Sequence record: ON286972
DNA length: 64,000 nucleotides
Reading direction: 5' to 3' (one strand)
Origin: Escherichia phage A4
Shown: piece by piece, positions 1-64,000 of the stretch
How positions within the stretch are numbered: position 1 is the first letter of the stretch
Layout of the letters: every line of letters starts with the position of its first letter
The notes under the pieces: model-generated
Told to the model about the DNA's origin: nothing
Databases searched by the model: none
What the model saw: the letters and a program-made list of their open reading frames with translations, nothing else
Position numbers and translations under genes: made by a program

Positions 1-1
1 G

Positions 2-100
2 TCACTTGTTGTAGATTTCCGTTCAGTAACTTATGACCATATCAAACTAATCAATGAAATGGTTGATATCGTCGCTAAGTTCGAAGAAGAAACCGCATAA
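2..100 (+). CDS. hypothetical protein, 3' fragment (gene starts upstream of window)
   Basis: Frame open from window edge to TAA at 98-100 (...MVDIVAKFEEETA*). Confidence 0.35.
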   Translation, partial: SLVVDFRSVTYDHIKLINEMVDIVAKFEEETA

Positions 101-113
101 TATAAAAAGAAAT

Positions 114-142
114 AAGGCTCTCAATCGGGAGCCTTATATTCA
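114..142 (+). terminator. putative intrinsic terminator
   Basis: AAGGCTC / GAGCCTT 7-bp stem with 8-nt loop, weak T-rich tail. Confidence 0.35.
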
Positions 143-177
143 TTTGTTAAATAAGACAAAGTAAAGGAGTACTTAAT

Positions 178-729
178 ATGATCGAACAAATTCAAAAATT
201 CACGAACCAAATTGTAAATTTCCTAGCAGATAAAGAAGGATTCAGCACTGAAGTTACACATCACGGTGTTAACCTTAACGTTACTGCACCAAGCGGTGAT
301 GTAACGTCATATGACATGTATGAGTTGTTGCTTTATACAATGGCAGTACGCAAAATAGGTTCTGATATAGAGCTAAACATCAATACTGATGACAAAGGGA
401 ACAATATTTTTGCTATTAATACTGATGCTAAACTTGATGTAATTGCAGAAATTCAAAAAATTAACGAGTCATTTATTAATTTCCAACATGATACGATACA
501 ATCCGTTTTTATTGGTCATCAAACATCTGAAAGTGTTTGCCCTTTTTGTGTAATGACTCTCTATAAGAATGGTAATTGGATGCGTCATGATTTGGCTAAA
601 GCTGAAGTTCTTTATGCCATTACACATGGTATGAAACTTGAACTAGATGACAGTGCTTTTGTCTTTAAGAAACTAAGAAAATTAACACTAGATGTTCAGA
701 CGAAATTAAAAGAGCTTAATGATAAATAA
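178..729 (+). CDS. hypothetical protein (183 aa)
   Basis: ORF-track ORF; AAAGGAG RBS 7-13 nt upstream of ATG. Confidence 0.6.
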   Translation: MIEQIQKFTNQIVNFLADKEGFSTEVTHHGVNLNVTAPSGDVTSYDMYELLLYTMAVRKIGSDIELNINTDDKGNNIFAINTDAKLDVIAEIQKINESFINFQHDTIQSVFIGHQTSESVCPFCVMTLYKNGNWMRHDLAKAEVLYAITHGMKLELDDSAFVFKKLRKLTLDVQTKLKELNDK

Positions 730-840
730 TTATGCCAGTAATGGCTAACATATTATTATGTTATTTTTCCTCCCTTCTATAATAAAATTAATTTATTATA
801 TTTTCCATTTCTTATTGTACATTTTATATCTTTTCGTACT

Positions 841-863
841 GCCCCTCCCAGGGGCATTTTTTA
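841..863 (+). terminator. intrinsic terminator
   Basis: GCCCCT-CCC-AGGGGC hairpin followed by TTTTTT. Confidence 0.55.
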
Positions 864-877
864 TATTAGGATAAAGT

Positions 878-1273
878 ATGTTAGGTAGTAGAATAGGCAG
901 CATCGTCACAATTAAACTTTCTTATTATCTAAATGATTTTTCAAAGATCGATTTATCAAAATATCAGCAATCATCATTCTATTATGAATCATCTGAGCAT
1001 GAATTTTCTATCAGCAAAGAAACTGTAAAACTAAAGTATCAGGGGTTTGCAGAAAAGAATGAATTCGTGTATGATTATGGTATGGACAAAATTGTATTCA
1101 CTGAATATACTAAGGGTACAAGACCTACATGGAAAGCGGATTATCATAGAAAATCATTCATCAATATACATAAGTATCTTGACGAAGAGCATTACTTTCA
1201 ACAGTTGCTTTTGGAGGATTTACCATTCACTATTGATGATCTAAAAACATTATTTAAGTACTATGCGATATAG
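878..1273 (+). CDS. FQ-motif paralog family protein
   Basis: ORF track; C-terminal DEEHYFQQLL motif; RBS AGGAT upstream. Confidence 0.55.
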   Translation: MLGSRIGSIVTIKLSYYLNDFSKIDLSKYQQSSFYYESSEHEFSISKETVKLKYQGFAEKNEFVYDYGMDKIVFTEYTKGTRPTWKADYHRKSFINIHKYLDEEHYFQQLLLEDLPFTIDDLKTLFKYYAI

Positions 1274-1290
1274 TACTAAAGGAGATACAT

Positions 1291-1725
1291 ATGAATATAT
1301 CATTCAAAAAAGTACTAAAATATTTCCAAAATAATAAACTTAAAGATATGAAAGTACGTGTCAATTTCTTTGCTAAAAGTGTGTGGTTTTGTACAGAGGA
1401 TGAAATTAAGGTTAATGTAAGATTAACTGATTCATATGAAATAATTCGCCTGTACACAACCATTGATGGCGTGGATACCAAAATATCATACATTTCAACG
1501 AGTGGTACGTTGATCATGAGTACGCGAGAAAATGAAACTGACACATTCAATGAAATTAAGATAGAAAACGTCCATGAAATCACATCTGAAGAGATACTAT
1601 TTCAACGTTCACTTGTTGACAATGTACTAGATTTAACATATGATAATATCATACTAATTCACAAACTACATGATGAGGCAAAAGCGTTTGCTCTAACCAA
1701 ATTCGGAGAATTGGATGATAAGTGA
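1291..1725 (+). CDS. FQ-motif paralog family protein
   Basis: ORF track; AAGGAG RBS; C-terminal SEEILFQRSL. Confidence 0.6.
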   Translation: MNISFKKVLKYFQNNKLKDMKVRVNFFAKSVWFCTEDEIKVNVRLTDSYEIIRLYTTIDGVDTKISYISTSGTLIMSTRENETDTFNEIKIENVHEITSEEILFQRSLVDNVLDLTYDNIILIHKLHDEAKAFALTKFGELDDK

Positions 1726-2140
1726 CCTGTTGAATATTGATATCACTAAACTAAAAATTACCGATTGTGGTATGTGTGTCAATGATAAACGTAAGATTGA
1801 TTATGCTATACTTACTGATGGCAATAAATCTCTTTGGTATGATAAATCTGTAGGAATTCAATTTAGACATAGTTCTAGTATTGAAAAGTATTCAGAGACA
1901 TTAGATTACATAAGTAATGGTAGTATTATCTATGTAAAATATTCAGAATCTGGAAAAATTACAAATACCATTACATTCAATGAAAAGAAGTACTCTGAAG
2001 AAGAATTCTTTATGGTTAGTACTTTGTATGATTTTGGGTGTATCAGGTACTGTGATTATGTTAAAACATTGGACATTTCCAATAAGATCTATTCAATACT
2101 TGAGCAATATGAAAAGGAGATTGTAGATGACAGTAAGTAA
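1715..2140 (+). CDS. hypothetical protein, degenerate FQ-family member
   Basis: ORF track; SEEEFFMVSTL near C-terminus; 11-nt overlap with upstream gene. Confidence 0.5.
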   Translation: MISDLLNIDITKLKITDCGMCVNDKRKIDYAILTDGNKSLWYDKSVGIQFRHSSSIEKYSETLDYISNGSIIYVKYSESGKITNTITFNEKKYSEEEFFMVSTLYDFGCIRYCDYVKTLDISNKIYSILEQYEKEIVDDSK

Positions 2141-2537
2141 ATGTTACATTATCATTCGTGAAGACTTAGATATGCCAGTTGGGAAGCTTGCTGCTCAGGC
2201 GGGTCATGCGGTTGATTCTATCTGGTCCACGATTACAGTTGCTGGTACATCAATTCGTGGTTGTAATGCTGTTGGTGAGAACCCAAGAGATGAAGATGAA
2301 AAGATCCTGAACGATTTCAGTACTTGGGTACAGGACGGTCGCCGCAAGATTATCTTAAAGGCTAAATCTGAAGAACAGATGCTTAATCTATTCGATAAAG
2401 TGAAAGCTGAAGGATTCACTGCAACTAAGATTCATGATTATGGATTCAACCATTTTGATGGTCTAACATTAACTGGATTCGTTGTGTTCCCGTGCACTGA
2501 CGAAGTTAAAGCATTGAAAAGGGTAAGATTATGGTAG
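2127..2537 (+). CDS. peptidyl-tRNA hydrolase, PTH2-like
   Basis: N-terminal CYIIIREDLDMPVGKLAAQAGHA recalls the PTH2 signature (vvRtDLkMgkGKiaAQcaHA); about 136 aa. Confidence 0.55.
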   Translation: MTVSKCYIIIREDLDMPVGKLAAQAGHAVDSIWSTITVAGTSIRGCNAVGENPRDEDEKILNDFSTWVQDGRRKIILKAKSEEQMLNLFDKVKAEGFTATKIHDYGFNHFDGLTLTGFVVFPCTDEVKALKRVRLW

Positions 2538-2911
2538 ATGAATTGGATAGAAAAATTGATGCTTTGTATAAATCAATTGAAACCAATGAGGTTACTGTAT
2601 ATTATGGGAGACAGAGTGTACAACAATCAAATTCATGTTTACGTTTAACCATAACCTTAGATTCAAGAGATAATCCATATACTTGTGTTTTCAAAGAAAG
2701 AAACACCATTGAATGGATTGGTTGGTATATAGATGACCGTCTTTCATACCTTTATGATTTTGAAAATTATGATAGTTCAGAAGTTTACTTGAATTCATCT
2801 GAAGAAGAATTATTTCAACTATCATTAATTGAAAAACATGTAATGTCATATGACAATTTACAAAAAATCAAGTCAATAATGAATTATGCTCTATCTAAGG
2901 TAAAGCAATGA
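2531..2911 (+). CDS. FQ-motif paralog family protein
   Basis: ORF track; SEEELFQLSL motif. Confidence 0.55.
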   Translation: MVDELDRKIDALYKSIETNEVTVYYGRQSVQQSNSCLRLTITLDSRDNPYTCVFKERNTIEWIGWYIDDRLSYLYDFENYDSSEVYLNSSEEELFQLSLIEKHVMSYDNLQKIKSIMNYALSKVKQ

Positions 2912-3348
2912 ACATTAAATTAGTTAAAAAATATATCAGTACTTTTAATAAAATTAAATTTATCAACGATGGTTTGACTGATCCTGAAGAACAAATTAAA
3001 AATACCACATACGTAGGTCAGAATTGCTTTAAGATTATTATTGAAAATAATGTATTATCATTATCAGTTAATAATCTGGTATATGGTGATCAGATGTATA
3101 TCGTGCACAATGTTAATAACAATAACTTAGAAATTATGCTTCGTGATGATAATATTATCAAAATATATCAGGTACAAAATGTAAGTGAATGCACTACTGA
3201 AGAGGGGTATTTCCAGGAATCACTGGTTCAAACATTTAATATTGATTTTAAGGATTTGAAATATCTCATGAACACACTAACAAAAATGCGTTCAGCTATC
3301 TTTAACATCTTTTTTATTGATGAACAGCGACAAATGGATGTAAAATGA
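2908..3348 (+). CDS. FQ-motif paralog family protein
   Basis: ORF track; TEEGYFQESL motif; ATGA start-stop overlap. Confidence 0.55.
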   Translation: MNIKLVKKYISTFNKIKFINDGLTDPEEQIKNTTYVGQNCFKIIIENNVLSLSVNNLVYGDQMYIVHNVNNNNLEIMLRDDNIIKIYQVQNVSECTTEEGYFQESLVQTFNIDFKDLKYLMNTLTKMRSAIFNIFFIDEQRQMDVK

Positions 3349-3767
3349 ACCCAAGAGATTGTTTTGATTTGTTAAAGGGAATGCCTATAGATTCACTAGT
3401 ACCTGATAATAGGTTTGAGCACAATCTTGATTTTCATGGTGAAAATTACAATGTATATATAAGCTACAGTGATGATGAGAGTGAAGAACTAACATTTGTG
3501 TTCATTTATAATGTTTTTGAAGGTGATAAGTTGTTGGATGTTGAAATTGCATCATATACTGTCACAAATCAATACGTTATCGAAGATGAACTTCGCAACA
3601 AATTTGATATAACACTGTACAGTACTGAAGAAGAGTTGTTTCAGTTAAGTACTATCAGTGATGTGTGCACAACTGTCGAAGAGTTAGCAGACGTTAAGAA
3701 AATTATTGACACTGTGTACAACAAGATATACAATACATTCCATATCGAGAAACAATTGAAAGGGTAA
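3345..3767 (+). CDS. FQ-motif paralog family protein
   Basis: ORF track; TEEELFQLST motif. Confidence 0.55.
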   Translation: MNPRDCFDLLKGMPIDSLVPDNRFEHNLDFHGENYNVYISYSDDESEELTFVFIYNVFEGDKLLDVEIASYTVTNQYVIEDELRNKFDITLYSTEEELFQLSTISDVCTTVEELADVKKIIDTVYNKIYNTFHIEKQLKG

Positions 3768-3771
3768 CACA

Positions 3772-4032
3772 GTGACTACAGTAGTTCGTAAACGCCACAT
3801 GATGAACATGGATGAATTCCGTACATTTGACAAATATCGCACTATGTTTCGTATGCTGACACAGGGGCGACCAATTGTCATTGTAACAGAAAATTACATG
3901 TCACCGGAAATCATGTTTGGTAATTATGAAAAGGTTTTCATGTTGTATGTGAAGCGTGGATTATTAACTATCAAGACCTTAGCAGAAGCAACTGATGAAG
4001 ACATGGATGGTGATAACACATTCACTATGTGA
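3772..4032 (+). CDS. hypothetical protein (GTG start)
   Basis: ORF track; start codon is GTG. Confidence 0.4.
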   Translation: MTTVVRKRHMMNMDEFRTFDKYRTMFRMLTQGRPIVIVTENYMSPEIMFGNYEKVFMLYVKRGLLTIKTLAEATDEDMDGDNTFTM

Positions 4033-4108
4033 GGAACTATGAGCGAAAAACCAAAAGAACCATTAGACCGTGATGATGATTACTACGACGAACGTTATGG
4101 TGATAAAG

Positions 4109-4360
4109 ATGAGTGAACATAGTGCAGTACTAAAAAAGATTTTAAATGATATGGGTAGTGAATTTGAAGTTTCAGACGAAGAATATGAATTTTGGAAAAA
4201 GGATTTTGAACAACTGTCCGAGAGTGATAAAGTGTTCAATATGATTGGTGTGGTCAGTCAGTACATATTAGGCGGTGGTCGTGCTAGTGCTTCAATCCTT
4301 GCATCGGCAATCATCTGTACTGCCCGATGGTGTCAAGAAAAAAGTATTGACGATTTCTAA
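4109..4360 (+). CDS. hypothetical protein (83 aa)
   Basis: Same frame as track ORF 4070..4360; first ATG at 4109 (MSEHSAVL...), overlapping the stop of a 25-aa upstream micro-ORF at 4039..4116. Confidence 0.45.
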   Translation: MSEHSAVLKKILNDMGSEFEVSDEEYEFWKKDFEQLSESDKVFNMIGVVSQYILGGGRASASILASAIICTARWCQEKSIDDF

Positions 4361-4418
4361 ATTAGGAGATATAATGTTTGTATCAGAGAGAAAGAATGTA
4401 TAAGGAATTATATTTTGC

Positions 4419-4447
4419 TTGACAATGGAGCAATAATATTATACAAT
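4419..4447 (+). promoter_or_regulatory. sigma70-type promoter
   Basis: TTGACA-N17-TACAAT. Confidence 0.5.
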
Positions 4448-4646
4448 TAATCAATCTTATACAACGAGGAAACTCCAATTGAAATATGTAATGATCCTTA
4501 TCCCAGTGGGGTCATTCCATGAAATTCTACCTACTGATGTACTGGATGGTCTTAAAAAGAGAAATCCACATAAGTTTTAAATAGTATTAAAAAGGACAAT
4601 ACTGGGCGAATATTCGTCCAGTATTTTATTTTATAAAGGATTATAG

Positions 4647-6545
4647 ATGGAACCGATACGTGTACTATCACTATTCAATGGGATGAGTGTTGGGTATATG
4701 GCCTTGCAAAGTGCAGGAATACCAGTTGAAAAGTACTACTCATCTGAAATTGATAAATTTGCTATAGCTGAATCCCAGGCTAACTTTCCTGATATCATCC
4801 AATTGGGTGATGTAACTAGATGGAAAGAATGGGATATCGAATGGGACAAGATAGATCTTCTGATGGGTGGTTTTCCTTGCTTCCCAGCAGGAACCATGAT
4901 CATGACAAATGAAGGTCATAAAGATATAAAAGATATAAAAATTGGTGATATGGTTCTTACACACACTGGACAATACCAAAAAGTATTGAGTATTGGTAGC
5001 AAGATTGCACCAACAAGAATCATCACAGGTCAGGGACATATACCAATTGAATGCACTGATAATCATCCATTTTATGCGAGAAAAATGAGCAAGAAGTGGG
5101 ATAATGAAAAACGACAATATGTTCGTGAATATACAGAACCTACATGGATCGATGCACATGAACTCACAGAAGAACATGCTATATGTAATGTTCGTTGTAA
5201 TGTGAATTTTCAACATAACAAGAGTGAAAGCTTTTGGTATTTCATGGGTAGATTTATGGGTGATGGATGGACTTACAAAGTAAAACGACAAAATAGAAAA
5301 AATAGTTATCAATATCGTGTTTTTATTTGCTGTGCTCATGATGAATTTGATGAATTGGTTTCATGTTTTGATGGTATGAATATGAAATATAATTTTGTTA
5401 AAGAAAGAACATCTTATAAATTCTATATTTGTTCAAAAGAACTAGTTGAATTTTGTGAACAAATGGGTAAGGGTGCTTCAAATAAACAAGTACACCCCAC
5501 ACTTTTCACTGAAAGTATCGCTAATCAGAAAGCATTCATTGATGGTTATTTTGACGCAGATGGTCACCATGACAAGAAAGATGATTGTTTAAAATTTACA
5601 TCAACATCAAAGAATGTTATTCTTGGTATACAACAACTAATTATGAATGTGTATGGTCGTCATTCTAACATAACATACTTTAAACCGTCTGAAACAAAAG
5701 TTATAGAAGAACGTGTTGTTAATCAGAAGCCGTATTACGTATTAACATACAAAAAAGAAAAGCACCGAAAAGATGAAGCATTCTATGATGATGGGTCATA
5801 TTCATGGGTAAAAGGTGTTAAATCGAACACCACAACCGGAGAATGGAAAACCGTTTACAATATTGAAGTTGCAGTAGATAACACATATACGGCGAACAAT
5901 ATTGTAGTTCATAACTGCCAAGCGTGGTCAGTTGCTGGGAAACAAGGCGGTGTGAATGATCCTCGTGGTATGTTATTCCATACAATGGTTGATATTTACC
6001 AGCACATAAAAAGTCTCAATCCTAACTTGAAAGTTCTTTTTGAGAATGTTAAGATGAAGGAAGATTTCAAGGATTATATCAATGGCGTGTTGGAAATGAC
6101 ACCAATTTTGATAAATTCACAAAATTATACAGCACATTATCGCCAACGTTACTACTGGTATAGCTCGGATAAGTTGTTTATTCCAAAACCTCTTATTTTA
6201 GCACCAAAATTACAAGATATACTAACTGGTAATTGGTATACTGATCGTGATAAATCATATTGCATTGACGCAAACTACTTCAAGGGTGGAGATCCGAATC
6301 AGTACTTCAATAAGTCAAGAAGACAAATCGTTTTCAAAGACCCTGATATCAACAGGAACTTCCTGATTGAGAAGGGTAAACGAAATGTGGACTATCGTCA
6401 TTTAACAGTACAAGAGTGTTGCATGTTGCAAGGAATTGATGTAAACTACTTCAAAGTTAGTAGTTCAACACAAGCGTACAAAATGCTTGGTAATGGCTGG
6501 ACAGCACCTGTTATAGAACATTTACTACGTGATATATTCTTTTAA
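4647..6545 (+). CDS. DNA (cytosine-5) methyltransferase, intein-containing precursor
   Basis: Motif I LSLFNGMSVGY, GGFP|C...intein...HN|CQAWS (motif IV PCQ restored after splicing), ENV motif VI, QRYYW, GNGWT. Confidence 0.85.
   Translation: MEPIRVLSLFNGMSVGYMALQSAGIPVEKYYSSEIDKFAIAESQANFPDIIQLGDVTRWKEWDIEWDKIDLLMGGFPCFPAGTMIMTNEGHKDIKDIKIGDMVLTHTGQYQKVLSIGSKIAPTRIITGQGHIPIECTDNHPFYARKMSKKWDNEKRQYVREYTEPTWIDAHELTEEHAICNVRCNVNFQHNKSESFWYFMGRFMGDGWTYKVKRQNRKNSYQYRVFICCAHDEFDELVSCFDGMNMKYNFVKERTSYKFYICSKELVEFCEQMGKGASNKQVHPTLFTESIANQKAFIDGYFDADGHHDKKDDCLKFTSTSKNVILGIQQLIMNVYGRHSNITYFKPSETKVIEERVVNQKPYYVLTYKKEKHRKDEAFYDDGSYSWVKGVKSNTTTGEWKTVYNIEVAVDNTYTANNIVVHNCQAWSVAGKQGGVNDPRGMLFHTMVDIYQHIKSLNPNLKVLFENVKMKEDFKDYINGVLEMTPILINSQNYTAHYRQRYYWYSSDKLFIPKPLILAPKLQDILTGNWYTDRDKSYCIDANYFKGGDPNQYFNKSRRQIVFKDPDINRNFLIEKGKRNVDYRHLTVQECCMLQGIDVNYFKVSSSTQAYKMLGNGWTAPVIEHLLRDIFF
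4878..5915 (+). mobile_element. intein with LAGLIDADG homing-endonuclease domain (346 aa)
   Basis: Begins CFPAGTMIMT (Cys at 4878), two LAGLIDADG-like blocks (FMGRFMGDGW, FIDGYFDADGH), ends IVVHN at 5915 followed by Cys. Confidence 0.8.
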
Positions 6546-6560
6546 CCATCAGAGGCACAA

Positions 6561-7933
<1,373 letters not shown>

Positions 7934-7949
<16 letters not shown>

Positions 7950-8389
7950 CAGTACTGCACCAATTAAAGAAAGTTAAACATCCGGTAGTTTATAATGATT
8001 GGCTACGCCAGAAGGAGATGGGGGACTTTTACTACCCAAAGTCTAAAGTACTGGCAACGTCAAAAACTATATACCTGAAATATAACGATGAAGATTGTTT
8101 GTGTATTCAAATGGGATTCCATCCTAAAGTTGGATTGTTTACATCAAATCAAACATTTTATAAATTTAGAATTCAAAAAGATACATTTAGTATTCACATT
8201 GAAAAGCATGACGTAGAAGATACAATATATCGTGTGGAAAGTGAGCCTTTGAATCTTGTTGGGATTCCGTACAATAATTTAGAAGAAATGTACTTTCAGC
8301 AGTTGACAATACAAGAAGACTTTGGTATGATAGGACTTCAAGAGTTAGAGATGATTAAACAAATTCGTGATATCTACTTTAAGGAGTAA
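7934..8389 (+). CDS. FQ-motif paralog family protein
   Basis: ORF track; LEEMYFQQLT motif. Confidence 0.55.
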
Positions 8390-8391
8390 TT

Positions 8392-8535
8392 ATGCCAGTG
8401 CGTAACAGTACATCACGCTTTACACTTCAACAGAAAGCAGATCTTCTGAATATGGCTAATAAAGATTCTAATTTTTACTATCTAGTACTTGGTGGTTCAG
8501 TTGAAAAGATTGATCTACGCGAGTGTATGAAATAA
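8392..8535 (+). CDS. small hypothetical protein (47 aa)
   Basis: Not in track (under 60 aa); AAGGAG RBS 6 nt upstream of ATG 8392. Confidence 0.35.
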   Translation: MPVRNSTSRFTLQQKADLLNMANKDSNFYYLVLGGSVEKIDLRECMK

Positions 8536-8547
8536 TAAGGGGACAAA

Positions 8548-8718
8548 ATGAGTCTGAGTGAATCCTGGAAACAGTTCAAAGAAGAGATTGGTTATCGTGG
8601 TGTATCGAGTGAACCAATCAATCGTACTGAAAGCATTAAGGCCAGTACTAACGGTACTACCTATGACCGATATGACCCACGTTACGGGTTACATGAAGAA
8701 GTCAAAAAAGAAGATTGA
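8548..8718 (+). CDS. small hypothetical protein (56 aa)
   Basis: ATG 8548 after AGGGGA RBS; competes with track ORF 8558..8758 in another frame. Confidence 0.35.
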   Translation: MSLSESWKQFKEEIGYRGVSSEPINRTESIKASTNGTTYDRYDPRYGLHEEVKKED

Positions 8719-8781
8719 CAATATATCGAGAGTGTGTGATAATACTCTCGTCTTTTAATTAAACAAAAAGGTAAAATAAAA

Positions 8782-9348
8782 ATGGCTGGATGTGAAAAGA
8801 TTTGTGAATACAGTGATGAATATGTTGGACATGAAATGTATCACCATAAACGCAATCATATTCAAGTACTATCTAAGCACAGAAAACATTTCCGTGGTAA
8901 AGAGGCAACTCTTTTTGTTTTTGAAAATGGTTTGAAAGAAGTTTGGAAATCAGGTGGTCAATCCGACGCATCATTGGAATGTGTGAATCCCAATCCAACA
9001 GAAGAGAATTGGGATAATTATGAATACTTCCGCATGTTTAAACGTACACCGTGGGGTAAATCCGAATGCTATGCTGTGTTTTTTGAAAACCTCGATGAAT
9101 ACAAAGCTGCACTGAAACAGTTCCAGCAACGACTGGTAATGGAATATGCATATTACCTGTACGTACCAGATGTACCAGGTAAAGTCGGTGGTATGTATCT
9201 TAACTTCTCAACTGATCTGAGTGCAGTTAAGCGTCGTTTGCGTCGTCTGGTAGGAACACGCAATCTTAAAATCAAATACATGAAAGGTGATTTCTGCGAT
9301 TTCTATAATGAACAGAAATTGATTAGAATCGGTTCAGAGGACATGTAA
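8782..9348 (+). CDS. hypothetical protein (188 aa)
   Basis: ORF track; AAAGG RBS-like upstream. Confidence 0.55.
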   Translation: MAGCEKICEYSDEYVGHEMYHHKRNHIQVLSKHRKHFRGKEATLFVFENGLKEVWKSGGQSDASLECVNPNPTEENWDNYEYFRMFKRTPWGKSECYAVFFENLDEYKAALKQFQQRLVMEYAYYLYVPDVPGKVGGMYLNFSTDLSAVKRRLRRLVGTRNLKIKYMKGDFCDFYNEQKLIRIGSEDM

Positions 9349-9602
9349 TGGAACATCTTAAAACTATATGGGAACAAGTGAAAATCATCGTTGAAGGTGT
9401 TGTATTCGCTCTTATGACCTTAATCACAATTGTAGTTGCTTTGATTCCATCCATCATTTATCAATATAATGGTGGAACTAACACTGATATTGACTTAGCA
9501 TTGCGTATATTAGGTTTTGTGATTTGGTTACTATTTGTTGTTTGGGTGATGAACCGCAAAAGTCCATATGAGCAAGATGAGAAATCGGATAATGAGTATT
9601 GA
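9348..9602 (+). CDS. small membrane protein
   Basis: ORF track; two hydrophobic helices (VVFALMTLITIVVALIPSII, ILGFVIWLLFVVWVM). Confidence 0.5.
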   Translation: MEHLKTIWEQVKIIVEGVVFALMTLITIVVALIPSIIYQYNGGTNTDIDLALRILGFVIWLLFVVWVMNRKSPYEQDEKSDNEY

Positions 9603-10386
9603 AAAGATATTAAAAGATAACTTAACAAAGTACTTGATGAATTGCGACCGTGATGTACGCCGTAAATTTAACGGGTACTTAAAACGTTATCCTTACATCA
9701 TGTTTTGTCCTATTAAAATTAATAACGAGGAAGAACACGATTGTCTTCACATTGGATTCACAAATCGTGTACTGAAAAAAAGTGAATTGTCTGAATCGGA
9801 CGTATGGATTGAAACAGATGCACATGAGACTAATGTTTTCTATCTGTATACTCCATATGCAGAGATTGTACATAACATATGTGATGCTGTATTCATTAGT
9901 ACTGATGAGTTTCCAAAACTTTATATAAAGCCAGCACCACTTAAAGTTGCTATCAATGCACCATCTGTCGGGGAGGATGTATTTGGTACAATACAGTACT
10001 GTGTAGAAGAACATTTGGATCGTGAGATTTCAATTGAAATGGCAGACATGCTTGCTGATGCTGTATCTGAATGTACGGCCCTTGAAAGTTACCTTATATA
10101 TGATAAATCGTATTATAATTTGAATAACATTGTTGAAGGTGAAATCACAGTATGTATCAAATACAACAGTGAAGTTATTGGGTTTGTTCATTGTAAAGGG
10201 CATGATTTGTACCGTAAAAACATATCAGTGGTTGATCTACAGAAATGGAATCAGGTGATGGATTTAATCATTGACAACAGCGGTGTAAATGATATACTCG
10301 TTAAACAATATAGAGTAATCAACCCTAAAGATGACTGTGATTTGTACTTCCCAGTACAAGGTGTAACTGACGAGGATAAGCGATGA
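9568..10386 (+). CDS. hypothetical protein (start uncertain, possibly ATG 9592)
   Basis: ORF track; overlaps upstream gene, alternative in-frame ATGs at 9577 and 9592. Confidence 0.5.
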   Translation: MSKMRNRIMSIEKILKDNLTKYLMNCDRDVRRKFNGYLKRYPYIMFCPIKINNEEEHDCLHIGFTNRVLKKSELSESDVWIETDAHETNVFYLYTPYAEIVHNICDAVFISTDEFPKLYIKPAPLKVAINAPSVGEDVFGTIQYCVEEHLDREISIEMADMLADAVSECTALESYLIYDKSYYNLNNIVEGEITVCIKYNSEVIGFVHCKGHDLYRKNISVVDLQKWNQVMDLIIDNSGVNDILVKQYRVINPKDDCDLYFPVQGVTDEDKR

Positions 10387-10646
10387 AAATTTTAGAATAC
10401 GTATATGGCAGTGAACATCAAAGCACTCTTTATGTTGGTAATGAATTCAGTCCAGACCCTCTGGATATGTTACAACGCATTCAAGGGTTGAAGAAAGATA
10501 TCAGTACTAAGGAACCGTTTGTTAAGCGTGTTGACGTTCAATCACGCAATCCAGAAGAATATATTACCACAGATGCTGATATTAAAAAACTTCTTGCAAA
10601 GAATGGTTATGTTGAGTATAATCCTCACATCGTCAATCTTCAATAA
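10383..10646 (+). CDS. hypothetical protein (87 aa)
   Basis: ORF track; ATGA overlap with upstream gene. Confidence 0.5.
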   Translation: MKILEYVYGSEHQSTLYVGNEFSPDPLDMLQRIQGLKKDISTKEPFVKRVDVQSRNPEEYITTDADIKKLLAKNGYVEYNPHIVNLQ

Positions 10647-10656
10647 GGGAAAGCGA

Positions 10657-10932
10657 ATGACCGAATCAACAGAAGTACTGAAAGAACGCCTATCTAAACT
10701 CCGTGAAGAACGCCGCATTGTTCGTCTGGATTGGGATATTCTTAACCGCAAGGATGAACAATCCTATGCCAACTGGAGTTCAGATAAAGTTCGTAACGAA
10801 CGTTCTAAAGAAGATGCTAAACAATTTTCAGCACTGTCCAAGCGTCTATCATGTCTGAATAGTGAGATTACTGGAATTCAAAAAGAAATCACTGAGCGTT
10901 TACTATCTGAACTGAGATCAATGTATGAATAA
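10657..10932 (+). CDS. hypothetical coiled-coil protein (91 aa)
   Basis: Track ORF 10519..10932 trimmed to ATG 10657 with AAGGGA RBS; charged heptad-like sequence. Confidence 0.5.
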   Translation: MTESTEVLKERLSKLREERRIVRLDWDILNRKDEQSYANWSSDKVRNERSKEDAKQFSALSKRLSCLNSEITGIQKEITERLLSELRSMYE

Positions 10933-11221
10933 ACATGAAGTTCTAGTTTTTGATAATAAGTTCTATGTACCAACATGTGGAAGTACTGAATCATATTATC
11001 TAATTAATAATATCATGTCAGCAACCCAAACGTGTTGCCGTCAACGTCCAGGTGAGTACGAGTTCAGCCAGACTATCGGGTATTACCGTTATACTGAGTT
11101 GGAAAGTTTCACAATTGATTCTAAAAAAGTTATTGACGTTCTTATCAGTAACGGTTACAATGAACAAGAATCAAATAACACTGATTTACCTGTAGTTGAG
11201 ATTGTTCTAAAAAATTCTTAA
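10925..11221 (+). CDS. hypothetical protein (98 aa)
   Basis: ORF track. Confidence 0.5.
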   Translation: MNKHEVLVFDNKFYVPTCGSTESYYLINNIMSATQTCCRQRPGEYEFSQTIGYYRYTELESFTIDSKKVIDVLISNGYNEQESNNTDLPVVEIVLKNS

Positions 11222-11340
11222 GAAGTTGTGGAACAATTTCGAATCCAATGATATAATGTTTTCATCGGCAGATGTTAAAATGCAAATCACTTCCTCAATG
11301 ATTGAGGGTTCTATAAAAAAGAAATAAAAGGGTATTAACA

Positions 11341-11550
11341 ATGGCACAAGAAATTAAAGCACAAGTACTAGACGTAACTGATTTTGACCGCACTGTAAAC
11401 TACATTCAGTTCCAAATTCACCAAGCGGAAGAAGCACTTGCTCAATTCCACGGTACTGGTGCTAAGCCAATCATGTTCGCTCATCTCATCACTTGGAAGA
11501 AAAATCTCCAAGAAGAACTACACGAACTGCGTAAAGCAAATCGTAAGTAA
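11341..11550 (+). CDS. hypothetical protein (69 aa)
   Basis: ORF track; AAAGGG RBS. Confidence 0.5.
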   Translation: MAQEIKAQVLDVTDFDRTVNYIQFQIHQAEEALAQFHGTGAKPIMFAHLITWKKNLQEELHELRKANRK

Positions 11551-11561
11551 TTAGGGTTTAT

Positions 11562-11589
11562 GCCCTGTCCATATGGATGGGGCTTTTTA
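11562..11589 (+). terminator. intrinsic terminator
   Basis: GCCCTGTCCATATGGATGGGGC hairpin then TTTTT. Confidence 0.5.
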
Positions 11590-11615
11590 ATCAAAAGTAT
11601 AGAGGAAAAAAGAAA

Positions 11616-12155
11616 ATGGGTGTAGAATATTATTTTTTATTTGGATGCCTTAGTGTTCTGGTGTTGATAACAGTAGGATTAATTATTAATACATGCATAA
11701 GTGGTTCTAAATATTTTCGTTCTTTCCAGTTTCTTATGTCAGCTATGTCATATAATAAAGAAGCTGATACAGCCATTAATCTATTACTAGATAAGACTGA
11801 AGCTGGAATACTTATTGCGAAATTATCACCATCTGATGACACGATTATGTTTGTCAATCCAAACGATGAAGAAACAACACTTGTAGCAAATCAATATCGC
11901 ACTAGTCATGCAGATCCACGTTATGTTAAAGTTCTTAATTCAGAAGGTGAAATCTGGATTGGTTCTAAATACTATGCTTATGGATACATCCATCGTTACT
12001 ACGGTCAACGAAAGGAAGAATTTTATAAGAAACGTCCAAGTTTAAATACATTTAAACGTATTCTAAAACTTGAACACGAGTTAAAGAAACCAAGTTCAGA
12101 AAACGCAGCACCAAATCATGTGCATAAGCGTGATAGTGATATCGTGGAGTTATAA
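11616..12155 (+). CDS. membrane-anchored hypothetical protein (179 aa)
   Basis: Track ORF 11577..12155 trimmed to ATG 11616 after AGAGGA RBS; N-terminal TM helix. Confidence 0.5.
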   Translation: MGVEYYFLFGCLSVLVLITVGLIINTCISGSKYFRSFQFLMSAMSYNKEADTAINLLLDKTEAGILIAKLSPSDDTIMFVNPNDEETTLVANQYRTSHADPRYVKVLNSEGEIWIGSKYYAYGYIHRYYGQRKEEFYKKRPSLNTFKRILKLEHELKKPSSENAAPNHVHKRDSDIVEL

Positions 12156-12451
12156 TGTCACCAGATGAAGCAAGTAAAGTCCTCGTTGAAGTTCAAAATC
12201 GACTTCTACACGTAATGGACGCAGTAAAAGATTTACCACAAGGATATCAGTATAAGGTTCGCGAAATGCTTTCTTGTGCTGAAACCGTAGTCTCGATGTA
12301 TTGTGATGTTCAACACGGAATTATCCCTGAAGTTCTGAAGAAAGATGTAACAGAAGAACGAGAAATCCCTGAAGAAGTTCAGGTAACACAAGTTGTTAAA
12401 CAAAAAACAATCCTTGATATTAGTGATATCAATCTAGACTTAGGAGATTAA
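12155..12451 (+). CDS. hypothetical protein (98 aa)
   Basis: ORF track. Confidence 0.5.
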   Translation: MSPDEASKVLVEVQNRLLHVMDAVKDLPQGYQYKVREMLSCAETVVSMYCDVQHGIIPEVLKKDVTEEREIPEEVQVTQVVKQKTILDISDINLDLGD

Positions 12452-12453
12452 AA

Positions 12454-12597
12454 ATGAGTTCACAGAAAGTTGATTTGGTTTTAAAACTCCAAGAGATTCA
12501 AGCACTTGCAAAAAATCTCGATGAAAAAAGTACTAAAATGGTAGACGACCTCTGTGCATCTATTTTAGTAGTGTTTGCTGAAGCAGAAAAGAAATAA
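12454..12597 (+). CDS. small hypothetical protein (47 aa)
   Basis: Not in track; TAGGAG RBS upstream of ATG 12454. Confidence 0.35.
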   Translation: MSSQKVDLVLKLQEIQALAKNLDEKSTKMVDDLCASILVVFAEAEKK

Positions 12598-12606
12598 AAT
12601 ATATTA

Positions 12607-12636
12607 CCCAGTACTTAGATACTGGGTATTTTTTTA
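12607..12636 (+). terminator. intrinsic terminator
   Basis: CCCAGTA-CTTAGA-TACTGGG hairpin then TATTTTTTT. Confidence 0.55.
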
Positions 12637-12646
12637 AGGAAAATTC

Positions 12647-13039
12647 ATGACTGATACTGACTTACAAAAACTCATTGATTACATCTATGAAATGGTTCAA
12701 GATAAAAACAATATAAATTACATAGCTTCCGGCTCAAAACCAATTGGAAATGTAATGACATATTCTTTGTCTTTGTGGTTACATCAGTACTATAAGGTTG
12801 ATTGTGTGTATTATCGCCCAGATATCAATGCATTTTATTTTGTGAACCCAGCAGTATTGTTTGACCGAACAAAGAAGCTTCCAGATGATGAATCATTTAT
12901 ACCTAGTCCATTCTATGTATCCGAATCAGACGAAGACGAGTTCCAAAAAAATACTTCTTTAGAGCGTGATGCGGGATGTATCCCTTATAAACTCAAAGAT
13001 AAAATTGATTTCATTGTAGAAGTTATGAAAACATGTTGA
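12647..13039 (+). CDS. hypothetical protein, degenerate FQ-family member
   Basis: ORF track; SESDEDEFQKNT near C-terminus. Confidence 0.5.
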   Translation: MTDTDLQKLIDYIYEMVQDKNNINYIASGSKPIGNVMTYSLSLWLHQYYKVDCVYYRPDINAFYFVNPAVLFDRTKKLPDDESFIPSPFYVSESDEDEFQKNTSLERDAGCIPYKLKDKIDFIVEVMKTC

Positions 13040-13065
13040 TAAGTACAGTGAAACTCTGATATAAT
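13036..13065 (+). promoter_or_regulatory. sigma70-type promoter
   Basis: TTGATA-N18-TATAAT. Confidence 0.4.
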
Positions 13066-13089
13066 ACTATGACTTACTAAGGAGAACAT

Positions 13090-13659
13090 ATGAACTTTAT
13101 TAAATTCAACACATATGAGTCAGAAGCATACTTTAATACAAATAATAAATTTAATATTATTCTTAAAGACGGAACGGTTGTTATCGGAGTATCATTGCTT
13201 TCATTTGATGGCGAAAAACTCAAAACTGTTTATAAATTCACCAATCTTGATGGTGATTACTGGGATACGTCAGATGTATCTAAAATTTGCACACATTATG
13301 TATTTGAATCTATTGAAGTTGGTGATGGCTGGGCATTGACCTGTAATGGTAATAAAGTATTTTCTGGTAACATATTTGGAGTAATTTCCAGTAAAGAAAT
13401 CGTAGACCATCATCTTCATGTTCTCAATAATAACGCCAACACTTATACACCTGATAATATCAAAATTCACGATATTGTAACATACACTGATTATAATGGT
13501 TTCAGACATAAAGCAATCGTAACTGAAGTTAAAAAACCAAAAAATTATTTCGACCACGGTTTAATTGAAGTATATATGGTAGGTGGCGAAAAACAATACT
13601 TTGATCATTTCACTTATACTGGTTGGGATAGATTCCTAACCGTTATTGAGGAATACTAA
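13090..13659 (+). CDS. hypothetical protein (189 aa)
   Basis: ORF track; AAGGAG RBS. Confidence 0.55.
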   Translation: MNFIKFNTYESEAYFNTNNKFNIILKDGTVVIGVSLLSFDGEKLKTVYKFTNLDGDYWDTSDVSKICTHYVFESIEVGDGWALTCNGNKVFSGNIFGVISSKEIVDHHLHVLNNNANTYTPDNIKIHDIVTYTDYNGFRHKAIVTEVKKPKNYFDHGLIEVYMVGGEKQYFDHFTYTGWDRFLTVIEEY

Positions 13660-13660
13660 C

Positions 13661-14137
13661 ATGCCGATTCGTGGTGTGCCAGAACCATTAAGTGAAGTTC
13701 TTAAGAATGTCAATGTTGGAACACGAGAAGTTAATCAGCGACGTGGTAATATATATTACTTTAAAACTACAGGAATGAGTTCTATACAGGTTGTTATTGG
13801 CACATCTATTACGGTCACGCGTGTTCTTGATGGTAGTACTGACTTCGTTGGATACAATGTACTTACTAATAAAGTAACACATACATATAAATGGAGTGGT
13901 TATAAAACCATCACATATGAGTTTGACTTAGCTAGAACTGAAGAAGAACGATTTATGTTGAGTACTATTAATCCAGCAAACTATCCTGACCTTGATGCAT
14001 TTTTGCTAATTTTAAAATTGTATAATGAAGCAAATGAGAAAGCTAAAGAGTATGATAGAATCATGTATGAACGTAGAAAAGAACGTTCTCAAAAAAGTTA
14101 TGATCTGTATGAAAGTTACATTCATAGATCCAAATGA
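13661..14137 (+). CDS. hypothetical protein, degenerate FQ-family member
   Basis: Track ORF 13646..14137 (TTG) trimmed to ATG 13661 after GAGGAA; TEEERFMLST. Confidence 0.5.
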   Translation: MPIRGVPEPLSEVLKNVNVGTREVNQRRGNIYYFKTTGMSSIQVVIGTSITVTRVLDGSTDFVGYNVLTNKVTHTYKWSGYKTITYEFDLARTEEERFMLSTINPANYPDLDAFLLILKLYNEANEKAKEYDRIMYERRKERSQKSYDLYESYIHRSK

Positions 14138-14175
14138 AATAAATAGTTACCTATAGATTAATCTAAGGAGTAACT

Positions 14176-14526
14176 ATGTTTAAAAGTAATCTTAAAGTAG
14201 AATTAATTAATAACGAAGGTCAACGTTGGAAAGTTCTAGAAGATCTAGAATACGAGTATAACGGTATTAAAATTGTTGTTCCCGCAGGTTTCAAAACTGA
14301 TTTTGCAAGCGTCCCACGTATTCGTGGTATATTTGAACTAGTCGGTAATATGGGTCACGCCGCAGCAACAATACATGACTACTTGTATAGTACTGGTATG
14401 CTATCCCGTAAAGATAGTGATAAGGTGCTACTACAGGCTCTACGTGCTACTGAAGTTGGTAAGCCACGTAGTATGATTATGTATGCTGGTGTTCGTGTAT
14501 TCGGTTGGTTGTTTTACAAAAAATAA
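14176..14526 (+). CDS. hypothetical protein (116 aa)
   Basis: ORF track; AAGGAG RBS. Confidence 0.55.
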   Translation: MFKSNLKVELINNEGQRWKVLEDLEYEYNGIKIVVPAGFKTDFASVPRIRGIFELVGNMGHAAATIHDYLYSTGMLSRKDSDKVLLQALRATEVGKPRSMIMYAGVRVFGWLFYKK

Positions 14527-14536
14527 AACTATTTAT

Positions 14537-14565
14537 GAGTACTGCTTGCAGTACTCATATTTTTA
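14537..14565 (+). terminator. intrinsic terminator
   Basis: GAGTACTG-CTTG-CAGTACTC perfect 8-bp hairpin then ATATTTTT. Confidence 0.5.
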
Positions 14566-14578
14566 CTCCGAGGTACAT

Positions 14579-14794
14579 ATGAAAGTTATTATTAATCCAG
14601 CATCAAACTTTTTTGGTGAGGTTTTCGGTGCAGACAGTATTGTGCATAATTTTCCACGAATTGAAATCGACGGAATTGAAGTCCAACGATATGGCAACCT
14701 GTACTATGTAATAGATGAAAATGGTTCTATTGTACACGACAGTGCATTCTTTACTGAAGAAGAGATGAAACACTTGATAGTACTGGACAAATAA
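14579..14794 (+). CDS. hypothetical protein (71 aa)
   Basis: Track ORF 14483..14794 trimmed to ATG 14579 (MKVIINP...). Confidence 0.45.
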   Translation: MKVIINPASNFFGEVFGADSIVHNFPRIEIDGIEVQRYGNLYYVIDENGSIVHDSAFFTEEEMKHLIVLDK

Positions 14795-14795
14795 A

Positions 14796-14981
14796 ATGAC
14801 ACTAGATGAATGGCATAAAAGAAACGATAAACTGTATGAAAATGATATTTTCTTCTTCGCATTCGGTGGTCTTGGAAGTATTTTACGTGATAGTGATGAT
14901 TATTACAATTCGATCATTAGCTATTATGATTGCTATGGGACTATGTACGCTATAGCACGAACAACGGGATGTTACACATGA
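14796..14981 (+). CDS. MTxxEW mini-protein family member
   Basis: ORF track; N-terminus MTLDEWHKRN related to four downstream paralogs. Confidence 0.45.
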   Translation: MTLDEWHKRNDKLYENDIFFFAFGGLGSILRDSDDYYNSIISYYDCYGTMYAIARTTGCYT

Positions 14982-15160
14982 CACATCAAGAATGGTTAGA
15001 TGAATTAAAATTCAAACATGATCATTTTGGCTTTGGTGTACGCCAGGGTCATTATGATATTTTAAAAGATAAGAACAAGTTCAAATCATTTGTCTTGGAT
15101 GAGGATAGTAATCGCTGGTTCATCTATGAGCTTGCGGTTAGAGGTAAAAAAATTGACTAG
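14978..15160 (+). CDS. MTHxEWL mini-protein family member (60 aa)
   Basis: Track ORF 14930..15160 trimmed to ATGACACATCAAGAATGG start; ATGA overlap. Confidence 0.5.
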   Translation: MTHQEWLDELKFKHDHFGFGVRQGHYDILKDKNKFKSFVLDEDSNRWFIYELAVRGKKID

Positions 15161-15205
15161 TACTGATATATATGCTATTCTTTTGTTTTAAACAGGAGTT
15201 CAATA

Positions 15206-15705
15206 ATGCTCATTACGCATGTACCGGAAAGTATTACTGAAATTTTAAATAAAATTAATGTTAATGAGTTTGAACGAACAGTTCGAAAACAGGGTACTTA
15301 TCACTATAAGCACAAAGATGGTGATCATCAAATAAGCTTAGATCAGAATTATCAAACTCTAACAATTAAAATGGTTACTCGTTGGAATTTTGTTCGTAAA
15401 GACACTATTATCTGTGATTTTGGTAAAAGTCTACTTAGAAAATGTTTCTCTGAAACAAATGGTATCTATCCAAACCCGAATAGAATTTTTACATATCGAT
15501 ACATCACAGATGAAGATGCACATTTCCAAGAGAGCTTGGTATGCGATAATAAGTACTTTCCCGCATTTTCTGATAATTTGAAATTAAAAGAACTATATGA
15601 CTATTTCTTGAATGACAATATCCTGTGGGATGAAGAATTAAAAAAACGACAGATAGAACGTGAAAAGAAAAAAGTATGGACTGGCTCACATTGGATGCAA
15701 CGTAA

Positions 15706-15709
<4 letters not shown>
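15206..15709 (+). CDS. FQ-motif paralog family protein
   Basis: ORF track; DEDAHFQESL. Confidence 0.55.
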
Positions 15710-16199
<490 letters not shown>

Positions 16200-16216
16200 T
16201 AATTAAAGGTTAAACC

Positions 16217-16595
<379 letters not shown>

Positions 16596-16596
16596 C

Positions 16597-17611
<1,015 letters not shown>

Positions 17612-17614
17612 TTC

Positions 17615-17770
<156 letters not shown>

Positions 17771-17798
17771 CAAAACGAAATGATAATAGGAAATTAAA

Positions 17799-17984
17799 AT
17801 GCAACTTTTAATTCTTTCAATATTGTATATTATTATAATGGTTCCTATATCAATACGTTTAATTATACTTGAACGATTTTTATCGAAACATGGAAATAGA
17901 TCTATGATATTTGTACCAATCGGGCTTATATTGTTTGGTATATTTGCATTTATAATGGGAATTAACGCTACATTCATTTCATAG
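17799..17984 (+). CDS. small membrane protein (61 aa)
   Basis: ORF track; two hydrophobic helices. Confidence 0.45.
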   Translation: MQLLILSILYIIIMVPISIRLIILERFLSKHGNRSMIFVPIGLILFGIFAFIMGINATFIS

Positions 17985-17993
17985 GAAACAAAT

Positions 17994-18475
<482 letters not shown>

Positions 18476-18482
18476 AAGAACG

Positions 18483-18515
<33 letters not shown>

Positions 18516-18516
18516 C

Positions 18517-18572
<56 letters not shown>

Positions 18573-18573
18573 T

Positions 18574-18780
<207 letters not shown>

Positions 18781-18874
18781 GGTTCAAGAAGAAAACTGGG
18801 GTTTTTAACCTAACGAGGTCAATATGAAAGTAAGTAAAGAAACAGCTAAACAGATTGAAGAACTCTGCACTGCT

Positions 18875-18913
<39 letters not shown>

Positions 18914-18914
18914 A

Positions 18915-18966
<52 letters not shown>

Positions 18967-18967
18967 A

Positions 18968-19098
<131 letters not shown>

Positions 19099-19099
19099 T

Positions 19100-19534
<435 letters not shown>

Positions 19535-19542
<8 letters not shown>

Positions 19543-19906
19543 TCTAATAGTACGTATAATGCAAGATGTTCGAAAGAACCTTTATACAGGCAATTTTGAC
19601 GATTCGAACATTAAACTATTATGTTATGATGGTTTTACCTTGGTACATCCATCTGAATCAAATAATATATACATATCATATACTTCCAAAAATCAATTAT
19701 ATCAATTATATCAATTTGATATATATAGCACAATGGCTAAAATAACTTTGGACGTATCCAAGCAGCCTATCCTTATCGCTGTACCAGAATGCAATTACAC
19801 TGAAGAATCACTGTTTCAGTACTCAATGATAAATGACATTGGCGACTTGACATTAGAAGAGATTAACGCTATACTAGATGTATCACGTTTGATTAATGCC
19901 TACTAA
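19535..19906 (+). CDS. FQ-motif paralog family protein
   Basis: ORF track; TEESLFQYSM. Confidence 0.55.
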
Positions 19907-19919
19907 TTTGGAGATTAAT

Positions 19920-20111
19920 ATGTTCTGGAATTTGTTATGTCTTTTTGGTCGTACCTTTGTTCTTGCAATTATCCATACACCAGGTATTCGTAATTTTGTT
20001 TCTTATGAATTTAAGAAAAATTATCACAACAATACTGAAGTTCGTGCCACTAAAATGTGCAAAGACTTCAATGTAACAGTACCACCATTTAAGAAGTACG
20101 AGGATGAATAA
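19920..20111 (+). CDS. small membrane protein (63 aa)
   Basis: Track ORF 19896..20111 trimmed to ATG 19920 after GGAG RBS. Confidence 0.45.
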   Translation: MFWNLLCLFGRTFVLAIIHTPGIRNFVSYEFKKNYHNNTEVRATKMCKDFNVTVPPFKKYEDE

Positions 20112-20389
20112 TGGAATTCATTGTAGCTCCTGAAGAACTCAAGACCTTTAAGTTCAAAGATAATTATACGTATTCAAATCATTCCTTGAATTCAATTCAT
20201 GTAATTGCAATGGTTGCATCTGAATATAAAGATAACCCGTGTATTGATTTTAAAACCACTGATGGTGAATATACATGGGTGATCCCACGAGATAAATATA
20301 GTTATCAAGGGGCAGTAGAAATTCGTGACTCGATTCTAAAACAAATCGAAGATGGACATACTCATCCTAAACTAAACATTCAGTACTGA
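20111..20389 (+). CDS. hypothetical protein (92 aa)
   Basis: ORF track; ATGA overlap. Confidence 0.5.
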   Translation: MEFIVAPEELKTFKFKDNYTYSNHSLNSIHVIAMVASEYKDNPCIDFKTTDGEYTWVIPRDKYSYQGAVEIRDSILKQIEDGHTHPKLNIQY

Positions 20390-20639
20390 AAATGTTATAC
20401 CGATAGCTTCTGGAGCAGTACTGAATCCTCCTTTTTCTTTCAGAAGCTATCACATATTTTGTCGTAAAATGGTACTGTGAGTGGTTTGTCTTTCCATTCT
20501 CTCCAGGTCCAGTACCTATCATTGTAGTTCTGGAGAGATATAACATGTATAATGTTTTTTACCTCCTGTTTATCATTATATATGTCACTAAACGAGTAAT
20601 AACTACCCTCCCTCTAGGTTATTACTTTTGATTTTGGTA

Positions 20640-20668
20640 TTGACTTTCAATGCCGCAAATGTTATACT
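20640..20668 (+). promoter_or_regulatory. sigma70-type promoter
   Basis: TTGACT-N17-TATACT. Confidence 0.5.
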
Positions 20669-20671
20669 TAA

Positions 20672-20700
20672 GGCTGATTCAAATTGAATCGGCCTTTTTT
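20672..20700 (+). terminator. intrinsic terminator-like hairpin between promoter and gene
   Basis: GGCTGATTCAA-AAT-TTGAATCGGCC 10-bp stem then TTTTTTCTTTTT. Confidence 0.45.
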
Positions 20701-20718
20701 CTTTTTAAGGAGAACACC

Positions 20719-21114
20719 ATGAATTTGGTTGTAGAAGACGATATCTTTTCCGATGCTATTGAGTATATGTACAATCTTGTTAGACTTAATGAATTTGTAC
20801 AACGTCATACATTGACACATAAGGATGGGATTATTACTGTTGGTGCATACATTAATGGATACTTAACCGAGTTTTACAATTGTGATAACATTTTTATAAC
20901 CATTGATAACATCACTACGACTAATGACATATCCATTGATTTATTCAAAGATCATATTGAAATTGATATAGACAAGATGATTGCCATCGATATCGATCCT
21001 GTAATGTATGAGTTACAAGAAGAAATGTATGAGCAATTATGCTTTGTGTATGATTTGAGTAAAATTTCATTCTTTGACTTACGCAGAATCTGTTACGTAG
21101 TAGGTAAGTTATGA
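20719..21114 (+). CDS. hypothetical acidic protein (131 aa)
   Basis: Track ORF 20650..21114 trimmed to ATG 20719 after AAGGAG RBS. Confidence 0.5.
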   Translation: MNLVVEDDIFSDAIEYMYNLVRLNEFVQRHTLTHKDGIITVGAYINGYLTEFYNCDNIFITIDNITTTNDISIDLFKDHIEIDIDKMIAIDIDPVMYELQEEMYEQLCFVYDLSKISFFDLRRICYVVGKL

Positions 21115-21584
21115 CAAATATACGTGATGTATTAATGCAGTACGGTATCAGTGCTGAAATGCTTTCAGATGAAATTATTAAAAACTCTAAGATAGAATTT
21201 ATGTTTAATAGACACCGTTATCCAGGTGTTTATATTAATCGATCCTGTTCATTAATTTACTTTGAATACATGGATGAATATGTTATCATTGAAGAAATCA
21301 AACTCAATGGATGGCACTGTACAATTGAGTTAACGAAACCAAGAACCAAGAACAAAATAGTGATTAGTATTAATATCTATTACGATATTAGTACTGAAGA
21401 TGGAGCCTCACACTTTGTTCGAGTTTTGTCATCTGATGATAATTTAAAGTTAGATTATAAATCAGAAGAAGAATACTTTCAGGAAAGTTTAATCAATGAT
21501 TTAGTTTTTGATTATAACTTTTATAAAGAACTATCAAAAAACTTCGTTGAATGTATCAAACTATATGAGGAAGAGGACGAATGA
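21111..21584 (+). CDS. FQ-motif paralog family protein
   Basis: ORF track; SEEEYFQESL. Confidence 0.55.
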   Translation: MTNIRDVLMQYGISAEMLSDEIIKNSKIEFMFNRHRYPGVYINRSCSLIYFEYMDEYVIIEEIKLNGWHCTIELTKPRTKNKIVISINIYYDISTEDGASHFVRVLSSDDNLKLDYKSEEEYFQESLINDLVFDYNFYKELSKNFVECIKLYEEEDE

Positions 21585-22000
21585 AAAATTATAAGTTAAG
21601 TACAGAATACAATGAAATGATCATCAATGCACTTGATAATCATGGTGAGTTTCGTTATCCAGGTGAAGGATTGAACGTTTACTTCGGAGATGAAAACTGG
21701 TGCTATCTGAATAATGGTGTTCTGACTATCCATATTCAGGATATTAAAAGTGATGTATCATTTGGAATTCACCTAGTTCCCGGTACATTGGTTAATGACG
21801 CACGTATCAATGTTATTGTCAATGAGAACGAATTCTTTCATGATGATTTTGAAGATGTTAAAATGGCAGCTAGTAAGTTGTATACTACTGAAGAAGAGTA
21901 CTTTCAGGATAGCACTGTGAAAGATATGCGAATCCCTTATGAGTTGATGGTTTCAGTACAGAAATTTATTGAGGATTTCAGATGCGATTTGATCAAGTAG
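21581..22000 (+). CDS. FQ-motif paralog family protein
   Basis: ORF track; TEEEYFQDST. Confidence 0.55.
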   Translation: MKNYKLSTEYNEMIINALDNHGEFRYPGEGLNVYFGDENWCYLNNGVLTIHIQDIKSDVSFGIHLVPGTLVNDARINVIVNENEFFHDDFEDVKMAASKLYTTEEEYFQDSTVKDMRIPYELMVSVQKFIEDFRCDLIK

Positions 22001-22449
22001 TTAATCGTGAGTACTTGGGTCGTATGGTGGGTGCTGCAATTGACATGATGGTAAAAAAGATGTGCCGTTATCATCCATCACAATGGAATGCTTCATATAG
22101 CATTGAGATATATGCATATAAACTTCATGGGGCTGCAACTTCATTTGAGAAAATTCACTCATTGAGGCTTCACATGTACAGGGGAACCGAACGTACATAC
22201 ACTGTAATTGTGAATTCCGGTGGTGTTACATTACATTTAACACCATTTAATGCTGTTAATTTGGATTTAAGTTCAGTTATTGAGAGCACAGAAATCTGTC
22301 ACATTGAAGTTGGTGCTAATTATCATCCATTAACCGAAGAACAGTACTTCCAGATTCAAACTCTACATGATATCCATGACTTGACATATGAAGAAATTCG
22401 TGATTTAATAAGATTAAGTGCAATGATTCCAAATAAGGGTACAGTGTGA
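21982..22449 (+). CDS. FQ-motif paralog family protein
   Basis: ORF track; TEEQYFQIQT. Confidence 0.55.
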   Translation: MRFDQVVNREYLGRMVGAAIDMMVKKMCRYHPSQWNASYSIEIYAYKLHGAATSFEKIHSLRLHMYRGTERTYTVIVNSGGVTLHLTPFNAVNLDLSSVIESTEICHIEVGANYHPLTEEQYFQIQTLHDIHDLTYEEIRDLIRLSAMIPNKGTV

Positions 22450-22552
22450 ACGACCACATAACTGTCTGATTTGAATGGGTTGACATTTAACCAATGTAAA
22501 AGAATTGTTTCTATATGTAATCGAATTACATATGAGTACACGGAGATATAAA

Positions 22553-22999
22553 ATGGCATTTGGTAACATTGAAGAAGTACAACTAGTATTTGAAAACTGT
22601 GAAGTTCAAAACTTCAAGTTCACTGACATTCTGTACATGTATGTTGGTGATGAATCGCAACGTGCATATCGTTATGCTAATGGTTTGTCAATTGAATCAG
22701 TACTGAAGAAGTTTGCTATTGTCTTTAAGAAAGACACGGAGGCTGATTTTTACAACGGAACTTCATTGGTAGATCGCCTGTCAGAGCGTGATGTTACTCA
22801 TGTTGTGTTCTTCGGTGCAAATGACAAAATGGCATCATATGTCATTGACTGGGGTGAATATGATTCATGTAATATGCAGTACTCAATCAATCAGAGGTTG
22901 CAATTTACACCTGATGGACATATCATCTTCACAAGCAGTACAGAAGATATGATTAAGATTGATGCAGAAGAGATTGATTCTTTTGCGAGGTACATGTAA
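22553..22999 (+). CDS. hypothetical protein (148 aa)
   Basis: Track ORF 22505..22999 trimmed to ATG 22553 after GGAG RBS. Confidence 0.5.
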   Translation: MAFGNIEEVQLVFENCEVQNFKFTDILYMYVGDESQRAYRYANGLSIESVLKKFAIVFKKDTEADFYNGTSLVDRLSERDVTHVVFFGANDKMASYVIDWGEYDSCNMQYSINQRLQFTPDGHIIFTSSTEDMIKIDAEEIDSFARYM

Positions 23000-23463
23000 T
23001 GCGTCCAGTACTGAAAGATATTAAATCCAGGAAATATTTTCCTGGGTTTATGGAGTACATCATTGGGTTAGCTGAATCCAAGACTGGACAGAAAGTTGAT
23101 ATCCAACTCGGTGATGTACTGATTTGTGCAAGATCTTATCGTAATAATTTCATGGACATTTTTGAAAGATCCAATTCGATTCTTGCCTCTCTTGATTTAG
23201 AGGGCTATTTAAATGCTAAATTCGTATTGGATATATACAGTCATGGGTTTTCAATAAGACCTTATAATTCACATTACAATGATGATCCCAAAAACTTCTT
23301 TGTGCATGTAGAAAATGTTGACCAATTCACTGACCTTAGTGATGAAAGTTACTTTCAGATGCAGGTGGCATATGACCTACAGGACTTGACACGTCAAGAA
23401 ATCAATGCTATCCTCTATGTATGTTCTAAATTGAAAGAAAATGAGGTAAGCGGTCGTGTCTAA
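22999..23463 (+). CDS. FQ-motif paralog family protein
   Basis: ORF track; DESYFQMQVA. Confidence 0.55.
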   Translation: MRPVLKDIKSRKYFPGFMEYIIGLAESKTGQKVDIQLGDVLICARSYRNNFMDIFERSNSILASLDLEGYLNAKFVLDIYSHGFSIRPYNSHYNDDPKNFFVHVENVDQFTDLSDESYFQMQVAYDLQDLTRQEINAILYVCSKLKENEVSGRV

Positions 23464-23884
23464 TACAGCAAAGATTAAAGTTCATTTTCGTGACACATGG
23501 AAAGACGTAGATACTGGTAACGTACTAAATGTAGAATACAGTACAGAAACAGTTCATGCCGATGATATGGGAACGGCTAAAGCTCAAGCACAGAAACTGA
23601 AAGAAACCGAAGGTGTTGCCATTTTTGAAGGTGTTGAGCATACTCGTGAATGTATCAATGTAGATGTGATTACTGAAAATGTCACAGTACTATCAAAGGA
23701 ACAGATGTTTGATTTCATTTTAAATCACACTGTATCTATTACACCAGACAACACACTTTGGACCAAAACTGATGGCACAAAGGTACGTAATAAGTACAAA
23801 GTTATAATTGATGGTATTAACTATCAGGGTTATGACCTGGTAGATGCAATAAATGAACATACTAGTAAGAGTAGAGGTTATTGA
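23456..23884 (+). CDS. hypothetical protein (GTG start)
   Basis: ORF track. Confidence 0.5.
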   Translation: MSNTAKIKVHFRDTWKDVDTGNVLNVEYSTETVHADDMGTAKAQAQKLKETEGVAIFEGVEHTRECINVDVITENVTVLSKEQMFDFILNHTVSITPDNTLWTKTDGTKVRNKYKVIIDGINYQGYDLVDAINEHTSKSRGY

Positions 23885-23887
23885 AAA

Positions 23888-24211
23888 ATGTATGCTATAA
23901 TTATCACTGTAATTTGTTGTGCTACTATAATCATCTGCCGTTGTATTGAAAAGAATGCACACATTCGTGGTATGGAAATTGAAAAAGACCTATATACTGA
24001 AAACATAGCAGAAAAGAAACCACAATCTCCATATAAACTTCAGAGAGATATGCATAATGAGTCAAAAACATGGGGTTATTGCATTACTCAAAACGGTAGT
24101 CGTCTAACATCAAGTTCTGGACATTATCAAATCATCCATAACATTGATGAAGCAAAAGAACTTGTTTGGGAACTAGAGGATCTTGGTGGCTATGAAAGAA
24201 CGAAATTTTGA
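23888..24211 (+). CDS. hypothetical protein with N-terminal TM or signal segment
   Basis: ORF track; hydrophobic N-terminus MYAIIITVICCATIIICRC. Confidence 0.45.
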   Translation: MYAIIITVICCATIIICRCIEKNAHIRGMEIEKDLYTENIAEKKPQSPYKLQRDMHNESKTWGYCITQNGSRLTSSSGHYQIIHNIDEAKELVWELEDLGGYERTKF

Positions 24212-24395
24212 AATTTACAAAACAATTCAGGAATTAAACGTAAAGCATGATATAATGCTAGATGTAGACAATAAGATTGCTTACATGAAAAAAGAAACTG
24301 TTTCAATGCTTCAGAGATTTTCACAAAAAGCATTTTTAATGAAGTTCTGTGCAGATGAGCATCTCACGGGACGAAAACTCTATAACGAGGCATAA
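24183..24395 (+). CDS. hypothetical protein (70 aa)
   Basis: ORF track; overlaps upstream gene by 29 nt. Confidence 0.35.
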   Translation: MVAMKERNFEIYKTIQELNVKHDIMLDVDNKIAYMKKETVSMLQRFSQKAFLMKFCADEHLTGRKLYNEA

Positions 24396-24396
24396 T

Positions 24397-24738
24397 ATGG
24401 ATTTAAGCTCAACAATTAATTTTTTGAGTGATAATTACGAAAAGGTCATATCAAGGGGTGGTATTATTATCCACCCTGTAACAAATGAAATGTTCATGGT
24501 TCGCTTTGATGCAAATTCATATGACCAAGTACTTGTAATATCACAATTTATCGATTATAATGAAGTTGTTCAATTTTGCTGTACTGAATTCGGAATCTAT
24601 CTTAAAGATGCGGAAACTAATGAGATTGGTCATTACTTATATCAAACTCTGATGGTTACTCTAGATTTTGGACTTACTTTCGAAAATCTGGTACAATGTC
24701 ACTATATGTTTAAAAACTTTCCCGCGTCTGGGAATTAA
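24397..24738 (+). CDS. hypothetical protein (113 aa)
   Basis: Track ORF 24349..24738 trimmed to ATG 24397 after GAGG RBS. Confidence 0.45.
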   Translation: MDLSSTINFLSDNYEKVISRGGIIIHPVTNEMFMVRFDANSYDQVLVISQFIDYNEVVQFCCTEFGIYLKDAETNEIGHYLYQTLMVTLDFGLTFENLVQCHYMFKNFPASGN

Positions 24739-24748
24739 TGGAGTTCAA

Positions 24749-25591
24749 ATGTCAAACATTATCGTATTCAAAACTGTATCATTCAATAAAGATCTTTATT
24801 CTCATTCTTATGTGTCTTCCAATAATCTCATCATTGAGTTGACAAATGGGGCAACGTTGGCGGTAGAATTCGATTCTAGTATTGAATCTAACGCTGCACT
24901 AAAAGAACTAGCAATGGTATTAAATGGTGAACCAGTAAACAAATCCAAACCAACTGATGGGTTGGATATGTTGGTCAATAAGATCCTAAATGGCAAATCT
25001 TCTGAAATTGTTGAACTTCTTAAAAATTGTACTGATAAAATCACTGAAACTGTTAGTACTGCAAAATCTAAGGCTGAAGATAAGCTTTATGAAGAAGCAT
25101 TTAAAGTCGTGGGGGCCGCAGCAGAATCTAAGTTAAATGGTATGATTAATAATCTTGACCAAGTGCTGTCTCATATGTTCACAAAAGAATATGAAACTGA
25201 AGAACCTGAATCCCAAGAACAACCTTCCAAAAAAGAAGATGTAAAATCTAAAGTGAAATCCGCATTTACTGGTGCTAAAAAGAAATTTGGTCTATCTGAA
25301 GATATCTTTGGATATTCTGATACCACAGCACAAACCGATGATGATTCACAGTCAGATGATATTCTGATTGGTGATATGCTTGATCGCCAGTTGCGTGCTG
25401 AAATTTCAGCATTCGTTGACAGTGTTGTTAGTTCTGAACGTGCACAAGATATGTTCGAAAGTATCAGTAAGAATTTTGGTGAAGAAGAATCGAAAGCTGC
25501 TATTGATGGATTTAAAAATCTAATTTATTCCGTTGCAGTGCAGCACCAAGATAAAACATTAGAATATGTGATTCGCAATTACTTTATGTAA
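24749..25591 (+). CDS. hypothetical acidic protein (280 aa)
   Basis: Track ORF 24668..25591 trimmed to ATG 24749 after GGAG RBS. Confidence 0.5.
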   Translation: MSNIIVFKTVSFNKDLYSHSYVSSNNLIIELTNGATLAVEFDSSIESNAALKELAMVLNGEPVNKSKPTDGLDMLVNKILNGKSSEIVELLKNCTDKITETVSTAKSKAEDKLYEEAFKVVGAAAESKLNGMINNLDQVLSHMFTKEYETEEPESQEQPSKKEDVKSKVKSAFTGAKKKFGLSEDIFGYSDTTAQTDDDSQSDDILIGDMLDRQLRAEISAFVDSVVSSERAQDMFESISKNFGEEESKAAIDGFKNLIYSVAVQHQDKTLEYVIRNYFM

Positions 25592-25602
25592 TGAGAACGA
25601 AA

Positions 25603-25628
25603 AAGCCTCCATATGGAGGCTTTTTTTA
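25603..25628. terminator. bidirectional intrinsic terminator between convergent genes
   Basis: Palindrome AAGCCTCCATATGGAGGCTT flanked by A-run and T-run. Confidence 0.6.
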
Positions 25629-26783
25629 TTGTTTGTCATAACCAATCACTACAATCTTAGCATCAAATGCTTCGACAGAAGTAATTGTAACATTCTCATC
25701 ATCATCAAGCTGAATTTCACATTGAACTGCATCATTGTTAATATCATATACTTGAACAAAAACAAATTCTTTCAAGTGTCCAGTACTGGATATATTAATT
25801 TCATACATTTCACCATTGCGTGTCCATTCAGAAGAAGAGACATTTTGTACATATGGAGATGTTTGTAATGTACTACCCAATATACTTAGTTTTATAGGTG
25901 TATTATCATATATTGTTACTGTAATATCACCAGTGGAGCTAACATTAATGCCAGCAGATACCAAATTATTATGATTATCATATACCTGAATAGCTAAGTT
26001 ATTACCACGCCCATGTACATCACCAGGGATTCTTGCACTATACACATCACCAGGCCCAGTACTGAATGTAGTTACTGATACAGTAGTGGTAAAGCCGTCA
26101 TCATCACCAACATCTAATATATTAAAATTAACGCTTTTTGTATTATAAAAATCAGACGTAAGAGTTATAGTTGCAGTTCCGGTTGACATAATTTCCGGTA
26201 CTGTTATAATGAATTCATCATTGACTATTGTACTCGTTGAATACTCGGACCCATCTGAAAATTTTACAGTAATTGTCATTCCTGTTGTGTTGATGGTTTG
26301 TCCAGCATTGAACAGTTTACCCGATATTTCAGTATCCCCAACATGAACCGGATTAACTAAAATATTATCTATATCACGATCAATAATTGAACAAGTTGGT
26401 GTGTACATATCAAAAGTAACATCGGAGTTTCCAAATATCGTTTTGTGTAATTGGAATTTAGTTACAAACCCTGTTGGATCTGTAGGTTTCAATTGATTAG
26501 TGTATCCACGAACAAAGAAAGTATTCTTTGCAATAACATCCAATAATTCATCATCGGATTTTTTATAGTTAAGTAAATTTCCTACCTTATCATAAGAAGT
26601 AATTTGTACGCGTCTATATATTTTGTTTGTTACAGGATCTATAATATCAAATAGTTTATAACTACGCTGTCTGTAAATTCTTATATTTTTTAATTTGGTT
26701 CCATCGATTAGTAAAGCACCATCCACGATATAACCACATTCACCGAACTTGTATTCTCCGGCATCAGCTATGGTTCTAGACAT
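25626..26783 (-). CDS. hypothetical beta-rich protein (385 aa), possibly Ig-like or virion-associated
   Basis: ORF track; only long minus-strand gene in the central region; Thr/Ser/Val-rich repeated beta-strand-like segments; GAGGGG RBS. Confidence 0.55.
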   Translation of the reverse strand: MSRTIADAGEYKFGECGYIVDGALLIDGTKLKNIRIYRQRSYKLFDIIDPVTNKIYRRVQITSYDKVGNLLNYKKSDDELLDVIAKNTFFVRGYTNQLKPTDPTGFVTKFQLHKTIFGNSDVTFDMYTPTCSIIDRDIDNILVNPVHVGDTEISGKLFNAGQTINTTGMTITVKFSDGSEYSTSTIVNDEFIITVPEIMSTGTATITLTSDFYNTKSVNFNILDVGDDDGFTTTVSVTTFSTGPGDVYSARIPGDVHGRGNNLAIQVYDNHNNLVSAGINVSSTGDITVTIYDNTPIKLSILGSTLQTSPYVQNVSSSEWTRNGEMYEINISSTGHLKEFVFVQVYDINNDAVQCEIQLDDDENVTITSVEAFDAKIVVIGYDKQ

Positions 26784-26848
26784 AAAACAAACCCCTCATT
26801 GTTGAAATGCTTATAAAATATTTATGATAAGGAGGGTGAAAATCGGCC

Positions 26849-26876
26849 TTGACAGACCTGTATTTTTGAGTATAAT
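26849..26876 (+). promoter_or_regulatory. sigma70-type promoter
   Basis: TTGACA-N16-TATAAT. Confidence 0.55.
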
Positions 26877-26904
26877 GTACATTAATAGTGAAAAGGAGTA
26901 TTTT

Positions 26905-27489
26905 ATGAATGTATTAGAAAATCGTTTAATTGTTAAAAATGGCAAGATGACTGTGAAACTATACTCTGATGAAGCAGATTCTTTCATGGCTAAAGCAATC
27001 GAAAAGTCTGAGCGATATCAAGTTCTTGCACCTGAAAACAAATCACCTTATGGGTTTAATCACGCTCATAGTCATTTTGTTGGAATGGTTTGTGAACACG
27101 CATCGTTTGTATTGTTCTCTGAAATTGAAGCCAGTACTGGTATTAAGTTAAACATTGATCCAGCATTCCAATGTGATGGACGTGATGGTGAATGTGACAT
27201 TAAAGTAAATGGGTTGCGTATAGAAGTAAAAGGTATTAAGTATAAATCATGGAAAGACTTTGGTCCATGTGTCAGTACTCGACAATTGAAAAACATTCAG
27301 AAAAAAGCTGATGTTATTCTGTGGGTCTTGTATAATGAGAAAAAACAAGAATTTACGTTTGAGGGATTCAATTACGTAAAAGACATTAGTTCGATTCCAG
27401 TAGTATTAACAGGTGTACCAGGTCGTCCATTAATTGAGAATCACCCAGTTATTAGTATTCTTAAGCCACTACAGGAGCTACCACTATGA
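26905..27489 (+). CDS. hypothetical protein, possible PD-(D/E)xK nuclease fold
   Basis: Track ORF 26824..27489 trimmed to ATG 26905 after AAGGAG; DGRDGECDIKV...IEVKG resembles a D...(D/E)xK core. Confidence 0.5.
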   Translation: MNVLENRLIVKNGKMTVKLYSDEADSFMAKAIEKSERYQVLAPENKSPYGFNHAHSHFVGMVCEHASFVLFSEIEASTGIKLNIDPAFQCDGRDGECDIKVNGLRIEVKGIKYKSWKDFGPCVSTRQLKNIQKKADVILWVLYNEKKQEFTFEGFNYVKDISSIPVVLTGVPGRPLIENHPVISILKPLQELPL

Positions 27490-27725
27490 TTAAATGTAAT
27501 ATTGAAGTAAATGAATACACTACTAATCAATATAACGGTGAGAAAGAGTTTTCATTTAGTACAGTACAACATGTATTGAATTTCCCAGTACTTCCATCTA
27601 TTGGTTCAGTACTGACAATCACAAATACGTATGATACCCAGTACGAGATCCTTGATATTGAGTACAGAGCAAATCTTAGTTCCAGTGCAGATGTTGAAAT
27701 CTATATCATCGTAGAAGAGGTATAA
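27486..27725 (+). CDS. hypothetical protein (79 aa)
   Basis: ORF track; ATGA overlap. Confidence 0.45.
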   Translation: MIKCNIEVNEYTTNQYNGEKEFSFSTVQHVLNFPVLPSIGSVLTITNTYDTQYEILDIEYRANLSSSADVEIYIIVEEV

Positions 27726-28051
27726 TGATGTTCAAGAACTTCATTGCTATAGTAGCAGTACTATTCTTAACTACGTGCTTCATCAATCCAGTTTATGCTG
27801 ATAAAGTGCGATGGAAGGATGTTAAATCACCATCCTATTGTGCTGGTTATGCTAAGGTAAAGGATGAACAACACAATAAGCAGTACTATAAGGATATGTT
27901 TTCATTTTACAATTCTATGATTTCAGAAACTGACTTGATGGCAAAGAGAGTTGATCGTGAAGATTTCCTTCAAGGCTATGACATGAATGATGATGAAAAA
28001 ACATTAGAATGCGTAGAAGTTTTTAATTACATACGAGGGTTTGATGAATGA
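27725..28051 (+). CDS. secreted hypothetical protein (signal peptide)
   Basis: ORF track; N-terminus MMFKNFIAIVAVLFLTTCFINPVYA. Confidence 0.5.
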   Translation: MMFKNFIAIVAVLFLTTCFINPVYADKVRWKDVKSPSYCAGYAKVKDEQHNKQYYKDMFSFYNSMISETDLMAKRVDREDFLQGYDMNDDEKTLECVEVFNYIRGFDE

Positions 28052-28512
28052 CAGCACTGATATGTATTAGTCTATTTGTTATTGTATATCAATTGATTTT
28101 TTCTATCATTGATGATGTTGAACATATTGCATATAGTAAATCTATATCTAAGTTTGAGGGCAATCTTGCTTTTTTTAAATCATTATTTTGGACATATTTG
28201 TTACCAAAAGAATTTTTAGTTGTGTCTTCATATTATTCATCATATAATCTAAACTATAGTATTAGTGATTTAGCAAACATTGAACTGGTTTGTCGAAATG
28301 CTATCAACAATGTTAATGGATACAAAGTTGTGATGAAAAATCCAGGGGTGATCCATTTTATAGAACCAGGTAACAGCAGTTCTGAACTAAAACTTAGTGA
28401 TATGTATCTTTCATATAACTCAATGGAAAGATTCGTTTTACCACCGTACTATATTCGTTTGATCCTAAAAGCACTACAAAATAAAACTACAGATGTTCTT
28501 GACAGGCTATAG
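28048..28512 (+). CDS. membrane-anchored hypothetical protein
   Basis: ORF track; N-terminal TM helix. Confidence 0.5.
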   Translation: MTALICISLFVIVYQLIFSIIDDVEHIAYSKSISKFEGNLAFFKSLFWTYLLPKEFLVVSSYYSSYNLNYSISDLANIELVCRNAINNVNGYKVVMKNPGVIHFIEPGNSSSELKLSDMYLSYNSMERFVLPPYYIRLILKALQNKTTDVLDRL

Positions 28513-28576
28513 GTGAAGTGATAAGATAGTACCAATGAAACACAACACTAATTTATAATCTAATGAGGAACCAACC

Positions 28577-29035
28577 ATGACAGTATTAGCTACCCAATTT
28601 AAACGAAATACAGAGCAACGTGAAGGTTACTTGAGTATCAGTGAAGTGGTTGAAGGAAACTTCAAACAGTACATTTTCAATGCTTCTATTAAATTAAAAG
28701 CGACAAAATCTGATAAAGATCGTGGCTTTACTAAGTGGGTGGCTTACTGGGAAGATTCACCTGTTGCAATTGAAATGACAGTAATGACAACAGTACTGGA
28801 AACTGGATACATTAAAGCGACCATTGTAGATAAACAAGTACGAACCATTGATGAGATTGGTCCTTACCCAGCACGAAATTCTAAAGTATTTGGTAACTTG
28901 ATTGATGGTAAGTTTATGTTGGATAAAGATGCACAAGTTTATGTGATGGATAAGGTAGAAAAAGCGGCAGCTAAAAAAGAAGTTGTAAATCAAAGTCAAA
29001 TTGACTTAATCAAACAAGCATGGGGTTTAAAATGA
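28577..29035 (+). CDS. hypothetical protein (152 aa)
   Basis: ORF track; GAGGAA RBS. Confidence 0.5.
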   Translation: MTVLATQFKRNTEQREGYLSISEVVEGNFKQYIFNASIKLKATKSDKDRGFTKWVAYWEDSPVAIEMTVMTTVLETGYIKATIVDKQVRTIDEIGPYPARNSKVFGNLIDGKFMLDKDAQVYVMDKVEKAAAKKEVVNQSQIDLIKQAWGLK

Positions 29036-29475
29036 TTTCTATCAAATCCGTAAAATACATTTATCTTCTTGGTATTTTGTCTTGGTTTGCATTACCAGTA
29101 CTGGACTTCTTTCAAGTCACAGATGATAACAAGTACCAAACAGTAGTTTCAGTGTTTTCACTTTTATTTTTTCTTGGTGTCTTTTTTTCTAGTGCTTTTA
29201 TGATCTTTAGTGATGAAGACGATGCAAGACGTTTCTATGCAGTAGTTTTTGAATTTAAACACTATGGGTGGTATCTAACACTCCCGTTCATTCCATGTAT
29301 CATTTATGCTTTCAACTATGAATACTATTCATATATGGGCATGGCAATGATTTTGTTTATTATCCTTGAACGTATGCGAACGGTTCAAAACAAGTTTGCA
29401 CAGGAGTACGAAGACATGCAAACTGCGGAAGAGATACGTAGGAAGTCAATTCCAACAACAAAGGTAGATTTATAA
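29020..29475 (+). CDS. integral membrane protein (start may be ATG 29032)
   Basis: ORF track; several hydrophobic helices. Confidence 0.5.
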   Translation: MGFKMISIKSVKYIYLLGILSWFALPVLDFFQVTDDNKYQTVVSVFSLLFFLGVFFSSAFMIFSDEDDARRFYAVVFEFKHYGWYLTLPFIPCIIYAFNYEYYSYMGMAMILFIILERMRTVQNKFAQEYEDMQTAEEIRRKSIPTTKVDL

Positions 29476-29900
29476 TGAGAACATACTATAAACTATTACT
29501 CGCTCCCTTTTCATTTGGTATTTTATGTCTAATCGACGTATTATGCACAAAGTATTCGATTAGTACAGTACTTAATCCAGCTTGGTTTACTATTGCTATT
29601 GTTGGATACTGCCTGTGTGCGGGTATGGCTGCTCTTATTACGTTACTAACAATTGCAATGGATAATGACGAGAAAGATAAAAACAGCTTTGCGAATGACT
29701 TTGGGTGGAAAACGATCAGTTCAGTAACTATTGTACCATTTGCATTACTGACAGTTTATTTCATTCAAATGGGTGAGATCATTCCTGGTGTTGCATCATC
29801 AATACTTTTGTTAATGACAATAGTTGTTCGTTCACGACAAAATTCAATAATCCAAGAGTTTCTTGAACGAGAGGCAAGGGAAGGAACAAAAACATCTTGA
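29475..29900 (+). CDS. integral membrane protein
   Basis: ORF track; several hydrophobic helices. Confidence 0.5.
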   Translation: MRTYYKLLLAPFSFGILCLIDVLCTKYSISTVLNPAWFTIAIVGYCLCAGMAALITLLTIAMDNDEKDKNSFANDFGWKTISSVTIVPFALLTVYFIQMGEIIPGVASSILLLMTIVVRSRQNSIIQEFLEREAREGTKTS

Positions 29901-29926
29901 CATAAAATGTGTTAAGGGATATAATT
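29898..29926 (+). promoter_or_regulatory. sigma70-type promoter
   Basis: TTGACA-N17-TATAAT; -35 overlaps the TGA stop of the upstream gene. Confidence 0.55.
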
Positions 29927-29954
29927 ATTTTATCAAAACAAAGGAGGGACACAT

Positions 29955-30206
29955 ATGAATCTCGAGGTGGTGAAATCATTAACTGAAGCTTTACAGAAAA
30001 ATGAAGTCCAATGTCAAGAACTACGTGACACTATTAAGGTTGAATACGCACGACTCCAAGGTATGCTTCAAGAATCAGAATGGGTAGTTACTAAAAGCAT
30101 CGAAGGTATCTACAAAGATATCGAATCAATGTTCAATAAGAAAAGTAAGATTGAATCAGATTCTTTTAACAAACGTAAAGAACTAAATGCAGTTTTAGGT
30201 ATCTAA
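29955..30206 (+). CDS. hypothetical protein (83 aa)
   Basis: ORF track; AAGGAGG RBS. Confidence 0.5.
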   Translation: MNLEVVKSLTEALQKNEVQCQELRDTIKVEYARLQGMLQESEWVVTKSIEGIYKDIESMFNKKSKIESDSFNKRKELNAVLGI

Positions 30207-30210
30207 GTAC

Positions 30211-30239
30211 TTGACAGTACTGAAATATAGGAGTACAAT
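30211..30239 (+). promoter_or_regulatory. sigma70-type promoter
   Basis: TTGACA-N17-TACAAT. Confidence 0.5.
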
Positions 30240-30279
30240 GTACTCCTACTTTAATTGAAAACCAAAAAGGAAAAACACA

Positions 30280-30555
30280 ATGAACTCTATTCTAGTAGCA
30301 GTAAACCTGGTTGCTTCTCCGTCTTTTGATTTTAAAAAAGTTATTTCTAATAATCTTAAAAACATTTGCCCTGATACTGAACTTACTTTTTGTGTATTCG
30401 ATTCTGAAAAAGTTACTAAAGTAGATCTTAATTATCTCATGAACGATGTTAAGAGTGTTCAAGGTAAAACTAATTTAGATGTAGTACGTTCTGTTGCTGA
30501 CGACTACGATGATGCTCTGATCATTTCTGAATCTTTTGAAGAGGGTGTACTGTGA
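30280..30555 (+). CDS. hypothetical protein (91 aa)
   Basis: ORF track; AAAGGAAA RBS-like. Confidence 0.5.
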   Translation: MNSILVAVNLVASPSFDFKKVISNNLKNICPDTELTFCVFDSEKVTKVDLNYLMNDVKSVQGKTNLDVVRSVADDYDDALIISESFEEGVL

Positions 30556-31019
30556 ATAAATTAGTTCAATGGGTAGAAAAAACTAAGGTCTATCCACCGT
30601 CTGAATTGTTTTTCCAAGCAGACTCTAAGCAAGCCAAGGCAGAAAAACGCGTTGTAGCCATTTGTGAAGACCTTTATAAACTTGAAGTACATACTCTTAG
30701 TGATATGCATACTGCGTTCACAGTGCTTGCCAACGCAGCTAAACGCGATATTCATAACATGAAGATGAAGTACATTGAAGAACTATGCGGTGTGCTTGCA
30801 TTCCATGTTGAATATTCGGTTAATGCATTAGATGCTATGCATAAGAAAGATCCCATCCTCCAAGCTTATTACAAAGGATGGTCAGTAAAAGCTAAAGAGC
30901 TAAAGGATGAAATCAAAGCATTACTTATTGAATCATTCCCTGATATTGATAAGGCAATGTTACTTTCGGAGATGCAGTACTATTATGATTCTGAAAAAGA
31001 TAAGGTACTTTCTAAGTAA
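30552..31019 (+). CDS. hypothetical protein (155 aa)
   Basis: ORF track; GTG start, ATGA-type overlap. Confidence 0.5.
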   Translation: MNKLVQWVEKTKVYPPSELFFQADSKQAKAEKRVVAICEDLYKLEVHTLSDMHTAFTVLANAAKRDIHNMKMKYIEELCGVLAFHVEYSVNALDAMHKKDPILQAYYKGWSVKAKELKDEIKALLIESFPDIDKAMLLSEMQYYYDSEKDKVLSK

Positions 31020-31416
31020 ACTAATTCTAAGTAAGCCCAAAGTACAAATACAAGCTCAAGAGGCTTTTGATATATACGAGGCATTGAATAATTGTAATTA
31101 TGATTTACTCAATAAGCATTGTAGATCCAAAGTAGCTGTTGATTTGATATGTGAACAAATGGCAGTTAGTAACTTTTCAAAAAATTACAACATTCACTAT
31201 TTTGGATTTGATGGTTCACCTACAAAATTTGATTATAATTATGCTTATGCAGAATTGGTTAAGAGTAAGGAAAACATCAAAATAACTGAATTCATTGCCT
31301 TGTATTTTTTCACAAAACTTGGTATAGTAACTGGATGTAAAGATCCCTTCCCATTTGATAAGGTATTGAAAGGAAGAGAACTTGATATATATTCCGCATT
31401 CTTAGATAAGGTGTAG
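30985..31416 (+). CDS. hypothetical protein (start uncertain)
   Basis: Track ORF 30907..31416; first plausible in-frame ATG 30985 still overlaps upstream gene by 35 nt. Confidence 0.35.
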   Translation: MILKKIRYFLSKLILSKPKVQIQAQEAFDIYEALNNCNYDLLNKHCRSKVAVDLICEQMAVSNFSKNYNIHYFGFDGSPTKFDYNYAYAELVKSKENIKITEFIALYFFTKLGIVTGCKDPFPFDKVLKGRELDIYSAFLDKV

Positions 31417-31417
31417 A

Positions 31418-31915
31418 ATGACTACAGTATATGTTGACAAGCGTGTTGGATTATTGCTCACTGATTCACGAGTAACAACCACTACTGAGAGGTACTTTCT
31501 CGGATTATTCCCGTTAAAACCAAAAAAACAATATGGTGTAGTTACTCAAAAATCATTATACATTCATGATCGTCTGTTTAGTGCCGCAGGTTCAGTGAAT
31601 GAAATCAATAAAGTCTTGATGTATTTGATATATGGTGATATAGTACTGCCCAGTAGAAAAGAGAACTGCCATTGTGTCTTGTTGTCCAAAGATTATTGTA
31701 TTCACTTAGGAACAAAGAACGGGAAGTTTTTTAAGTACCTTGAGTTCATGCATGAGGAATATGTGTTCTTCATGGGGAGTGGTGGAGAGTACATGGTTGA
31801 TGCTGCTGTGCATGAGAACCAAGACACACTACTTCAAAAAATATTCAGTACTTTCAAAGAGGTAAAAAACCACGATGAATATACTGACGACAATATTAAT
31901 GTATACCAATTTTGA
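31418..31915 (+). CDS. hypothetical protein (165 aa)
   Basis: ORF track. Confidence 0.5.
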   Translation: MTTVYVDKRVGLLLTDSRVTTTTERYFLGLFPLKPKKQYGVVTQKSLYIHDRLFSAAGSVNEINKVLMYLIYGDIVLPSRKENCHCVLLSKDYCIHLGTKNGKFFKYLEFMHEEYVFFMGSGGEYMVDAAVHENQDTLLQKIFSTFKEVKNHDEYTDDNINVYQF

Positions 31916-31936
31916 TTTTTTCATTAGGAGAAGTAA

Positions 31937-32899
31937 GTGAAGAAACTAGACTTAAACGCAATTTCCGAAGAAGTACTGGATGAATGTTTTGCGAATGAAG
32001 AAGTCAATCCATTGGAAGCAATTGAACCATCAGAAGTTATTGAAGATGATATTCCACATAAAGTTCGTAGTAAAAGTAACATTAGTCTCAAGCGTCCAGT
32101 AGGTGTGACTAATGAATCCATCATCGAAGAGATTCGTGCTGGAATTAATGTAAAAAAGAACACTGACCTATTACTTCGTTATAACTATGGTATGATCGTT
32201 GATGTTGCTTCAAAGTGTACATGTTATATTCCGTTTGAAGATAAAATTGCATATGGTGTAGAAGGTTTTATGCGAGCACTTAAAACCTTTGATCTTAGTA
32301 AGAATGTCAAATTCATTACATATGCAACAACGTCCGTTTATATGACTATGTATAATGAAAGTTCAGATGCAAATTACATGGTGTACTTACCACGTTATAT
32401 GAGCGTTCATAACATCCAAGTACGTCGATTTAATGAATCATATCAACGTGAACACGGTAAGCGACCTACACCAGAATTAATCTCTGAGAGTACTGGTATC
32501 GAGCTTCAGCACGTTAAGAACTGTTTGTTATACCAGAATGCATATACGACTCTTGATGCACAACTGGGTTCAGATTCAGACGGAACCCTTGGGGATATTC
32601 TGAGTTCATCTGCTCGTGATTATAACCTTAATGTTGATAGCATTTGTAATCCATTACGTTATGCAATCACAGAAATCATTGACGAATTGAGTACTAAAGA
32701 ACGAGAAATTATCATGCGTGTTCATGGTCTTGGGGATTACAAAGCAGAAACCCTTCGTGAAATTTCTGATAATGGATATGTTGATGATAAAGGAAACATT
32801 GTTAAGTCCCGTTCATCTGTGCACCGAAAATATAGTGAAGCTATTCAAAAGCTTAAAAAAATAGTACTTGAAAAAGGGTACGAATACGAAGATTTCTAA
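31937..32899 (+). CDS. phage-encoded sigma70-family RNA polymerase sigma factor
   Basis: GTG start after AGGAG; region-2-like LLLRYNYGMIVDVA...FMRALKTFD...KFITYATTSVYM and region-4-like LSTKEREIIMRVHGL...TLREIS...SRSSVHRKYSEAIQKLKK. Confidence 0.75.
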   Translation: MKKLDLNAISEEVLDECFANEEVNPLEAIEPSEVIEDDIPHKVRSKSNISLKRPVGVTNESIIEEIRAGINVKKNTDLLLRYNYGMIVDVASKCTCYIPFEDKIAYGVEGFMRALKTFDLSKNVKFITYATTSVYMTMYNESSDANYMVYLPRYMSVHNIQVRRFNESYQREHGKRPTPELISESTGIELQHVKNCLLYQNAYTTLDAQLGSDSDGTLGDILSSSARDYNLNVDSICNPLRYAITEIIDELSTKEREIIMRVHGLGDYKAETLREISDNGYVDDKGNIVKSRSSVHRKYSEAIQKLKKIVLEKGYEYEDF

Positions 32900-32906
32900 A
32901 GAAAAA

Positions 32907-32934
32907 GGGTTGACTTAGGTCAGCCCTTTTTTTA
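32907..32934 (+). terminator. intrinsic terminator (GGGTTGAC-TTAG-GTCAGCCC hairpin)
   Basis: Same hairpin family as the downstream terminator/promoter cassettes, followed by TTTTTTT, no good -10. Confidence 0.6.
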
Positions 32935-33457
32935 TGGGACAAAATGGATGTTCATGATACAATGATATTGTACAATTCTGTTGGCATGGATGACATGAAC
33001 CTGATCCACTCGAAAATGTAGAGGGCAGTTGAGCAGTCCAGCAGTGCGAAGTGCAGAAGAAACCCGTCAGATGTGGGCATATTATGAACCCCTCACGGCA
33101 ATGCGGCACTATAAAGAACCACGTTAGGATGGCTGGTGGTTCCTCGATAGACATATAAGGATAACACCTTACGAATTATCTAAGGGAGAGTTATCAAATT
33201 TTGTACAGGAAAGTTGCGTCCAAAATTTGAGTACTCACATTAAGTATTTGATTGCATAGATACTTAATGAAGATACACTATGTTTAAAAGTGTAGACCGT
33301 CATATGAAACTGAAGTAGAGAGAAACAGGATGACCCGCTTTCGTACTCATTAAGAGTAATCTTCAATGCAATAGCTCTGATACCATCAGCGTCAAATTCC
33401 CCTCCCAGCGGGGGGAAGAAAAATCCCTTCCTCAAATCCCGTCAATATTAAAAGTCC

Positions 33458-33486
33458 TTGACAGTTATTAATCATTCGCGTAGAAT
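33458..33486 (+). promoter_or_regulatory. sigma70-type promoter
   Basis: TTGACA-N17-TAGAAT. Confidence 0.5.
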
Positions 33487-33550
33487 ACGTAGTATTAGAA
33501 GCGAACAGACATCTCGAAGAGATGGATGACTAACTATTAAGGAACATTCA

Positions 33551-33760
33551 ATGAATACTACAATCTTTTTAATTGTTGCTCTTTCAATGCAATCCGGTGT
33601 ACAAATTACCCCTATGAATTCATTAAACCAATGTTTTTCTGTACGTGATAGTACATACGAACAAGTAAACAAAAATTCTTGGATGACAGTTAGTGAAGAA
33701 CAAATGTGGTGTTACAAAAGTGATATTAAAGCGAAATTTATTGTAGGACAAACTCAATGA
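33551..33760 (+). CDS. small secreted or membrane protein (69 aa)
   Basis: ORF track; hydrophobic N-terminus; AAGGAA RBS. Confidence 0.45.
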   Translation: MNTTIFLIVALSMQSGVQITPMNSLNQCFSVRDSTYEQVNKNSWMTVSEEQMWCYKSDIKAKFIVGQTQ

Positions 33761-33951
33761 TTTATCGAGTGAGGTTTGAAGTTTGTAAAATTGTTTTCAA
33801 TAGCAAAGGTGAAGCCTCACTAGATGAAACTATGCACATATATAATCTCCAATTTAGGGCAAAAACAGAAGCTGATGCATTAGTAAACATGTTTAATTTC
33901 AACCATAGGTGCGGGTATCATTTAGTAAGAGTTATAGAGGTTAAAAAGTAA
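33757..33951 (+). CDS. hypothetical protein (64 aa)
   Basis: ORF track; ATGA overlap. Confidence 0.45.
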   Translation: MIYRVRFEVCKIVFNSKGEASLDETMHIYNLQFRAKTEADALVNMFNFNHRCGYHLVRVIEVKK

Positions 33952-33981
33952 TCACCGAATGCAGTGAAGAGGAAATCTAAA

Positions 33982-34245
33982 ATGAGTACTATCAATGCAT
34001 TCAAGCACTTAGACAAAGGTATCAAACACTTTGATGTTGAATGTTTAAATTCAGGTATGAATCGTTTAGTACAAATTTACATGAAATCGTTTATAGGTAT
34101 TGACAGTGCACGACTACCAGTATATAATTACTTTATTGAAAGCGTAGAAGGTGAATCACTTCGTGATTATGGTGAAAGATTTAATAAGAAAGTTTTCACT
34201 GCAATAGCAAATGAGATTCATTACTATAAACCCTATGTAATTTAA
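33982..34245 (+). CDS. hypothetical protein (87 aa)
   Basis: Track ORF 33964..34245 trimmed to ATG 33982 after AGAGGAAA. Confidence 0.45.
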   Translation: MSTINAFKHLDKGIKHFDVECLNSGMNRLVQIYMKSFIGIDSARLPVYNYFIESVEGESLRDYGERFNKKVFTAIANEIHYYKPYVI

Positions 34246-34259
34246 TTAGAGGAACTATC

Positions 34260-34427
34260 ATGCAAATCATTATCTTAATCGTTGGTATCGGTTTGGGCAT
34301 CTATGGACATTCATGGGTAACTGAGAAGTTTCCTGACACCCGTCCAGATTACTGTACAACTAAAACAGAAAGTACTGAAAGTATTGGAACTAAGATCGAT
34401 AAAGTAATCGAGGTGATTAAACAATGA
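34260..34427 (+). CDS. small membrane protein (55 aa)
   Basis: Not in track; AGAGGAA RBS; hydrophobic MQIIILIVGIGLGIYG; followed by two 26-27 aa hydrophobic micro-ORFs at 34424..34504 and 34727..34810. Confidence 0.35.
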   Translation: MQIIILIVGIGLGIYGHSWVTEKFPDTRPDYCTTKTESTESIGTKIDKVIEVIKQ

Positions 34428-34515
34428 TGAAACTTAATATATTTCTGGTTGTATTCACTGTCGTTGTTATCGGTATTGGTGCACTGGCATATATCCAACC
34501 TTAAAGGAAAAATAA

Positions 34516-34716
34516 ATGTTTAAATCGAATACAAATGTTGGTAAGCAGGTTCAATTACTTGAAGACGTATCCACTATGAGTGGAACCTTCACTAAAGGTC
34601 ACATCATGACTATTATTGCCGAAACATCCCGTGGCTGGGACTTGGAAGATGCTGATGGTAATCGCATCCTTGAGGCTGGCTTCTATGGTCATCGTGAATA
34701 TAAAATTATCGATTAA
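34516..34716 (+). CDS. hypothetical protein (66 aa)
   Basis: ORF track; AAAGGAAA RBS. Confidence 0.45.
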   Translation: MFKSNTNVGKQVQLLEDVSTMSGTFTKGHIMTIIAETSRGWDLEDADGNRILEAGFYGHREYKIID

Positions 34717-34812
34717 GGATATAACATGATGTTAGAGGCTATCGTTGGTATTATTAGTTTAGTCGTCTGTGTAGGTTGGTTTGGGTATCTGATGATTTTT
34801 GGCGATTAATAC

Positions 34813-34840
34813 TTGACATAAGATATCAGTACTGTATAAT
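34813..34840 (+). promoter_or_regulatory. sigma70-type promoter
   Basis: TTGACA-N16-TATAAT with cagtactg spacer. Confidence 0.55.
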
Positions 34841-34884
34841 GTTTATATCAACGACACCCACTTTAACAAATAATAGGAAATATT

Positions 34885-35163
34885 ATGTCTTTTACCAAAG
34901 AAGAACGTGACCTTATTAAAAAAGCAATCTGGTTTTATGCTAATGAAGGGGAGTGCGATGAAGAAAAAGCACGTGAACTGTGTAATATCCTTGAGCAGAA
35001 ACAAGAACTGAAAGTTTATCGTATCCGTGTTTTGGATGACGGGGATCGTATTGTCCTAGCTGAAACAAAAGAAGAAGCAGAACAAATCTTCACTGATAAA
35101 AACGAAAATCCACATTGGATGGAAGAAGTCTGTGAAGTAAAAAAAGGTACTTATATCGATTGA
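34885..35163 (+). CDS. hypothetical acidic protein (92 aa)
   Basis: ORF track; TGA stop sits inside the next -35 (TTGACT). Confidence 0.5.
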   Translation: MSFTKEERDLIKKAIWFYANEGECDEEKARELCNILEQKQELKVYRIRVLDDGDRIVLAETKEEAEQIFTDKNENPHWMEEVCEVKKGTYID

Positions 35164-35188
35164 CTGTACTGAATAATAGCAGTATAAT
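35160..35188 (+). promoter_or_regulatory. sigma70-type promoter followed by long leader hairpin
   Basis: TTGACT-N17-TATAAT, then 13-bp stem GGGAATGCAGTGA...GTCACTGCGTTCCC at 35200-35250. Confidence 0.5.
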
Positions 35189-35281
35189 GTTTATATCAAA
35201 GGGAATGCAGTGAAAGGAAAGACAGCATAATCGTACTCGTCACTGCGTTCCCGCCCTTTTAAATTAAATGAGGAATTAACT

Positions 35282-35590
35282 ATGTTTCAAACTAACACTC
35301 AAGGTTTTGTAATCATCGATTTGAATCAAAACAGCGGTTATTGGATGAAACCTACTGACGCATGTATGCAGTTTGATTTCTTAGGTTACAGAATTAGTGT
35401 AAGTACTGGTGCTTCTGTACTGCGTGGTGGTTGTATCGTTGAACATCTGGTAACTGATCCAGAAGGTCGTGAGTATGAAATCGCAGGTTCAGTACAAGAT
35501 GCCATTATGTTTGTATGTCAGCGTGAAATGAATGGTTCGAATTCAAATGCACTGACTCATGCTCTTTCTCAAGAAGTGGAGGTTCGTTAA
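35282..35590 (+). CDS. hypothetical protein (102 aa)
   Basis: ORF track; GAGGAA RBS. Confidence 0.5.
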   Translation: MFQTNTQGFVIIDLNQNSGYWMKPTDACMQFDFLGYRISVSTGASVLRGGCIVEHLVTDPEGREYEIAGSVQDAIMFVCQREMNGSNSNALTHALSQEVEVR

Positions 35591-35835
35591 TGAAATATAT
35601 TGTAGCAGTACTAATTGCTTTCCTACTCACTGCATGTGATGCTTCAACAAAAGAACGAACTGGTGAGTTTGTTTTACCAACTGAACTCAAAGAAGCAGGG
35701 TGTAAGATTTATCGTATGCAACAGGAAGGTGCAGGTGCAACTTTGTACACTGTTTACTGTCCTAATGCAAACACTACTACGTCTTATATGAGTGGTAAAG
35801 TTCGCGTGGATACATCTGTGGTTCATGGAGAATAA
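35590..35835 (+). CDS. small lipoprotein (lipobox LLTAC)
   Basis: ORF track; N-terminus MKYIVAVLIAFLLTAC. Confidence 0.5.
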   Translation: MKYIVAVLIAFLLTACDASTKERTGEFVLPTELKEAGCKIYRMQQEGAGATLYTVYCPNANTTTSYMSGKVRVDTSVVHGE

Positions 35836-35837
35836 CA

Positions 35838-36206
35838 ATGAGTCTTGATACTACTCGTTCGGCAAATATCTTGGAACGTTTGAATGATGAAGAATATCTT
35901 GCTAATGCAAAATATCAGCTTGAAAAACTCATTCGAAATGTAAAATATGTTGATATCACTACACAGCTTCCACTAGATGAATATCACAAGTTAAACGAAG
36001 ATATTGTATATCACCCAAATGAAATTTGGATTGAGTGGGAATCATGGACTCATTCGGTTCTCCGTATCGAAGGATATTGTGTGAAATATGAAAGTTCACC
36101 AGGTGATTTTACAAAAAAACTGTCGATATTGTGCACTGACACACATGAAATAGTTGAGGTGAATTTGAATCATATGAAGGGTTGCCGTTGGGGAGATGTT
36201 AAATGA
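35838..36206 (+). CDS. hypothetical protein (122 aa)
   Basis: ORF track. Confidence 0.5.
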   Translation: MSLDTTRSANILERLNDEEYLANAKYQLEKLIRNVKYVDITTQLPLDEYHKLNEDIVYHPNEIWIEWESWTHSVLRIEGYCVKYESSPGDFTKKLSILCTDTHEIVEVNLNHMKGCRWGDVK

Positions 36207-36478
36207 TTAAAAAACTCTTGACGGTGTTTGTTGTATTCTGTACAATGTTTCTTACAGCATGTAATGATGACGGCAGGTTCAGTGCAAAAGACTTAGTTCG
36301 TCAGGATTGTACATTCACAGGTAAGTCTTTTATTAACGAATATGAAATATGTACACAAGCAGGACGTATTTGTGGGGGTTGGGAAAAACGTCAGGAGCGT
36401 CTGTATGTATATGATTGTCCAGGACACCTCAACAAAGTACTAAGCACACACAAACTTGTTTATGATAAGGTTGAATAA
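36203..36478 (+). CDS. small lipoprotein (lipobox FLTAC)
   Basis: ORF track; N-terminus MIKKLLTVFVVFCTMFLTAC. Confidence 0.5.
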   Translation: MIKKLLTVFVVFCTMFLTACNDDGRFSAKDLVRQDCTFTGKSFINEYEICTQAGRICGGWEKRQERLYVYDCPGHLNKVLSTHKLVYDKVE

Positions 36479-36687
36479 TGACTACCAATGAAATGATGCA
36501 GGTTATTTGGAATAAAGGTTGTGATATTAAAATCACTAGTACTGATGTTCGTGTATTCAAAACTGAATACATGGAATACTTGGACCTTGATACTTATAAT
36601 AATATTGTATCAATTGAACACAAAGGTGCAGTACTGGAAACAATTGACGTTGTTCTCAAGAAAGCAACGGATTTATTGGGAGCATAA
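36478..36687 (+). CDS. hypothetical protein (69 aa)
   Basis: ORF track. Confidence 0.45.
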   Translation: MTTNEMMQVIWNKGCDIKITSTDVRVFKTEYMEYLDLDTYNNIVSIEHKGAVLETIDVVLKKATDLLGA

Positions 36688-36688
36688 G

Positions 36689-36835
36689 GTGAACAATAAA
36701 GAATGGGAAGAGTACCGCAAGAAGTGCCGAGAGTTTGATAAAGAACTCACTGGTACTGTGAACGCAGTAATGTGGGTATCTGCAATAATTGCAGTACTGG
36801 GACTGTTTGCAGTTATCATTAATAAGTTTTTTTGA
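36689..36835 (+). CDS. small C-terminally membrane-anchored protein (48 aa)
   Basis: Track ORF 36521..36835 overlaps upstream gene; trimmed to GTG 36689 after GGAG. Confidence 0.35.
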   Translation: MNNKEWEEYRKKCREFDKELTGTVNAVMWVSAIIAVLGLFAVIINKFF

Positions 36836-36844
36836 GGAATACAC

Positions 36845-37045
36845 ATGTTTACTTTATATCTAGCTGTAGTACTAACAAATGGTGAAATCACACGTACATT
36901 CGGTGATGGTGTATATAAAACACCTGAGCAGTGTTATTCTGCGACACACTGGCCTCGTGATGCTGGTGACGAAACTCGTACCGAATACAAATGTATGAAG
37001 GTCAAAGGTGACTTTGTTAACCTTAAGGTCATTGAGGTGAAGTAG
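36845..37045 (+). CDS. hypothetical protein (66 aa)
   Basis: ORF track; GAGGAA RBS. Confidence 0.45.
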   Translation: MFTLYLAVVLTNGEITRTFGDGVYKTPEQCYSATHWPRDAGDETRTEYKCMKVKGDFVNLKVIEVK

Positions 37046-37551
37046 TGAATCTTAGTACTGATAAGTTTGTAAAGTTCATAGAGTTTATCAATTTCAATGA
37101 GAGCTACAATGGTACGTACAATACTATGAATATTGTATCTGATAAAGTATTTGATAGTACAATGTTCTATTTGTATGATACAAACGGTGATAAGCTGTGT
37201 GATGTTACATTCGGTATTGGTGATCTTTTTGAATCTGCGGTTTATCTATCTAAACCAACGGTGCGTGATACATATGAAATTCACTTTCATAATAGACCGA
37301 ATCACAAAAACATTGTAGAATATGATATACCATCATCACACGAACTGTTCATTGTAGATTACAGTACTGAAGAGGGTGTATTTCAAAGTTCATTGCTATA
37401 CAACTTTGAACTACACGATCCTGATATTCCTAAAGTACTGGCAATTTCGAATAAGGTATGTGAATTGCCATATAACATATACATGTCAGTTCCTGGTAAA
37501 AGAGTAGGTAATTTCTGTAAAGCCTTTGACATACAAGCGGATGATAAATGA
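37045..37551 (+). CDS. FQ-motif paralog family protein
   Basis: ORF track (GTG start); TEEGVFQSSL. Confidence 0.55.
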   Translation: MNLSTDKFVKFIEFINFNESYNGTYNTMNIVSDKVFDSTMFYLYDTNGDKLCDVTFGIGDLFESAVYLSKPTVRDTYEIHFHNRPNHKNIVEYDIPSSHELFIVDYSTEEGVFQSSLLYNFELHDPDIPKVLAISNKVCELPYNIYMSVPGKRVGNFCKAFDIQADDK

Positions 37552-37772
37552 ACAGATACGTGATTGAATACGTGGGTATATCTGAATTTGATAACATTCG
37601 TGGCTATGAAAAGGTCATGAGTGAACGCACGATATATGTTAGGGGTCGCGATGAAGCCCATGTTCTCTCTTTACTGTTAAATGACCTGACAAAGTTCAAT
37701 ACAACAAAGACACAACGTTATATTGAAACAATTAAATCTATTAAACTTTTAGACGAGGATGATGAAGAATGA
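37548..37772 (+). CDS. hypothetical protein (74 aa)
   Basis: ORF track; ATGA overlap. Confidence 0.45.
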   Translation: MNRYVIEYVGISEFDNIRGYEKVMSERTIYVRGRDEAHVLSLLLNDLTKFNTTKTQRYIETIKSIKLLDEDDEE

Positions 37773-37981
37773 ATTTATATCTAGTAGAAGGTACAGTGCA
37801 GGTTTTCCGTTTTGATGGTGATCGTGGTATGCGTTTCTCACATGTTGAAGAATTTAAATTTGTCGTACATGCAGAAGGTGAGTACGAAGCTGAGATTAAA
37901 GTATCTGAATCCTTTGATAAGAAAGAAACCGTAGATGTACAGTATCAGCAACTACAATTTAAAGTGTGGCCTACGCTTTAA
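37769..37981 (+). CDS. hypothetical protein (70 aa)
   Basis: ORF track; ATGA overlap. Confidence 0.45.
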   Translation: MNLYLVEGTVQVFRFDGDRGMRFSHVEEFKFVVHAEGEYEAEIKVSESFDKKETVDVQYQQLQFKVWPTL

Positions 37982-37985
37982 AAAC

Positions 37986-38014
37986 TTGACACGCATGTAA
38001 AAAGCGAGTATTAT
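37986..38014 (+). promoter_or_regulatory. sigma70-type promoter
   Basis: TTGACA-N17-TATTAT. Confidence 0.5.
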
Positions 38015-38045
38015 ATCTGTATTATGAATTAACTGAGGAATACGT

Positions 38046-38711
38046 ATGCTCGCCAATTTAAGTTACATTATTAGTGATGATATGGTACAAAGTCGTGGGA
38101 TGTATCTTGAGAAAGTTCCATACGATAGCGATGGTATCAAAGGAACTTTATACGAAAGTCGTTTTGACAGAAAGCATCCATTCTGGGAAAAGGCTAATCT
38201 AACGGAAGAAGATAGTAATCGTTTATTTTGTGCTGTGCAGACACCTACACCTGGTATATTAGCGGGTTATGGTATAGATAAAGTCATTAACTTTATGACA
38301 GACTATGAAGTTATTGAACGTCTTCAATATATTAATACGAACAATGGTGAGTTCTATAATTCTGATGATTTTCTTGCTATGTGTAGTGCTTCATATGAGA
38401 GTGAATTATTGCCAAGTGGTAGACCATTCCCATTGTCAACACATTGTAATTCCCCTTACGGTGTAGCTGACAACTTACAGCAGATCCTTAAGAAACATAA
38501 GAATGTTCTTACATCTGAAATGGAAGTTGTTATTGGATTTCATCCAGTGTACAAGGAAGATCAACCTGAACATGGTGGGTGGCGTTGGCATAAGCACGGC
38601 ACATACATTGGTACTCATAAGAAAAAGCATGAGTACTTGTATGATGAAGAAGGTATTGATGTTGTTTATTGTTACGAACTAATCCCAGTAAAGAAAAAGG
38701 AAACACTATAA
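38046..38711 (+). CDS. hypothetical protein (221 aa)
   Basis: ORF track; GAGGAA RBS. Confidence 0.55.
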   Translation: MLANLSYIISDDMVQSRGMYLEKVPYDSDGIKGTLYESRFDRKHPFWEKANLTEEDSNRLFCAVQTPTPGILAGYGIDKVINFMTDYEVIERLQYINTNNGEFYNSDDFLAMCSASYESELLPSGRPFPLSTHCNSPYGVADNLQQILKKHKNVLTSEMEVVIGFHPVYKEDQPEHGGWRWHKHGTYIGTHKKKHEYLYDEEGIDVVYCYELIPVKKKETL

Positions 38712-38953
38712 TGTTAATTTTATACGTTGTACTGATTTTATTAGTTAACTTTTCTCCAACTATTTTAACTTTAGTATGGGGTAAATTTTATGATGCTGTA
38801 AAAGTATTTCTCTTGAATACTGCATGGGTATTGGTAAGTCTGACTCTTTATTGGTCTACTGATTGGATGATGATTGTGAGTCATATACTACTATATATTT
38901 CATTCCTAATGTTGTTCCAAGAAAAAGAAGTACTTGACAAACTTGAAGGTTAG
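38711..38953 (+). CDS. small integral membrane protein (80 aa)
   Basis: Track ORF 38669..38953 trimmed to ATG 38711 overlapping upstream stop. Confidence 0.45.
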   Translation: MLILYVVLILLVNFSPTILTLVWGKFYDAVKVFLLNTAWVLVSLTLYWSTDWMMIVSHILLYISFLMLFQEKEVLDKLEG

Positions 38954-38962
38954 ACCTATAAT
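38934..38962 (+). promoter_or_regulatory. sigma70-type promoter
   Basis: TTGACA-N17-TATAAT inside the 3' end of the upstream gene. Confidence 0.5.
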
Positions 38963-38985
38963 ATCCTTCTACTAAGGGGGATATT

Positions 38986-39246
38986 ATGGCAGTAGGTTTT
39001 GGTTCACCTGATAACCACCAAGAAACAATACAAGCAACAATTGATAATGCTATTGACTTTGCTCGCTCAAATCTGTATAGTGGTGAGTCTGAAGAGTACT
39101 GCATCGACTGTGACTGTGAGATACCAGAGAAGCGGAGGTTAGTACTGAAGGGTGTAAAACGATGTGTTCAGTGTCAATCAAAGGTTGACAAGGTATATCA
39201 AGAGCGTTATAATAGACGTGGAAGTAAAGACAGCCAACTCCGTTAA
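38986..39246 (+). CDS. TraR/DksA-family C4 zinc-finger protein
   Basis: CIDCDCEIPEKRRLVLKGVKRCVQCQ...YQER matches the TraR signature (CEACGNPIPEARRKIFPGVTLCVECQAYQER). Confidence 0.8.
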   Translation: MAVGFGSPDNHQETIQATIDNAIDFARSNLYSGESEEYCIDCDCEIPEKRRLVLKGVKRCVQCQSKVDKVYQERYNRRGSKDSQLR

Positions 39247-39266
39247 ATTAATATGAGGAACTACTA

Positions 39267-39599
39267 ATGTTATCATTTATTCTTTCTATCCCTTGTTTTG
39301 TTCTTCTTTTTGTATTACTTTTTGAAGCATTCCAGAAAGATGAAGAAGTTAAAAATGACCTACGTAAACTATTCAATCTGGATAGTCCAGTAGTTAGGAT
39401 CTTTTATGTTTTAGTATGTGTGTATGCGGTTGTGTGGCTATTGGGCTTTTTATTACCACTATCTACTGTACTTGCATGGATTTCCGTTGTTGAAAATTTA
39501 GTAGCTATTGTATGGTTTATTCAATGTTTGTTTAGTGGTTTGGTTTCTGATTGGATTTTCTTACTTAAAATGAAGTTTAAATCAAAATCTGATAAGTAA
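39267..39599 (+). CDS. integral membrane protein (110 aa)
   Basis: ORF track; hydrophobic helices. Confidence 0.5.
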   Translation: MLSFILSIPCFVLLFVLLFEAFQKDEEVKNDLRKLFNLDSPVVRIFYVLVCVYAVVWLLGFLLPLSTVLAWISVVENLVAIVWFIQCLFSGLVSDWIFLLKMKFKSKSDK

Positions 39600-39690
39600 T
39601 AACCAAGTACTCATATAAAATACAGAATAGTATTAAATACTTGTGTACTAGTTAAGTACGCAAGTATTTTTTTATTATTTTGAGGTTAAT

Positions 39691-40056
39691 ATGGGAAAGC
39701 TTACAATTATAATAGCCATGATAATGGCACTTAATGTTATGCCAGTTGAAGCTAACGAGGACGTTGCGTGGTTCGATTGCATAGGAAATGATGGACAGTG
39801 GCATACGTTTTCCAGTGATCCATATAATGGTACTGATATACTAATAGATGGTGAAAATTATCGTTTTGTTAGTGAAAGTAAAATTGGCAACAAAAAGGTA
39901 TCGACATTTAGAACTGATTCTGGTATAATTGCTAATGTCATAATGATAGTTGATCCTGAAAATAATACAGGGGATATATATGTAGTGGTTTACCGTGATC
40001 ATTCCAATAAAAGAAGTCTGGATCTTGATAAACTTCATTTACATTGTCAAATATAA
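39691..40056 (+). CDS. secreted hypothetical protein (signal peptide)
   Basis: ORF track; MGKLTIIIAMIMALNVMPVEA; paralog of 40442..40795. Confidence 0.5.
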   Translation: MGKLTIIIAMIMALNVMPVEANEDVAWFDCIGNDGQWHTFSSDPYNGTDILIDGENYRFVSESKIGNKKVSTFRTDSGIIANVIMIVDPENNTGDIYVVVYRDHSNKRSLDLDKLHLHCQI

Positions 40057-40070
40057 TTTAAGGTAAATCT

Positions 40071-40445
40071 ATGTTCAATAGTATCATTGGGTTCTCATTA
40101 GTACTTCCACAAATCATTTTTGGTATTTGTTTTGTAACTTTTATGATGGGGTCAATCTATGGTATATGGTATTACATTTTAAAACAATCAGATGGAATCA
40201 TTTTAAAAATAACAATGCATTTTGATGTGGATTCACCAGCATGGAATTCATCTATTATTACCAATACATTGTATTTTATGATGATCATTTTGGAACAATT
40301 GGGATTTGTATCTAATAGTAATGTTTCTATGACCGCAGGTATGGCAAGTATTTGTTGTTTGTGGTATATTGTTTATAAGATTGATGTGTTGTATAATATG
40401 TATCGTGAAATGGTATTGAACAGAGATATGCAGAGGAAAAAATGA
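40071..40445 (+). CDS. integral membrane protein (124 aa)
   Basis: ORF track. Confidence 0.5.
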   Translation: MFNSIIGFSLVLPQIIFGICFVTFMMGSIYGIWYYILKQSDGIILKITMHFDVDSPAWNSSIITNTLYFMMIILEQLGFVSNSNVSMTAGMASICCLWYIVYKIDVLYNMYREMVLNRDMQRKK

Positions 40446-40795
40446 TGAAAGTTATATTATTTTTTATGTGTATTATTATGTGTGGTGTCTCTTATGCTGC
40501 ACCCTTAGCCGGATTGCTTTGTAAAGAGAATTCTGAACAACACATATTCCAAGGGGATTCAGATGACCTTGATATCATTTACATCGATGGTACTGAATAT
40601 ACATACGTTAAAGACCATACTGTTGGTGATATCAGTTTCACTGAATATGCAAAAACAGGTGACACTGATTATAGAGCCTACCTTCAAGTGAATATGATAG
40701 AGGGTGAAGACGGAACACAAGAAGTCAAACTCGTACTTAAACGTATTGGAGATAAGGAGGCTGATTTTGGAGGTGAGTGTACATATGATGATTGA
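40442..40795 (+). CDS. secreted hypothetical protein, paralog of 39691..40056
   Basis: ORF track; signal peptide; shared DG.EY...G pattern. Confidence 0.5.
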   Translation: MMKVILFFMCIIMCGVSYAAPLAGLLCKENSEQHIFQGDSDDLDIIYIDGTEYTYVKDHTVGDISFTEYAKTGDTDYRAYLQVNMIEGEDGTQEVKLVLKRIGDKEADFGGECTYDD

Positions 40796-40803
40796 TTAAA
40801 AAA

Positions 40804-40836
40804 GGTTGACTAACGTCAGCCTTTTTTGTTATACTG
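40804..40836 (+). promoter_or_regulatory. terminator/promoter cassette (hairpin containing -35, T-tract, -10)
   Basis: GGTTGAC-TAAC-GTCAGCC hairpin, TTTTTT, TATACT; TTGACT -35 lies inside the stem. Confidence 0.55.
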
Positions 40837-40844
40837 ATCCCAAT

Positions 40845-40970
40845 ATGCTTGCATTTCTTCAAGTTGATGTATATGAAGAAAGTAATGGCGAACAGTATGT
40901 TAAACTTGTGATGATGCGTAAGGCAGCAAAACAGGCAACATTCGGTGGCTTGTGTAAATATGAGGACTAA
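40845..40970 (+). pseudogene. truncated copy of the C-terminus of the 40442..40795 gene family (41 aa)
   Basis: LQVDVYEESNGEQYVKLVMMRKAAKQATFGGLCKYED versus LQVNMIEGEDGTQEVKLVLKRIGDKEADFGGECTYDD. Confidence 0.4.
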
Positions 40971-40974
40971 ACAT

Positions 40975-41166
40975 ATGTTGATTTATCAATGTGATAACAT
41001 TCGTGTTATACAGCATCCCTACTTACAAATCTTTGATGTGCAGCAGTATATGGAAGGTGATGACCCAAGAACCTATGGTCGTAAGTATGATTACTTCACT
41101 GTAAAGCAGTGTCGTAACATCAAAGAAGTACGACAATTAGTTCAAGAACTTCAAAATAAAGGTTGA
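40975..41166 (+). CDS. hypothetical protein (63 aa)
   Basis: Track ORF 40945..41166 trimmed to ATG 40975 after GAGGA. Confidence 0.45.
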   Translation: MLIYQCDNIRVIQHPYLQIFDVQQYMEGDDPRTYGRKYDYFTVKQCRNIKEVRQLVQELQNKG

Positions 41167-41193
41167 CTTCGGTCAGCCTTTTTTGTTATAATC
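41161..41193 (+). promoter_or_regulatory. terminator/promoter cassette
   Basis: GGTTGAC-TTCG-GTCAGCC hairpin, TTTTTT, TATAAT; the TGA stop of the upstream gene is inside the hairpin. Confidence 0.6.
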
Positions 41194-41221
41194 ATTTCAT
41201 CTACTACTGGGGATTTTAATT

Positions 41222-41662
41222 ATGTATGTATATCGTTTTGAACTTAAATTCAGTTATATTGAACCTAACTTAGATCCTGCAAAAACAGTAGGACCGTTCG
41301 CACGGTACTCTTCGCGATACAGTACTAAAAATGGATTTGAACGTTTGTGTATGACTACACCTTCGCAATTCCAACCTGAGCCAACTGAAGATGGGATATA
41401 TTCAATCAAACGTGGCTGGGTATTTGGTTGTCAGAGTTTGAATGATTTGTTTAAGTTCTTTACTATGGACTTGGGTAAATTACATCGTGCAGGGTTCGCT
41501 GTATCAGTATATGAAGTTCCTGATAACCATGTAGACATTGGACATAACCAAGTGCAGTACTATTGTGGTAGTGCAAAACTACTTCGTATTATGTCAGTAA
41601 AGGAAGCTAAAGAAGAATTTCGTGCTACAAGATTTAATAAGGAAGAGATGGCATATGAATAA
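41222..41662 (+). CDS. hypothetical protein (146 aa)
   Basis: ORF track. Confidence 0.55.
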   Translation: MYVYRFELKFSYIEPNLDPAKTVGPFARYSSRYSTKNGFERLCMTTPSQFQPEPTEDGIYSIKRGWVFGCQSLNDLFKFFTMDLGKLHRAGFAVSVYEVPDNHVDIGHNQVQYYCGSAKLLRIMSVKEAKEEFRATRFNKEEMAYE

Positions 41663-42011
41663 AACATCAACACGATTTGCAAAGTACTTGAGTTATGAAA
41701 TACCACAAGATCCGTATTTCGACCAACGTGACGATGAAGATTACATAAAGTTAACTCGTGAACTACGAAATAAGTTCCAACAGATTTTAAGTTCATACAC
41801 TAATACACATCCACATTTAAAGTACTTCATTAAGGCAGATATAGATTCAGATGATTCTGAACTATCATTCCTTGAATACACAGTTGAGTGTGTTGGGTAT
41901 GTACCTGATAATAGTGTAATTAATCACAACAAAATAAAGTTCGACTTGTACGTTATTTGTGTTATAATGAACTTAATTGCACAAATGAACAACTATTCAA
42001 TAGGGGATTAA
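41655..42011 (+). CDS. hypothetical protein (118 aa)
   Basis: Track ORF 41622..42011 trimmed to ATG 41655. Confidence 0.5.
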   Translation: MNKTSTRFAKYLSYEIPQDPYFDQRDDEDYIKLTRELRNKFQQILSSYTNTHPHLKYFIKADIDSDDSELSFLEYTVECVGYVPDNSVINHNKIKFDLYVICVIMNLIAQMNNYSIGD

Positions 42012-42275
42012 ATGAAACTGAAATTGAACTATCATGGTTTTCGTCTGCGTGATGATGTGGAGTTCCTTCGTCGCACACCAGGTGCTGAATTGTTTTTAAC
42101 TGAAATGGGTGTCCCATTTAAAGTCGAGCACATTGGTGACAATGACTGCCTGGTATATGATAATCAACCAGATATCAACGTTCCGTGGTATTCTGAACAT
42201 ATGTACATTGATATGGCGGCTCGCTACAACTGTACGTTTGAAATTACATCTAAAGGTATTGCTATTCAATTCTAA
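42012..42275 (+). CDS. hypothetical protein (87 aa)
   Basis: ORF track. Confidence 0.5.
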   Translation: MKLKLNYHGFRLRDDVEFLRRTPGAELFLTEMGVPFKVEHIGDNDCLVYDNQPDINVPWYSEHMYIDMAARYNCTFEITSKGIAIQF

Positions 42276-42296
42276 TAGTCTGATGGACACGAGTAA

Positions 42297-42521
42297 ATGA
42301 AATACATGCTGGTGGCATTAATGTTTGTGAGCACTATAGTACAGGCCAGAATCAAGTACTTTGTGAAGTGTACAAACGTTAGCGGTGGCTACACAGAGAC
42401 ATATCAGGGTAAGTCGGTTAAGATGGCAATACACAATGATAGAGGAACAGTGATTTTCCTTGTGAATGATATAATCATTTTGTACAAACCAGATGTACCA
42501 TGTGAAGTAAAAAGATATTAA
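42297..42521 (+). CDS. small secreted protein (signal peptide)
   Basis: ORF track; MKYMLVALMFVSTIVQA. Confidence 0.45.
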   Translation: MKYMLVALMFVSTIVQARIKYFVKCTNVSGGYTETYQGKSVKMAIHNDRGTVIFLVNDIIILYKPDVPCEVKRY

Positions 42522-42527
42522 ACTACG

Positions 42528-42559
42528 GGGTTGACATAAGTCAGCCCTTTTGTATAATG
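42528..42559 (+). promoter_or_regulatory. terminator/promoter cassette
   Basis: GGGTTGAC-ATAA-GTCAGCCC, TTTT, TATAAT; -10 ends only 8 nt before ATG 42567. Confidence 0.55.
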
Positions 42560-42566
42560 GTGACTT

Positions 42567-43145
42567 ATGAACCGTAAAGGTAAGTTTAAAGTATCAAAGA
42601 AGAATAAAAGTGGAAGGTTCAATGATATATGCTTAGGTTTTATCAAAGCACACAATAAACTTTCTGCCCTGAGTAGAAAGATAGTATCTAACAAGATTGA
42701 TATTAGATATATAAGTACTAACAATAGTACAGGGAAAGATGCACATCCAACTGAAAATATTATTTCAGTATCCTTCGTATACGATGGTCTGGACATTACG
42801 ATAGATGATTACAGACGATACGGTACTGGGTTTATACGTATCTATTGCAGAGATGCATCTGATAAGCCGGAACGTATTCGTATTATCGGTACATTGAGTG
42901 CTGGTATATTTGAGTGGGAGATTGTTCAACTTAAAACTATCGATGAGTACACCACAAGTTCTAATATTATTGAGTTGAATTGCAATGTGAAAGACCTCCC
43001 AAACTTGAGCGAAGAAGAATATTTTCAAGAAAGCTTGCTAACGCCAAATTTGGATGATATAATTAAACAATATAAGACGATGGTGTACTTCTTCAAATGT
43101 ATCAAACCTAAGACTTGTTTGATGAATATTGTCCGTGATCTATAA
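42567..43145 (+). CDS. FQ-motif paralog family protein
   Basis: ORF track; SEEEYFQESL. Confidence 0.55.
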   Translation: MNRKGKFKVSKKNKSGRFNDICLGFIKAHNKLSALSRKIVSNKIDIRYISTNNSTGKDAHPTENIISVSFVYDGLDITIDDYRRYGTGFIRIYCRDASDKPERIRIIGTLSAGIFEWEIVQLKTIDEYTTSSNIIELNCNVKDLPNLSEEEYFQESLLTPNLDDIIKQYKTMVYFFKCIKPKTCLMNIVRDL

Positions 43146-43156
43146 CAGGAAAAAAT

Positions 43157-43588
43157 ATGTGGGTTAACGTTAATAGTACTGAACTTAATGAAATTGATAT
43201 CTTTGCATTTGTTAATCTGGAAACTGATACCTTTGTTCGTGGACGTTTGTTCATGAGTTCTGCCTGTGTTCGCAGTATTGCAGTTATGGATGAACTCGGT
43301 CAGGTAATTGAGTGCCTACCATTACCTGCATGGGCATATAGCAGTACTGAAGAAGATGTAATGCAAAAGATCTTTGAAGGGATCAATAAGCTACCAGGTG
43401 CAGATGTGAAGAATAAGATATTCAACATTGAGAATAAGAACTACAGTGCAGATGTATTGCGTCCTTTAGTGGATTCAGTACTACAAGCTGCATTAGCTAA
43501 ACCTAAGTGCATTATTTTAAAGTACATTCCAGAACTTTCCCTAACTAAAGAGGATATGAAAGGATTTATATTCTCATCGGAGTTGTGA
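43157..43588 (+). CDS. hypothetical protein (143 aa)
   Basis: ORF track. Confidence 0.5.
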   Translation: MWVNVNSTELNEIDIFAFVNLETDTFVRGRLFMSSACVRSIAVMDELGQVIECLPLPAWAYSSTEEDVMQKIFEGINKLPGADVKNKIFNIENKNYSADVLRPLVDSVLQAALAKPKCIILKYIPELSLTKEDMKGFIFSSEL

Positions 43589-43812
43589 TGAAAAGGTATA
43601 AAATTGAATACCTACTTAAAGTAAGAGAGAAAAGTATTAGTAGTGAGAAATACACCAGTGAGATATTCGTCAGAGATGAGTATTACATTGGTGAAAATGA
43701 AGTTGAAGTACTGTTACAATGCATAGAAAATGAATTTCAAGATATGACACGTTATATGTCATTTGAGATATCGTGTGCAAAAGTTACATTCTTGAACAAT
43801 ACTTCATATTAA
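43585..43812 (+). CDS. hypothetical protein (75 aa)
   Basis: ORF track; ATGA overlap. Confidence 0.45.
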   Translation: MMKRYKIEYLLKVREKSISSEKYTSEIFVRDEYYIGENEVEVLLQCIENEFQDMTRYMSFEISCAKVTFLNNTSY

Positions 43813-43816
43813 AAAA

Positions 43817-43856
43817 GGGTTGACTTTTGTTGACCCTTTTTGCTATTCTATAAATA
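43817..43856 (+). promoter_or_regulatory. terminator hairpin with degenerate promoter region (TATAAATA box)
   Basis: GGGTTGAC-TTTT-GTTGACCC hairpin, T-tract, then CTATTCTATAAATATAG. Confidence 0.45.
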
Positions 43857-43902
43857 TAGACATAGAGAATATATAACATGAAATCTATGGAGAGAAATCA
43901 AA

Positions 43903-45441
43903 ATGCCAGGTAAATTCACTGACAAAAACGGCGGCAATATGGCTGGACACTCTGATAAATGGAGTGATGAGAATCGTCGCAAAAATAGTTTCCAAGCGGG
44001 GCAAGGTTCCCGTGGCTCTCGCAACCAAGGAACGGGAGAAGCTGGGAAAGCAAACACAGTTGCATCACAGGGTCTTGATACTTCAAACATGTCCCAGCAT
44101 GAAAAATTGAAGTACTTCAATAGTCTTGGTCTTTTAAATCCGCAGCAGAAGCAACAACTTGCTGCACTGGATAAAGCACAAGAACAACCTAAAGCAGCAC
44201 CAGAAGCACCTGCACAGCCTAAAGCGGCTAATCCGGTAAAAGAACTAAGTGATAAACTTGGGAAGATCTTTGCTAACAAACCACAACTAATTCAAGGTAT
44301 CGTAAAAGCACTTCAAGCGGTTCCTAAAGAACAACTCAAGGATAAAGCACAAGCTGTTCTTGATAGTATGAAAGGGAATACCAGTACTGAACCAACTGAA
44401 GTATTCAGTACTATCATGCGTGCACTTGAAGGTAAGCCACAGGCTGATGATGATATTGAGTTTGATGAACCTGCACAAGAAGTAGCAAATCTTGACTCAA
44501 TCGTTTCTACATTTGGAAAAATTGGTGCAGAAGATAAGACTAATGCACAACAAGTTAAGAATGTACAAGCTAAGTTACAAAATCGTCTTGAAGGTAAAGA
44601 TGAAAAGATTAAACTTGCAGCAGATGCGTTGAAGAAAGCATTAGAATCATATAAACCTGGTGAGAAATCTCGCTTCATTACTGCAATGAATGCAGTATTC
44701 GGTGCAATGAAGAAGTATGAAGCTGAACACGGTGAGAAAGTAACTCCTGATGGATATCTCCTTCGCAAAGATGAAGAAGGTGCTGTTGACCAGAAGGACG
44801 CTGAACCAGACTATGGTAATTTACCAGATACAGTTGATATGGATGGTTACATTCATCGTCCTGATATGCAAGAATTTGGTTCAGACAAAGAAGGTTTTGA
44901 ACATGCTATGGCTGTGTACAAAGCATTAGTCGATAATCCACAATATGCAAATAGTTTTGTAGATGAGTTTGATAGTGCATGGAACAACTACCAAGACAAA
45001 GGATATGATTTCCCAGCAGAAGCAGCATTCTTTGAACTAGGTAAACTTCTTGCTAAAAATGGTATTAATGTTGGTTCTAATGGTGAAGCAAACACTTCAG
45101 AAATGGACGCTGAATTGGCTAAAGATCGTGAAATGACTGATAAGTCAATTCATGAACTACAAAAGCTAATGATGTGGATTGCTGAAATTGGCAAGAAAGC
45201 TGGTGCAGATCCTAAGAGCATTAACAGCAATATTAGTTGGATTAAACATAAGGTTGATAACAATGCCCGTAAATTACAAAAGGCATGGACCGACCTAGTG
45301 AATGGTGCAGACGATGTTGATATCGATTCACCAGAAGCATACGAGTACGCATTGAACACACTTGATAACTCTTTCAAGGATTACGAAAATGGTAACGTAA
45401 CTGATTGGGAAAAGGATATCATGCATAAGTACGGTAAATGA
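43903..45441 (+). CDS. hypothetical Lys/Ala/Glu/Gln-rich protein (512 aa)
   Basis: ORF track; GGAGAG RBS; codon usage richer in GC than neighbours; low-complexity N-terminus. Confidence 0.6.
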   Translation: MPGKFTDKNGGNMAGHSDKWSDENRRKNSFQAGQGSRGSRNQGTGEAGKANTVASQGLDTSNMSQHEKLKYFNSLGLLNPQQKQQLAALDKAQEQPKAAPEAPAQPKAANPVKELSDKLGKIFANKPQLIQGIVKALQAVPKEQLKDKAQAVLDSMKGNTSTEPTEVFSTIMRALEGKPQADDDIEFDEPAQEVANLDSIVSTFGKIGAEDKTNAQQVKNVQAKLQNRLEGKDEKIKLAADALKKALESYKPGEKSRFITAMNAVFGAMKKYEAEHGEKVTPDGYLLRKDEEGAVDQKDAEPDYGNLPDTVDMDGYIHRPDMQEFGSDKEGFEHAMAVYKALVDNPQYANSFVDEFDSAWNNYQDKGYDFPAEAAFFELGKLLAKNGINVGSNGEANTSEMDAELAKDREMTDKSIHELQKLMMWIAEIGKKAGADPKSINSNISWIKHKVDNNARKLQKAWTDLVNGADDVDIDSPEAYEYALNTLDNSFKDYENGNVTDWEKDIMHKYGK

Positions 45442-45450
45442 TAAAAAAAG

Positions 45451-45484
45451 AGGTTGACTTCGGTCAGCCTTTTTTGCTATAATA
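45451..45484 (+). promoter_or_regulatory. terminator/promoter cassette
   Basis: AGGTTGAC-TTCG-GTCAGCCT, TTTTT, TATAAT. Confidence 0.6.
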
Positions 45485-45511
45485 CTCTCATAACCTAAAA
45501 GGAGAAACTCT

Positions 45512-45787
45512 ATGAACACATACGAACGTTTAGTTGGCTCAATGCGTTATGAAGAAATTTTAAGTGATATTGAAGAACTGAAAGACTCTAAAAGTTACAT
45601 CCACTTAGATGAACTTATCGTGAAGTATGGGGAGGTTGGTGCAAAAGAATTAATTTGCTTTATGGTTCATGTTCGAAATTTAAATTACTTTGATCTTTCA
45701 TCGAAGAACGGTGAACCGAATCTTTATTATCTATATTATTTGAAACATAAAGATGCATGTAATAAATTATTCTTAGAACTTTTATAA
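45512..45787 (+). CDS. hypothetical protein (91 aa)
   Basis: ORF track; AAGGAG RBS. Confidence 0.5.
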   Translation: MNTYERLVGSMRYEEILSDIEELKDSKSYIHLDELIVKYGEVGAKELICFMVHVRNLNYFDLSSKNGEPNLYYLYYLKHKDACNKLFLELL

Positions 45788-45800
45788 CTGGAGATATCTA

Positions 45801-46061
45801 ATGCAAAACCCTGAATTGAAAATGTTTACACAAATCCGTCTTGCTCGTGTTGAACATGACACTAACTATGTACTGAACGATGGTCCTCCACAACGCGTTG
45901 AAGTTGGTTATATTGACGTTGATAATTCACAATCTCTTCTGATTACCATTGGTTCTAACTCTTACAGTGTTGCTACACTGGAGAGTGTATTGTCCCTGGC
46001 ACAATCCGCAAGGATTGCCCGTAACGCTCTTATGAACTGTGATGAACCTGATAATGAATGA
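45801..46061 (+). CDS. hypothetical protein (86 aa)
   Basis: ORF track; GGAG RBS. Confidence 0.5.
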   Translation: MQNPELKMFTQIRLARVEHDTNYVLNDGPPQRVEVGYIDVDNSQSLLITIGSNSYSVATLESVLSLAQSARIARNALMNCDEPDNE

Positions 46062-46392
46062 TTATATGTATGAATTAAACCTGGTATCGTTTATCGTATC
46101 AGGACTAGGATGGATGTACTATATGCTTGGGTATATTTTATTATTCTTCCGATACAATACATTCTACAAACGCTATTGGGATGATGCACCAATTCACTTC
46201 TTCGCATTTGTATTCTTAACTATGGCAGTGGGTGAAGTACTGCTAACTGGTATCCAAAGTACTGGTGGAATGATGTGCACACTAACAACATTCTTTGTTG
46301 TTTTTGGGACTGTAGTTTGGTTTTTCGCGTGGGGACTCTTCTCTTTGATTATGAAACTTGAGAAACTCCGAGACAAATTACCAGAGCGTTGA
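46039..46392 (+). CDS. integral membrane protein
   Basis: ORF track; several hydrophobic helices; start uncertain. Confidence 0.45.
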   Translation: MMNLIMNDYMYELNLVSFIVSGLGWMYYMLGYILLFFRYNTFYKRYWDDAPIHFFAFVFLTMAVGEVLLTGIQSTGGMMCTLTTFFVVFGTVVWFFAWGLFSLIMKLEKLRDKLPER

Positions 46393-46402
46393 TGAAAAGT
46401 AT

Positions 46403-46430
46403 TTGACAAACTCAACTAGTACTGTATAAT
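46403..46430 (+). promoter_or_regulatory. sigma70-type promoter
   Basis: TTGACA-N16-TATAAT with tagtactg spacer. Confidence 0.55.
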
Positions 46431-46477
46431 GTTTATCAAGGGGATGAACTTCTCATCCCTACAATCGAGGAACTACC

Positions 46478-47029
46478 ATGATTACTTTTAAGAAAACTGC
46501 CAACCACATCCATGAAATTTACATTAACGGTCACAAAGCTGGCCTTCTTCGTTTACTCGCCCATCATCCTGATGTTACCGTATCTGATAATGAACCTAAA
46601 GATTGGCGTGTATTTTTCTTTGGAAAGTACAGTGATTTTCAAGTATCAAACCTGAAGAACATTCGTTCAGTATGCACGTTAACTGAAATTAAAGAAAAGT
46701 TAACCAAAGCATTGAAAACTAATCCAGATGGTGTTCTTCCACCTGATAACTTTGTAGAGAAAGGATATGCCTTAGCTCATTTCAAAGATGGTACTATTCA
46801 ATCTATCAGTACTGAATATGAATACCAATGGACTGAGTACTTCACTTATGGCTCCCGTAATACTTTGATGGCTTCACGTAGTAAATTGGAAGAAGTACTG
46901 ACTCGTATGAATGAACGCGAGCGTCAGTACTATGAACCAGAAATGTGGAGTTCAACTTACATTGACCGTATTGACTATGTTATGATGACTCCAATCTTTG
47001 ACACTGCTTACTATGATTCTTTGAAATAA
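46478..47029 (+). CDS. hypothetical protein (183 aa)
   Basis: ORF track; GAGGAA RBS. Confidence 0.55.
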   Translation: MITFKKTANHIHEIYINGHKAGLLRLLAHHPDVTVSDNEPKDWRVFFFGKYSDFQVSNLKNIRSVCTLTEIKEKLTKALKTNPDGVLPPDNFVEKGYALAHFKDGTIQSISTEYEYQWTEYFTYGSRNTLMASRSKLEEVLTRMNERERQYYEPEMWSSTYIDRIDYVMMTPIFDTAYYDSLK

Positions 47030-47040
47030 GGATAACTTAT

Positions 47041-47217
47041 ATGAAACTACGTACTCGCAATCGACTGATGGATGCCCTATATCATGAACAGTGTTCATTA
47101 AATGAAGTAAAGCGTCAGTTAATGTACACATATCAGTTACCCGCTCGTGTTGCAAAACAACGTGCTAACGAATTGCTGAAAGAAGCAATCGAGTACTGGG
47201 AATCTGATTCGTACTAA
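47041..47217 (+). CDS. small hypothetical protein (58 aa)
   Basis: Not in track; AAGGAT RBS; clean ATG to TAA frame. Confidence 0.4.
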   Translation: MKLRTRNRLMDALYHEQCSLNEVKRQLMYTYQLPARVAKQRANELLKEAIEYWESDSY

Positions 47218-47256
47218 TATTACGTGATATGTCACGTTAATTAAGTGAGGCGATAA

Positions 47257-47508
47257 ATGAAAATATTATTAGTTCTAATACTACTAATTGTTTTACCATT
47301 TACTTTAGTATCCCCTGAACTTGCATGGAATGTGTTTGTGTACTTAGTATGTACTATTGTAGTAAATGGTATCTTGTTCTTAGTTCTATTCATAAATGGA
47401 ATAGGACACGGTGGAGGATGGACCAGTACTGCTGATATTGTACATAAAACCACTATGTCTTTATTTGTAGTGTGGAATTTATTCTGGACTTGGTTTGTGT
47501 TCTTCTAA
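47257..47508 (+). CDS. small integral membrane protein (83 aa)
   Basis: ORF track; GAGG RBS. Confidence 0.45.
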   Translation: MKILLVLILLIVLPFTLVSPELAWNVFVYLVCTIVVNGILFLVLFINGIGHGGGWTSTADIVHKTTMSLFVVWNLFWTWFVFF

Positions 47509-47517
47509 TTAAAAAAT

Positions 47518-47889
47518 ATGAATATAGATTTGAAAGGTGCAACACGAACTGTCATACTCATTGGGGAATATGCTATCAAGATTCCAACCTTCAAAAGCTG
47601 GAAGTTATTCCTAACTGGAATGATAGCTAACCTCAATGAACGCTCATGGATGCAGTACTCCAAGCGTAGTGACAGTGGGATATGTCCTACTCTGTGGTCA
47701 TCGCGAACTGGCTTAATAACAGTACAGAAACGTTGTAAGCCAGTACAACATAGGGGTTTGTTTTGGGTGGAGTTGAGTGCATTAGCATTGAATTCAGAGT
47801 TGAGTACTGACTTCTTCTATTCAGATGCGAAGCCAGAAAACTTTGGATATTTGAATGGTAAGTTAGTTAAGCTTGATTATGGAGATTAA
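47518..47889 (+). CDS. minimal protein-kinase-like protein (123 aa)
   Basis: YAIKIP (beta3 Lys), DAKPENFGY (D-x-K-P-E-N catalytic loop), KLDYGD (DFG-like); truncated after DFG. Confidence 0.45.
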   Translation: MNIDLKGATRTVILIGEYAIKIPTFKSWKLFLTGMIANLNERSWMQYSKRSDSGICPTLWSSRTGLITVQKRCKPVQHRGLFWVELSALALNSELSTDFFYSDAKPENFGYLNGKLVKLDYGD

Positions 47890-47916
47890 TATGTACGCAT
47901 TGTATAATAAAGAAAA

Positions 47917-47950
47917 GGATTGACTTCAGTCAGCCCTTTTTTCTATAATC
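47917..47950 (+). promoter_or_regulatory. terminator/promoter cassette
   Basis: GGATTGAC-TTCA-GTCAGCCC, TTTTTT, TATAAT, then conserved CATTTCATC. Confidence 0.55.
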
Positions 47951-47977
47951 ATTTCATCGAAACGAGAGGATGAATAC

Positions 47978-48415
47978 ATGACACGCATTAACTTAGTACA
48001 TGTTAAAGAACTTGCTGACCAACATCTGATGGCTGAATATCGTGAACTTCCACGTGTGTTTGGTGCTGTACAAAAACATGTTCAAGCACGTAAGCGTGTA
48101 CGTGATTTCAAAATTAACAGTACTTATCTGTTAGGTTCAGGTCATGTAACATTCTTCTACGACAAGTTACTATACTTACAGAAGCGTCATATTGATATTG
48201 TTAACGAATGTTTGCGTCGTGGTATGAAGATTCAAAACACTGAAGTAAACGACATTAGCGGCTTCCCTGCTGAGTTTTGTAATGACTACGTACCATCGGA
48301 GTCCGAGATTAAAACATCACGCGAGCGTTTGATTGAGAAGCTTCAGATGAAGCCTAAGTGGTATAAGTTTACTGATGTTGAGCTACCTATATATTATGTT
48401 GATATGATACAATGA
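47978..48415 (+). CDS. denV: pyrimidine-dimer DNA glycosylase / endonuclease V
   Basis: Near full-length similarity to T4 endonuclease V as recalled: [30 protein letters not shown]...KRVRDFKI......[11 protein letters not shown]. Confidence 0.9.
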
Positions 48416-48639
48416 ATGATGAAGAATTCAAAAAATATGCGATTGCGAAGCTTGATTCATACAAGTCACGCGAAACGTATAAATTTAATCCTGATAAAAC
48501 AAAAGCATCTATAAGATGGATGATTAATTCACCCAAATATACATTTGACGAAAAATATTCATGGATAGTGCAATGTAGTGATTATGAGGATTTGGTATAT
48601 AATATTAAACTGTGTTGGTATGAATACAACAATAAATGA
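48412..48639 (+). CDS. hypothetical protein (75 aa)
   Basis: ORF track; ATGA overlap. Confidence 0.45.
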
Positions 48640-48645
48640 TATAAG

Positions 48646-48679
48646 GGGTTGACTTCGGTCAGCCCTTTTTGCTATAATC
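48646..48679 (+). promoter_or_regulatory. terminator/promoter cassette
   Basis: GGGTTGAC-TTCG-GTCAGCCC, TTTTT, TATAAT, CATTTCATC. Confidence 0.6.
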
Positions 48680-48704
48680 ATTTCATCAAATTAAGAGGTG
48701 ATAC

Positions 48705-48944
48705 ATGAAACTATCTTTTATACGTTTAGCAGAATTCTTCGGTACTGATATAATTACTTTACAACAAATTGCAGACAATACTTCATTAAGTACACAAGAA
48801 GTACTTGACTTAGATGTGATAGAGTGTGATAATACTTCTATCGATTATAAAGAAGGTCTTGTCGAAAAAGATAAGATTCAGGCTAAGATTAATGGTGCTG
48901 GACGGGTTCAGTACTGGAAAGGAGTTTTAAGTCATGCCAGCTAA
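48705..48944 (+). CDS. hypothetical protein (79 aa)
   Basis: ORF track; AGAGGTGA RBS. Confidence 0.45.
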   Translation: MKLSFIRLAEFFGTDIITLQQIADNTSLSTQEVLDLDVIECDNTSIDYKEGLVEKDKIQAKINGAGRVQYWKGVLSHAS

Positions 48945-50631
48945 ATTAACCCCTAAACAAGCAAAAGAAAAATTCAACAAAAAAGTATTAGAACATAACG
49001 TTCCAATTGAAGCTGATTATAGTAAGTATGAAAATGCCAAATTAAAAAACATCCAAGTAGTTTGCAATGATGTATTAAAACACAAATCAGGCATATCACA
49101 AATATATCTTATGGATCACGCAAACCTCACACACCCATCCAAAAAATTTGGTTGTCCTGAATGTGAAGACTGGTATAATGGTCATGCTAAAAGTTTAGAT
49201 ATTTTAATTGTTAGGGAAAGAATTAATTCTTGGATTAGTACTTATGGCGGGATTATTGATACGGTTAGTGGTGAAGTTGAAGTTTATAAAAATAATTCAT
49301 CCAAAATACCATATATTTGTAAAAATGGAACTAAAAAAACGCTTACTATTTCTTCACTTGGCGATGAAATCGGTTGTAATTGTTCTAAATGTAAAGCTGA
49401 ATTAATATCAGAAATCGAAGATAACAATGAATATACATCCATGACTACTGTTGATGATTGTGTTACAATTTCCCATTTTAAATTTGGGGATGATGTTGCA
49501 TTCTCGTGGATTTCACCATTGGAAATGAAAAAACATGGTTACTGTCTTGCCGAAAAAATGAAAGAAAAAGCATTGTCGGTTGGTAAAAATATTATTGGAT
49601 ATGCAATATCATCTCTTAGTGAATGGAAAAATGAAAAAACTCCTGTAATAACCGAACACGAAGGAGTATTATATCGTATTTCCAAAGCATCATATTTGAT
49701 CAATAATAATATAGTACATAGACCACATTATACAAAAAATAATTTTTTATATTATTTTTACAAATGTTCACCTAACAATCAACTTATTACACCAATCCTA
49801 ATACCTGATGATATTGGTACAAAAAAGAAAATTAAAGTATGTTATAAATCATGTGGGTGTGAATATGATATATCTGTGGACGTTATAATGAACAGAAATT
49901 TAAAAACTTGTGGAAACTGTAAAAATATAGATACTAATAAATTTATAGAACAGTGCTTGGAGTTCACTTCAAGTGGAGATTATATCTATGATAGAGTAAA
50001 CTATATAAATCAAAGTACACCTGTAACTATAGTTCATAAAATTTACGGCGAATTCAAAAGTACACCACAAAATCACTTAATACATTTAAAAAACGGTTTG
50101 AAATATGATACAGCTAACTTTAAAATAAAAAATTTAACTCAATTTAAAATTAAAGCAAATGAAGTTCATAATAACTTATATAATTATGATAAAGTTGATT
50201 ATGTAAATTCTTCAACGAAAGTATTAATAACTCATCCAGTATATGGAGACTTTTGGCAAACTCCAGCAAGTCACCTTGGTGGGTGTGGTCATCCACTTGC
50301 GGCTGGTCATTCTCAGCAATATGCATATATTCATAATATTTTGGATGGTGTTTTATCTGTAGCATTGAAATATGGGATTGAAAAGCAGAAAGGTAAGAGG
50401 GTGATGCAGCAAAATAAAAAATCCATGTTTCAAGTTCAATCTCTGTATACTTATTTTTTTCCATCTGTATACGAATGTAAGCAAGCTGAAAAAGAATGTA
50501 AGAAACTATTTGGTAAAGGTGTTTTAACTAAACAAGAAATGCCAGACGGGTATACTGAAACAACTACACCAAACAACATAGATAAAATTATTGCCATCTA
50601 TGAAAAATGGGGTGGGGTGAAACAAAACTAA
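48934..50631 (+). CDS. Cys-rich protein with three internal repeats (565 aa)
   Basis: ORF track; CPECEDW, CNCSKC, CGCEYD, CGNCKN pairs; repeat Y.YD.V.Y.N.ST.V.I.H..YG.F..TP..HL three times. Confidence 0.6.
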   Translation: MPAKLTPKQAKEKFNKKVLEHNVPIEADYSKYENAKLKNIQVVCNDVLKHKSGISQIYLMDHANLTHPSKKFGCPECEDWYNGHAKSLDILIVRERINSWISTYGGIIDTVSGEVEVYKNNSSKIPYICKNGTKKTLTISSLGDEIGCNCSKCKAELISEIEDNNEYTSMTTVDDCVTISHFKFGDDVAFSWISPLEMKKHGYCLAEKMKEKALSVGKNIIGYAISSLSEWKNEKTPVITEHEGVLYRISKASYLINNNIVHRPHYTKNNFLYYFYKCSPNNQLITPILIPDDIGTKKKIKVCYKSCGCEYDISVDVIMNRNLKTCGNCKNIDTNKFIEQCLEFTSSGDYIYDRVNYINQSTPVTIVHKIYGEFKSTPQNHLIHLKNGLKYDTANFKIKNLTQFKIKANEVHNNLYNYDKVDYVNSSTKVLITHPVYGDFWQTPASHLGGCGHPLAAGHSQQYAYIHNILDGVLSVALKYGIEKQKGKRVMQQNKKSMFQVQSLYTYFFPSVYECKQAEKECKKLFGKGVLTKQEMPDGYTETTTPNNIDKIIAIYEKWGGVKQN

Positions 50632-50637
50632 ACAAAA

Positions 50638-50671
50638 GGGTTGACTTCGGTCAGCCCTTTTTGCTATAATT
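50638..50671 (+). promoter_or_regulatory. terminator/promoter cassette
   Basis: GGGTTGAC-TTCG-GTCAGCCC, TTTTT, TATAAT, TATTTCATC. Confidence 0.6.
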
Positions 50672-50698
50672 ATTTCATCAACTGATGAGGACAACGAA

Positions 50699-51469
50699 AT
50701 GACCAGAGAAGCACGCAGCATTCAAATTCAGAAAAACTTCAACTCCATGATGGTTGCTCTTGAGTGTTTGCTCGATGATAGCAGTACTGTAAAAAGTATG
50801 GTTGTCAGCGGTGCTCCTGGTGTTGGTAAGACTTACACCCTCTCTAAACGCCTCCAGAAAGCACATGACGCGGCAGAATGGAACGTAGCTACCATCAGTG
50901 GTAAAATGACCACTCTGGCTCTGTACGAAGTTCTGTACAAGAATCGTCATAGCACCAACGTGTTAGTACTGGATGATATGGACAGCATCTTTGATTCAGA
51001 AGACGGTATGAACCTGCTCAAAGCAGTACTGGATAGTGGCAAGCGTACTGTTTCTTATATGACTAGCTCGAAGTATCTGAGCAGCAACGGTATCCCTAAC
51101 AGCTTTGATTTTAATGGTCGCATCGTATTCATTACTAACAAAGATTTAGCACTGAATGCTAAAGCTAAAACTAAAATGTCTGCTCACTATGCTGCTCTTA
51201 TGTCTCGCTCTGTATACGTTGACTTACAGATCCAGACCAAAAGCGATATCATGATTCACATTGAGAACGTGATGAACCAGACCAACATTCTGGAATCTAA
51301 GGGTATTAACAGTAATGGTAGTAAAGCAATCCTGAACTGGATGTTGAAGCACGAAGATTCACTTCGTTCACCTTCACTGCGTATGCCACTGTTGATTTCG
51401 GCAGTATATAACAACAACCCATACGATTGGGAAGAGCAATGTGAAAACTTGTTCCTGGAGAAAAATTAA
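50699..51469 (+). CDS. P-loop ATPase (AAA-like)
   Basis: Walker A GAPGVGKT, Walker B VLVLDDMD; GC-richer codon usage than neighbours. Confidence 0.7.
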   Translation: MTREARSIQIQKNFNSMMVALECLLDDSSTVKSMVVSGAPGVGKTYTLSKRLQKAHDAAEWNVATISGKMTTLALYEVLYKNRHSTNVLVLDDMDSIFDSEDGMNLLKAVLDSGKRTVSYMTSSKYLSSNGIPNSFDFNGRIVFITNKDLALNAKAKTKMSAHYAALMSRSVYVDLQIQTKSDIMIHIENVMNQTNILESKGINSNGSKAILNWMLKHEDSLRSPSLRMPLLISAVYNNNPYDWEEQCENLFLEKN

Positions 51470-51688
51470 TTGATAACACATAACATCGATAAGGTCATGT
51501 TATTATATGCATGTATTAACATGATTGTCGTTTTAGTTAAAGTTTATGGATGGTTTCATACACTTGATATTGATACTGAAAAGGAGTATAATCCTCAAGA
51601 AGCATCTCTTGGATTAAAAATTATTGTTTTAATTAGCGTAGTATCCGTATACATGGTATTACTATCAACTATGATTAAGTTCACTTAA
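51470..51688 (+). CDS. small integral membrane protein (72 aa)
   Basis: ORF track; two TM helices. Confidence 0.5.
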   Translation: MITHNIDKVMLLYACINMIVVLVKVYGWFHTLDIDTEKEYNPQEASLGLKIIVLISVVSVYMVLLSTMIKFT

Positions 51689-51698
51689 CGAGGAACAT

Positions 51699-52031
51699 AT
51701 GATTAATTTATTTTCAACTGAGGTTATGATTAAAATTACATTAGTATACATATGTCTATTCGTATACTACCACGCTCTCATCGGAATCTTGTGGTTCTTT
51801 AAGAAAGGTCGTATTCTTGAGAAATTGTACCCAGACTATATGATATTGTATACAATTGTCCAGGGTGTAGGAATAGTACTGGGAATTCTAGTGCACTTGA
51901 TATATTTGTTTGAACCACACCTTCCGTGTATTACACAATACATTGTATTCGGAACTACTATTATGTGGCTTGTAATGATGGGTGTGTATGGTCTGTATTT
52001 GTACAGGAAACGTATAGTGGGAGATTTCTAA
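51699..52031 (+). CDS. small integral membrane protein (110 aa)
   Basis: ORF track; multiple TM helices. Confidence 0.5.
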   Translation: MINLFSTEVMIKITLVYICLFVYYHALIGILWFFKKGRILEKLYPDYMILYTIVQGVGIVLGILVHLIYLFEPHLPCITQYIVFGTTIMWLVMMGVYGLYLYRKRIVGDF

Positions 52032-52384
52032 TGCAAGAGGTTATTAAATGGTTGACAACCAGTGATATTGCTAGTACACTGAACTATGTACTCATTATCT
52101 TATATCCGTTTTTGATGGTTCTAAACTTCATTGGATGGTATTTCAAACGTCCAATTTACTACAAGATTAATAATTCAGAGTACTATGAAAGTGTTGTAAT
52201 TGCAACCTCAATCACGTATACTATGGGTGCGGTTCTTACAGTCATAGGATTAGGTCAAGGTGATAATCTTAACTTTATGCTATGTACCTTTGTTATGATA
52301 TGTATTCCAACACTAATTGTAATTCTATCGAATATTGTGTGGAAAAAAATGTTATTTGCACGCAACAAAATACCGGAGGCATAA
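52031..52384 (+). CDS. small integral membrane protein (117 aa)
   Basis: Track ORF 51926..52384 trimmed to ATG 52031 after GGGAG; contains WYFKRPIYYKI. Confidence 0.5.
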   Translation: MQEVIKWLTTSDIASTLNYVLIILYPFLMVLNFIGWYFKRPIYYKINNSEYYESVVIATSITYTMGAVLTVIGLGQGDNLNFMLCTFVMICIPTLIVILSNIVWKKMLFARNKIPEA

Positions 52385-52719
52385 TGGAGTACTTTATCAG
52401 TTTACTACCGTGGTACTTGAAAGTAAGTACAATTTACTACATCATTTCCGCTGGGTTTTATTTCTTGATGTGGTTCTTTAAACGTCCAATCAGTGAATTC
52501 ATCGATAATCATATGATGAGTTTTAAACTTCACTGCTGGTTTTGGTCATCGTCAGTGATGCCATTCATCCATTACGGAATTATCAGTACTGGTAAACGTT
52601 CTAATGGTGAAATCATTTCCTTGGGTTTTTACTGGATATCGACTATTGTTTACATTGGTGTGCTTTTGTATCCATTTGTAGTTAAACTACGAAACTCTAT
52701 CCCAGATCACAGGAAATAA
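52384..52719 (+). CDS. small integral membrane protein (111 aa), paralog of preceding gene
   Basis: Track ORF 52282..52719 trimmed to ATG 52384 after GGAGG; contains WFFKRPISEFI. Confidence 0.5.
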   Translation: MEYFISLLPWYLKVSTIYYIISAGFYFLMWFFKRPISEFIDNHMMSFKLHCWFWSSSVMPFIHYGIISTGKRSNGEIISLGFYWISTIVYIGVLLYPFVVKLRNSIPDHRK

Positions 52720-52720
52720 T

Positions 52721-53041
52721 ATGAAGATTCAATTTATTCTTTTCACAGTAAGTGCATTCTACTTTTGGGTTTGCTGGATTGGTTTTCTCTTTGCACTAAA
52801 ACCATTTGACTTCTATGCAAAGCAGTGTAAAAATGCTGCTGTTGGTAATGTAGCTTTTACATTGCTTAGTACATTATGGGTAGTACTGATTATATTCAAT
52901 CCACCTGATAATGATTTGGAAATGTCATTGTGTACATTATTTGCAGGACTGTGTGTATTCGCAGCATTCTGTAGTTATATTGGAAAGTTATGTTCTTTGG
53001 TATCAAATTTCCATCGTAAACAAAAAGATAAGAGGGTATAA
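52721..53041 (+). CDS. small integral membrane protein (106 aa)
   Basis: ORF track. Confidence 0.5.
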   Translation: MKIQFILFTVSAFYFWVCWIGFLFALKPFDFYAKQCKNAAVGNVAFTLLSTLWVVLIIFNPPDNDLEMSLCTLFAGLCVFAAFCSYIGKLCSLVSNFHRKQKDKRV

Positions 53042-53424
53042 TGTACACAACAATATATGTTATTCTTAATATCCTAAGTGCATGTCTAACAATAGGTGCA
53101 TTAATATACATTGGAAAGTTCTTTTGTGTAAAGTTCGTCGAAGATGTGTATGAGGATATTGAATCCGACTACGAATCTAAGTGCTTCTTCCATGTTGGAT
53201 ATATCATTTGCTTAGTAACCACTATCTTCACATGGATTGTATACGTATTCGGGATTGGAATCACTTCAATTGGTGAACCAGTACTGTGCATTATTGGATT
53301 AGTGTTTTCTTCAATATTCGGGTTATTGTTCATGATTATTCTTATGTATAATTTAATCTGTACTGCTATTGTTCCTTTCTTTTATGAAATTCACAATAAC
53401 ATTAAACGTAAGAAACGAGGTTAA
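53041..53424 (+). CDS. small integral membrane protein (127 aa)
   Basis: ORF track. Confidence 0.5.
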   Translation: MYTTIYVILNILSACLTIGALIYIGKFFCVKFVEDVYEDIESDYESKCFFHVGYIICLVTTIFTWIVYVFGIGITSIGEPVLCIIGLVFSSIFGLLFMIILMYNLICTAIVPFFYEIHNNIKRKKRG

Positions 53425-53426
53425 TT

Positions 53427-53780
53427 ATGTTTTCTCCTGCTGGACAAGTTATATTCATGGTATGTACACTGGTATTCTTTATGTTGTCTGTACTATTTGT
53501 GATGAAATTCTTTCACATGAAACCATTCAGTACTTGGTATGATAATATTGTGTACTATATTGGTAATGCTATAACACTCTTTTCAGTTGCATACTATTTC
53601 GGTTATTTTGCAATGCTATTTGGGTTATTACTTGAAGCTCGTGCATTGCTTGTAGCTGGTATGGTGGCAGATTTAATGTGTCTAACACTAGCTTGTATTG
53701 GATTTACTGTATGTATGTCGTTAACCATTTTTGACAAATTATGTAAACTACACAAACGTTTAGGTGAGAGGATGAAATAA
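53427..53780 (+). CDS. small integral membrane protein (117 aa)
   Basis: ORF track. Confidence 0.5.
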   Translation: MFSPAGQVIFMVCTLVFFMLSVLFVMKFFHMKPFSTWYDNIVYYIGNAITLFSVAYYFGYFAMLFGLLLEARALLVAGMVADLMCLTLACIGFTVCMSLTIFDKLCKLHKRLGERMK

Positions 53781-54163
53781 TGACTTACCGTGATTACTTT
53801 TGTATTTTTGAAATTGCAGTATTCGCTTTAGGTTCAGTCTGGTTACTTCTATACTACTTCTGTATTAATCCAGTATTCAATTGGGTTCGTCGTGCTGAAC
53901 AAAGTAGTGCTGGACAAATAGCAGTTGTTATGGGTATGACATATTATATGTTCGCCGTGGCTTCTGTTGTTATTGAAGTAATATTTGGTGGCATGAATGG
54001 TGATGATGGGGCAACGTTCTATGGATTCGTAACATTCTTTAGTGTGCTGATTCCGTGTGGTGCTCTTATTATTACTGCGTTCTATTGGCTATATCGTGGT
54101 GTTAAGAAGCTGGAATCAATTCACGTAGATATGCGTTCAAAACGAATGGGGATTGACAAATAA
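53780..54163 (+). CDS. small integral membrane protein (127 aa)
   Basis: ORF track. Confidence 0.5.
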   Translation: MTYRDYFCIFEIAVFALGSVWLLLYYFCINPVFNWVRRAEQSSAGQIAVVMGMTYYMFAVASVVIEVIFGGMNGDDGATFYGFVTFFSVLIPCGALIITAFYWLYRGVKKLESIHVDMRSKRMGIDK

Positions 54164-54714
54164 TGAAACGAAGTTCTAATGTCATTCGCGAACGATTTCG
54201 TAAAGTAAAAACTATTAAGTACGGGACTATTGCTCTTGTACTTAGTAGTACTTTTATTATGACAGGATGTGAACGCTCTGAAGATATTTCTGTATATCAG
54301 AATGTGGACCAATGTAAAAGAAGTGGTAGCAATCCGGTACAGTGTGAAGATGATTATAAAAAAGCACTAACTGAATCGGAAAAGGTAGCACCAAAATATA
54401 GTTCACAAAGTGATTGCTCTAGTGATTTTGGTAATCAGTGTCAACAGCATAGCTCTGGATTCTTTTGGATGCCAATTATGAGTGGATTCCATAGTAGTGG
54501 TAATGGGTTTGCTAGTCAACCACTATACAACTCTAAAGGGAACTACTATGATGCTGGTGGTAACTCCTACGGTAGCAGTACTGCAAAAGGTACAACACGT
54601 ACTGTATCAAGTTCCGCATTAGCTCCAAAACCTCCTACAACGACCACAATCACCCGCAATGGGTTTGGGTCTTCAGTAGCCAGAAGTGCCGCTCACACGA
54701 GTTCTGGTGGATAA
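54163..54714 (+). CDS. lipoprotein (lipobox IMTGC), Ser/Gly/Thr-rich C-terminus
   Basis: N-terminus MKRSSNVIRERFRKVKTIKYGTIALVLSSTFIMTGC; ATGA overlap with upstream gene. Confidence 0.6.
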   Translation: MKRSSNVIRERFRKVKTIKYGTIALVLSSTFIMTGCERSEDISVYQNVDQCKRSGSNPVQCEDDYKKALTESEKVAPKYSSQSDCSSDFGNQCQQHSSGFFWMPIMSGFHSSGNGFASQPLYNSKGNYYDAGGNSYGSSTAKGTTRTVSSSALAPKPPTTTTITRNGFGSSVARSAAHTSSGG

Positions 54715-54715
54715 T

Positions 54716-54745
54716 AAAAAAGCCCACATTAAGTGGGCTTTTTGT
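54716..54745. terminator. bidirectional intrinsic terminator between convergent gene blocks
   Basis: AGCCCAC-ATTAA-GTGGGCT hairpin flanked by AAAAA and TTTTGTT. Confidence 0.6.
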
Positions 54746-56769
54746 TATTTGTGTTTTATGTGTAAAGTGTCTAATATTGTATTGAACAATGATTTAGCAG
54801 AAATCATGATTACTTGATCAAAATCTTTAGTATAAGAAATATTAGCAGTACTGGAAGAATCTTTCACCTCATCCGGTAATGCATCAAACTCTTCTTTTTC
54901 CATAATCTTTTCAAGTTCTTCACGAGAAATGGCTTTTACGTTTTCAATAGTCCTTAGTTGTATATTATAATCTTTATAATACGAAACTAAGTTCGTTGCG
55001 TATGAACCATCTTTAGATGCTGTTCCAGTAAAATCATAACATCCTGTATCAGTACTAACCCAATCGATTTTCCCTGAACTACCACTATATACACCTTTGT
55101 TGAACTTAATGTTAACAACATCACCAATAGTTTTCAATATACCACCTTTACATTCATTAAATGCGTTTAATTGATAACTTGTAGTCATATAGAATTTCGG
55201 TTCTAATGTAACAGTATCACCTACAGTTGCTTTCATATCAGAAACACTTAAGAACAATTCATTAAATCCTTTTGAATAAGTCTTGGTAATTGTTGTTCCA
55301 TCCCTGTTAGTTACTGTGTATTCTAAGTCCAATTCACAAATACTATTCAATGATAAGTAAGGGATATCAAATTTATCAGTACTAGCATCATAAGGACATC
55401 TTGAGGATGGTAGTATACCAGTAGGGTTTGGTACGTATTGAACTTTTGTTAACTCATACCCGCTTGCATTCGCTGGTGTAACTGTAATAGACGGTGTAGA
55501 TATTCCTTTCATTCCACAGAAGTATATGTTATCTGGAAAATCATTTATTACGAAGTCAGTGACAGGAATATCATAAGTATCTTTATCAGTCCAATTAAGA
55601 ACAACATTAGAACTGGTTGGATCAACAATATGTTCACTAGAACCACAGAAATATACTGATTTGGTATTAGTAATCATTAGTAATGTTTTGGATGATGAGT
55701 TCAATTCAAGAACATCTTTCACTTCAAGACCAGATGGTAATGTCAATGGTAACTTCGTAAATGATGTTAAATCTTGTTCATCTTTAACACCACTAGTCCC
55801 CGCCGGAAACTTACCTGAACCATAGAAAACACCTTTATTCGTCATGAAATACATGAACGGGGTTGATGTTCCTTTGTCAAATAGTTGAATGTCATCACAT
55901 GTTAAACCATCAGGTAAATCCACTTTAGATGGAGTTCTATAAACACCAGGCTTAATACCACCTTCACCATTACTTACATCACCTAGTACATATAAATCTT
56001 TACCTAGTTTCAAGAACATTGATTTATTTTTAGCACACAAGAATGTATCATATGATTTATCATCAATTGGTAGCTTGGTATATTCGGTGTATGTAGGCAT
56101 TGAATCATCAATCCACGAACTATCACCACTAATGTAAATGTGATTGTTTCTGTCAATATAATATGAATACACATCAGTACTGTTCATATATAAAGCATTT
56201 AGTGCATTTGTTTTCACTAAGTGATTGAACTTAAGAACTTGTTTTCCATCGTACTTATGGGAGTTGACACCAATATCACCATTTAGGCTACTACCAATTG
56301 AATATATATGACCACGTGGTAATAGAACTTGAACACCACTTTTGGTTAAATTATATTTGGAGTGCAAGAGATCGTTATATACAACTCTAACTTTCTTAAA
56401 GATATCAGTACATTCAATCCACGATTTAGATGGTGTACCATCCATTCCTATTATTGCCGGATCACCATAATAATAAGCTTTATTTTCATATGATATTTTA
56501 AAAGATGATTTACCATCTTTTGTATTAGCACTGAAGTACACATCTTTACTATCTTTAATTGGATAAGTACTATTCTCTACAAAAGTATTATATGAGATAT
56601 CGTTGTTAGCACTATTAAGAACAAAAGAAGTAGATGTACTATTGGACTTATAGACTGCTACGGAAGATGTATCACTGAAATCAATTTTAGTGAACGTATC
56701 TTTGTATGTTTCGTTTAATAATCCTACATAAAAAACATCAGTGCCATCCATCAGTAACGAATATAGCAT
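54745..56769 (-). CDS. RCC1-like repeat protein, possibly the C-terminal part of a frameshifted gene continuing from 56738..57682
   Basis: ORF track; no RBS before its ATG; frame opens 29 nt upstream of the stop of the preceding minus-strand ORF. Confidence 0.55.
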   Translation of the reverse strand: MLYSLLMDGTDVFYVGLLNETYKDTFTKIDFSDTSSVAVYKSNSTSTSFVLNSANNDISYNTFVENSTYPIKDSKDVYFSANTKDGKSSFKISYENKAYYYGDPAIIGMDGTPSKSWIECTDIFKKVRVVYNDLLHSKYNLTKSGVQVLLPRGHIYSIGSSLNGDIGVNSHKYDGKQVLKFNHLVKTNALNALYMNSTDVYSYYIDRNNHIYISGDSSWIDDSMPTYTEYTKLPIDDKSYDTFLCAKNKSMFLKLGKDLYVLGDVSNGEGGIKPGVYRTPSKVDLPDGLTCDDIQLFDKGTSTPFMYFMTNKGVFYGSGKFPAGTSGVKDEQDLTSFTKLPLTLPSGLEVKDVLELNSSSKTLLMITNTKSVYFCGSSEHIVDPTSSNVVLNWTDKDTYDIPVTDFVINDFPDNIYFCGMKGISTPSITVTPANASGYELTKVQYVPNPTGILPSSRCPYDASTDKFDIPYLSLNSICELDLEYTVTNRDGTTITKTYSKGFNELFLSVSDMKATVGDTVTLEPKFYMTTSYQLNAFNECKGGILKTIGDVVNIKFNKGVYSGSSGKIDWVSTDTGCYDFTGTASKDGSYATNLVSYYKDYNIQLRTIENVKAISREELEKIMEKEEFDALPDEVKDSSSTANISYTKDFDQVIMISAKSLFNTILDTLHIKHK

Positions 56770-57682
56770 TTCTATTATTACATAAAGAAGTAATATTTTT
56801 TACTACTTTATTTGAATTATAGTTTGGTAACTTCTTTAATCCACGAACAAAATTATCACAAATAATACCAGTACCATAGAAGTTATAATCTTTATCACAG
56901 TATATAAATGCTGTATCATATGGTGAAGTACTTAAATTCTTATAGAATGGGAATGGAGTGAATGTGAATTGTAGAACCTTACGCAATTCCCCTACTGTCT
57001 CTGTTGGGAATTGTCTGTTTTTATTATTACCAATAAAAACAACTCTATCTGTTAGGAATGTGTACATAATTCCATATGGTTTTACGTACAAATCATTATA
57101 TCCCAATGATAATTTAGTTGGTGATGTTAGTGGTCCTGAGTTTATTTTGGTTTGATTAATTGAAAACTCATTAGAATTATAACCAGCCCCATATGTATTA
57201 CCATTAGTACTTAAATAATATACAGTAGCTTCCCCTGCTCCAAGAAAAGTCTTTACATCAGTTGCTAACGTTTTTTGGAAAGTTGGATAAAATTTATTAT
57301 ATGTTCCCGTTCCCATCATCAGTTCACCATTGCGGTTATGACCACGAGCATATAGAATACCTTTGTCTGTATCTAAGAAGAACATACCATTATATGTTTT
57401 GTAAATCTTACCTTTTGTAATATCGAAATTGGAAAAATCATCACTAATATCAATGAATATTGTCTCAAGATTATCTTCAAGGGAGTTTAGAGATTTACCA
57501 CAATACCATACTGAGTTATCTTTTTTAACAGCAACACAACCACACGGACTGGCATCAAAATATGTTACATCGGAAAGAACCAGAGATAAGTTCTTTGTAC
57601 TGCAATAGTTATCCATTGCATATAAATCGGAATCTTTAAGTATATATACGGAATTCCCAACCGCTTTAATCGAATTTATCAT
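56738..57682 (-). CDS. RCC1-like repeat protein (N-terminal part or separate gene)
   Basis: Track ORF 56738..57772 trimmed to ATG 57682 (MINSIK...) after GAGGA RBS; G.N..GELMMGTG-type repeats. Confidence 0.55.
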   Translation of the reverse strand: MINSIKAVGNSVYILKDSDLYAMDNYCSTKNLSLVLSDVTYFDASPCGCVAVKKDNSVWYCGKSLNSLEDNLETIFIDISDDFSNFDITKGKIYKTYNGMFFLDTDKGILYARGHNRNGELMMGTGTYNKFYPTFQKTLATDVKTFLGAGEATVYYLSTNGNTYGAGYNSNEFSINQTKINSGPLTSPTKLSLGYNDLYVKPYGIMYTFLTDRVVFIGNNKNRQFPTETVGELRKVLQFTFTPFPFYKNLSTSPYDTAFIYCDKDYNFYGTGIICDNFVRGLKKLPNYNSNKVVKNITSLCNNRNAIFVTDGWH

Positions 57683-57901
57683 GTTTATATCCTCATAAAT
57701 TGATACCAATTCTAATGTATTTACCCACTTAAAGTACAAAAAATGATCAATTAAATGGGGAATCTTTAACAAATGAATTCATGATGTACTTGATGAATTG
57801 CCCATACCAACGGATTCCTCAGTCCCAGCATACCACATGGTATTATCGAACTTTTTATCATTGTAGTATCATAACCACACCAAACATCATCAACATTAGT
57901 A

Positions 57902-59254
57902 TTACAACAATTGTATTTCTGTGAGTGTTTGATATGTTGTACCGTTGTACACACCTCTCCAATATACCCTACCTTCAGTACTAACCACTAATAATCCATA
58001 TGTTGTAAACCCAAGAGTACCACCAACATACATAGCATCTTTAATTCGAATACCAATGTCTTCATATGTAAATGAAGCGACTGCTCCCGCTTGCCACGAA
58101 GGACTAGCGTAGTAATCACTATAAACACCATGTGCTTTATATATTGATGTTGTTCCTGGTTCAAAAATTACAGTTCCACAGTAGTTCATTCGTATTTTAG
58201 TACTGGATGAAGTCGGTACATTTATACCTATGCCATCTTTTATCCCTGTAGTTAGGACGTTAAAACCACCCGCCACACGGTTGACGTCATTCTCACCGAT
58301 TAAAAACATACCAACGTTGTAGCCCATATAATATACACTGCTACTGCCATTCCAGAAAGAAAAACCACCACCATTACCACAGCGATATAGTTGTGAATTT
58401 GAGCAGTACATCATACCTTCGTTTGTCGCATCAAATTCATCTGCTGTTCCTATTGTAGCTACAGTAGTCCACGTTTTAATCACTTGGTTTGTACTAGCTG
58501 GTGTTTGTATACCATATCGTATATTATATCCCTTACCAACGATTGTACCATCTTCTAATTTAGCATAAAGTACAGGTCTATTACCAACAAAATACATATT
58601 ATTGTGTGACATGTCTATTGTGCATCTTAATGAAACTACTTTTTGTGTCAATTGATTATCTTTAGTAAAAGAAGTAAAGTAGTAATCCGATGTTGAGTTG
58701 TTTATTAAACCTTGTATTGACAATCCCATATACCAGATTTCACCATTGCTGTTTAATGCTGCCAAAATACAACTATATTTTGAAGTGTATGCTGGTGATG
58801 TTGTTGAAGTTGCTGGTCCTTTATCATATCCACCACAGAATACCATCTCCACAACTTCACCTACGTTCGAAAAATAAGAAGATACATTGATAAAACCATT
58901 TGTTATAAAAGGTGCTGTATTCATACTTGAATGTGTGAATATCCCATTTGCATATACACCACAAAAATGATATGAACCATCATTATCTTGGACTATTATT
59001 CCATTTGATAGTAACCAAAAATTGTTTACATTTTTTCTTACTAATTCAACTCCTGCACCATTGGTTGGTGTTATACCAAAAGAAACATATTTTGTTTGAC
59101 CAATACCATATAAATTTCCATTAGTTGCTAGTATTGCACCAAACCAGTTCCCACCACCATTCCTATCATGACCCATACCAATGGAGTCAAATTTCTTCAC
59201 AGTAGGGACTTCAACTTTATTCCCATACTCTAGCATTCTAACAAAAGGTAACAT
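57902..59254 (-). CDS. RCC1-like beta-propeller repeat protein (putative receptor-binding or tail-fibre-like), paralog E
   Basis: Track ORF 57902..59320 trimmed to ATG 59254 (MLPFVRMLEYGN) after AGGAGG; track N-extension reads through the terminator hairpin. Confidence 0.65.
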   Translation of the reverse strand: MLPFVRMLEYGNKVEVPTVKKFDSIGMGHDRNGGGNWFGAILATNGNLYGIGQTKYVSFGITPTNGAGVELVRKNVNNFWLLSNGIIVQDNDGSYHFCGVYANGIFTHSSMNTAPFITNGFINVSSYFSNVGEVVEMVFCGGYDKGPATSTTSPAYTSKYSCILAALNSNGEIWYMGLSIQGLINNSTSDYYFTSFTKDNQLTQKVVSLRCTIDMSHNNMYFVGNRPVLYAKLEDGTIVGKGYNIRYGIQTPASTNQVIKTWTTVATIGTADEFDATNEGMMYCSNSQLYRCGNGGGFSFWNGSSSVYYMGYNVGMFLIGENDVNRVAGGFNVLTTGIKDGIGINVPTSSSTKIRMNYCGTVIFEPGTTSIYKAHGVYSDYYASPSWQAGAVASFTYEDIGIRIKDAMYVGGTLGFTTYGLLVVSTEGRVYWRGVYNGTTYQTLTEIQLL

Positions 59255-59318
59255 ATATCCTCCTTTATTCATTATATTATATTTAATCAAAAAAGAAAAG
59301 CCAGTACAGAGTACTGGC
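59255..59318 (-). promoter_or_regulatory. repeated intergenic cassette: terminator hairpin, TATAAT box, AGGAGG RBS
   Basis: Minus-strand read: GCCAGTACTCTGTACTGGC, T-tract, GATTAAATATAATATAATGAATAAAGGAGG, ATG; near-identical at four sites. Confidence 0.5.
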
Positions 59319-59329
59319 ATTTAAAATAA

Positions 59330-60505
59330 TCAAAATGTAGGAAGTTTGAATTCTCTCATAACAGATGAACTGCTTGCAGATACATTATCTGGTGATTTCC
59401 CTGCGTAGTATAATTTATTATCAATGAACATATACAATGTTGCATCATTTCCTGCTACAAGTGATTCACTTTTCTTAAATTTAACACCACTAGGTAAAAT
59501 TGCTTCAACAAATGAACCTGATTCTCTTGTAGTATTATTTGCCAATTGACCATTGTTATTATAACCAGTACTATAAATTTTACCTGAACTATAATATACG
59601 AGTCCACGAGTACTAGTGTTTTCTATTCGAATGAATTCACTATCATCTGGGACTGTAGTTGATAGAACTGGGTTTAACTTATAAGCAGATGATACATTAT
59701 TATTACCCAATTGACCATAACCTTGAAAGCCTAGTGTATACATAGGACATGATTCTGGTGTGCCTTTTGTTATAATACCAATATAATTCACACTACAAAA
59801 AATGTCTATTGCTTCTGTAATAGGTGTACCCTTATATTGAACCCAAGGGAATACATACGATTGTTGCTTACCATTTCCCAAAGTACCGGAAGTTGTTGTC
59901 CCAGTACGCCACATTGTATCATCAAGTTTAATAATCCAGTTAGCTGTCGTTATCGATGAACAGAATTTTTTAACATTATCCACTAAAAATGTAAATTGAT
60001 TATAATATGATGCAGTGTTTATACCAAACTTAGCACCAGTATTATCACCTAACAAATATAAACTATTATCTGTACCTAAAATCAAAGCATAATCATAACC
60101 CACGTATATATCTTTAATTCTTGAAATTCCAAATTGTGTAAAATAGCTTGTACATTCTGTGAATGTTGTTATATTATTGGTTGTATTATTACCTAGCCAT
60201 TTATCTAAACCACTATAAAAGAATCTATCATCATTTGTGCGTATTAGACAAAAAGCGTTCATTGTACTGCACCAAAAATCTTTAACATTGCTATATATTT
60301 TTGTCCATTCAGTTACTGCATTAGTATGACCTAAACCAAAAATTCCACCATTCTGAAGACCAATAGCCCATATTGAACCATTTTTATCAAGCATCATTGT
60401 ACATGTATGTGAATAACCACCCGATGGTGTAACTAATTTAACAAAATTGGGAATATATGGTAAAACTTTATTTCCATAATCCAACATTCTAACAAAAGGT
60501 AACAT
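59330..60505 (-). CDS. RCC1-like beta-propeller repeat protein, paralog D
   Basis: Trimmed to ATG 60505 (MLPFVRMLDYGN); repeats such as GIFGLGHTNAVTEW, GYGQLGNNNVSSAY. Confidence 0.65.
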   Translation of the reverse strand: MLPFVRMLDYGNKVLPYIPNFVKLVTPSGGYSHTCTMMLDKNGSIWAIGLQNGGIFGLGHTNAVTEWTKIYSNVKDFWCSTMNAFCLIRTNDDRFFYSGLDKWLGNNTTNNITTFTECTSYFTQFGISRIKDIYVGYDYALILGTDNSLYLLGDNTGAKFGINTASYYNQFTFLVDNVKKFCSSITTANWIIKLDDTMWRTGTTTSGTLGNGKQQSYVFPWVQYKGTPITEAIDIFCSVNYIGIITKGTPESCPMYTLGFQGYGQLGNNNVSSAYKLNPVLSTTVPDDSEFIRIENTSTRGLVYYSSGKIYSTGYNNNGQLANNTTRESGSFVEAILPSGVKFKKSESLVAGNDATLYMFIDNKLYYAGKSPDNVSASSSSVMREFKLPTF

Positions 60506-60569
60506 AATTCCTCCTTTATTCATTATACTATATTTAATCAAAAAAGAAATGCCAGCATCAAGTACTGGC
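60506..60569 (-). promoter_or_regulatory. repeated intergenic cassette (terminator, TATAAT, RBS)
   Basis: Hairpin GCCAGTACTTGATGCTGGC, T-tract, TATAGTATAATGAATAAAGGAGG. Confidence 0.5.
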
Positions 60570-60576
60570 ATTATTG

Positions 60577-61767
60577 TTATAGTTGTCTTGGTGTATCAAG
60601 TACATATCTATTTGTACTAGGACCACCATCATCATACGTTCCGGTTGAATATATATTTTTCATATCAGCAGTTAGAAAAGTACGATACGAACCGCGATAT
60701 ATTTTTATTTTATCATACATAGAATATGATATTTCTGCTGGCATTGGACATATAGTAAATCTACCAATAGTAACATTAGAACCAACACCCAACGAACCAG
60801 CATAACTACTCGCATTTAAACCAGTTGCATATACACCAGTACTCGTAACTAGTATACTAGATTGTGTTGGGTATCCTGTATGAATTGAATACAAAGTTCC
60901 AGTTGGTAATGTCGTACTATTGCTCCCTAATACAGCAAGTGCCGAACTGGTTGTGGTATTGTTACCCCATGCACCATTACTCGCTAAACCACCAACTAGA
61001 AACTGACGTGCACCAGTACTTGGATTCTCAACCAAAGCACTGACTGCACCACTTGAGCATCCAGTGTATTGTAACGTTTTTGTGTATGTTGTACTTGGTT
61101 TATATAAAGTATATTCATTAAATGGTGTCCATGTGGTACTGGTACTTATACCTGACGTACCACCACCAATATATAAATTATTTTGTGTATCAAAAAACAT
61201 TACACAGTTATTTGTTGACTGTATTTGTGCAATATCAACATTAGGCGTGACAGCTTTTACAAATGATCCATCTGTTATTTGTTGAGTACTACCAGTACCA
61301 TCAGCGAATTGTCTAGCCCCACTCCAACCAGTACTCCATATTGTATTATTATCCATTAATACCGTAAACCACGTAGTACCTCCATACATCTGTTTAATTG
61401 AAGTACTTGAACTTTGCGTGTACAAATTTTCAATATATTGGTTATAACTTAAAAACGTAGTAGTACTAGTTGGTAAACCAATATGATCACCATATCCACA
61501 ATAAAAATAATTTGAGTCATTATCTTGTACTAACAAAGTTCCTTGTGACACCCAGAAATCTTTAACATTTTCTCTAATTAAGGTCCATGACTTTACTGCA
61601 TTACTATTTCCTATACCAAACTTCCCAAAACTATTATTTCCACGTGCGTATAGTTGACCATCCGTATAAAGAACGACAACATCTAAATCAGTTGGTGTTA
61701 TTTTCTTAATTTGAATAGGGACTGGTGTTATATTCCCATAATCAAACATTCTAACAAAAGGTAACAT
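60577..61767 (-). CDS. RCC1-like beta-propeller repeat protein, paralog C
   Basis: ORF track; starts MLPFVRMFDYGN; GKFGIGNSNAVKSW repeats. Confidence 0.65.
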   Translation of the reverse strand: MLPFVRMFDYGNITPVPIQIKKITPTDLDVVVLYTDGQLYARGNNSFGKFGIGNSNAVKSWTLIRENVKDFWVSQGTLLVQDNDSNYFYCGYGDHIGLPTSTTTFLSYNQYIENLYTQSSSTSIKQMYGGTTWFTVLMDNNTIWSTGWSGARQFADGTGSTQQITDGSFVKAVTPNVDIAQIQSTNNCVMFFDTQNNLYIGGGTSGISTSTTWTPFNEYTLYKPSTTYTKTLQYTGCSSGAVSALVENPSTGARQFLVGGLASNGAWGNNTTTSSALAVLGSNSTTLPTGTLYSIHTGYPTQSSILVTSTGVYATGLNASSYAGSLGVGSNVTIGRFTICPMPAEISYSMYDKIKIYRGSYRTFLTADMKNIYSTGTYDDGGPSTNRYVLDTPRQL

Positions 61768-61832
61768 ATTTCCCTCCTTTATTCATTATACTATATTTAA
61801 TCAAAAAAGAAAAGCCAGTATCAAGTACTGGC
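61768..61832 (-). promoter_or_regulatory. repeated intergenic cassette (terminator, TATAAT, RBS)
   Basis: Hairpin GCCAGTACTTGATACTGGC, T-tract, TATAGTATAATGAATAAAGGAGGG. Confidence 0.5.
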
Positions 61833-61838
61833 CTATAT

Positions 61839-63008
61839 TTAAACTGGTGAATCTAATACAAATTCTAAACTACTAATGCCACCATATGTGACATTTGTCC
61901 CTGTGCTATATACAAAATTACCATCAGTTATATAAGTTCGGTTATACCCACCTGCCATCTGCGACTTACTATAATCAAACCCATCAGGAACGATTGCTTT
62001 GGTATATACTAATGCATTATTAGATGTACCAATACCTAACATACCAGCTCCTGAAGATTTATTGTAGCCGCAACAATATATACCATCTGTTGTAGCAATA
62101 ACTTGGTTATAATATGAAGTAATGTTAGCAATGCTTACTACATCACCGGGTGGCATTAGTGAAGCAGTTTGAACCTCAAATGCTCTATAATCACTGAGAG
62201 AACCATTTATCCCATCTGCTTGTGCACCAAATATTCTCGAACCGCCATTTGCGATGATGGTTTTACCAGTGGGATCAGTACCAATTGCCATTGCCATTGA
62301 AGTACTATTCTCCATATAGTACTTGATATTAATTGTATTTCTTAAGCTGGTAGGAGCACCATAATATATAGTATATAACTTACCTCCTGAACTTGTAACT
62401 GCATTTACTCTTCCTGTATAAAATAGCCATCCTTGGTTTGTAACATAACCGTGCATTAAATTACTTGCAAACAATTTAACAGGTAATTGATCTGCTGCGG
62501 TCGGAACAGTACTTTTGACGAATTTTCTAGCAACATTGTTAGTTGTTGTCCCATCACCCAACTGACCATCACCCCCTGCTCCAGTACTCCATATTGTTTG
62601 GTCTGTTAGTAATACACTTGTAGTCTGATAACTAACTGCTATATCTAATATTGGTAATGTTAACGTATCGAATGTTGGCATAGCAGAAGTCCATATTGAT
62701 ACTGCTGCCCCTGGCATACCAACAGTTGTTGAACTTCCACTGTACCATATTTCATCATTGCTTTTCTTAATAACTATCGACGTGGCTCCCATCCAAAAAT
62801 CTTGAACATCAGAAGTGCTAAAAGTCCATGTAGTAACAATATTTTTGTGACCTAAACCCAAAAGACCATTTGTATTCTCACCACGCACATATAAATCACC
62901 ACTGTTTGTTAAAACAGCAACATTATAGTTGTTAGCTAGTATTTTTTTAATATTTGGTTTAGCAGGTGCAATATTCCCATACTCTAACATTCTTACAAAA
63001 GGTAACAT
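61839..63008 (-). CDS. RCC1-like beta-propeller repeat protein, paralog B
   Basis: Track ORF 61839..63170 trimmed to ATG 63008 (MLPFVRMLEYGN); GLLGLGHKNIVTTW, GQLGDGTTTNN repeats. Confidence 0.65.
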   Translation of the reverse strand: MLPFVRMLEYGNIAPAKPNIKKILANNYNVAVLTNSGDLYVRGENTNGLLGLGHKNIVTTWTFSTSDVQDFWMGATSIVIKKSNDEIWYSGSSTTVGMPGAAVSIWTSAMPTFDTLTLPILDIAVSYQTTSVLLTDQTIWSTGAGGDGQLGDGTTTNNVARKFVKSTVPTAADQLPVKLFASNLMHGYVTNQGWLFYTGRVNAVTSSGGKLYTIYYGAPTSLRNTINIKYYMENSTSMAMAIGTDPTGKTIIANGGSRIFGAQADGINGSLSDYRAFEVQTASLMPPGDVVSIANITSYYNQVIATTDGIYCCGYNKSSGAGMLGIGTSNNALVYTKAIVPDGFDYSKSQMAGGYNRTYITDGNFVYSTGTNVTYGGISSLEFVLDSPV

Positions 63009-63072
63009 AATTCCTCCTTTATTCATTATATTATATTTAATCCAAATAAGAAAGCCAGTATCAAGTACTGGC
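63009..63072 (-). promoter_or_regulatory. repeated intergenic cassette (terminator, TATAAT, RBS)
   Basis: Hairpin GCCAGTACTTGATACTGGC, T-tract, TATAATATAATGAATAAAGGAGG. Confidence 0.5.
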
Positions 63073-63078
63073 ATTGTG

Positions 63079-64000
63079 TTATTTCGGTAAATCAATTTTA
63101 GTAAAGACTGCAACATCCTCGCTTGCACCGGGAATGGCGTAATACGTTCCAGTACTATATACATCTCCATTTTTGGTTAATATTGAAGTCAAACCATCAC
63201 TAAAAAGAACATCCCTAATCTCACTAACTTCAACGGGTAATTGTAAATTTGTAGCACTATATATAGCACCAGTTTGAGAATTGTTTAATCCCAAACCACG
63301 GTTCGCCCCAACACCCTTCTGATATGTACTGGTAATTACCATTTGTGTAGCAGTATTTAATGCAGGTGAATTCGTCATAAACAACGGAGAACTATTAGGC
63401 AAAGTACTTACAGGAACTGCACGGAATGTAGTCGTACCTGAACTAAGAAAGTTTGGAGTTTGACCACATACGAAATATGATGTACCATTATAGTAATTAA
63501 ATGCATTACCACCAATCGCTGCATCGATTACACCAGAACTACGTAATCCCCAAGTGTTAATTTGTGTTTGGTCCCCTGTACCATGCTGCCCACTGCTATT
63601 CCATCCAGAACTATATAGCTTATTATCTAATGTAATATACATACTATCATTTGCATTAGTCATTACTTTACGCACGTTAGTAGCACATTGAGTTAATGTG
63701 TAAATCGATGATGAGCCAATACCTAAAGAACCACGATATCCATTATCTCCTGCACCATAGAGTACTGAACTAGTGCTAAGTACAAATATTAAACCATTTG
63801 TACATACAATATTAGCAATTTCACTCACTGGTATAGCATTGGTAAACCAATTAGTCCTTTCAACTAATATAGTACTGTAAGAAGTAGTTGTAGAAGATGA
63901 GAACCAGTACGTTTCACCCGATGTCCATATCGTATTATCATTTTTAATAATAACAAGTGTACGACCACCCACGAAAAAATTAGAAACATCTGAACTTACT
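63079..64000 (-). CDS. RCC1-like repeat protein, paralog A, 5'-truncated by window edge
   Basis: Frame stays open upstream of the track start (GTG 63972) to the window end; GYRGSLGIGSSS, GQHGTGDQTQINTW repeats. Confidence 0.55.
   Translation of the reverse strand, partial: VSSDVSNFFVGGRTLVIIKNDNTIWTSGETYWFSSSTTTSYSTILVERTNWFTNAIPVSEIANIVCTNGLIFVLSTSSVLYGAGDNGYRGSLGIGSSSIYTLTQCATNVRKVMTNANDSMYITLDNKLYSSGWNSSGQHGTGDQTQINTWGLRSSGVIDAAIGGNAFNYYNGTSYFVCGQTPNFLSSGTTTFRAVPVSTLPNSSPLFMTNSPALNTATQMVITSTYQKGVGANRGLGLNNSQTGAIYSATNLQLPVEVSEIRDVLFSDGLTSILTKNGDVYSTGTYYAIPGASEDVAVFTKIDLPK

What the first reader, a model, noticed from the sequence alone, without database searches (positions are those of the whole stretch)
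32935..33457. Half-kilobase non-coding island with visibly higher GC content downstream of the sigma factor gene
There is no convincing ORF on either strand; the two minus-strand track ORFs here are Cys/Phe-rich nonsense. Base composition is noticeably more GC-rich than the surrounding genome, with several G/C-rich stems (for example TTCCCC..GGGGAA at about 33397-33420). It is bracketed by a terminator (32907) and a promoter (33458). It could be a structured non-coding RNA, an intron or ribozyme remnant, or a decayed horizontally acquired gene.
Basis: seen in the sequence. Interest (0 to 1): 0.55.

Follow-up and report, generated by a model that had tools for sequence, protein, structure and literature searches.

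The report
New large structured RNA in jumbo phages
The GC-rich "empty" half-kilobase is a gene for a roughly 480-nucleotide, intricately folded non-coding RNA that matches no Rfam family, occurs in several copies in every Rak2-like jumbo phage examined, and has no known function.

Summary
Window 32935-33457 has 41.3% GC against 34.4% for the window, and none of its five ORFs tested matches Pfam. It lies between a terminator and a sigma-70 promoter.

It is neither a remnant nor a pseudogene. Window ~32970-33449 (+) is one copy of an RNA family that matched no Rfam family and turned up in none of my paper searches. All about 70 matching phage records are jumbo phages of 310-386 kb, from every Rak2-like genus examined. 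The one genome scanned in full has 4 copies; Mimasvirus and Eneladusvirus have at least 5.

- **Structure:** On 55 non-redundant copies, 96.7% of 4,062 pair cells are canonical, against 74% in shuffles and 33-42% in slid controls. 67 of 81 pairs show compensatory changes. Three pseudoknots hold in 26 held-out metagenome sequences.
- **Conservation:** About 70 invariant bases lie mostly outside helices.
- **Transcription signals:** Nearly every copy has its own promoter (TGGGAC/TGAAAC, N14-18, TGnTATAAT). There is no 5' exon.
- **Known classes:** tmRNA, introns and RNase P were tested and not met.

Function is inferred only. The leading reading is that the folded RNA itself acts, as with the ornate phage RNAs GOLLD and ROOL. 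The main rival is a ColE1-like R-loop or origin RNA. This is prompted by dispersed same-strand copies and two 3' direct repeats that co-vary in identity.

The parts
32902..32933 (+). Intrinsic terminator of the upstream sigma-factor gene (8-bp stem, UUAG loop, U7). It belongs to a terminator repeat family in the window.
   Evidence: Sequence; annotated as a terminator in phage G17; about 10 similar copies in the window.
32935..32963 (+). Promoter of the RNA gene: TGGGAC (32935-32940), a 14-nt spacer, then the extended -10 TGATACAAT (32955-32963).
   Evidence: The same TGAAAC/TGGGAC...TGnTATAAT arrangement lies upstream of nearly all of the 55 family members. Positions. No transcript data.
32970..33449 (+). 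The structured non-coding RNA, about 480 nt. The 5' end is inferred from the promoter and the 3' end from where conservation stops.
   Evidence: nhmmer family profile covers 32970-33449. Covariation. G-U:A-C = 213:30 favours the + strand.
32978..33044 (+). Pseudoknot 1: the 5' strand CTGTTGG (32978-32984) pairs with the loop CCAGCAG (33038-33044) of the small hairpin 33033-33047.
   Evidence: Alignment columns 18-25/112-119: 6 of 8 pairs have compensatory changes. For example, CUGUUUGA/UCAAGCAG against CUGAAUGA/UCAUUCAG.
33050..33110 (+). Helix AGTGC/GCACT enclosing hairpin CCGT...ACGG. The invariant internal-loop strands are AGAAGAAAC and CAATGCG.
   Evidence: Helices 5 and 6 (100% and 99.5% paired). 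Invariant columns listed.
33116..33188 (+). Hairpin GAACC/GGTTC, the invariant junction GATAGACATAT (33146-33156), hairpin TAAG/CTTA, and the invariant TAAGGGAG (33181-33188).
   Evidence: Helices 7 and 8 (5/5 and 3/4 pairs covary). Invariant motifs.
33204..33227 (+). Module TACAGGAAAGTTGCGTCCAAAATT. In other subfamilies the same motif sits inside a different hairpin, so it behaves as a transplantable peripheral element.
   Evidence: Alignments show the motif at columns ~335-365 in some classes and ~505-540 in others.
33238..33372 (+). Long hairpin 33238-33269. Its loop ATTGCA (33251-33256) forms pseudoknot 2 with TGCAAT (33367-33372).
   Evidence: Helix 11: 99.7% paired and 6/6 pairs covary. 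In held-out sequences, 100% paired with 10 distinct strand pairs.
33295..33365 (+). 3' core, made of five elements. (1) Invariant GACCGT. (2) Pseudoknot 3, GTCAT (33299-33303) with ATGAC (33330-33334), the latter in the loop of hairpin GAGAG/CTTTC. (3) Invariant ACCCGC. (4) Hairpin ACT/AGT. (5) The enclosing helix TGAAG/CTTCA.
   Evidence: Helices 13-16 (95.7-100% paired; 3/5, 5/5, 4/5 and 3/3 pairs covary).
33387..33445 (+). 3' region: proximal repeat CAGCGTCAA (33387-33395), C-run/G-run hairpin (33397-33417), then the tail with the distal repeat CCCGTCAA (33438-33445).
   Evidence: Sequence. Across the family the two repeats co-vary in identity, though this window copy is one of the exceptions (GC against CC).
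33458..33486 (+). Sigma-70-type promoter TTGACA-17-TAGAAT for the downstream small genes (first ORF 33551-33760). Not part of the RNA.

Best explanation
Window ~32970-33449 (+) is an intact gene for a large (~480 nt), highly structured non-coding RNA.

Shown:
- It belongs to a multi-copy family that matches no Rfam family. The only Asteriusvirus genome scanned in full has 4 copies. Mimasvirus and Eneladusvirus genomes have at least 5.
- Every phage record that matched is a jumbo phage of 310-386 kb.
- At least 16 helices and three pseudoknots are maintained by compensatory changes. About 70 bases are invariant.
- A peripheral module has moved between helices in different subfamilies.

Inferred:
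- Each copy is transcribed from its own phage-type promoter (TGGGAC/TGAAAC, N14-18, TGnTATAAT).
- The folded RNA itself is the functional product. It would be a compact, stable RNA acting as a protein- or nucleic-acid-binding scaffold, a self-assembling particle or a ribozyme, like GOLLD and ROOL. It is neither a message nor a relic.

My probabilities: about 0.95 that it is a genuine structured-RNA gene family; about 0.4 that it works mainly as a free, folded RNA. The remainder is split among the rivals below.
For: - **Conservation across genera, in different contexts:** About 70% identity in Serratia BF, GAP32, CBB, Yersinia, Xanthomonas, Salmonella and Klebsiella jumbo phages, almost always in intergenic DNA that is unannotated or carries only short 'hypothetical protein' calls.
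- **Independent prediction:** RNAalifold on 10 sequences found 43 of 89 predicted pairs with compensatory changes.
- **Covariation on 55 non-redundant copies:**
  - 96.7% of 4,062 pair cells are canonical, against 74.4% shuffled and 33-42% slid.
  - 67 of 81 pairs have double changes.
  - There are 883 double-change cells against 253 in shuffles, and 0 of 500 shuffles reach any measure.
- **Held-out test:** In 26 metagenome sequences not used to derive the helices, 96.2% of nested pairs and 93.9% of pseudoknot pairs hold. PK2 and PK3 are 100% paired.
- **Strand:** G-U outnumbers A-C by 213 to 30, and a conserved promoter lies upstream of nearly every copy.
- **No protein signal**.
- **No common protein neighbour:** Flanking genes differ between paralog classes.
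- **No guide-like segment:** No class-specific single-stranded stretch was found.
- **Copy number:** A full scan of one Asteriusvirus genome finds 4 copies, all on one strand.
Against: - No transcript data exist for any family member. The 5' and 3' ends are inferred.
- There is no terminator at the conserved 3' end in most copies. In some classes the downstream ORF starts soon after, with no obvious promoter between, so the RNA could be a leader rather than a free RNA.
- Copies are dispersed on one strand, and the two 3' repeats co-vary in identity. Both hint at a role tied to the DNA locus, which a freely diffusing RNA would not need.
- The single-sequence folding z-score is weak, at -2.0.
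- The structure scored was selected on related alignments, which inflates the numbers somewhat.
Confidence: 0.8

Rival explanations
1. Origin-associated preprimer or R-loop RNA. The promoter fires, the folded transcript stays hybridised to the template near its 3' end, and it primes or opens the DNA for the T4-type replisome. Precedents are ColE1 RNA II, a ~550-nt folded preprimer whose upstream G-run pairs with downstream template DNA (from my own knowledge), and the R-loops at T4 oriF and oriG.
For: - **Dispersed, same-strand copies:**
  - At least 5 copies at about 30, 94, 175, 260 and 336 kb in GAP32, CBB and Yen9-04 (P for the minimum gap 0.005-0.02).
  - 4 copies at 66, 162, 239 and 327 kb in a 349-kb metagenome contig (P 0.002).
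- **Identity covariation:** Two 10-11-nt direct repeats flank a C5/G6 hairpin near the 3' end. They change together in at least 6 independent events, with no complementary partner in cis. That pattern is expected if the RNA copy of one repeat must pair with the template DNA of the other.
- **AT-rich stretch:** The 40 nt after the conserved end are 77-81% AT.
- **No terminator** in most copies.
- **T4 precedent:** At least 5 origins, with oriF and oriG built from a promoter plus an AT-rich unwinding element that holds a persistent R-loop (PMC3016281).
Against: - T4 origin R-loops need no specific RNA sequence. Here about 70 invariant bases and three pseudoknots are conserved across about 45% divergence.
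- In the only genome scanned completely, the gaps are 110, 80, 53 and 109 kb. That is only weakly regular, P about 0.06 by the formula.
- Copy counts in the other genomes may be incomplete.
- GC skew does not switch sign around 33 kb.
- The window copy itself lacks the repeat identity (GC against CC).
Confidence: 0.25
2. Cis-acting leader. The RNA is the 5' part of the downstream operon's transcript and controls it, for example by put/EAR-type processive antitermination, riboswitch-like sensing, or stabilising the mRNA.
For: - Every neighbour gene family that recurs downstream of the RNA across loci is on the RNA's strand.
- Most copies have no terminator at the 3' end.
- In class-5 copies the ORF start lies about 22 nt after a conserved TTCTTGAC-hairpin, with no clear promoter in between.
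- Several subfamilies carry a terminator-like hairpin plus U-run inside the 3' region.
- Several copies per genome upstream of different operons is the usual pattern for cis-regulators.
Against: - Downstream genes are unrelated between classes.
- The window copy and the class-A copies are followed by their own good sigma-70 promoters.
- In Salmonella phage 7t3 and in 121Q, the annotated genes flanking one copy on both sides are on the opposite strand.
- At 480-600 nt with three pseudoknots, it is several times larger than known antiterminator RNAs or riboswitches.
Confidence: 0.15
3. Self-splicing intron (group I or II) or an intron remnant.
For: The size, the pseudoknots and many conserved unpaired bases are intron-like. 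GAUAGAC and AUAUAG recall, from memory only, the R/S-type core sequences of phage group I introns. Phage genomes often carry several introns.
Against: - No Rfam intron match, even at E<=10, in 13 copies.
- The promoter lies directly upstream. In the window and class-A copies only about 8-10 nt precede the first pseudoknot strand, so there is no 5' exon.
- Flanking genes are complete and differ between loci.
- The helix order does not give the P3/P7 topology.
Confidence: 0.02
4. Decayed protein-coding gene, or a purely DNA-level element such as a protein-binding array or cruciform.
For: Some GenBank records annotate 2-5 short hypothetical proteins across it. UE-S1 annotates part of it as a repeat_region.
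Against: - No Pfam match.
- Compensatory base-pair changes include strand-specific G-U pairs, 213 against 30 A-C.
- Long-range pseudoknots are conserved in held-out sequences.
Confidence: 0.02

Closest known systems
GOLLD and ROOL RNAs (large 'ornate' RNAs of phages and prophages; Rfam families)
   Same: They are hundreds of nucleotides long, phage-encoded and independently transcribed, with many pseudoknots and conserved unpaired bases. No partner protein gene is linked. Function is unknown, and loop-loop contacts show covariation (GOLLD/ROOL properties are from my own knowledge and the abstract of bioRxiv 10.1101/2024.12.08.627333, seen).
   Different: No sequence or structure match to any Rfam model. 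The host range differs: virulent enterobacterial jumbo phages. Each genome carries 4-5 diverged paralogs. This family also has the identity-covarying 3' repeats. Oligomerisation is untested.
ColE1 RNA II preprimer and the R-loop transcripts of T4 oriF/oriG
   Same: A dedicated promoter, about 500 nt of folded RNA in ColE1, and no terminator. The RNA has G-run and C-run elements near the end, followed by AT-rich DNA. T4-type phages have several origins per genome (PMC3016281).
   Different: T4 origin R-loops need no specific sequence. Nothing here shows replication initiation or a hybrid. Structural conservation far exceeds what those systems show. I did not examine antisense control (RNA I).
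Processive antiterminator RNAs (HK022 put, Bacillus EAR)
   Same: Structured RNA, with a pseudoknot in EAR, at the head of co-directional genes in a phage that uses the host polymerase. It acts on the polymerase that made it (from my own knowledge).
   Different: Those are 70-125 nt. This RNA is 480-600 nt. Some copies have no co-directional downstream genes, and several are followed by separate promoters.
phi29 pRNA
   Same: A phage-encoded structured RNA whose loop-loop complementarity co-varies between relatives (from my own knowledge). Compare PK2, whose strands are class-specific.
   Different: pRNA is 174 nt and single-copy, and belongs to a different packaging system. No link to packaging was tested here.
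RNase P RNA, tmRNA and group I introns
   Same: Similar size, pseudoknots and conserved junctions.
   Different: No Rfam or ARAGORN match. There is no helix closing the 5' and 3' ends, no P4-like long-range helix, no tRNA-like domain and no exons.

Membership tests
Any Rfam 15 family (4,227 models, including GOLLD, ROOL, OLE, HEARO, RNase P, tmRNA, group I/II introns and riboswitches) | Covariance-model score at or above the family's gathering threshold | tested here: not met
   The whole window at gathering thresholds gives only 6 tRNAs. The region at E<=10 gives only terminator-like sRNA noise at 32850-32980. Twelve further loci at E<=10 give no match overlapping an element.
Group I / group II intron | Interrupts a host gene, with exons on both sides that are joined after excision | tested here: not met
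   The conserved promoter lies directly upstream. In the window and class-A copies the first pseudoknot strand begins about 8-10 nt after the predicted start. Flanking genes are complete and differ between loci.
Group I intron | P3-P7 pseudoknot core with P4-P6 domain | tested here: inconclusive
   A P4/P5/P6-like arrangement can be drawn for 33050-33142, but the three pseudoknots supported by covariation have a different topology. There is no 3D test.
RNase P RNA | P1 closing the two ends, a long-range P4 helix, and the conserved CR-I/CR-V sequences | tested here: not met
   No Rfam hit. No covarying helix joins the 5' and 3' ends, and no P4 equivalent was found. The resemblance of ACAG..ACCCGCUU to CR-V comes from memory only, and that segment forms a local hairpin (helix 15).
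tmRNA | tRNA-like domain formed by the two ends, plus a tag-peptide reading frame | tested here: not met
   ARAGORN finds no tmRNA in the window. No Rfam hit.
Large ornate phage RNAs that self-assemble (GOLLD/ROOL type) | Homo-oligomeric assembly through intermolecular loop contacts | not testable with these tools
   PK2 is a 6-7-bp loop contact with class-specific sequences. Sequence alone cannot show whether it forms within one molecule or between molecules.
R-loop / preprimer replication origin (ColE1 RNA II, T4 oriF/G type) | Persistent RNA-DNA hybrid at the locus, and DNA synthesis starting there | not testable with these tools
   Circumstantial only: dispersed copies, identity-covarying repeats, and AT-rich DNA after the 3' end.
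PA5oct RNA-seq-defined ncRNAs (ncRNA002, ncRNA004) | Detectable homology to the family | tested here: not met
   nhmmer finds nothing. The covariance model of the 3' domain finds nothing in L034 or L035. Only motif-level resemblance was seen by eye.
Protein-coding gene or pseudogene | Protein-family similarity in some frame | tested here: not met
   Five ORFs of 32-79 aa tested against Pfam, with no significant family. The substitution pattern is that of base pairing.

The most novel reading that the evidence does not exclude
The family is a new class of locus-bound functional RNA. It would be a folded ~500-nt transcript marking several dispersed sites on a 350-kb phage chromosome. It would act there, for example as a structured preprimer or R-loop that founds replication origins, using pairing between its upstream repeat and the downstream template DNA. 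A second, equally novel reading is a new self-assembling RNA particle or a new ribozyme class. Either would be the first function-linked large RNA of enterobacterial jumbo phages.
Probability: 0.3. Interest if true: 0.9.

Novelty: categorically new. Interest (0 to 1): 0.8.

Why it matters
- **A rare kind of RNA.** Few classes of large bacterial or phage RNAs have this much conserved tertiary structure. Past examples turned out to be ribozymes, guide RNAs (HEARO) or RNA-only cages (GOLLD, ROOL).
- **Easy to study.** This family sits in cultivable E. coli, Klebsiella, Salmonella and Erwinia phages, including candidates for phage therapy. Knock-outs, RNA-seq, probing and cryo-EM are all straightforward.
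- **Apparently indispensable.** Every Rak2-like genus examined has it, in several ancient paralogs.
- **An annotation fix.** Many GenBank records currently place spurious "hypothetical proteins" over it.
- **If the locus-bound reading is right,** it would identify the unknown replication origins of this phage group and show a new way of making them.

Tried and rejected
- **Rfam** at gathering and permissive thresholds, on the window and on 12 other loci: nothing.
- **ARAGORN** for tmRNA: nothing.
- **Paper searches** for jumbo-phage ncRNAs, transcriptomes and the invariant motifs as text: no description found.
- **PA5oct ncRNA002/004 as expressed homologues:** a motif-level resemblance seen by eye was not confirmed by nhmmer or by covariance model R1.
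- **Hammerhead-like reading of CAGAUGAG...GAA:** rejected by eye, because the essential U4 is never present and A6 varies.
- **RNase P mapping:** rejected (no P1 or P4).
- **A shared protein partner next to the RNA:** none found; neighbours differ by paralog class.
- **A guide-like, class-specific single strand:** none.
- **An internal or nearby sequence complementary to the two 3' repeats:**
  - No exact 6-mer within the RNA or its flanks.
  - No 11-mer within 1 mismatch in the whole loci, apart from the trivial opposite-strand self-match.
  - No 5- to 7-mer match allowing wobble pairs. The only recurrent match is the invariant UGAG, which does not co-vary.
- **Thirteen IMG/VR pattern hits with no nhmmer match:** the sequences look protein-coding and matched by chance.
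- **"Three evenly spaced copies in 121Q":** corrected after a full scan of a related genome showed a fourth copy and weaker regularity.
- **Bacterial-genome scan:** 3 true hits. Two lie on 185- and 299-kb contigs of Enterobacteriaceae isolate assemblies and are probably persistent jumbo phages. The third is a 2.8-kb contig binned into a Clostridium MAG. I saw no sign of a chromosomal homologue, though the contigs were not examined further.

Full report
**Observation.** The window is an AT-rich (34.4% GC) jumbo-phage sequence, 92-94% identical to Asteriusvirus phages such as 121Q, PBECO4 and G17.
- Region 32935-33457 is 41.3% GC, the 98.9th percentile of 523-nt windows.
- It has only short ORFs with no Pfam match.
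- It is bracketed by the sigma-factor gene's terminator (32902-32933) and a strong sigma-70 promoter (33458-33486).
- The TTCCCC...GGGGAA hairpin is at 33397-33417.

**Conservation.** A sensitive BLASTN of the region against 50,697 phage records found it in about 70. All the listed records are jumbo phages of 310-386 kb infecting Escherichia, Klebsiella, Salmonella, Erwinia, Yersinia, Serratia, Pectobacterium, Cronobacter or Xanthomonas.
- Outside Asteriusvirus the match is about 70% identical over about 440 nt.
- It lies in quite different gene neighbourhoods, almost always in intergenic DNA that is unannotated or carries only short 'hypothetical protein' calls.
- Neutral intergenic DNA does not stay alignable across genera like this.

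**A multi-copy family.** Pattern scans of IMG/VR and of metagenomes were filtered with an nhmmer profile. They gave 86 full-length copies, 55 of them non-redundant at 95% identity, with pairwise identity of about 55-65%.
- Nearly all long contigs carrying them are of jumbo-phage size.
- Each genome carries several diverged paralogs at syntenic positions. A complete scan of the unannotated Asteriusvirus genome OR844650 (351,992 bp) found four copies, all on one strand, at 18.3, 128.3, 208.1 and 261.5 kb.
- GAP32, CBB and Yersinia Yen9-04 have at least five.
- A scan of 100,044 bacterial and archaeal genomes gave three true hits. Two are on 185- and 299-kb contigs in Enterobacteriaceae isolate assemblies and one is on a 2.8-kb MAG contig. 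They are probably co-assembled persistent jumbo phages (compare bioRxiv 10.1101/2024.12.31.630880, listed), although I did not examine the contigs further.

**It is a structured RNA.**
- RNAalifold on the first ten sequences already gave 43 of 89 pairs with compensatory changes.
- A search for stacked covarying columns on 33 sequences found the nested helices plus three long-range pairings.
- On the 55-sequence alignment A2, I scored a structure of 16 helices and 81 pairs:
  - 96.7% of 4,062 pair cells are canonical. Column-shuffled controls give 74.4%, and sliding the partner by 1-3 columns gives 33-42%.
  - 67 pairs have changes on both sides.
  - There are 883 double-change cells against 253 in shuffles.
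  - No shuffle out of 500 reaches any measure.
- Because the helices were chosen on related alignments, I re-counted on the 26 metagenome sequences that played no part in finding them. Nested pairs hold at 96.2% and pseudoknots at 93.9%. PK2 (10 distinct strand pairs) and PK3 are 100% paired.
- G-U pairs outnumber A-C by 213 to 30, as expected for a plus-strand RNA.
- Single-sequence folding energy is unremarkable (z = -2.0), so comparative evidence is what carries the case.

**Anatomy in window coordinates.**

| Element | Window position |
|---|---|
| Promoter | TGGGAC 32935-32940, TGATACAAT 32955-32963 |
| PK1 | 32978-32984 with the loop at 33038-33044 |
| Hairpin with conserved GAAAAUGUA loop | 33001-33028 |
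| Helix AGUGC/GCACU, enclosing CCGU/ACGG and invariant internal loops | 33050-33110 |
| Hairpin | 33116-33142 |
| Invariant GAUAGACAUAU | 33146-33156 |
| Hairpin | 33156-33171 |
| Invariant UAAGGGAG | 33181-33188 |
| Helix GAGUU/UACUC, enclosing the module UACAGGAAAGUUGCGUCCAAAAUU | 33188-33236 |
| Long hairpin; its loop (33251-33256) forms PK2 with 33367-33372 | 33238-33269 |
| Invariant GACCGU | 33295-33300 |
| PK3 | 33299-33303 with 33330-33334 |
| Enclosing helix | 33311-33315 / 33361-33365 |
| C-run/G-run hairpin | 33397-33417 |
| Conserved tail, ending near 33449 | to ~33449 |

About 70 columns are invariant in all 55 sequences, mostly outside helices. In other subfamilies the UACAAUAUAGAUCCGUCCAAAAUU module sits inside a different hairpin. 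Tertiary-contact modules in large ribozymes and ornate RNAs move in this way.

**Transcription signals.** Nearly every copy is preceded by aTGAAAC or TGGGAC, 14-18 nt, then TGnTATAAT.
- In the window and class-A copies, the predicted start is only about 8-10 nt before PK1, which excludes a 5' exon.
- Many subfamilies insert a variable 5'-terminal hairpin, often with a U-run, between the start and the core.
- In phage TH47, a roughly 230-aa ORF that looks like an HNH/AP2-type homing endonuclease (my reading of the sequence; not searched) sits between the promoter and an intact RNA.
- The promoter type is not private to the RNA. OR844650 has 17 on one strand, one of them in front of what looks like a tRNA gene. 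The window has three on the plus strand.
- Most copies lack a terminator at the conserved 3' end. Some carry a terminator-like hairpin plus U-run just before the C-rich hairpin.

**What it is not.**
- No Rfam family matches at any threshold, in the window or in 12 further loci, 11 of them carrying a family copy.
- ARAGORN finds no tmRNA.
- Intron, RNase P and tmRNA architectures fail on defining features (see the membership table).
- Flanking proteins differ by paralog class, so there is no linked protein partner.
- No class-specific single-stranded "guide" exists.
- PA5oct, a distant relative with RNA-seq data, has four ncRNAs (PMC7318152). Neither nhmmer nor a covariance model links the two I tested, ncRNA002 and ncRNA004, to this family.
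- Seven full-text paper searches found no description (and 46 for one candidate paper). UE-S1's annotators marked part of it only as a repeat_region.

**Two unexplained features bearing on mechanism.**
- *Repeat identity.* Two 10-11-nt direct repeats lie near the 3' end. One is A(U/C)CA-NN-GUCA(G/A) before the C-rich hairpin. The other is AA(U/C)C-NN-GUCA(G/A) in the tail.
  - They change together in identity: UC/UC, GC/GC, CC/CC, AC/AC and GU/GU, in at least six independent events.
  - Different paralogs within one genome carry different versions.
  - No complementary partner exists in the RNA or the surrounding loci.
  - Identity rather than complementarity suggests strand transfer. For example, the RNA copy of one repeat could pair with the template DNA of the other, as the upstream G-run of ColE1 RNA II does (my own knowledge).
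  - The window copy is an exception (GC against CC).
- *Copy spacing.* Copies are dispersed on one strand.
  - Spacing is notably regular in GAP32, CBB and Yen9-04 and in one 349-kb metagenome contig (P = 0.002-0.02).
  - It is only weakly regular in the one genome I scanned completely, with gaps of 110, 80, 53 and 109 kb.
  - My first count for 121Q missed a copy, so counts in the other genomes may also be incomplete.
- *AT-rich DNA.* The 40 nt after the tail are 77-81% AT.
- *T4 comparison.* T4 uses at least five origins, two of them a promoter plus an AT-rich element holding an R-loop. Those R-loops need no specific sequence (PMC3016281).

**Verdict on mechanism.**
- *Shown:* a real, conserved, multi-copy, highly structured RNA gene with promoter-like signals.
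- *Inferred:* that the fold itself is the functional entity. I give about 0.4 to a free, stable RNA of the GOLLD/ROOL kind (scaffold, particle or ribozyme). I give about 0.25 to a locus-bound preprimer or R-loop RNA, and about 0.15 to a cis-acting leader. The rest goes to other readings.
- None of these can be settled without transcript mapping and genetics.

**Novelty.** It belongs to no family I could test and is not described in the searchable literature. It is a new class of large structured RNA, in cultivable and therapeutically relevant phages.

Noticed in passing
window 33387-33395 and 33438-33445; family-wide in alignment A2 columns ~575-585 and ~668-680: Two short direct repeats flanking the C-rich hairpin co-vary in identity rather than complementarity. 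NN is UC/UC, GC/GC, CC/CC, AC/AC or GU/GU, in at least 6 independent events. No complementary partner was found. This suggests strand transfer or RNA-to-template-DNA pairing. The window copy is an exception.
   Followed up: partly
OR844650 (L135-L142): 18.3, 128.3, 208.1 and 261.5 kb; GAP32, CBB and Yen9-04: ~30, 94, 175, 260 and 336 kb: All copies lie on one strand and are widely dispersed, never closer than about 44 kb. Regular spacing is significant in some genomes (P 0.002-0.02) but weak in the only genome fully scanned. Copy counts elsewhere may be incomplete.
   Followed up: partly
window 32902-32933, 40798, 41155, 42528, 43812, 45445, 47913, 48643, 50634: A family of near-identical intrinsic terminators (AAAGGGTTGAC...GTCAGCCCTTTTTTT). 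At least three (45445, 48643, 50634) end exactly where a TGnTATAAT extended -10 promoter begins, which would make compact terminator-promoter modules.
   Followed up: no
window 11230-11257, 32936-32963, 42444-42475; 17 sites in OR844650: A phage promoter class, TG(G/A)(G/A)AC, N14-18, then TGnTATAAT. All 17 sites in OR844650 are on one strand. One sits in front of what looks like a tRNA gene (GGTGAAGTGGCAGAGCGGTT...). It may be the phage's own promoter type; a sigma-factor gene lies directly upstream of the RNA in the window.
   Followed up: partly
window 16019-19088: A cluster of six tRNA genes on the plus strand: Ser-TGA, Gly-TCC, Ser-GCT, Met-CAT, Asn-GTT and Thr-TGT.
   Followed up: no
L131 (TH47, MT446416 145642-147576), locus ~390-1040: At the same locus downstream of the sigma gene, TH47 has a roughly 230-aa ORF inserted between the RNA's promoter and an intact RNA of a different subtype. 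It looks like an HNH/AP2-type homing endonuclease, but I did not search it. ph0011 carries a divergent allele at this locus, 78-85% identical.
   Followed up: partly
about 60-150 nt downstream of the RNA in most loci (e.g. L046, L033, L028, L113): A second conserved block lies downstream. It comprises a GUGUUAAAC motif, an AT-rich stretch, a hairpin with a CGAAGUGA-type loop, then UUCUUGAC followed by a small covarying hairpin that can hold the Shine-Dalgarno sequence of the next gene. The window copy has a plain sigma-70 promoter there instead.
   Followed up: no
GenBank records OR699182, OR699282, PP886230, PQ330092, MK773491, LT960551 and others: Annotation pipelines place 2-5 short 'hypothetical protein' CDSs over the RNA gene. 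These are almost certainly spurious.
   Followed up: partly
L126 (Silvania hatchlandensis, 185-kb contig), L127 (Enterobacteriaceae RIT714, 299-kb contig), L129 (Clostridium MAG, 2.8-kb contig): Family copies occur in assemblies labelled as bacterial genomes. They are probably persistent or co-assembled jumbo phages, or a binning error.
   Followed up: no
L035:617-1235 (PA5oct ncRNA004, defined by RNA-seq): By eye it shares CUAUAAA-hairpin-AUAGAC and a 3' C-run/G-run hairpin followed by a ~24-nt tail. Neither nhmmer nor the covariance model supports homology.
   Followed up: yes
window ~43500-44000 and ~50500-51000: These are the only 523-nt windows with higher GC than the finding (up to 44%). 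I did not examine them.
   Followed up: no

What the first reader, a model, noticed from the sequence alone, without database searches (positions are those of the whole stretch)
39691..40970. Truncated gene duplicate sitting directly behind a terminator/promoter cassette
A 41-codon ORF (40845..40970) encodes LQVDVYEESNGEQYVKLVMMRKAAKQATFGGLCKYED, clearly homologous to the C-terminus of the gene immediately upstream (40442..40795, ...LQVNMIEGEDGTQEVKLVLKRIGDKEADFGGECTYDD). That gene is itself paralogous to 39691..40056. The fragment lies right after cassette 40804..40836, which fits cassette-mediated illegitimate recombination leaving a gene remnant.
Basis: seen in the sequence. Interest (0 to 1): 0.5.

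Follow-up and report, generated by a model that had tools for sequence, protein, structure and literature searches.

The report
Recombination scar beside a phage promoter cassette
The 41-codon ORF is a dead 3' fragment of another phage lineage's version of the neighbouring gene, dragged in when a small foreign gene was spliced onto the -10 box of a terminator/promoter cassette in a jumbo coliphage; this is ordinary phage mosaicism, but the pre-insertion form and a near-identical donor-type sequence are both available.

Summary
ORF 40845-40970 matches the C-terminus of gene 40442-40795 (51% aa, E 2e-12) and sits directly behind a terminator/promoter cassette. It is not a duplicate of that gene. 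Its 140 nt (40831-40970) are 140/140 identical to the 3' end of the single orthologous gene of Escherichia phage EC.P1 (Asteriusvirus), and only 57% identical to the gene next door.

Four near-identical or related contigs ("type A") lack both the fragment and the 63-aa gene: the cassette leads straight to the 146-aa gene. Three other independent assemblies carry exactly the window's junction.

The fragment is the left end of a roughly 0.7-kb EC.P1-like patch (40831 to about 41520). The patch delivered a 63-aa gene and its downstream cassette.
- **Left join:** illegitimate, at the 5-nt microhomology ATACT inside the resident cassette's -10 hexamer (TATACT).
- **Right join:** a homologous crossover inside the 146-aa gene, at different positions in different contigs.

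The cassettes resemble the PeSLs of T4-like phages, and block boundaries in the window cluster at them. The result is a well-resolved recombination scar. The fragment has no RBS and no signal peptide, and there is no evidence of function.

The parts
39691..40056 (+). 121-aa secreted-type small protein (phrog_25709), an ancient paralogue of the 117-aa gene
40071..40445 (+). 124-aa hydrophobic (membrane-type) protein between the two paralogues (phrog_31707). It is syntenic in all relatives.
40442..40795 (+). Resident ('type A') 117-aa gene, phrog_27330. It has a signal-peptide-like N-terminus and a predicted 8-stranded beta-barrel. The best match in the phage collection is 57% aa; contigs L006-L011 carry the P0001 sequence, which is 99% identical to the window's protein.
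40797..40828 (+). Terminator-like hairpin of the resident cassette (14-bp stem, loop UAAC, then a U-run). The -35 TTGACT lies at 40806-40811 within its 5' arm.
40830..40835 (+). -10 hexamer TATACT (extended, with TG upstream), native to the type-A cassette. Its last five bases, ATACT (40831-40835), are the microhomology at the illegitimate junction.
40836..40970 (+). Gene remnant: the 3' end of the EC.P1-type allele, 140/140 nt identical to EC.P1 when the ATACT is included. It contains the 41-codon ORF 40845-40970, which starts at an internal Met codon of the parent gene. It has no SD of its own. It carries the SD (GAGGA, 40962-40966) of the next gene and now forms that gene's 5' leader of about 130 nt.
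40975..41166 (+). 63-aa accessory gene (phrog_6957), the cargo of the acquired patch. It is 190/192 nt identical to EC.P1 and absent from the type-A contigs held.
41158..41192 (+). Second cassette, EC.P1-type, imported with the patch: hairpin 41158-41181, -35 TTGACT at 41163, -10 TATAAT at 41187-41192. It forms a direct repeat with the first cassette 357 nt upstream.
41222..41662 (+). 146-aa gene (phrog_1106; the product of the relatives' gene carries Pfam PF26820 Phage_T4_Y00F). It is chimeric: EC.P1-type up to about 41510-41527 and type-A after that. This homologous right-hand crossover lies at about 41350-41363 in contig L007.

Best explanation
The window comes from an Asteriusvirus-like (121Q/PBECO4/EC.P1 group) jumbo coliphage, in its early-gene region of small + strand ORFs.

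In this phage's own lineage ('type A') the order is: 117-aa gene, terminator/promoter cassette, 146-aa gene. In EC.P1-like phages ('type E') the order is: 116-aa orthologue, 63-aa gene, cassette, 146-aa gene.

During a mixed infection (inferred), an out-of-register illegitimate join formed between the -10 hexamer of the type-A cassette (gttATACT|tattcc) and an internal site of the type-E 116-aa gene (atgATACT|gatccc), using 5 nt of microhomology. To the right, the exchange was resolved by ordinary homologous crossover inside the 146-aa gene.

The product keeps the complete type-A gene and an intact cassette with TATACT regenerated. Behind it lie the last 140 nt of the type-E gene, then the 63-aa gene with its native Shine-Dalgarno (which lies inside the remnant), and then the type-E cassette.

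The 41-codon ORF is therefore a recombination scar. It is probably transcribed from the cassette promoter as the 5' leader of a new monocistronic unit, from a predicted start near 40842 to the terminator at 41158-41181.

**Shown:** the three genome states, the junction, the microhomology and the different right-hand breakpoints.
**Inferred:** mixed infection, the direction of transfer, promoter and terminator activity, and non-translation of the ORF.
For: **Donor-type state.** EC.P1, 121Q and slurp01 have one intact 116-aa gene in this slot, directly followed by the 63-aa gene. All 44 phage records hit by tblastn have a single place.

**Identity to EC.P1.**
- Window 40831-40970 is 140/140 identical to EC.P1.
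- The 63-aa gene is 190/192 identical.
- The EC.P1-type part of the 146-aa gene is 284/299 identical.
- The flanks are only about 45-73% identical to EC.P1.

**Pre-insertion state.** Contigs L006, L008 and L010 (98-99.5% identical to the window) and L005 (88%) have the cassette ...GTTATACT followed by TATTCCATATTAATTGAATAGGTGCACATCATG and the 146-aa gene. They have no remnant and no 63-aa gene.

**Same junction in independent assemblies.** It is present in L007 (NCBI GCA_012813795.2, a 357,761-bp contig), L009 (ENA) and L011 (Logan).

**Breakpoints from informative sites.** The window is E-type from the junction to 41510-41527. L007 is E-type only to 41350-41363. Both are A-type beyond that.

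**Microhomology.** There are 5 exact bases at the junction (11 of 14 around it). P(at least 5) = 0.009 for random junction pairs.

**No gene called.** No gene is called on the remnant in L007 or L011. There is no SD upstream of its ATG.

**What the fragment would encode.** It corresponds to roughly the last three strands of a predicted 8-stranded barrel. It lacks the signal peptide and Cys27.
Against: - The exact donor has not been sampled. The best database match for the whole patch is 95.0-95.5%, so the polarity and the one-step scenario rest on parsimony.
- No complete type-A genome was available, so I could not check whether the 63-aa gene sits elsewhere in type-A phages.
- The remnant is identical in all carriers, so there is no sequence variation with which to test selection for or against the ORF.
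- Promoter activity, terminator activity and the transcription start are consensus predictions only.
Confidence: 0.8

Rival explanations
1. In-situ tandem duplication of the 117-aa gene, followed by 5' truncation of the second copy. This is the literal 'truncated gene duplicate' reading.
For: The fragment lies directly downstream of a homologous full-length gene.
Against: - The fragment is 100% identical to the EC.P1 allele but only 57.5% nt / 51% aa identical to its neighbour.
- The high-identity EC.P1-like patch continues for another 550 nt or so to the right.
- Closely related contigs have no second copy.
Confidence: 0.02
2. The arrangement with remnant and 63-aa gene (type B) is ancestral in this lineage, and type A arose from it by deletion between the two cassettes.
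For: The two cassettes are direct repeats of about 30 nt, 357 nt apart. In the PeSL model these would promote such deletions (PMC2839356).
Against: - A cassette-by-cassette deletion would leave the spacer ...TATAATCATTTCATCTACTACTGGGG and the E-type 5' end of the 146-aa gene. Type A instead has a different spacer (TATACTTATTCCATATTAATTG...) and a 146-aa gene 5' part only 76-85% identical.
- The more distant L005 (88% to the window) shares the type-A arrangement. Type-B contigs are nested among sequences 98-99.5% identical to the type-A contigs L006, L008 and L010.
- The patch is an island of 95-100% identity to EC.P1 in a 45-73% background.
Confidence: 0.06
3. The ORF is a functional micropeptide or leader peptide. 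It might be translated from a near-leaderless transcript and coupled to translation of the 63-aa gene, whose ATG lies 4 nt after its stop. This is compatible with the recombinational origin.
For: - The ATG at 40845 lies 10 nt after the -10 hexamer, so a very short leader is possible.
- The stop-to-ATG spacing of 4 nt is the same as for the parent gene in EC.P1.
- The ORF is intact in all four carriers.
Against: - The start codon is merely an internal Met of the parent gene, and there is no SD.
- The ORF being intact is uninformative, because the 140 nt show zero substitutions relative to EC.P1.
- The peptide lacks the signal peptide and one of the two invariant cysteines. It equals about 3 of 8 barrel strands.
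- Gene callers do not call it in L007 or L011.
- The 63-aa gene has its own SD.
Confidence: 0.08
4. Classical PeSL-type event: homologous recombination between two cassettes, or integration of a cassette-bearing mini-circle, inserted the module.
For: - The final topology, with the ORF flanked by two cassettes where relatives have one, is exactly the RB49/phi1 ORF192 pattern (PMC2839356).
- Other indels in this window are clean promoter-by-promoter or cassette-bounded events.
Against: - In the type-E phages examined at nucleotide level (EC.P1, 121Q, slurp01, UE-S1) there is no cassette upstream of the fragment. The sequence left of ATACT is coding DNA with no resemblance to the cassette.
- The right-hand breakpoint lies within the 146-aa gene, not in the cassette.
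Confidence: 0.04
5. Assembly chimera between co-occurring type-A and type-E phages.
For: Both types exist in public data.
Against: - The shared sequence at the join is only 5 nt, far below any assembler k-mer.
- The identical junction occurs in four independent assemblies from NCBI, ENA and two SRA runs, with two different right-hand breakpoints.
Confidence: 0.01

Closest known systems
PeSLs (promoter-early stem-loops) of T4-like phages (Arbiol et al. 2010, PMC2839356; Comeau et al. 2014, PMC4122927)
   Same: - Composite sigma70-type early promoter plus terminator hairpin, with the hairpin overlapping the -35. This is one of the described PeSL sub-classes.
- Many copies in ORFan-rich early regions.
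- Indels and replacements between related phages are bounded by them.
- An ORF flanked by two cassettes where relatives have one.
   Different: - The host genome is an Asteriusvirus jumbo phage, not a T4-like phage. In the papers I searched, no description of PeSLs in this group turned up.
- This particular junction is not cassette-by-cassette homologous recombination. It is a 5-nt microhomology join between a cassette -10 box and gene-internal DNA, which is why a gene fragment was left behind.
- The PeSL papers do not mention truncated genes or remnants.
Morons of lambdoid phages (Hendrix et al. 2000, as discussed in PMC2839356)
   Same: A single small accessory gene ends up between two resident genes with its own promoter upstream and terminator downstream. 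The origin is presumably illegitimate recombination.
   Different: Here the promoter was not brought in by the gene. It was captured from the recipient's cassette, and only the terminator/next promoter came with the cargo. The orientation is the same as the surrounding transcription.
Mosaic-junction gene fragments produced by non-homologous recombination plus selection in tailed phages (general model of Hendrix and colleagues; from my own knowledge, not checked here)
   Same: A novel joint at a short microhomology, followed by homologous recombination in the flanks that spreads or trims the patch. A non-functional fragment is tolerated because it lies between genes.
   Different: Nothing essential. 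This is a particularly clean example because both sides of the join can be compared: the pre-insertion sequence and a near-identical donor-type sequence are both available.

Membership tests
Gene remnant / pseudogene fragment at a recombination joint | Significant homology to part of a full-length gene, with the intact gene present at the orthologous place in relatives | tested here: met
   140/140 nt identical to the 3' end of the EC.P1 116-aa gene. There is a single intact copy in 44 phage records.
Gene remnant / pseudogene fragment at a recombination joint | Lacks the parts needed for expression and function (own RBS, N-terminal signal peptide, conserved residues) | tested here: met
   - There is no SD before ATG 40845.
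- It lacks residues 1-76, including the signal-peptide-like segment and the invariant Cys27.
- No gene is called on it in L007 or L011.
Gene remnant / pseudogene fragment at a recombination joint | Not expressed as a protein | not testable with these tools
   Needs Ribo-seq or proteomics of infected cells.
Tandem gene duplicate (truncated paralogue) | The two adjacent copies are each other's closest relatives | tested here: not met
   The fragment is 57.5% nt / 51% aa identical to its neighbour but 100% identical to the EC.P1 allele.
PeSL-type regulatory cassette | Sigma70-like -35/-10 promoter combined with a stable stem-loop positioned as a terminator | tested here: met
   TTGACT, 18 nt with TG, then TATACT/TATAAT. 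The hairpins fold at -16.2 and -13.3 kcal/mol, z = -6.6 and -4.7, and are followed by a T-run.
PeSL-type regulatory cassette | Repeated, intergenic, concentrated in ORFan-rich variable regions | tested here: met
   There are 5 near-identical copies plus degenerate ones in the window, against 0 expected. Copies are also present in EC.P1, slurp01, 121Q, UE-S1, CMSTMSU and RaK2 loci.
PeSL-type regulatory cassette | Boundaries of indels and replacements between related phages coincide with the cassettes | tested here: met
   8 of 24 boundaries of blocks at least 85% identical to EC.P1 lie within 12 nt of a strong promoter or cassette. These sites cover 2.9% of the window (binomial P 2e-7). Individual cases were inspected. 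Caveats: intergenic bias, and BLAST HSP ends are only approximate.
PeSL-type regulatory cassette | This junction was formed by homologous recombination between two cassettes | tested here: not met
   The partner of the left join is coding DNA of the 116-aa gene with only ATACT in common. The right breakpoint is inside the 146-aa gene.
PeSL-type regulatory cassette | Demonstrated promoter and terminator activity; mini-circle formation | not testable with these tools
   Experimental (reporter fusions, PCR for circles), as in PMC2839356.
PeSL-type regulatory cassette | Host genome is a T4-like myovirus | tested here: not met
   The closest relatives are Asteriusvirus jumbo phages.

The most novel reading that the evidence does not exclude
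The terminator/promoter cassettes of Asteriusvirus and RaK2-like jumbo phages may be PeSL-equivalent recombination hot spots that work in two ways. One is cassette-by-cassette exchange. The other is 'promoter capture': microhomology joins between cassette elements (the -10 box, or the A-run arm of the hairpin) and arbitrary foreign DNA, which immediately place new cargo under an early promoter. Two such scars lie in this one window, at 40831 and 47915. In this reading the retained fragment could additionally act as a functional leader, supplying the RBS and possibly translational coupling for the captured 63-aa gene.
Probability: 0.3. Interest if true: 0.45.

Novelty: new member of a known kind. 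Interest (0 to 1): 0.3.

Why it matters
This is a clean natural example of how phage mosaic joints arise. The pre-insertion genome, a donor-type sequence identical over the fragment, and two derivative recombinants with the same illegitimate left joint but different homologous right joints are all available.

It shows a foreign gene being wired to a resident early promoter through 5 nt of microhomology. It also extends the PeSL concept, described for T4-like phages, to 350-kb Asteriusvirus phages.

For annotation, the practical point is that the 41-codon ORF should not be called as a gene, and that the 63-aa gene here forms its own transcription unit.

It does not reveal a new kind of element or open a long-standing question.

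Tried and rejected
**Searches for more carriers of the junction**
- The exact type-B junction gave 0 hits in IMG/VR.
- A degenerate pattern covering both type-A and type-B junctions gave 0 hits in IMG/VR and in JGI metagenomes.
- Megablast of 39600-42100 against complete E. coli genomes and PLSDB plasmids gave no match.
- All close relatives came from the protein-identity look-ups.

**Function of the genes**
- Pfam gave no hit for any of the five proteins at this locus.
- PHROGs gave only families of unknown function.
- A Foldseek search of the predicted 117-aa structure against the PDB gave only a weak lipocalin-like match (Tp0751, E 6e-3, TM 0.49). I use it only to say 'small 8-stranded beta-barrel'.

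**Structure of the leader**
- Folding the predicted 5' leader formed by the remnant showed nothing unusual (z = -0.21). I drop any riboswitch or attenuator idea.

**Scan for further scars**
- A crude scan of all intergenic gaps of at least 90 nt for further coding remnants was confounded by my simple ATG-only gene calling. I did not pursue it beyond the cases listed.

**Rejected scenarios**
- Tandem duplication, deletion-derived type A, assembly chimera, and a pure cassette-by-cassette exchange. See the rival explanations.
Full report
**1. What is in the sequence**

The region is part of a long run of small + strand ORFs. The order is:
- 121-aa gene, 39691-40056
- 124-aa hydrophobic gene, 40071-40445
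- 117-aa gene, 40442-40795
- a hairpin at 40797-40828 whose 5' arm contains a -35 TTGACT, followed after 18 nt (with an extended-10 TG) by TATACT at 40830-40835
- the 41-codon ORF, 40845-40970
- a 63-aa gene, 40975-41166, whose Shine-Dalgarno GAGGA lies in the last codons of the 41-codon ORF
- a second, nearly identical hairpin/promoter at 41158-41192
- a 146-aa gene, 41222-41662

Supporting measurements:
- The hairpins fold at -16.2 and -13.3 kcal/mol (z = -6.6 and -4.7).
- The 30-nt cassette core occurs five times in the window with at most 2 mismatches, against none in 100 shuffles. More degenerate copies lie at 42527, 43812 and 47913.
- The 41-aa product matches residues 79-117 of the 117-aa protein: 20/39 identical, E 2e-12.
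- The 121-aa and 117-aa proteins are distant paralogues: BLASTP E 2e-5, hhalign probability 96.7% and E 4.3e-10, and a PHROG cross-hit.

**2. Where the window comes from**

Megablast places the window among Asteriusvirus jumbo coliphages of about 350 kb: 121Q, PBECO4, slurp01, EC.P1, TH47 and others. Coverage is patchy, with 40-56% of 30000-52000 matching at 84-88%.

For the 3-kb query around the finding, the only megablast match starts at window 40831, inside the cassette's -10 box. It runs to 41613 at 95% identity to TH47 and EC.P1.

**3. The intact gene in relatives**

In EC.P1 the syntenic genes are a 121-aa, a 127-aa and a 116-aa gene, with the 63-aa gene starting 4 nt after the stop of the 116-aa gene. 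Then come a cassette and the 146-aa gene. 121Q and slurp01 have the same layout; 121Q's deposited start codons give shorter annotated products. There is no cassette between the 116-aa gene and the 63-aa gene.

The EC.P1 protein ends ...SNDTDPNMLAFLQVDVYEESNGEQYVKLVMMRKAAKQATFGGLCKYED. So the window's 41-aa ORF is exactly its C-terminus, starting at an internal Met.

- At nucleotide level, window 40831-40970 is 140/140 identical to EC.P1.
- It is only 69/120 identical to the corresponding part of the gene next to it.
- tblastn with the window's 117-aa protein finds one place per genome in 44 phage records. The best identity is 57%.

The fragment is therefore not a decayed tandem copy of its neighbour. 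It is a piece of another lineage's allele of the same gene.

**4. The pre-insertion state and other carriers**

The protein search found the window's allele in public assemblies at 99% (P0001) and 80% (P0002) identity. Their contigs fall into two classes.

*Type A* (L006, L008, L010 and the more distant L005):
- The sequence reads ...GTCAGCCTTTTTTGTTATACT|TATTCCATATTAATTGAATAGGTGCACATCATG, then the 146-aa gene.
- There is no fragment and no 63-aa gene.

*Type B* (the window; L007, a 357,761-bp contig of NCBI assembly GCA_012813795.2 labelled E. coli; L009 from ENA; L011 from Logan):
- The sequence reads ...GTTATACT|GATCCCAATATG..., the identical junction in all four.

Outside the patch the window is 98.3-99.5% identical to the type-A contigs L006, L008 and L010, and 88% identical to L005. 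Type B is thus nested within a type-A background. TATACT is the native -10 box of the type-A cassette.

**5. Anatomy of the patch**

A six-way alignment and an informative-site analysis give the following:
- The window is A-type up to 40835.
- It is E-type (EC.P1-like) from the junction to between 41510 and 41527.
- It is A-type again after that.
- L007 shares the left junction but switches back to A-type at 41350-41363.
- L011 is window-like, with 5 mismatches in 1160 nt.

Identity to EC.P1 by segment:

| Segment | Identical to EC.P1 |
|---|---|
| Remnant | 140/140 |
| 63-aa gene | 190/192 |
| Second cassette and spacer | 66/69 |
| E-type part of the 146-aa gene | 284/299 |

The flanks are 45-73% identical to EC.P1.

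**6. The joints**

*Left joint.* The type-A cassette reads gttATACT|tattcc and the EC.P1 gene reads atgATACT|gatccc. Five bases are shared exactly, and 11 of 14 around the joint match. For random pairs of positions in these two regions, P(at least 5 nt of microhomology) is 0.009. The crossover regenerates the full extended -10 element.

*Right joint.* This is ordinary homologous crossover inside the 146-aa gene, which is 76-85% identical between the two types. The two different positions in the window and in L007 indicate that the rare illegitimate left joint arose once and that the right side was later trimmed by further homologous exchange with type-A phages.

**7. Most likely mechanism**

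An out-of-register illegitimate join formed between collinear type-A and type-E genomes, presumably in a mixed infection, and was then resolved by homologous recombination.

Consequences:
- The resident early promoter now heads a small unit of about 340 nt, from a predicted start near 40842 to the terminator at 41158-41181. It consists of a leader of about 130 nt (the remnant) and the 63-aa gene.
- Any acquisition that keeps the 63-aa gene's native RBS has to include the end of the 116-aa gene. The extra ~120 nt simply reflects where the microhomology lay.

The ORF is probably not meaningfully translated:
- It has no SD.
- Its ATG is an internal Met codon.
- It lacks the signal-peptide-like segment and the invariant Cys27.
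- It corresponds to roughly the last three strands of a predicted 8-stranded beta-barrel (mean pLDDT 80.7).
- Gene callers did not call it in L007 or L011.

It shows zero substitutions relative to EC.P1, so neither decay nor conservation can be read from it.

**8. Is it 'cassette-mediated'?**

The cassettes have the architecture and distribution of PeSLs, the promoter-early stem-loops of T4-like phages. Those were shown to act as promoters and terminators, and were proposed to mediate modular shuffling by recombination between PeSLs (PMC2839356; PMC4122927).

Evidence in this window that the same applies generally:
- Of 24 boundaries of blocks at least 85% identical to EC.P1, 8 lie within 12 nt of a strong sigma70-like promoter or cassette. 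These sites cover 2.9% of the window (P = 2e-7; 9 of 24 and P = 4e-6 with a laxer promoter set). Caveats: the boundaries are BLAST HSP ends, and no correction for intergenic position was made.
- Inspection shows a clean promoter-by-promoter insertion of a 92-aa ORF at 34856-35200, flanked by the 18-nt repeat GTATAATGTTTATATCAA.
- It also shows a module of about 2 kb between twin cassettes at 48647 and 50639, where EC.P1 has one cassette.
- At 47891-47923 there is a second gene stub fused to a cassette through an A-run microhomology.

The specific joint of the finding, however, is not a cassette-by-cassette exchange. Its partner is coding DNA, and that is precisely why a gene fragment was left. 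The resulting topology, with the ORF between two cassettes, is the one from which PeSL-type deletion or mini-circle formation could later proceed.

**9. Comparison with what is known, and novelty**

Gene fragments at mosaic joints, and PeSL-type cassettes, are both known. What may be new is modest:
- In the jumbo-phage papers I could search, I found no description of PeSL-like cassettes or of their link to mosaic boundaries in the Asteriusvirus/RaK2 group. The cassette core is also present in a RaK2 locus.
- The PeSL papers do not mention truncated genes or microhomology joints at cassettes.

I file this as a new member of a known kind.

**10. Verdict**

- Interest is 0.3. The reconstruction is clean and instructive, but the outcome is what a phage genomicist would expect.

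Noticed in passing
window 34813-35200: A 92-aa ORF (34885-35163) plus a second promoter sits between two copies of the 18-nt promoter-proximal repeat GTATAATGTTTATATCAA. EC.P1 has a single promoter and no ORF here; slurp01 has the module. This is a clean promoter-by-promoter (PeSL-style) indel.
   Followed up: partly
window 47891-47949: A 10-codon 5' stub (ATGTACGCATTGTATAATAAAGAAAAGGATTGA) of a gene that is full-length in EC.P1 (L003 8140-7853, followed by a second gene at 7856-7443) is fused directly to the A-run arm of cassette 47913. About 660 nt are missing relative to EC.P1. The microhomology is AAAGAAAAG against GAAAGAAAAAAGG. This is a second gene remnant abutting a cassette.
   Followed up: partly
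window 48381-50670: A module of about 2 kb is flanked by two near-identical cassettes (48643-48678 and 50634-50670) where EC.P1 has a single cassette. The 3' end of the upstream gene also diverges from EC.P1 starting at 48381.
   Followed up: partly
window 35271-35575 vs L006 1132-1135: The 102-aa gene 35282-35590 is precisely absent from the otherwise 97-98% identical contig L006. The deletion joint lies between the Shine-Dalgarno regions of two consecutive genes (aaTGAGGaatt / gtGGAGGttcg), which suggests RBS motifs also serve as microhomology for gene-sized indels.
   Followed up: partly
window 32935-33550: An ORF-free stretch of about 600 nt, relatively G+C-rich, lies downstream of a cassette (32903-32935). 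In slurp01 the matching stretch starts immediately after the annotated rpoD sigma-factor gene. It is 86-89% conserved in EC.P1 and slurp01, where it is also unannotated. There is no Rfam match, and folding is not exceptional (z = -1.35). A promoter for the next gene lies at 33458-33486. Its function is unknown; a non-coding RNA or a replication/regulatory region are possibilities.
   Followed up: partly
window 16019-19088: A cluster of six tRNA genes (Ser-tga, Gly-tcc, Ser-gct, Met-cat, Asn-gtt, Thr-tgt) on the + strand, interspersed with promoters. Several identity-block boundaries against EC.P1 lie next to them.
   Followed up: no
L007 (NCBI GCA_012813795.2, contig AATHYQ020000001.1, 357,761 bp): A contig deposited under Escherichia coli matches this jumbo-phage window at about 97.5% identity over the 12.4 kb compared. 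At 357,761 bp it is in the size range of Asteriusvirus genomes, so it is probably an essentially complete phage genome. This lineage is absent from the INPHARED phage collection used (the best match there to the 117-aa gene is 57% aa).
   Followed up: no
window 40442-40795 (protein): The 117-aa protein is predicted (mean pLDDT 80.7) to be a small 8-stranded all-beta protein behind a signal-peptide-like segment, with two invariant cysteines (C27, C113). The only structural neighbour is weak: Treponema Tp0751, a lipocalin-like fold, E 6e-3, TM 0.49. Function is unknown. The paralogous pair is conserved from RaK2 to Asteriusvirus.
   Followed up: partly
L012 5258-5280 (Klebsiella phage RaK2): The same cassette core (GGTTGACnnnnGTCARCCYTTTT) occurs in RaK2 (genus Alcyoneusvirus), so the cassette family predates the split between the two genera.
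   Followed up: no

What the first reader, a model, noticed from the sequence alone, without database searches (positions are those of the whole stretch)
42528..42569. Promoter -10 box only 8 nt upstream of a start codon: likely leaderless or near-leaderless mRNA
In cassette 42528..42559 the TATAAT ends at 42558 and the ATG of the FQ-family gene is at 42567, with no Shine-Dalgarno sequence, unlike almost every other gene here, which has AGGAG.
Basis: seen in the sequence. Interest (0 to 1): 0.3.

Follow-up and report, generated by a model that had tools for sequence, protein, structure and literature searches.

The report
Terminator-promoter cassette abutting a start codon
A small repeated terminator-plus-promoter cassette in the early region of a jumbo coliphage lies so close to the next gene that RNAs started there would have almost no leader, but the gene still has a ribosome-binding site for longer RNAs, so this looks like a by-product of cassette shuffling and is only a modest curiosity.

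Summary
The geometry is real. A perfect sigma-70 promoter (TTGACA 42531-36, 16-nt spacer, TATAAT 42553-58) ends 8 nt before ATG 42567. That ATG is the true start: the peptide MNRKG.FKVSKKNKS is conserved in all orthologs. Among 23 intergenic strong promoters in the window this is the only gap below 23 nt.

"No Shine-Dalgarno" is wrong. GGTGA (42559-63) pairs with the 16S tail at -7.2 kcal/mol, stronger than the window median, and only 0.6% of random 8-mers do as well. Every ortholog keeps an SD.

The promoter belongs to a repeated composite cassette: its -35 sits in the 5' arm of a GC hairpin that is followed by a T-run. There are 8 copies, all on the + strand. This is the PeSL type of terminator/promoter element described in T4-like phages, here in a relative of Asteriusvirus (121Q).

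The cassette is absent at this junction in 121Q-type genomes, present in Turkey5/JNE01 (9-nt gap) and degenerate in fEgEco12.

Most likely the gene has two kinds of mRNA: SD-led read-through transcripts, and cassette-initiated transcripts with a 0-3-nt leader. No transcript or translation data exist, so this is inferred. Low to moderate interest; a new member of a known kind.

The parts
42527..42548 (+). Hairpin GGGGTTGAC-ATAA-GTCAGCCC(T), the terminator or attenuator half of the cassette. Its 5' arm contains the -35 element.
   Evidence: Found by the terminator scan. RNA fold gives a 9-bp stem, about -14.5 kcal/mol, z = -3.1. The core stem is -12.3 kcal/mol.
42548..42551 (+). T-run (TTTT) after the hairpin. 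It is also part of the promoter spacer.
   Evidence: Read from the sequence. It is the shortest T-run and gives the lowest tail score among the 8 cassettes, and there is no upstream A-tract.
42531..42536 (+). -35 hexamer TTGACA
   Evidence: 12/12 consensus match with a 16-nt spacer.
42553..42558 (+). -10 hexamer TATAAT
42559..42563 (+). GGTGA, a Shine-Dalgarno-like element 3 nt before the ATG. It lies in the promoter discriminator, so only transcripts started further upstream would contain it.
   Evidence: Anti-SD duplex energy -7.2 kcal/mol. Only 0.6% of random 8-mers match it. Gene 48705 has the same geometry.
42564..42567 (+). Predicted transcription start window, positions 6-9 downstream of the -10: C, T, T and the A of the ATG.
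   Evidence: Inferred from the start-site rules in PMC5730371. Not measured.
42567..43145 (+). Gene for a 192-aa protein of unknown function (ortholog of 121Q gp197, phrog_33518). ATG 42567 is its start codon.
42297..42521 (+). Upstream gene (74 aa, ortholog of 121Q gp196). It is the last gene of the transcription unit that would read into the hairpin.
   Evidence: 46% identity to gp196; phrog_31284.
41158..41192 (+). Nearest upstream canonical cassette (hairpin plus TTGACT-18-TATAAT). It is the likely source of read-through transcripts that carry the SD.
   Evidence: No + strand terminator-like site lies between it and 42527.
43812..43841 (+). Next hairpin plus T-run downstream, the likely 3' end of the three-gene unit 42567 / 43157 / 43585.
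   Evidence: -16.1 kcal/mol.

Best explanation
**What it is.** The 45-bp spacer between the gp196-like and gp197-like early genes is a single copy of a repeated composite terminator/promoter cassette of the PeSL type. It consists of a GC-rich hairpin whose 5' arm carries the -35 element, a T-run, and then the -10.

**Why the ATG is so close.** At this copy the cassette's 3' boundary falls immediately after the -10. The gene's own SD (GGTGA) and its ATG therefore lie in the discriminator and start-site region of the promoter.

**Consequence (inferred).** Two kinds of mRNA should serve the same AUG:
- Transcripts from the upstream promoter at 41163 that read through the rather weak hairpin. These carry GGTGA and are translated in the ordinary SD-dependent way.
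- Transcripts initiated at the cassette promoter. These begin at 42564-42567, lack the SD, and are leaderless or have a 1-3-nt leader. They would be translated, if at all, by the 5'-terminal-AUG route, probably less efficiently. They still deliver the two downstream genes (43157, 43585) with normal SDs.

**Origin.** The arrangement is best read as a by-product of cassette-mediated recombination that selection tolerates, not as a dedicated leaderless design.
For: **Shown**
- The promoter is a perfect consensus match and the promoter class is strongly non-random.
- The hairpin overlaps the promoter.
- There are 8 cassette copies, all on the + strand, against 0 expected.
- A documented PeSL of Vibrio phage nt-1 has the same design, GGGTTGACACATGTCAGCCCtttttgTATTAT. 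PeSLs are described as a sigma-70 promoter plus stem-loop plus SD plus ATG, with crossovers mapped between the -10 and the ATG or SD (PMC2839356; PMC4122927).
- The cassette is polymorphic at this exact junction. It is absent in 121Q-type genomes, where the gp196 stop codon overlaps the SD. It is present with a 9-nt gap in Turkey5/JNE01. It is degenerate, with no -10, in fEgEco12-type genomes.
- A second cassette (40806) sits at a deletion junction in front of a truncated paralog, also with a 9-nt gap between -10 and ATG.
- The SD is stronger than the window median, is non-random, and is retained in every ortholog.
- The terminator tail at this copy is the weakest in the family.
- The first 50 nt of the ORF are essentially unstructured (-2.6 kcal/mol).

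**Inferred**
- The start site (PMC5730371).
- That a 5'-terminal AUG can be translated in E. coli (PMC4965119).
Against: - There are no transcript or translation data for this phage or any Asteriusvirus.
- Average start-site usage favours positions 7-8, which are both T here. The A of the ATG is at position 9, with about 7% average usage. A strictly leaderless 5'-AUG may therefore be the minority species, and short U-leaders are expected to translate poorly.
- The share of protein made by each route is unknown.
- The 16-nt spacer and the weak A-tract/UP region may make this copy a weaker promoter than its 12/12 score suggests.
- These phages also encode their own sigma-70-family factor (PMC11895373), whose start-site preferences are unknown.
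Confidence: 0.6

Rival explanations
1. Dedicated leaderless gene. The protein is made essentially only from a leaderless mRNA that starts at A42567, and the resemblance of GGTGA to an SD is incidental.
For: - The 8-nt gap puts the A of the ATG at an allowed start position (9) with the favourable T(-1)A(+1) context, while positions 7 and 8 are disfavoured pyrimidines.
- The start codon is AUG, as leaderless translation in E. coli requires.
- The 5' coding region is A-rich and unstructured.
- Turkey5/JNE01 keep a similar 9-nt gap.
Against: - GGTGA pairs with the anti-SD better than the SDs of two-thirds of the genes here, and only 0.6% of random 8-mers do as well.
- All orthologs retain an SD, including the more than 22 genomes with no promoter at this site and the fEgEco12-type genomes where the -10 is dead.
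- In Turkey5 the A of the ATG is at position 10, outside the usual start-site range.
- Position 9 is used in only about 7% of cases on average.
Confidence: 0.2
2. At this site the cassette acts only as a terminator or attenuator (or mRNA-stabilising hairpin). The promoter half contributes little, and the gene is expressed only from SD-led read-through transcripts.
For: - The hairpin is the part conserved in all three cassette-bearing lineages, and fEgEco12-type genomes keep it while lacking a usable -10.
- The SD is retained.
- One copy in the window (32910) is terminator-only.
- This copy lacks the upstream A-rich tract that other copies have.
Against: - The hexamers here are a perfect 12/12 match. 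That is better than the canonical copies (11/12) and than Turkey5 (10/12), which is not what decay would produce.
- A 16-nt spacer is used by four other perfect promoters in the window.
- The terminator half is the weakest of the family.
Confidence: 0.15
3. Chance juxtaposition with no biological consequence. The hexamers are not a promoter, or the ATG is not the start.
For: The genome is AT-rich, and weak promoter-like matches overall are no more frequent than in shuffles (76 found against 70 expected).
Against: - Perfect-consensus matches number 9 against 0.21 expected and are all co-oriented with the genes.
- The cassette family has 8 copies against 0 expected.
- The start codon is fixed by the conserved N-terminal peptide, by the in-frame TGA at 42561 and by a full-length PHROG match.
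Confidence: 0.03

Closest known systems
PeSL (promoter-early stem-loop) composite terminator/promoter cassettes of T4-like phages: RB49/phi1 (Arbiol et al. 2010, PMC2839356) and nt-1/KVP40, PST/T4 (Comeau et al. 2014, PMC4122927)
   Same: - A near-consensus sigma-70 promoter combined with a GC stem-loop and T-run.
- Many copies, co-oriented with small early genes of unknown function.
- A3-4G3-loop-C3T3-4 stem architecture, as in nt-1.
- Direct blastn similarity to an nt-1 PeSL.
- Presence/absence polymorphism between related genomes, and copies at deletion junctions.
   Different: - The host genome is a relative of Asteriusvirus (121Q/Rak2-like jumbo phages), not a member of Straboviridae. I found no report of PeSLs in that group.
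- Published PeSLs end with a leader that carries the SD. In this copy the leader is reduced to 8 nt, so the SD lies inside the promoter discriminator.
- Promoter and terminator activity and mini-circle formation are untested here.
Leaderless cI mRNA of phage lambda from PRM, and other E. coli leaderless mRNAs such as Tn1721 tetR
   Same: - A sigma-70-type promoter whose -10 lies a few nt upstream of an ATG, so that transcription can start at or next to the A of the AUG.
- An AUG start codon.
- A phage gene expressed in E. coli (background from PMC4965119).
   Different: - Lambda cI is experimentally leaderless. From memory, its A lies at the modal start position. Here the A is at position 9 and nothing has been measured.
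- This gene also keeps an SD usable by longer transcripts.
- This is an early lytic gene of unknown function, not a repressor.
E. coli mRNAs with a 5'-terminal AUG that act both as leaderless and as SD-led messages (PMC4965119)
   Same: Leaderless and SD-dependent initiation coexist at one locus.
   Different: In those mRNAs the two modes act on different ORFs of one transcript. Here two different transcripts would serve the same AUG.
Morons of lambdoid phages (a gene with its own promoter and terminator)
   Same: Autonomous transcription signals flanking small accessory genes. The Turkey5/fEgEco12 lineages carry an extra 78-aa membrane-protein gene together with the cassette at this junction.
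   Different: Moron signals are not a conserved repeated cassette and are not thought to mediate the recombination themselves (discussion in PMC2839356).

Membership tests
PeSL-type composite terminator/promoter cassette | Near-consensus sigma-70 early promoter (-35 and -10 at proper spacing) | tested here: met
   TTGACA-16-TATAAT, a 12/12 match. Family copies are TTGACT-18-TATAAT.
PeSL-type composite terminator/promoter cassette | Stable stem-loop adjacent to or overlapping the promoter, in terminator-like form (GC stem plus T-run) | tested here: met
   Hairpin 42527-42548, about -14.5 kcal/mol, followed by TTTT. The T-run is the shortest in the family.
PeSL-type composite terminator/promoter cassette | Repeated, conserved copies in intergenic positions among small early genes, co-oriented with them | tested here: met
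   8 copies of GTTGAC-N4-GTCAGCCYTTTT, all on the + strand, 0 expected.
PeSL-type composite terminator/promoter cassette | Shine-Dalgarno sequence and start codon at the 3' end of the element | tested here: met
   GGTGA plus ATG are present, but compressed into 8 nt instead of the 23-31 nt seen in the other copies.
PeSL-type composite terminator/promoter cassette | AT-rich (UP-like) tract upstream of the -35 | tested here: inconclusive
   Canonical copies have A3-8 immediately upstream. The target copy has ...AAACTAC before the G-run.
PeSL-type composite terminator/promoter cassette | Association with insertions, deletions or replacements between related genomes | tested here: met
   The cassette is absent at this junction in 121Q-type genomes, present in Turkey5/JNE01 and degenerate in fEgEco12. 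Cassette 40806 replaces the 5' two-thirds of a gene that is intact in UE-S1.
PeSL-type composite terminator/promoter cassette | Demonstrated promoter and terminator activity; mini-circle formation by recombination between cassettes | not testable with these tools
   Needs reporter fusions and inverse PCR, as in PMC2839356.
Leaderless mRNA (E. coli type) | Transcript 5' end coincides with the A of the AUG | not testable with these tools
   Geometry only. A42567 is at position 9 downstream of the -10, within the usable 6-9 range but with about 7% average usage. Positions 7 and 8 are T.
Leaderless mRNA (E. coli type) | AUG (not GUG or UUG) start codon | tested here: met
   ATG 42567. The requirement is stated in PMC4965119.
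Leaderless mRNA (E. coli type) | No SD or 5' UTR available to the gene | tested here: not met
   GGTGA lies 3 nt upstream, -7.2 kcal/mol, p about 0.006. It is absent only from transcripts started at this promoter, and present on any read-through transcript.
Leaderless mRNA (E. coli type) | 70S-dependent initiation at the 5'-terminal AUG | not testable with these tools
   Needs toeprinting or reporter assays.

The most novel reading that the evidence does not exclude
The compressed cassette is a selected dual-mode start. The same AUG would be served by SD-led read-through mRNA and by a truly leaderless mRNA from its own promoter. This would give the phage a gene whose translation continues, or switches, when canonical SD-dependent initiation is altered during host takeover. 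The survival of the arrangement in two diverged lineages (window and Turkey5/JNE01, about 42% protein identity) would then reflect function rather than accident.
Probability: 0.2. Interest if true: 0.45.

Novelty: new member of a known kind. Interest (0 to 1): 0.25.

Why it matters
- It shows that PeSL-type terminator/promoter cassettes, described so far in T4-like phages, also populate the early region of a jumbo coliphage related to 121Q. There they mark indel junctions, so they are useful for annotation and for understanding mosaicism in these genomes.
- The compressed copy gives a natural, easily testable case in which one start codon would be reached both by SD-led and by (near-)leaderless transcripts in E. 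coli.
- It does not open a new question. Leaderless phage mRNAs and PeSLs are both established.

Tried and rejected
- **Alternative start codons.** The UE-S1 ortholog is annotated 22 codons shorter, which suggested a downstream start. I rejected this because the full ORF from the ATG is intact in UE-S1 and the N-terminal 15 residues are invariant.
- **Closer relatives.** I looked for them to test conservation of the 8-nt gap. The IMG/VR peptide scan, an exact 28-mer, and a degenerate 44-mer in IMG/VR and in metagenomes found only 121Q-type sequences. None is closer than Turkey5/JNE01.
- **Function of the protein.** Pfam gave nothing. PDB sequences gave nothing. PHROGs gave only families of unknown function.
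- **Rfam.** Only the six tRNAs were found.
- **Recurrence of short-gap promoters.** In the window and in 50 kb of the syntenic Turkey5 region I found only the ortholog, the 40806 scar and one doubtful 13-nt case whose annotated start differs.
- **Literature.** I found no start-site maps or PeSL reports for 121Q/Rak2-like phages. The Krishnan et al. 2010 paper on 5' extensions of leaderless mRNAs is not held, so that point rests on its title as cited in PMC4965119.
- **Terminator d-score.** The score uses the d'Aubenton-Carafa formula recalled from memory, so it is used only comparatively.

Full report
**Source and context.** The window is the + strand early-gene region of a jumbo myovirus related to Escherichia phages 121Q, PBECO4, UE-S1 and Turkey5 (genus Asteriusvirus). 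Nucleotide identity is only 67-91% in patches, and no closer relative turned up in the phage, IMG/VR or metagenome collections. The region is packed with small genes of unknown function, six tRNA genes and a phage sigma-factor gene (31937-32896). Related phages are reported to have RpoD-like early promoters concentrated in such regions (PMC5259590). No start-site map exists for the group.

**The observation.**
- The coordinates are right: TTGACA 42531-36, a 16-nt spacer, TATAAT 42553-58, GGTGACTT, then ATG 42567.
- Perfect TTGACA-N16-18-TATAAT occurs 9 times in the window against 0.21 expected, always on the + strand. All 37 matches of at least 11/12 are on the + strand. These are real promoters.
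- The ATG is the real start. An in-frame TGA lies at 42561-63. The peptide MNRKG[KR]FKVSKKNKS is invariant in five ortholog lineages, with synonymous differences in the DNA. phrog_33518 aligns from residue 1.
- Among 23 intergenic strong promoters, the gap from -10 to start codon is 8 nt here and at least 23 nt everywhere else.

The 8-nt interval contains GGTGA, which is complementary to UCACC in the 16S 3' tail.
- The duplex energy is -7.2 kcal/mol, stronger than the median (-6.4) of 145 putative genes in the window.
- Only 0.6% of random 8-mers of this base composition reach that value.
- GGTGA followed by 3 nt is the same geometry as in GAGGTGATACATG of gene 48705. From the 16S tail sequence, it is equivalent to GGAGG with a 6-nt spacer.
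- Every ortholog has an SD at the same place: GAGGA in 121Q, Sharanji and UE-S1; GAGG in Turkey5; GGGG in fEgEco12 (-5.9 to -7.6 kcal/mol).

**What the element is.**
- The -35 sits in the 5' arm of a hairpin, GGGGTTGAC-ATAA-GTCAGCCC, followed by TTTT, one G and the -10.
- The same design, GGTTGAC-TTCG-GTCAGCC-T5-6-GY-TATAAT-CATTTCATC, followed by a leader with an SD, recurs at 41163, 45454, 47920, 48649 and 50641. Variants lie at 40806 (TATACT) and 32910 (no -10) and, more distantly, at 43812.
- That makes 8 copies of the core motif against 0 expected, all on the + strand.
- This is the architecture of PeSLs: composite early-promoter/stem-loop cassettes ending in an SD and ATG. They were shown in RB49/phi1 to act as promoters and terminators and to mediate gene shuffling, with crossovers mapped between the -10 and the SD or ATG (PMC2839356).
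- The nt-1/KVP40 type has the stem A3-4G3-loop-C3T3-4 (PMC4122927).
- blastn of the cassette hits one such nt-1 element, GGGTTGACACATGTCAGCCCtttttgTATTAT, which has a 36-nt leader.
- I found no report of PeSLs in 121Q/Rak2-like phages.

**Comparative anatomy of this junction.**

| Lineage | State between the gp196-like and gp197-like genes |
|---|---|
| 121Q-type (more than 20 records, 2 metagenome contigs) | gp196 stop codon overlaps the gp197 SD (aTTGAGGAaattATG). The intergenic spacer is 7 nt and there is no cassette. |
| UE-S1 | Keeps the same SD behind a different upstream segment. |
| Turkey5/JNE01 | An extra 78-aa membrane-protein gene, then a cassette (TTGACC-18-TATAGT) directly followed by GAGGTTCTT-ATG, a 9-nt gap. 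|
| fEgEco12-type | The same extra gene, but only a mismatched hairpin with no usable -10. |
| Window | The gp196 ortholog, no extra gene, and the best promoter of all. |

So the hairpin is what all cassette-bearing lineages share. The cassette's 3' edge is always right at the SD, and the element comes and goes between genomes.

A second case in the window supports the recombination-scar view. Cassette 40806 ends (TATACT) 9 nt before an ATG that opens a 41-aa remnant. That remnant is the C-terminal 40 residues of a gene that is full-length in UE-S1.

**Mechanism.** The points in this section are inferred.
- Sigma-70 holoenzyme starts 6-9 nt downstream of the -10, with average usage of 8/55/29/7% and a strong preference for purines. 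A GGG-like discriminator favours position 7 (PMC5730371).
- Here positions 6-9 are C, T, T and A. Any start therefore gives a leader of 3-0 nt without the SD. The strictly leaderless start at A42567 is favoured by sequence but disfavoured by position.
- E. coli translates 5'-terminal AUGs through 70S ribosomes, with lambda cI as the reference case (PMC4965119). The first 50 nt of this ORF are unstructured, so translation of such transcripts is plausible.
- The terminator half of this copy has the shortest T-run (4), no upstream A-tract and the lowest tail score of the family. No other + strand terminator-like site lies between the promoter at 41163 and 42527. SD-bearing read-through transcripts are therefore expected.
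- The retained, statistically non-random SD argues that this route matters.
- The cassette promoter would in any case drive the downstream genes 43157 and 43585 up to the hairpin at 43812.

**Verdict.** The geometry is real and unusual within this genome. 'Leaderless or near-leaderless' is a fair description of what this promoter would produce. The gene is not SD-less, and the arrangement is most simply a PeSL-type cassette junction. It is a new member of known kinds (PeSL cassettes; phage leaderless or dual-mode starts). Interest is low to moderate.

Noticed in passing
window 40806-40970: A second cassette (hairpin plus TTGACT-18-TATACT, -10 ending at 40835) lies 9 nt before ATG 40845, with no SD. 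That ATG opens a 41-aa ORF equal to the C-terminal 40 residues of a paralog of gene 40442-40795 (53% identity, E 7e-12). UE-S1 has the full-length gene at this place, so the cassette marks a deletion junction.
   Followed up: yes
window 15981-16019 and 16962-16999: Strong promoters also abut tRNA genes. One TATAAT ends at 16008 and tRNA-Ser starts at 16019. Another TATAAT ends at 16989 and tRNA-Gly starts at 16999. The predicted 5' leaders are only about 3 nt, so very short leaders are not unique to the gene in question.
   Followed up: partly
window ORFs starting at 16690, 21135, 21581 and 42567: Four otherwise dissimilar ORFs share an EEEYFQ[EDM]S motif near the C-terminus. The motif is invariant in all gp197 orthologs. 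Its function is unknown. It loosely resembles an ExxYxQ-type protease site, but that was not tested.
   Followed up: partly
window 16553, 16962, 34813, 46403 (also 4347, 35160, 26183): There is a second promoter class with a conserved spacer and discriminator, (A)GTACTG-TATAAT-GTTT(R)TATC, and mostly a 16-nt spacer. The target cassette shares TTGACATAAG...TGTATAAT with the 34813 copy, so it looks like a hybrid of the two classes.
   Followed up: no
window 42467-42475: An extended -10 (TGaTATAAT) followed by CATTT, as in canonical cassettes, lies inside the 3' end of the upstream gene and has no -35. If active, it would produce an 85-nt leader that includes the hairpin and the SD.
   Followed up: no
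window 31937-32930: A phage sigma-70-family factor gene (60% identity to the Turkey5 protein annotated 'RpoS') is followed immediately by a terminator-only cassette copy at 32910, the strongest hairpin of the family (-21 kcal/mol). The consensus promoters could therefore be read by the host sigma, the phage sigma, or both.
   Followed up: partly
L001 (UE-S1) 2921-3493: The UE-S1 ortholog (UES1_175) is annotated from a GTG 21 codons downstream. The full ORF from the conserved ATG, with GAGGA upstream, is intact, so the database start is probably wrong.
   Followed up: yes
window 43812-43841: A hairpin variant, GGGTTGAC-TTTT-GTTGACCC, carries TTGAC in both arms and is followed by a poor -10 (TATTCT). 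It precedes the 512-aa gene at 43903, which is annotated as a virion structural protein in relatives.
   Followed up: no
L002 859-1095 and L005 841-1077: The fEgEco12 and Turkey5 lineages carry an extra 78-aa predicted membrane-protein gene between the gp196 and gp197 orthologs, together with the hairpin or cassette. It is absent from the window and from 121Q, which is a moron-like indel.
   Followed up: partly
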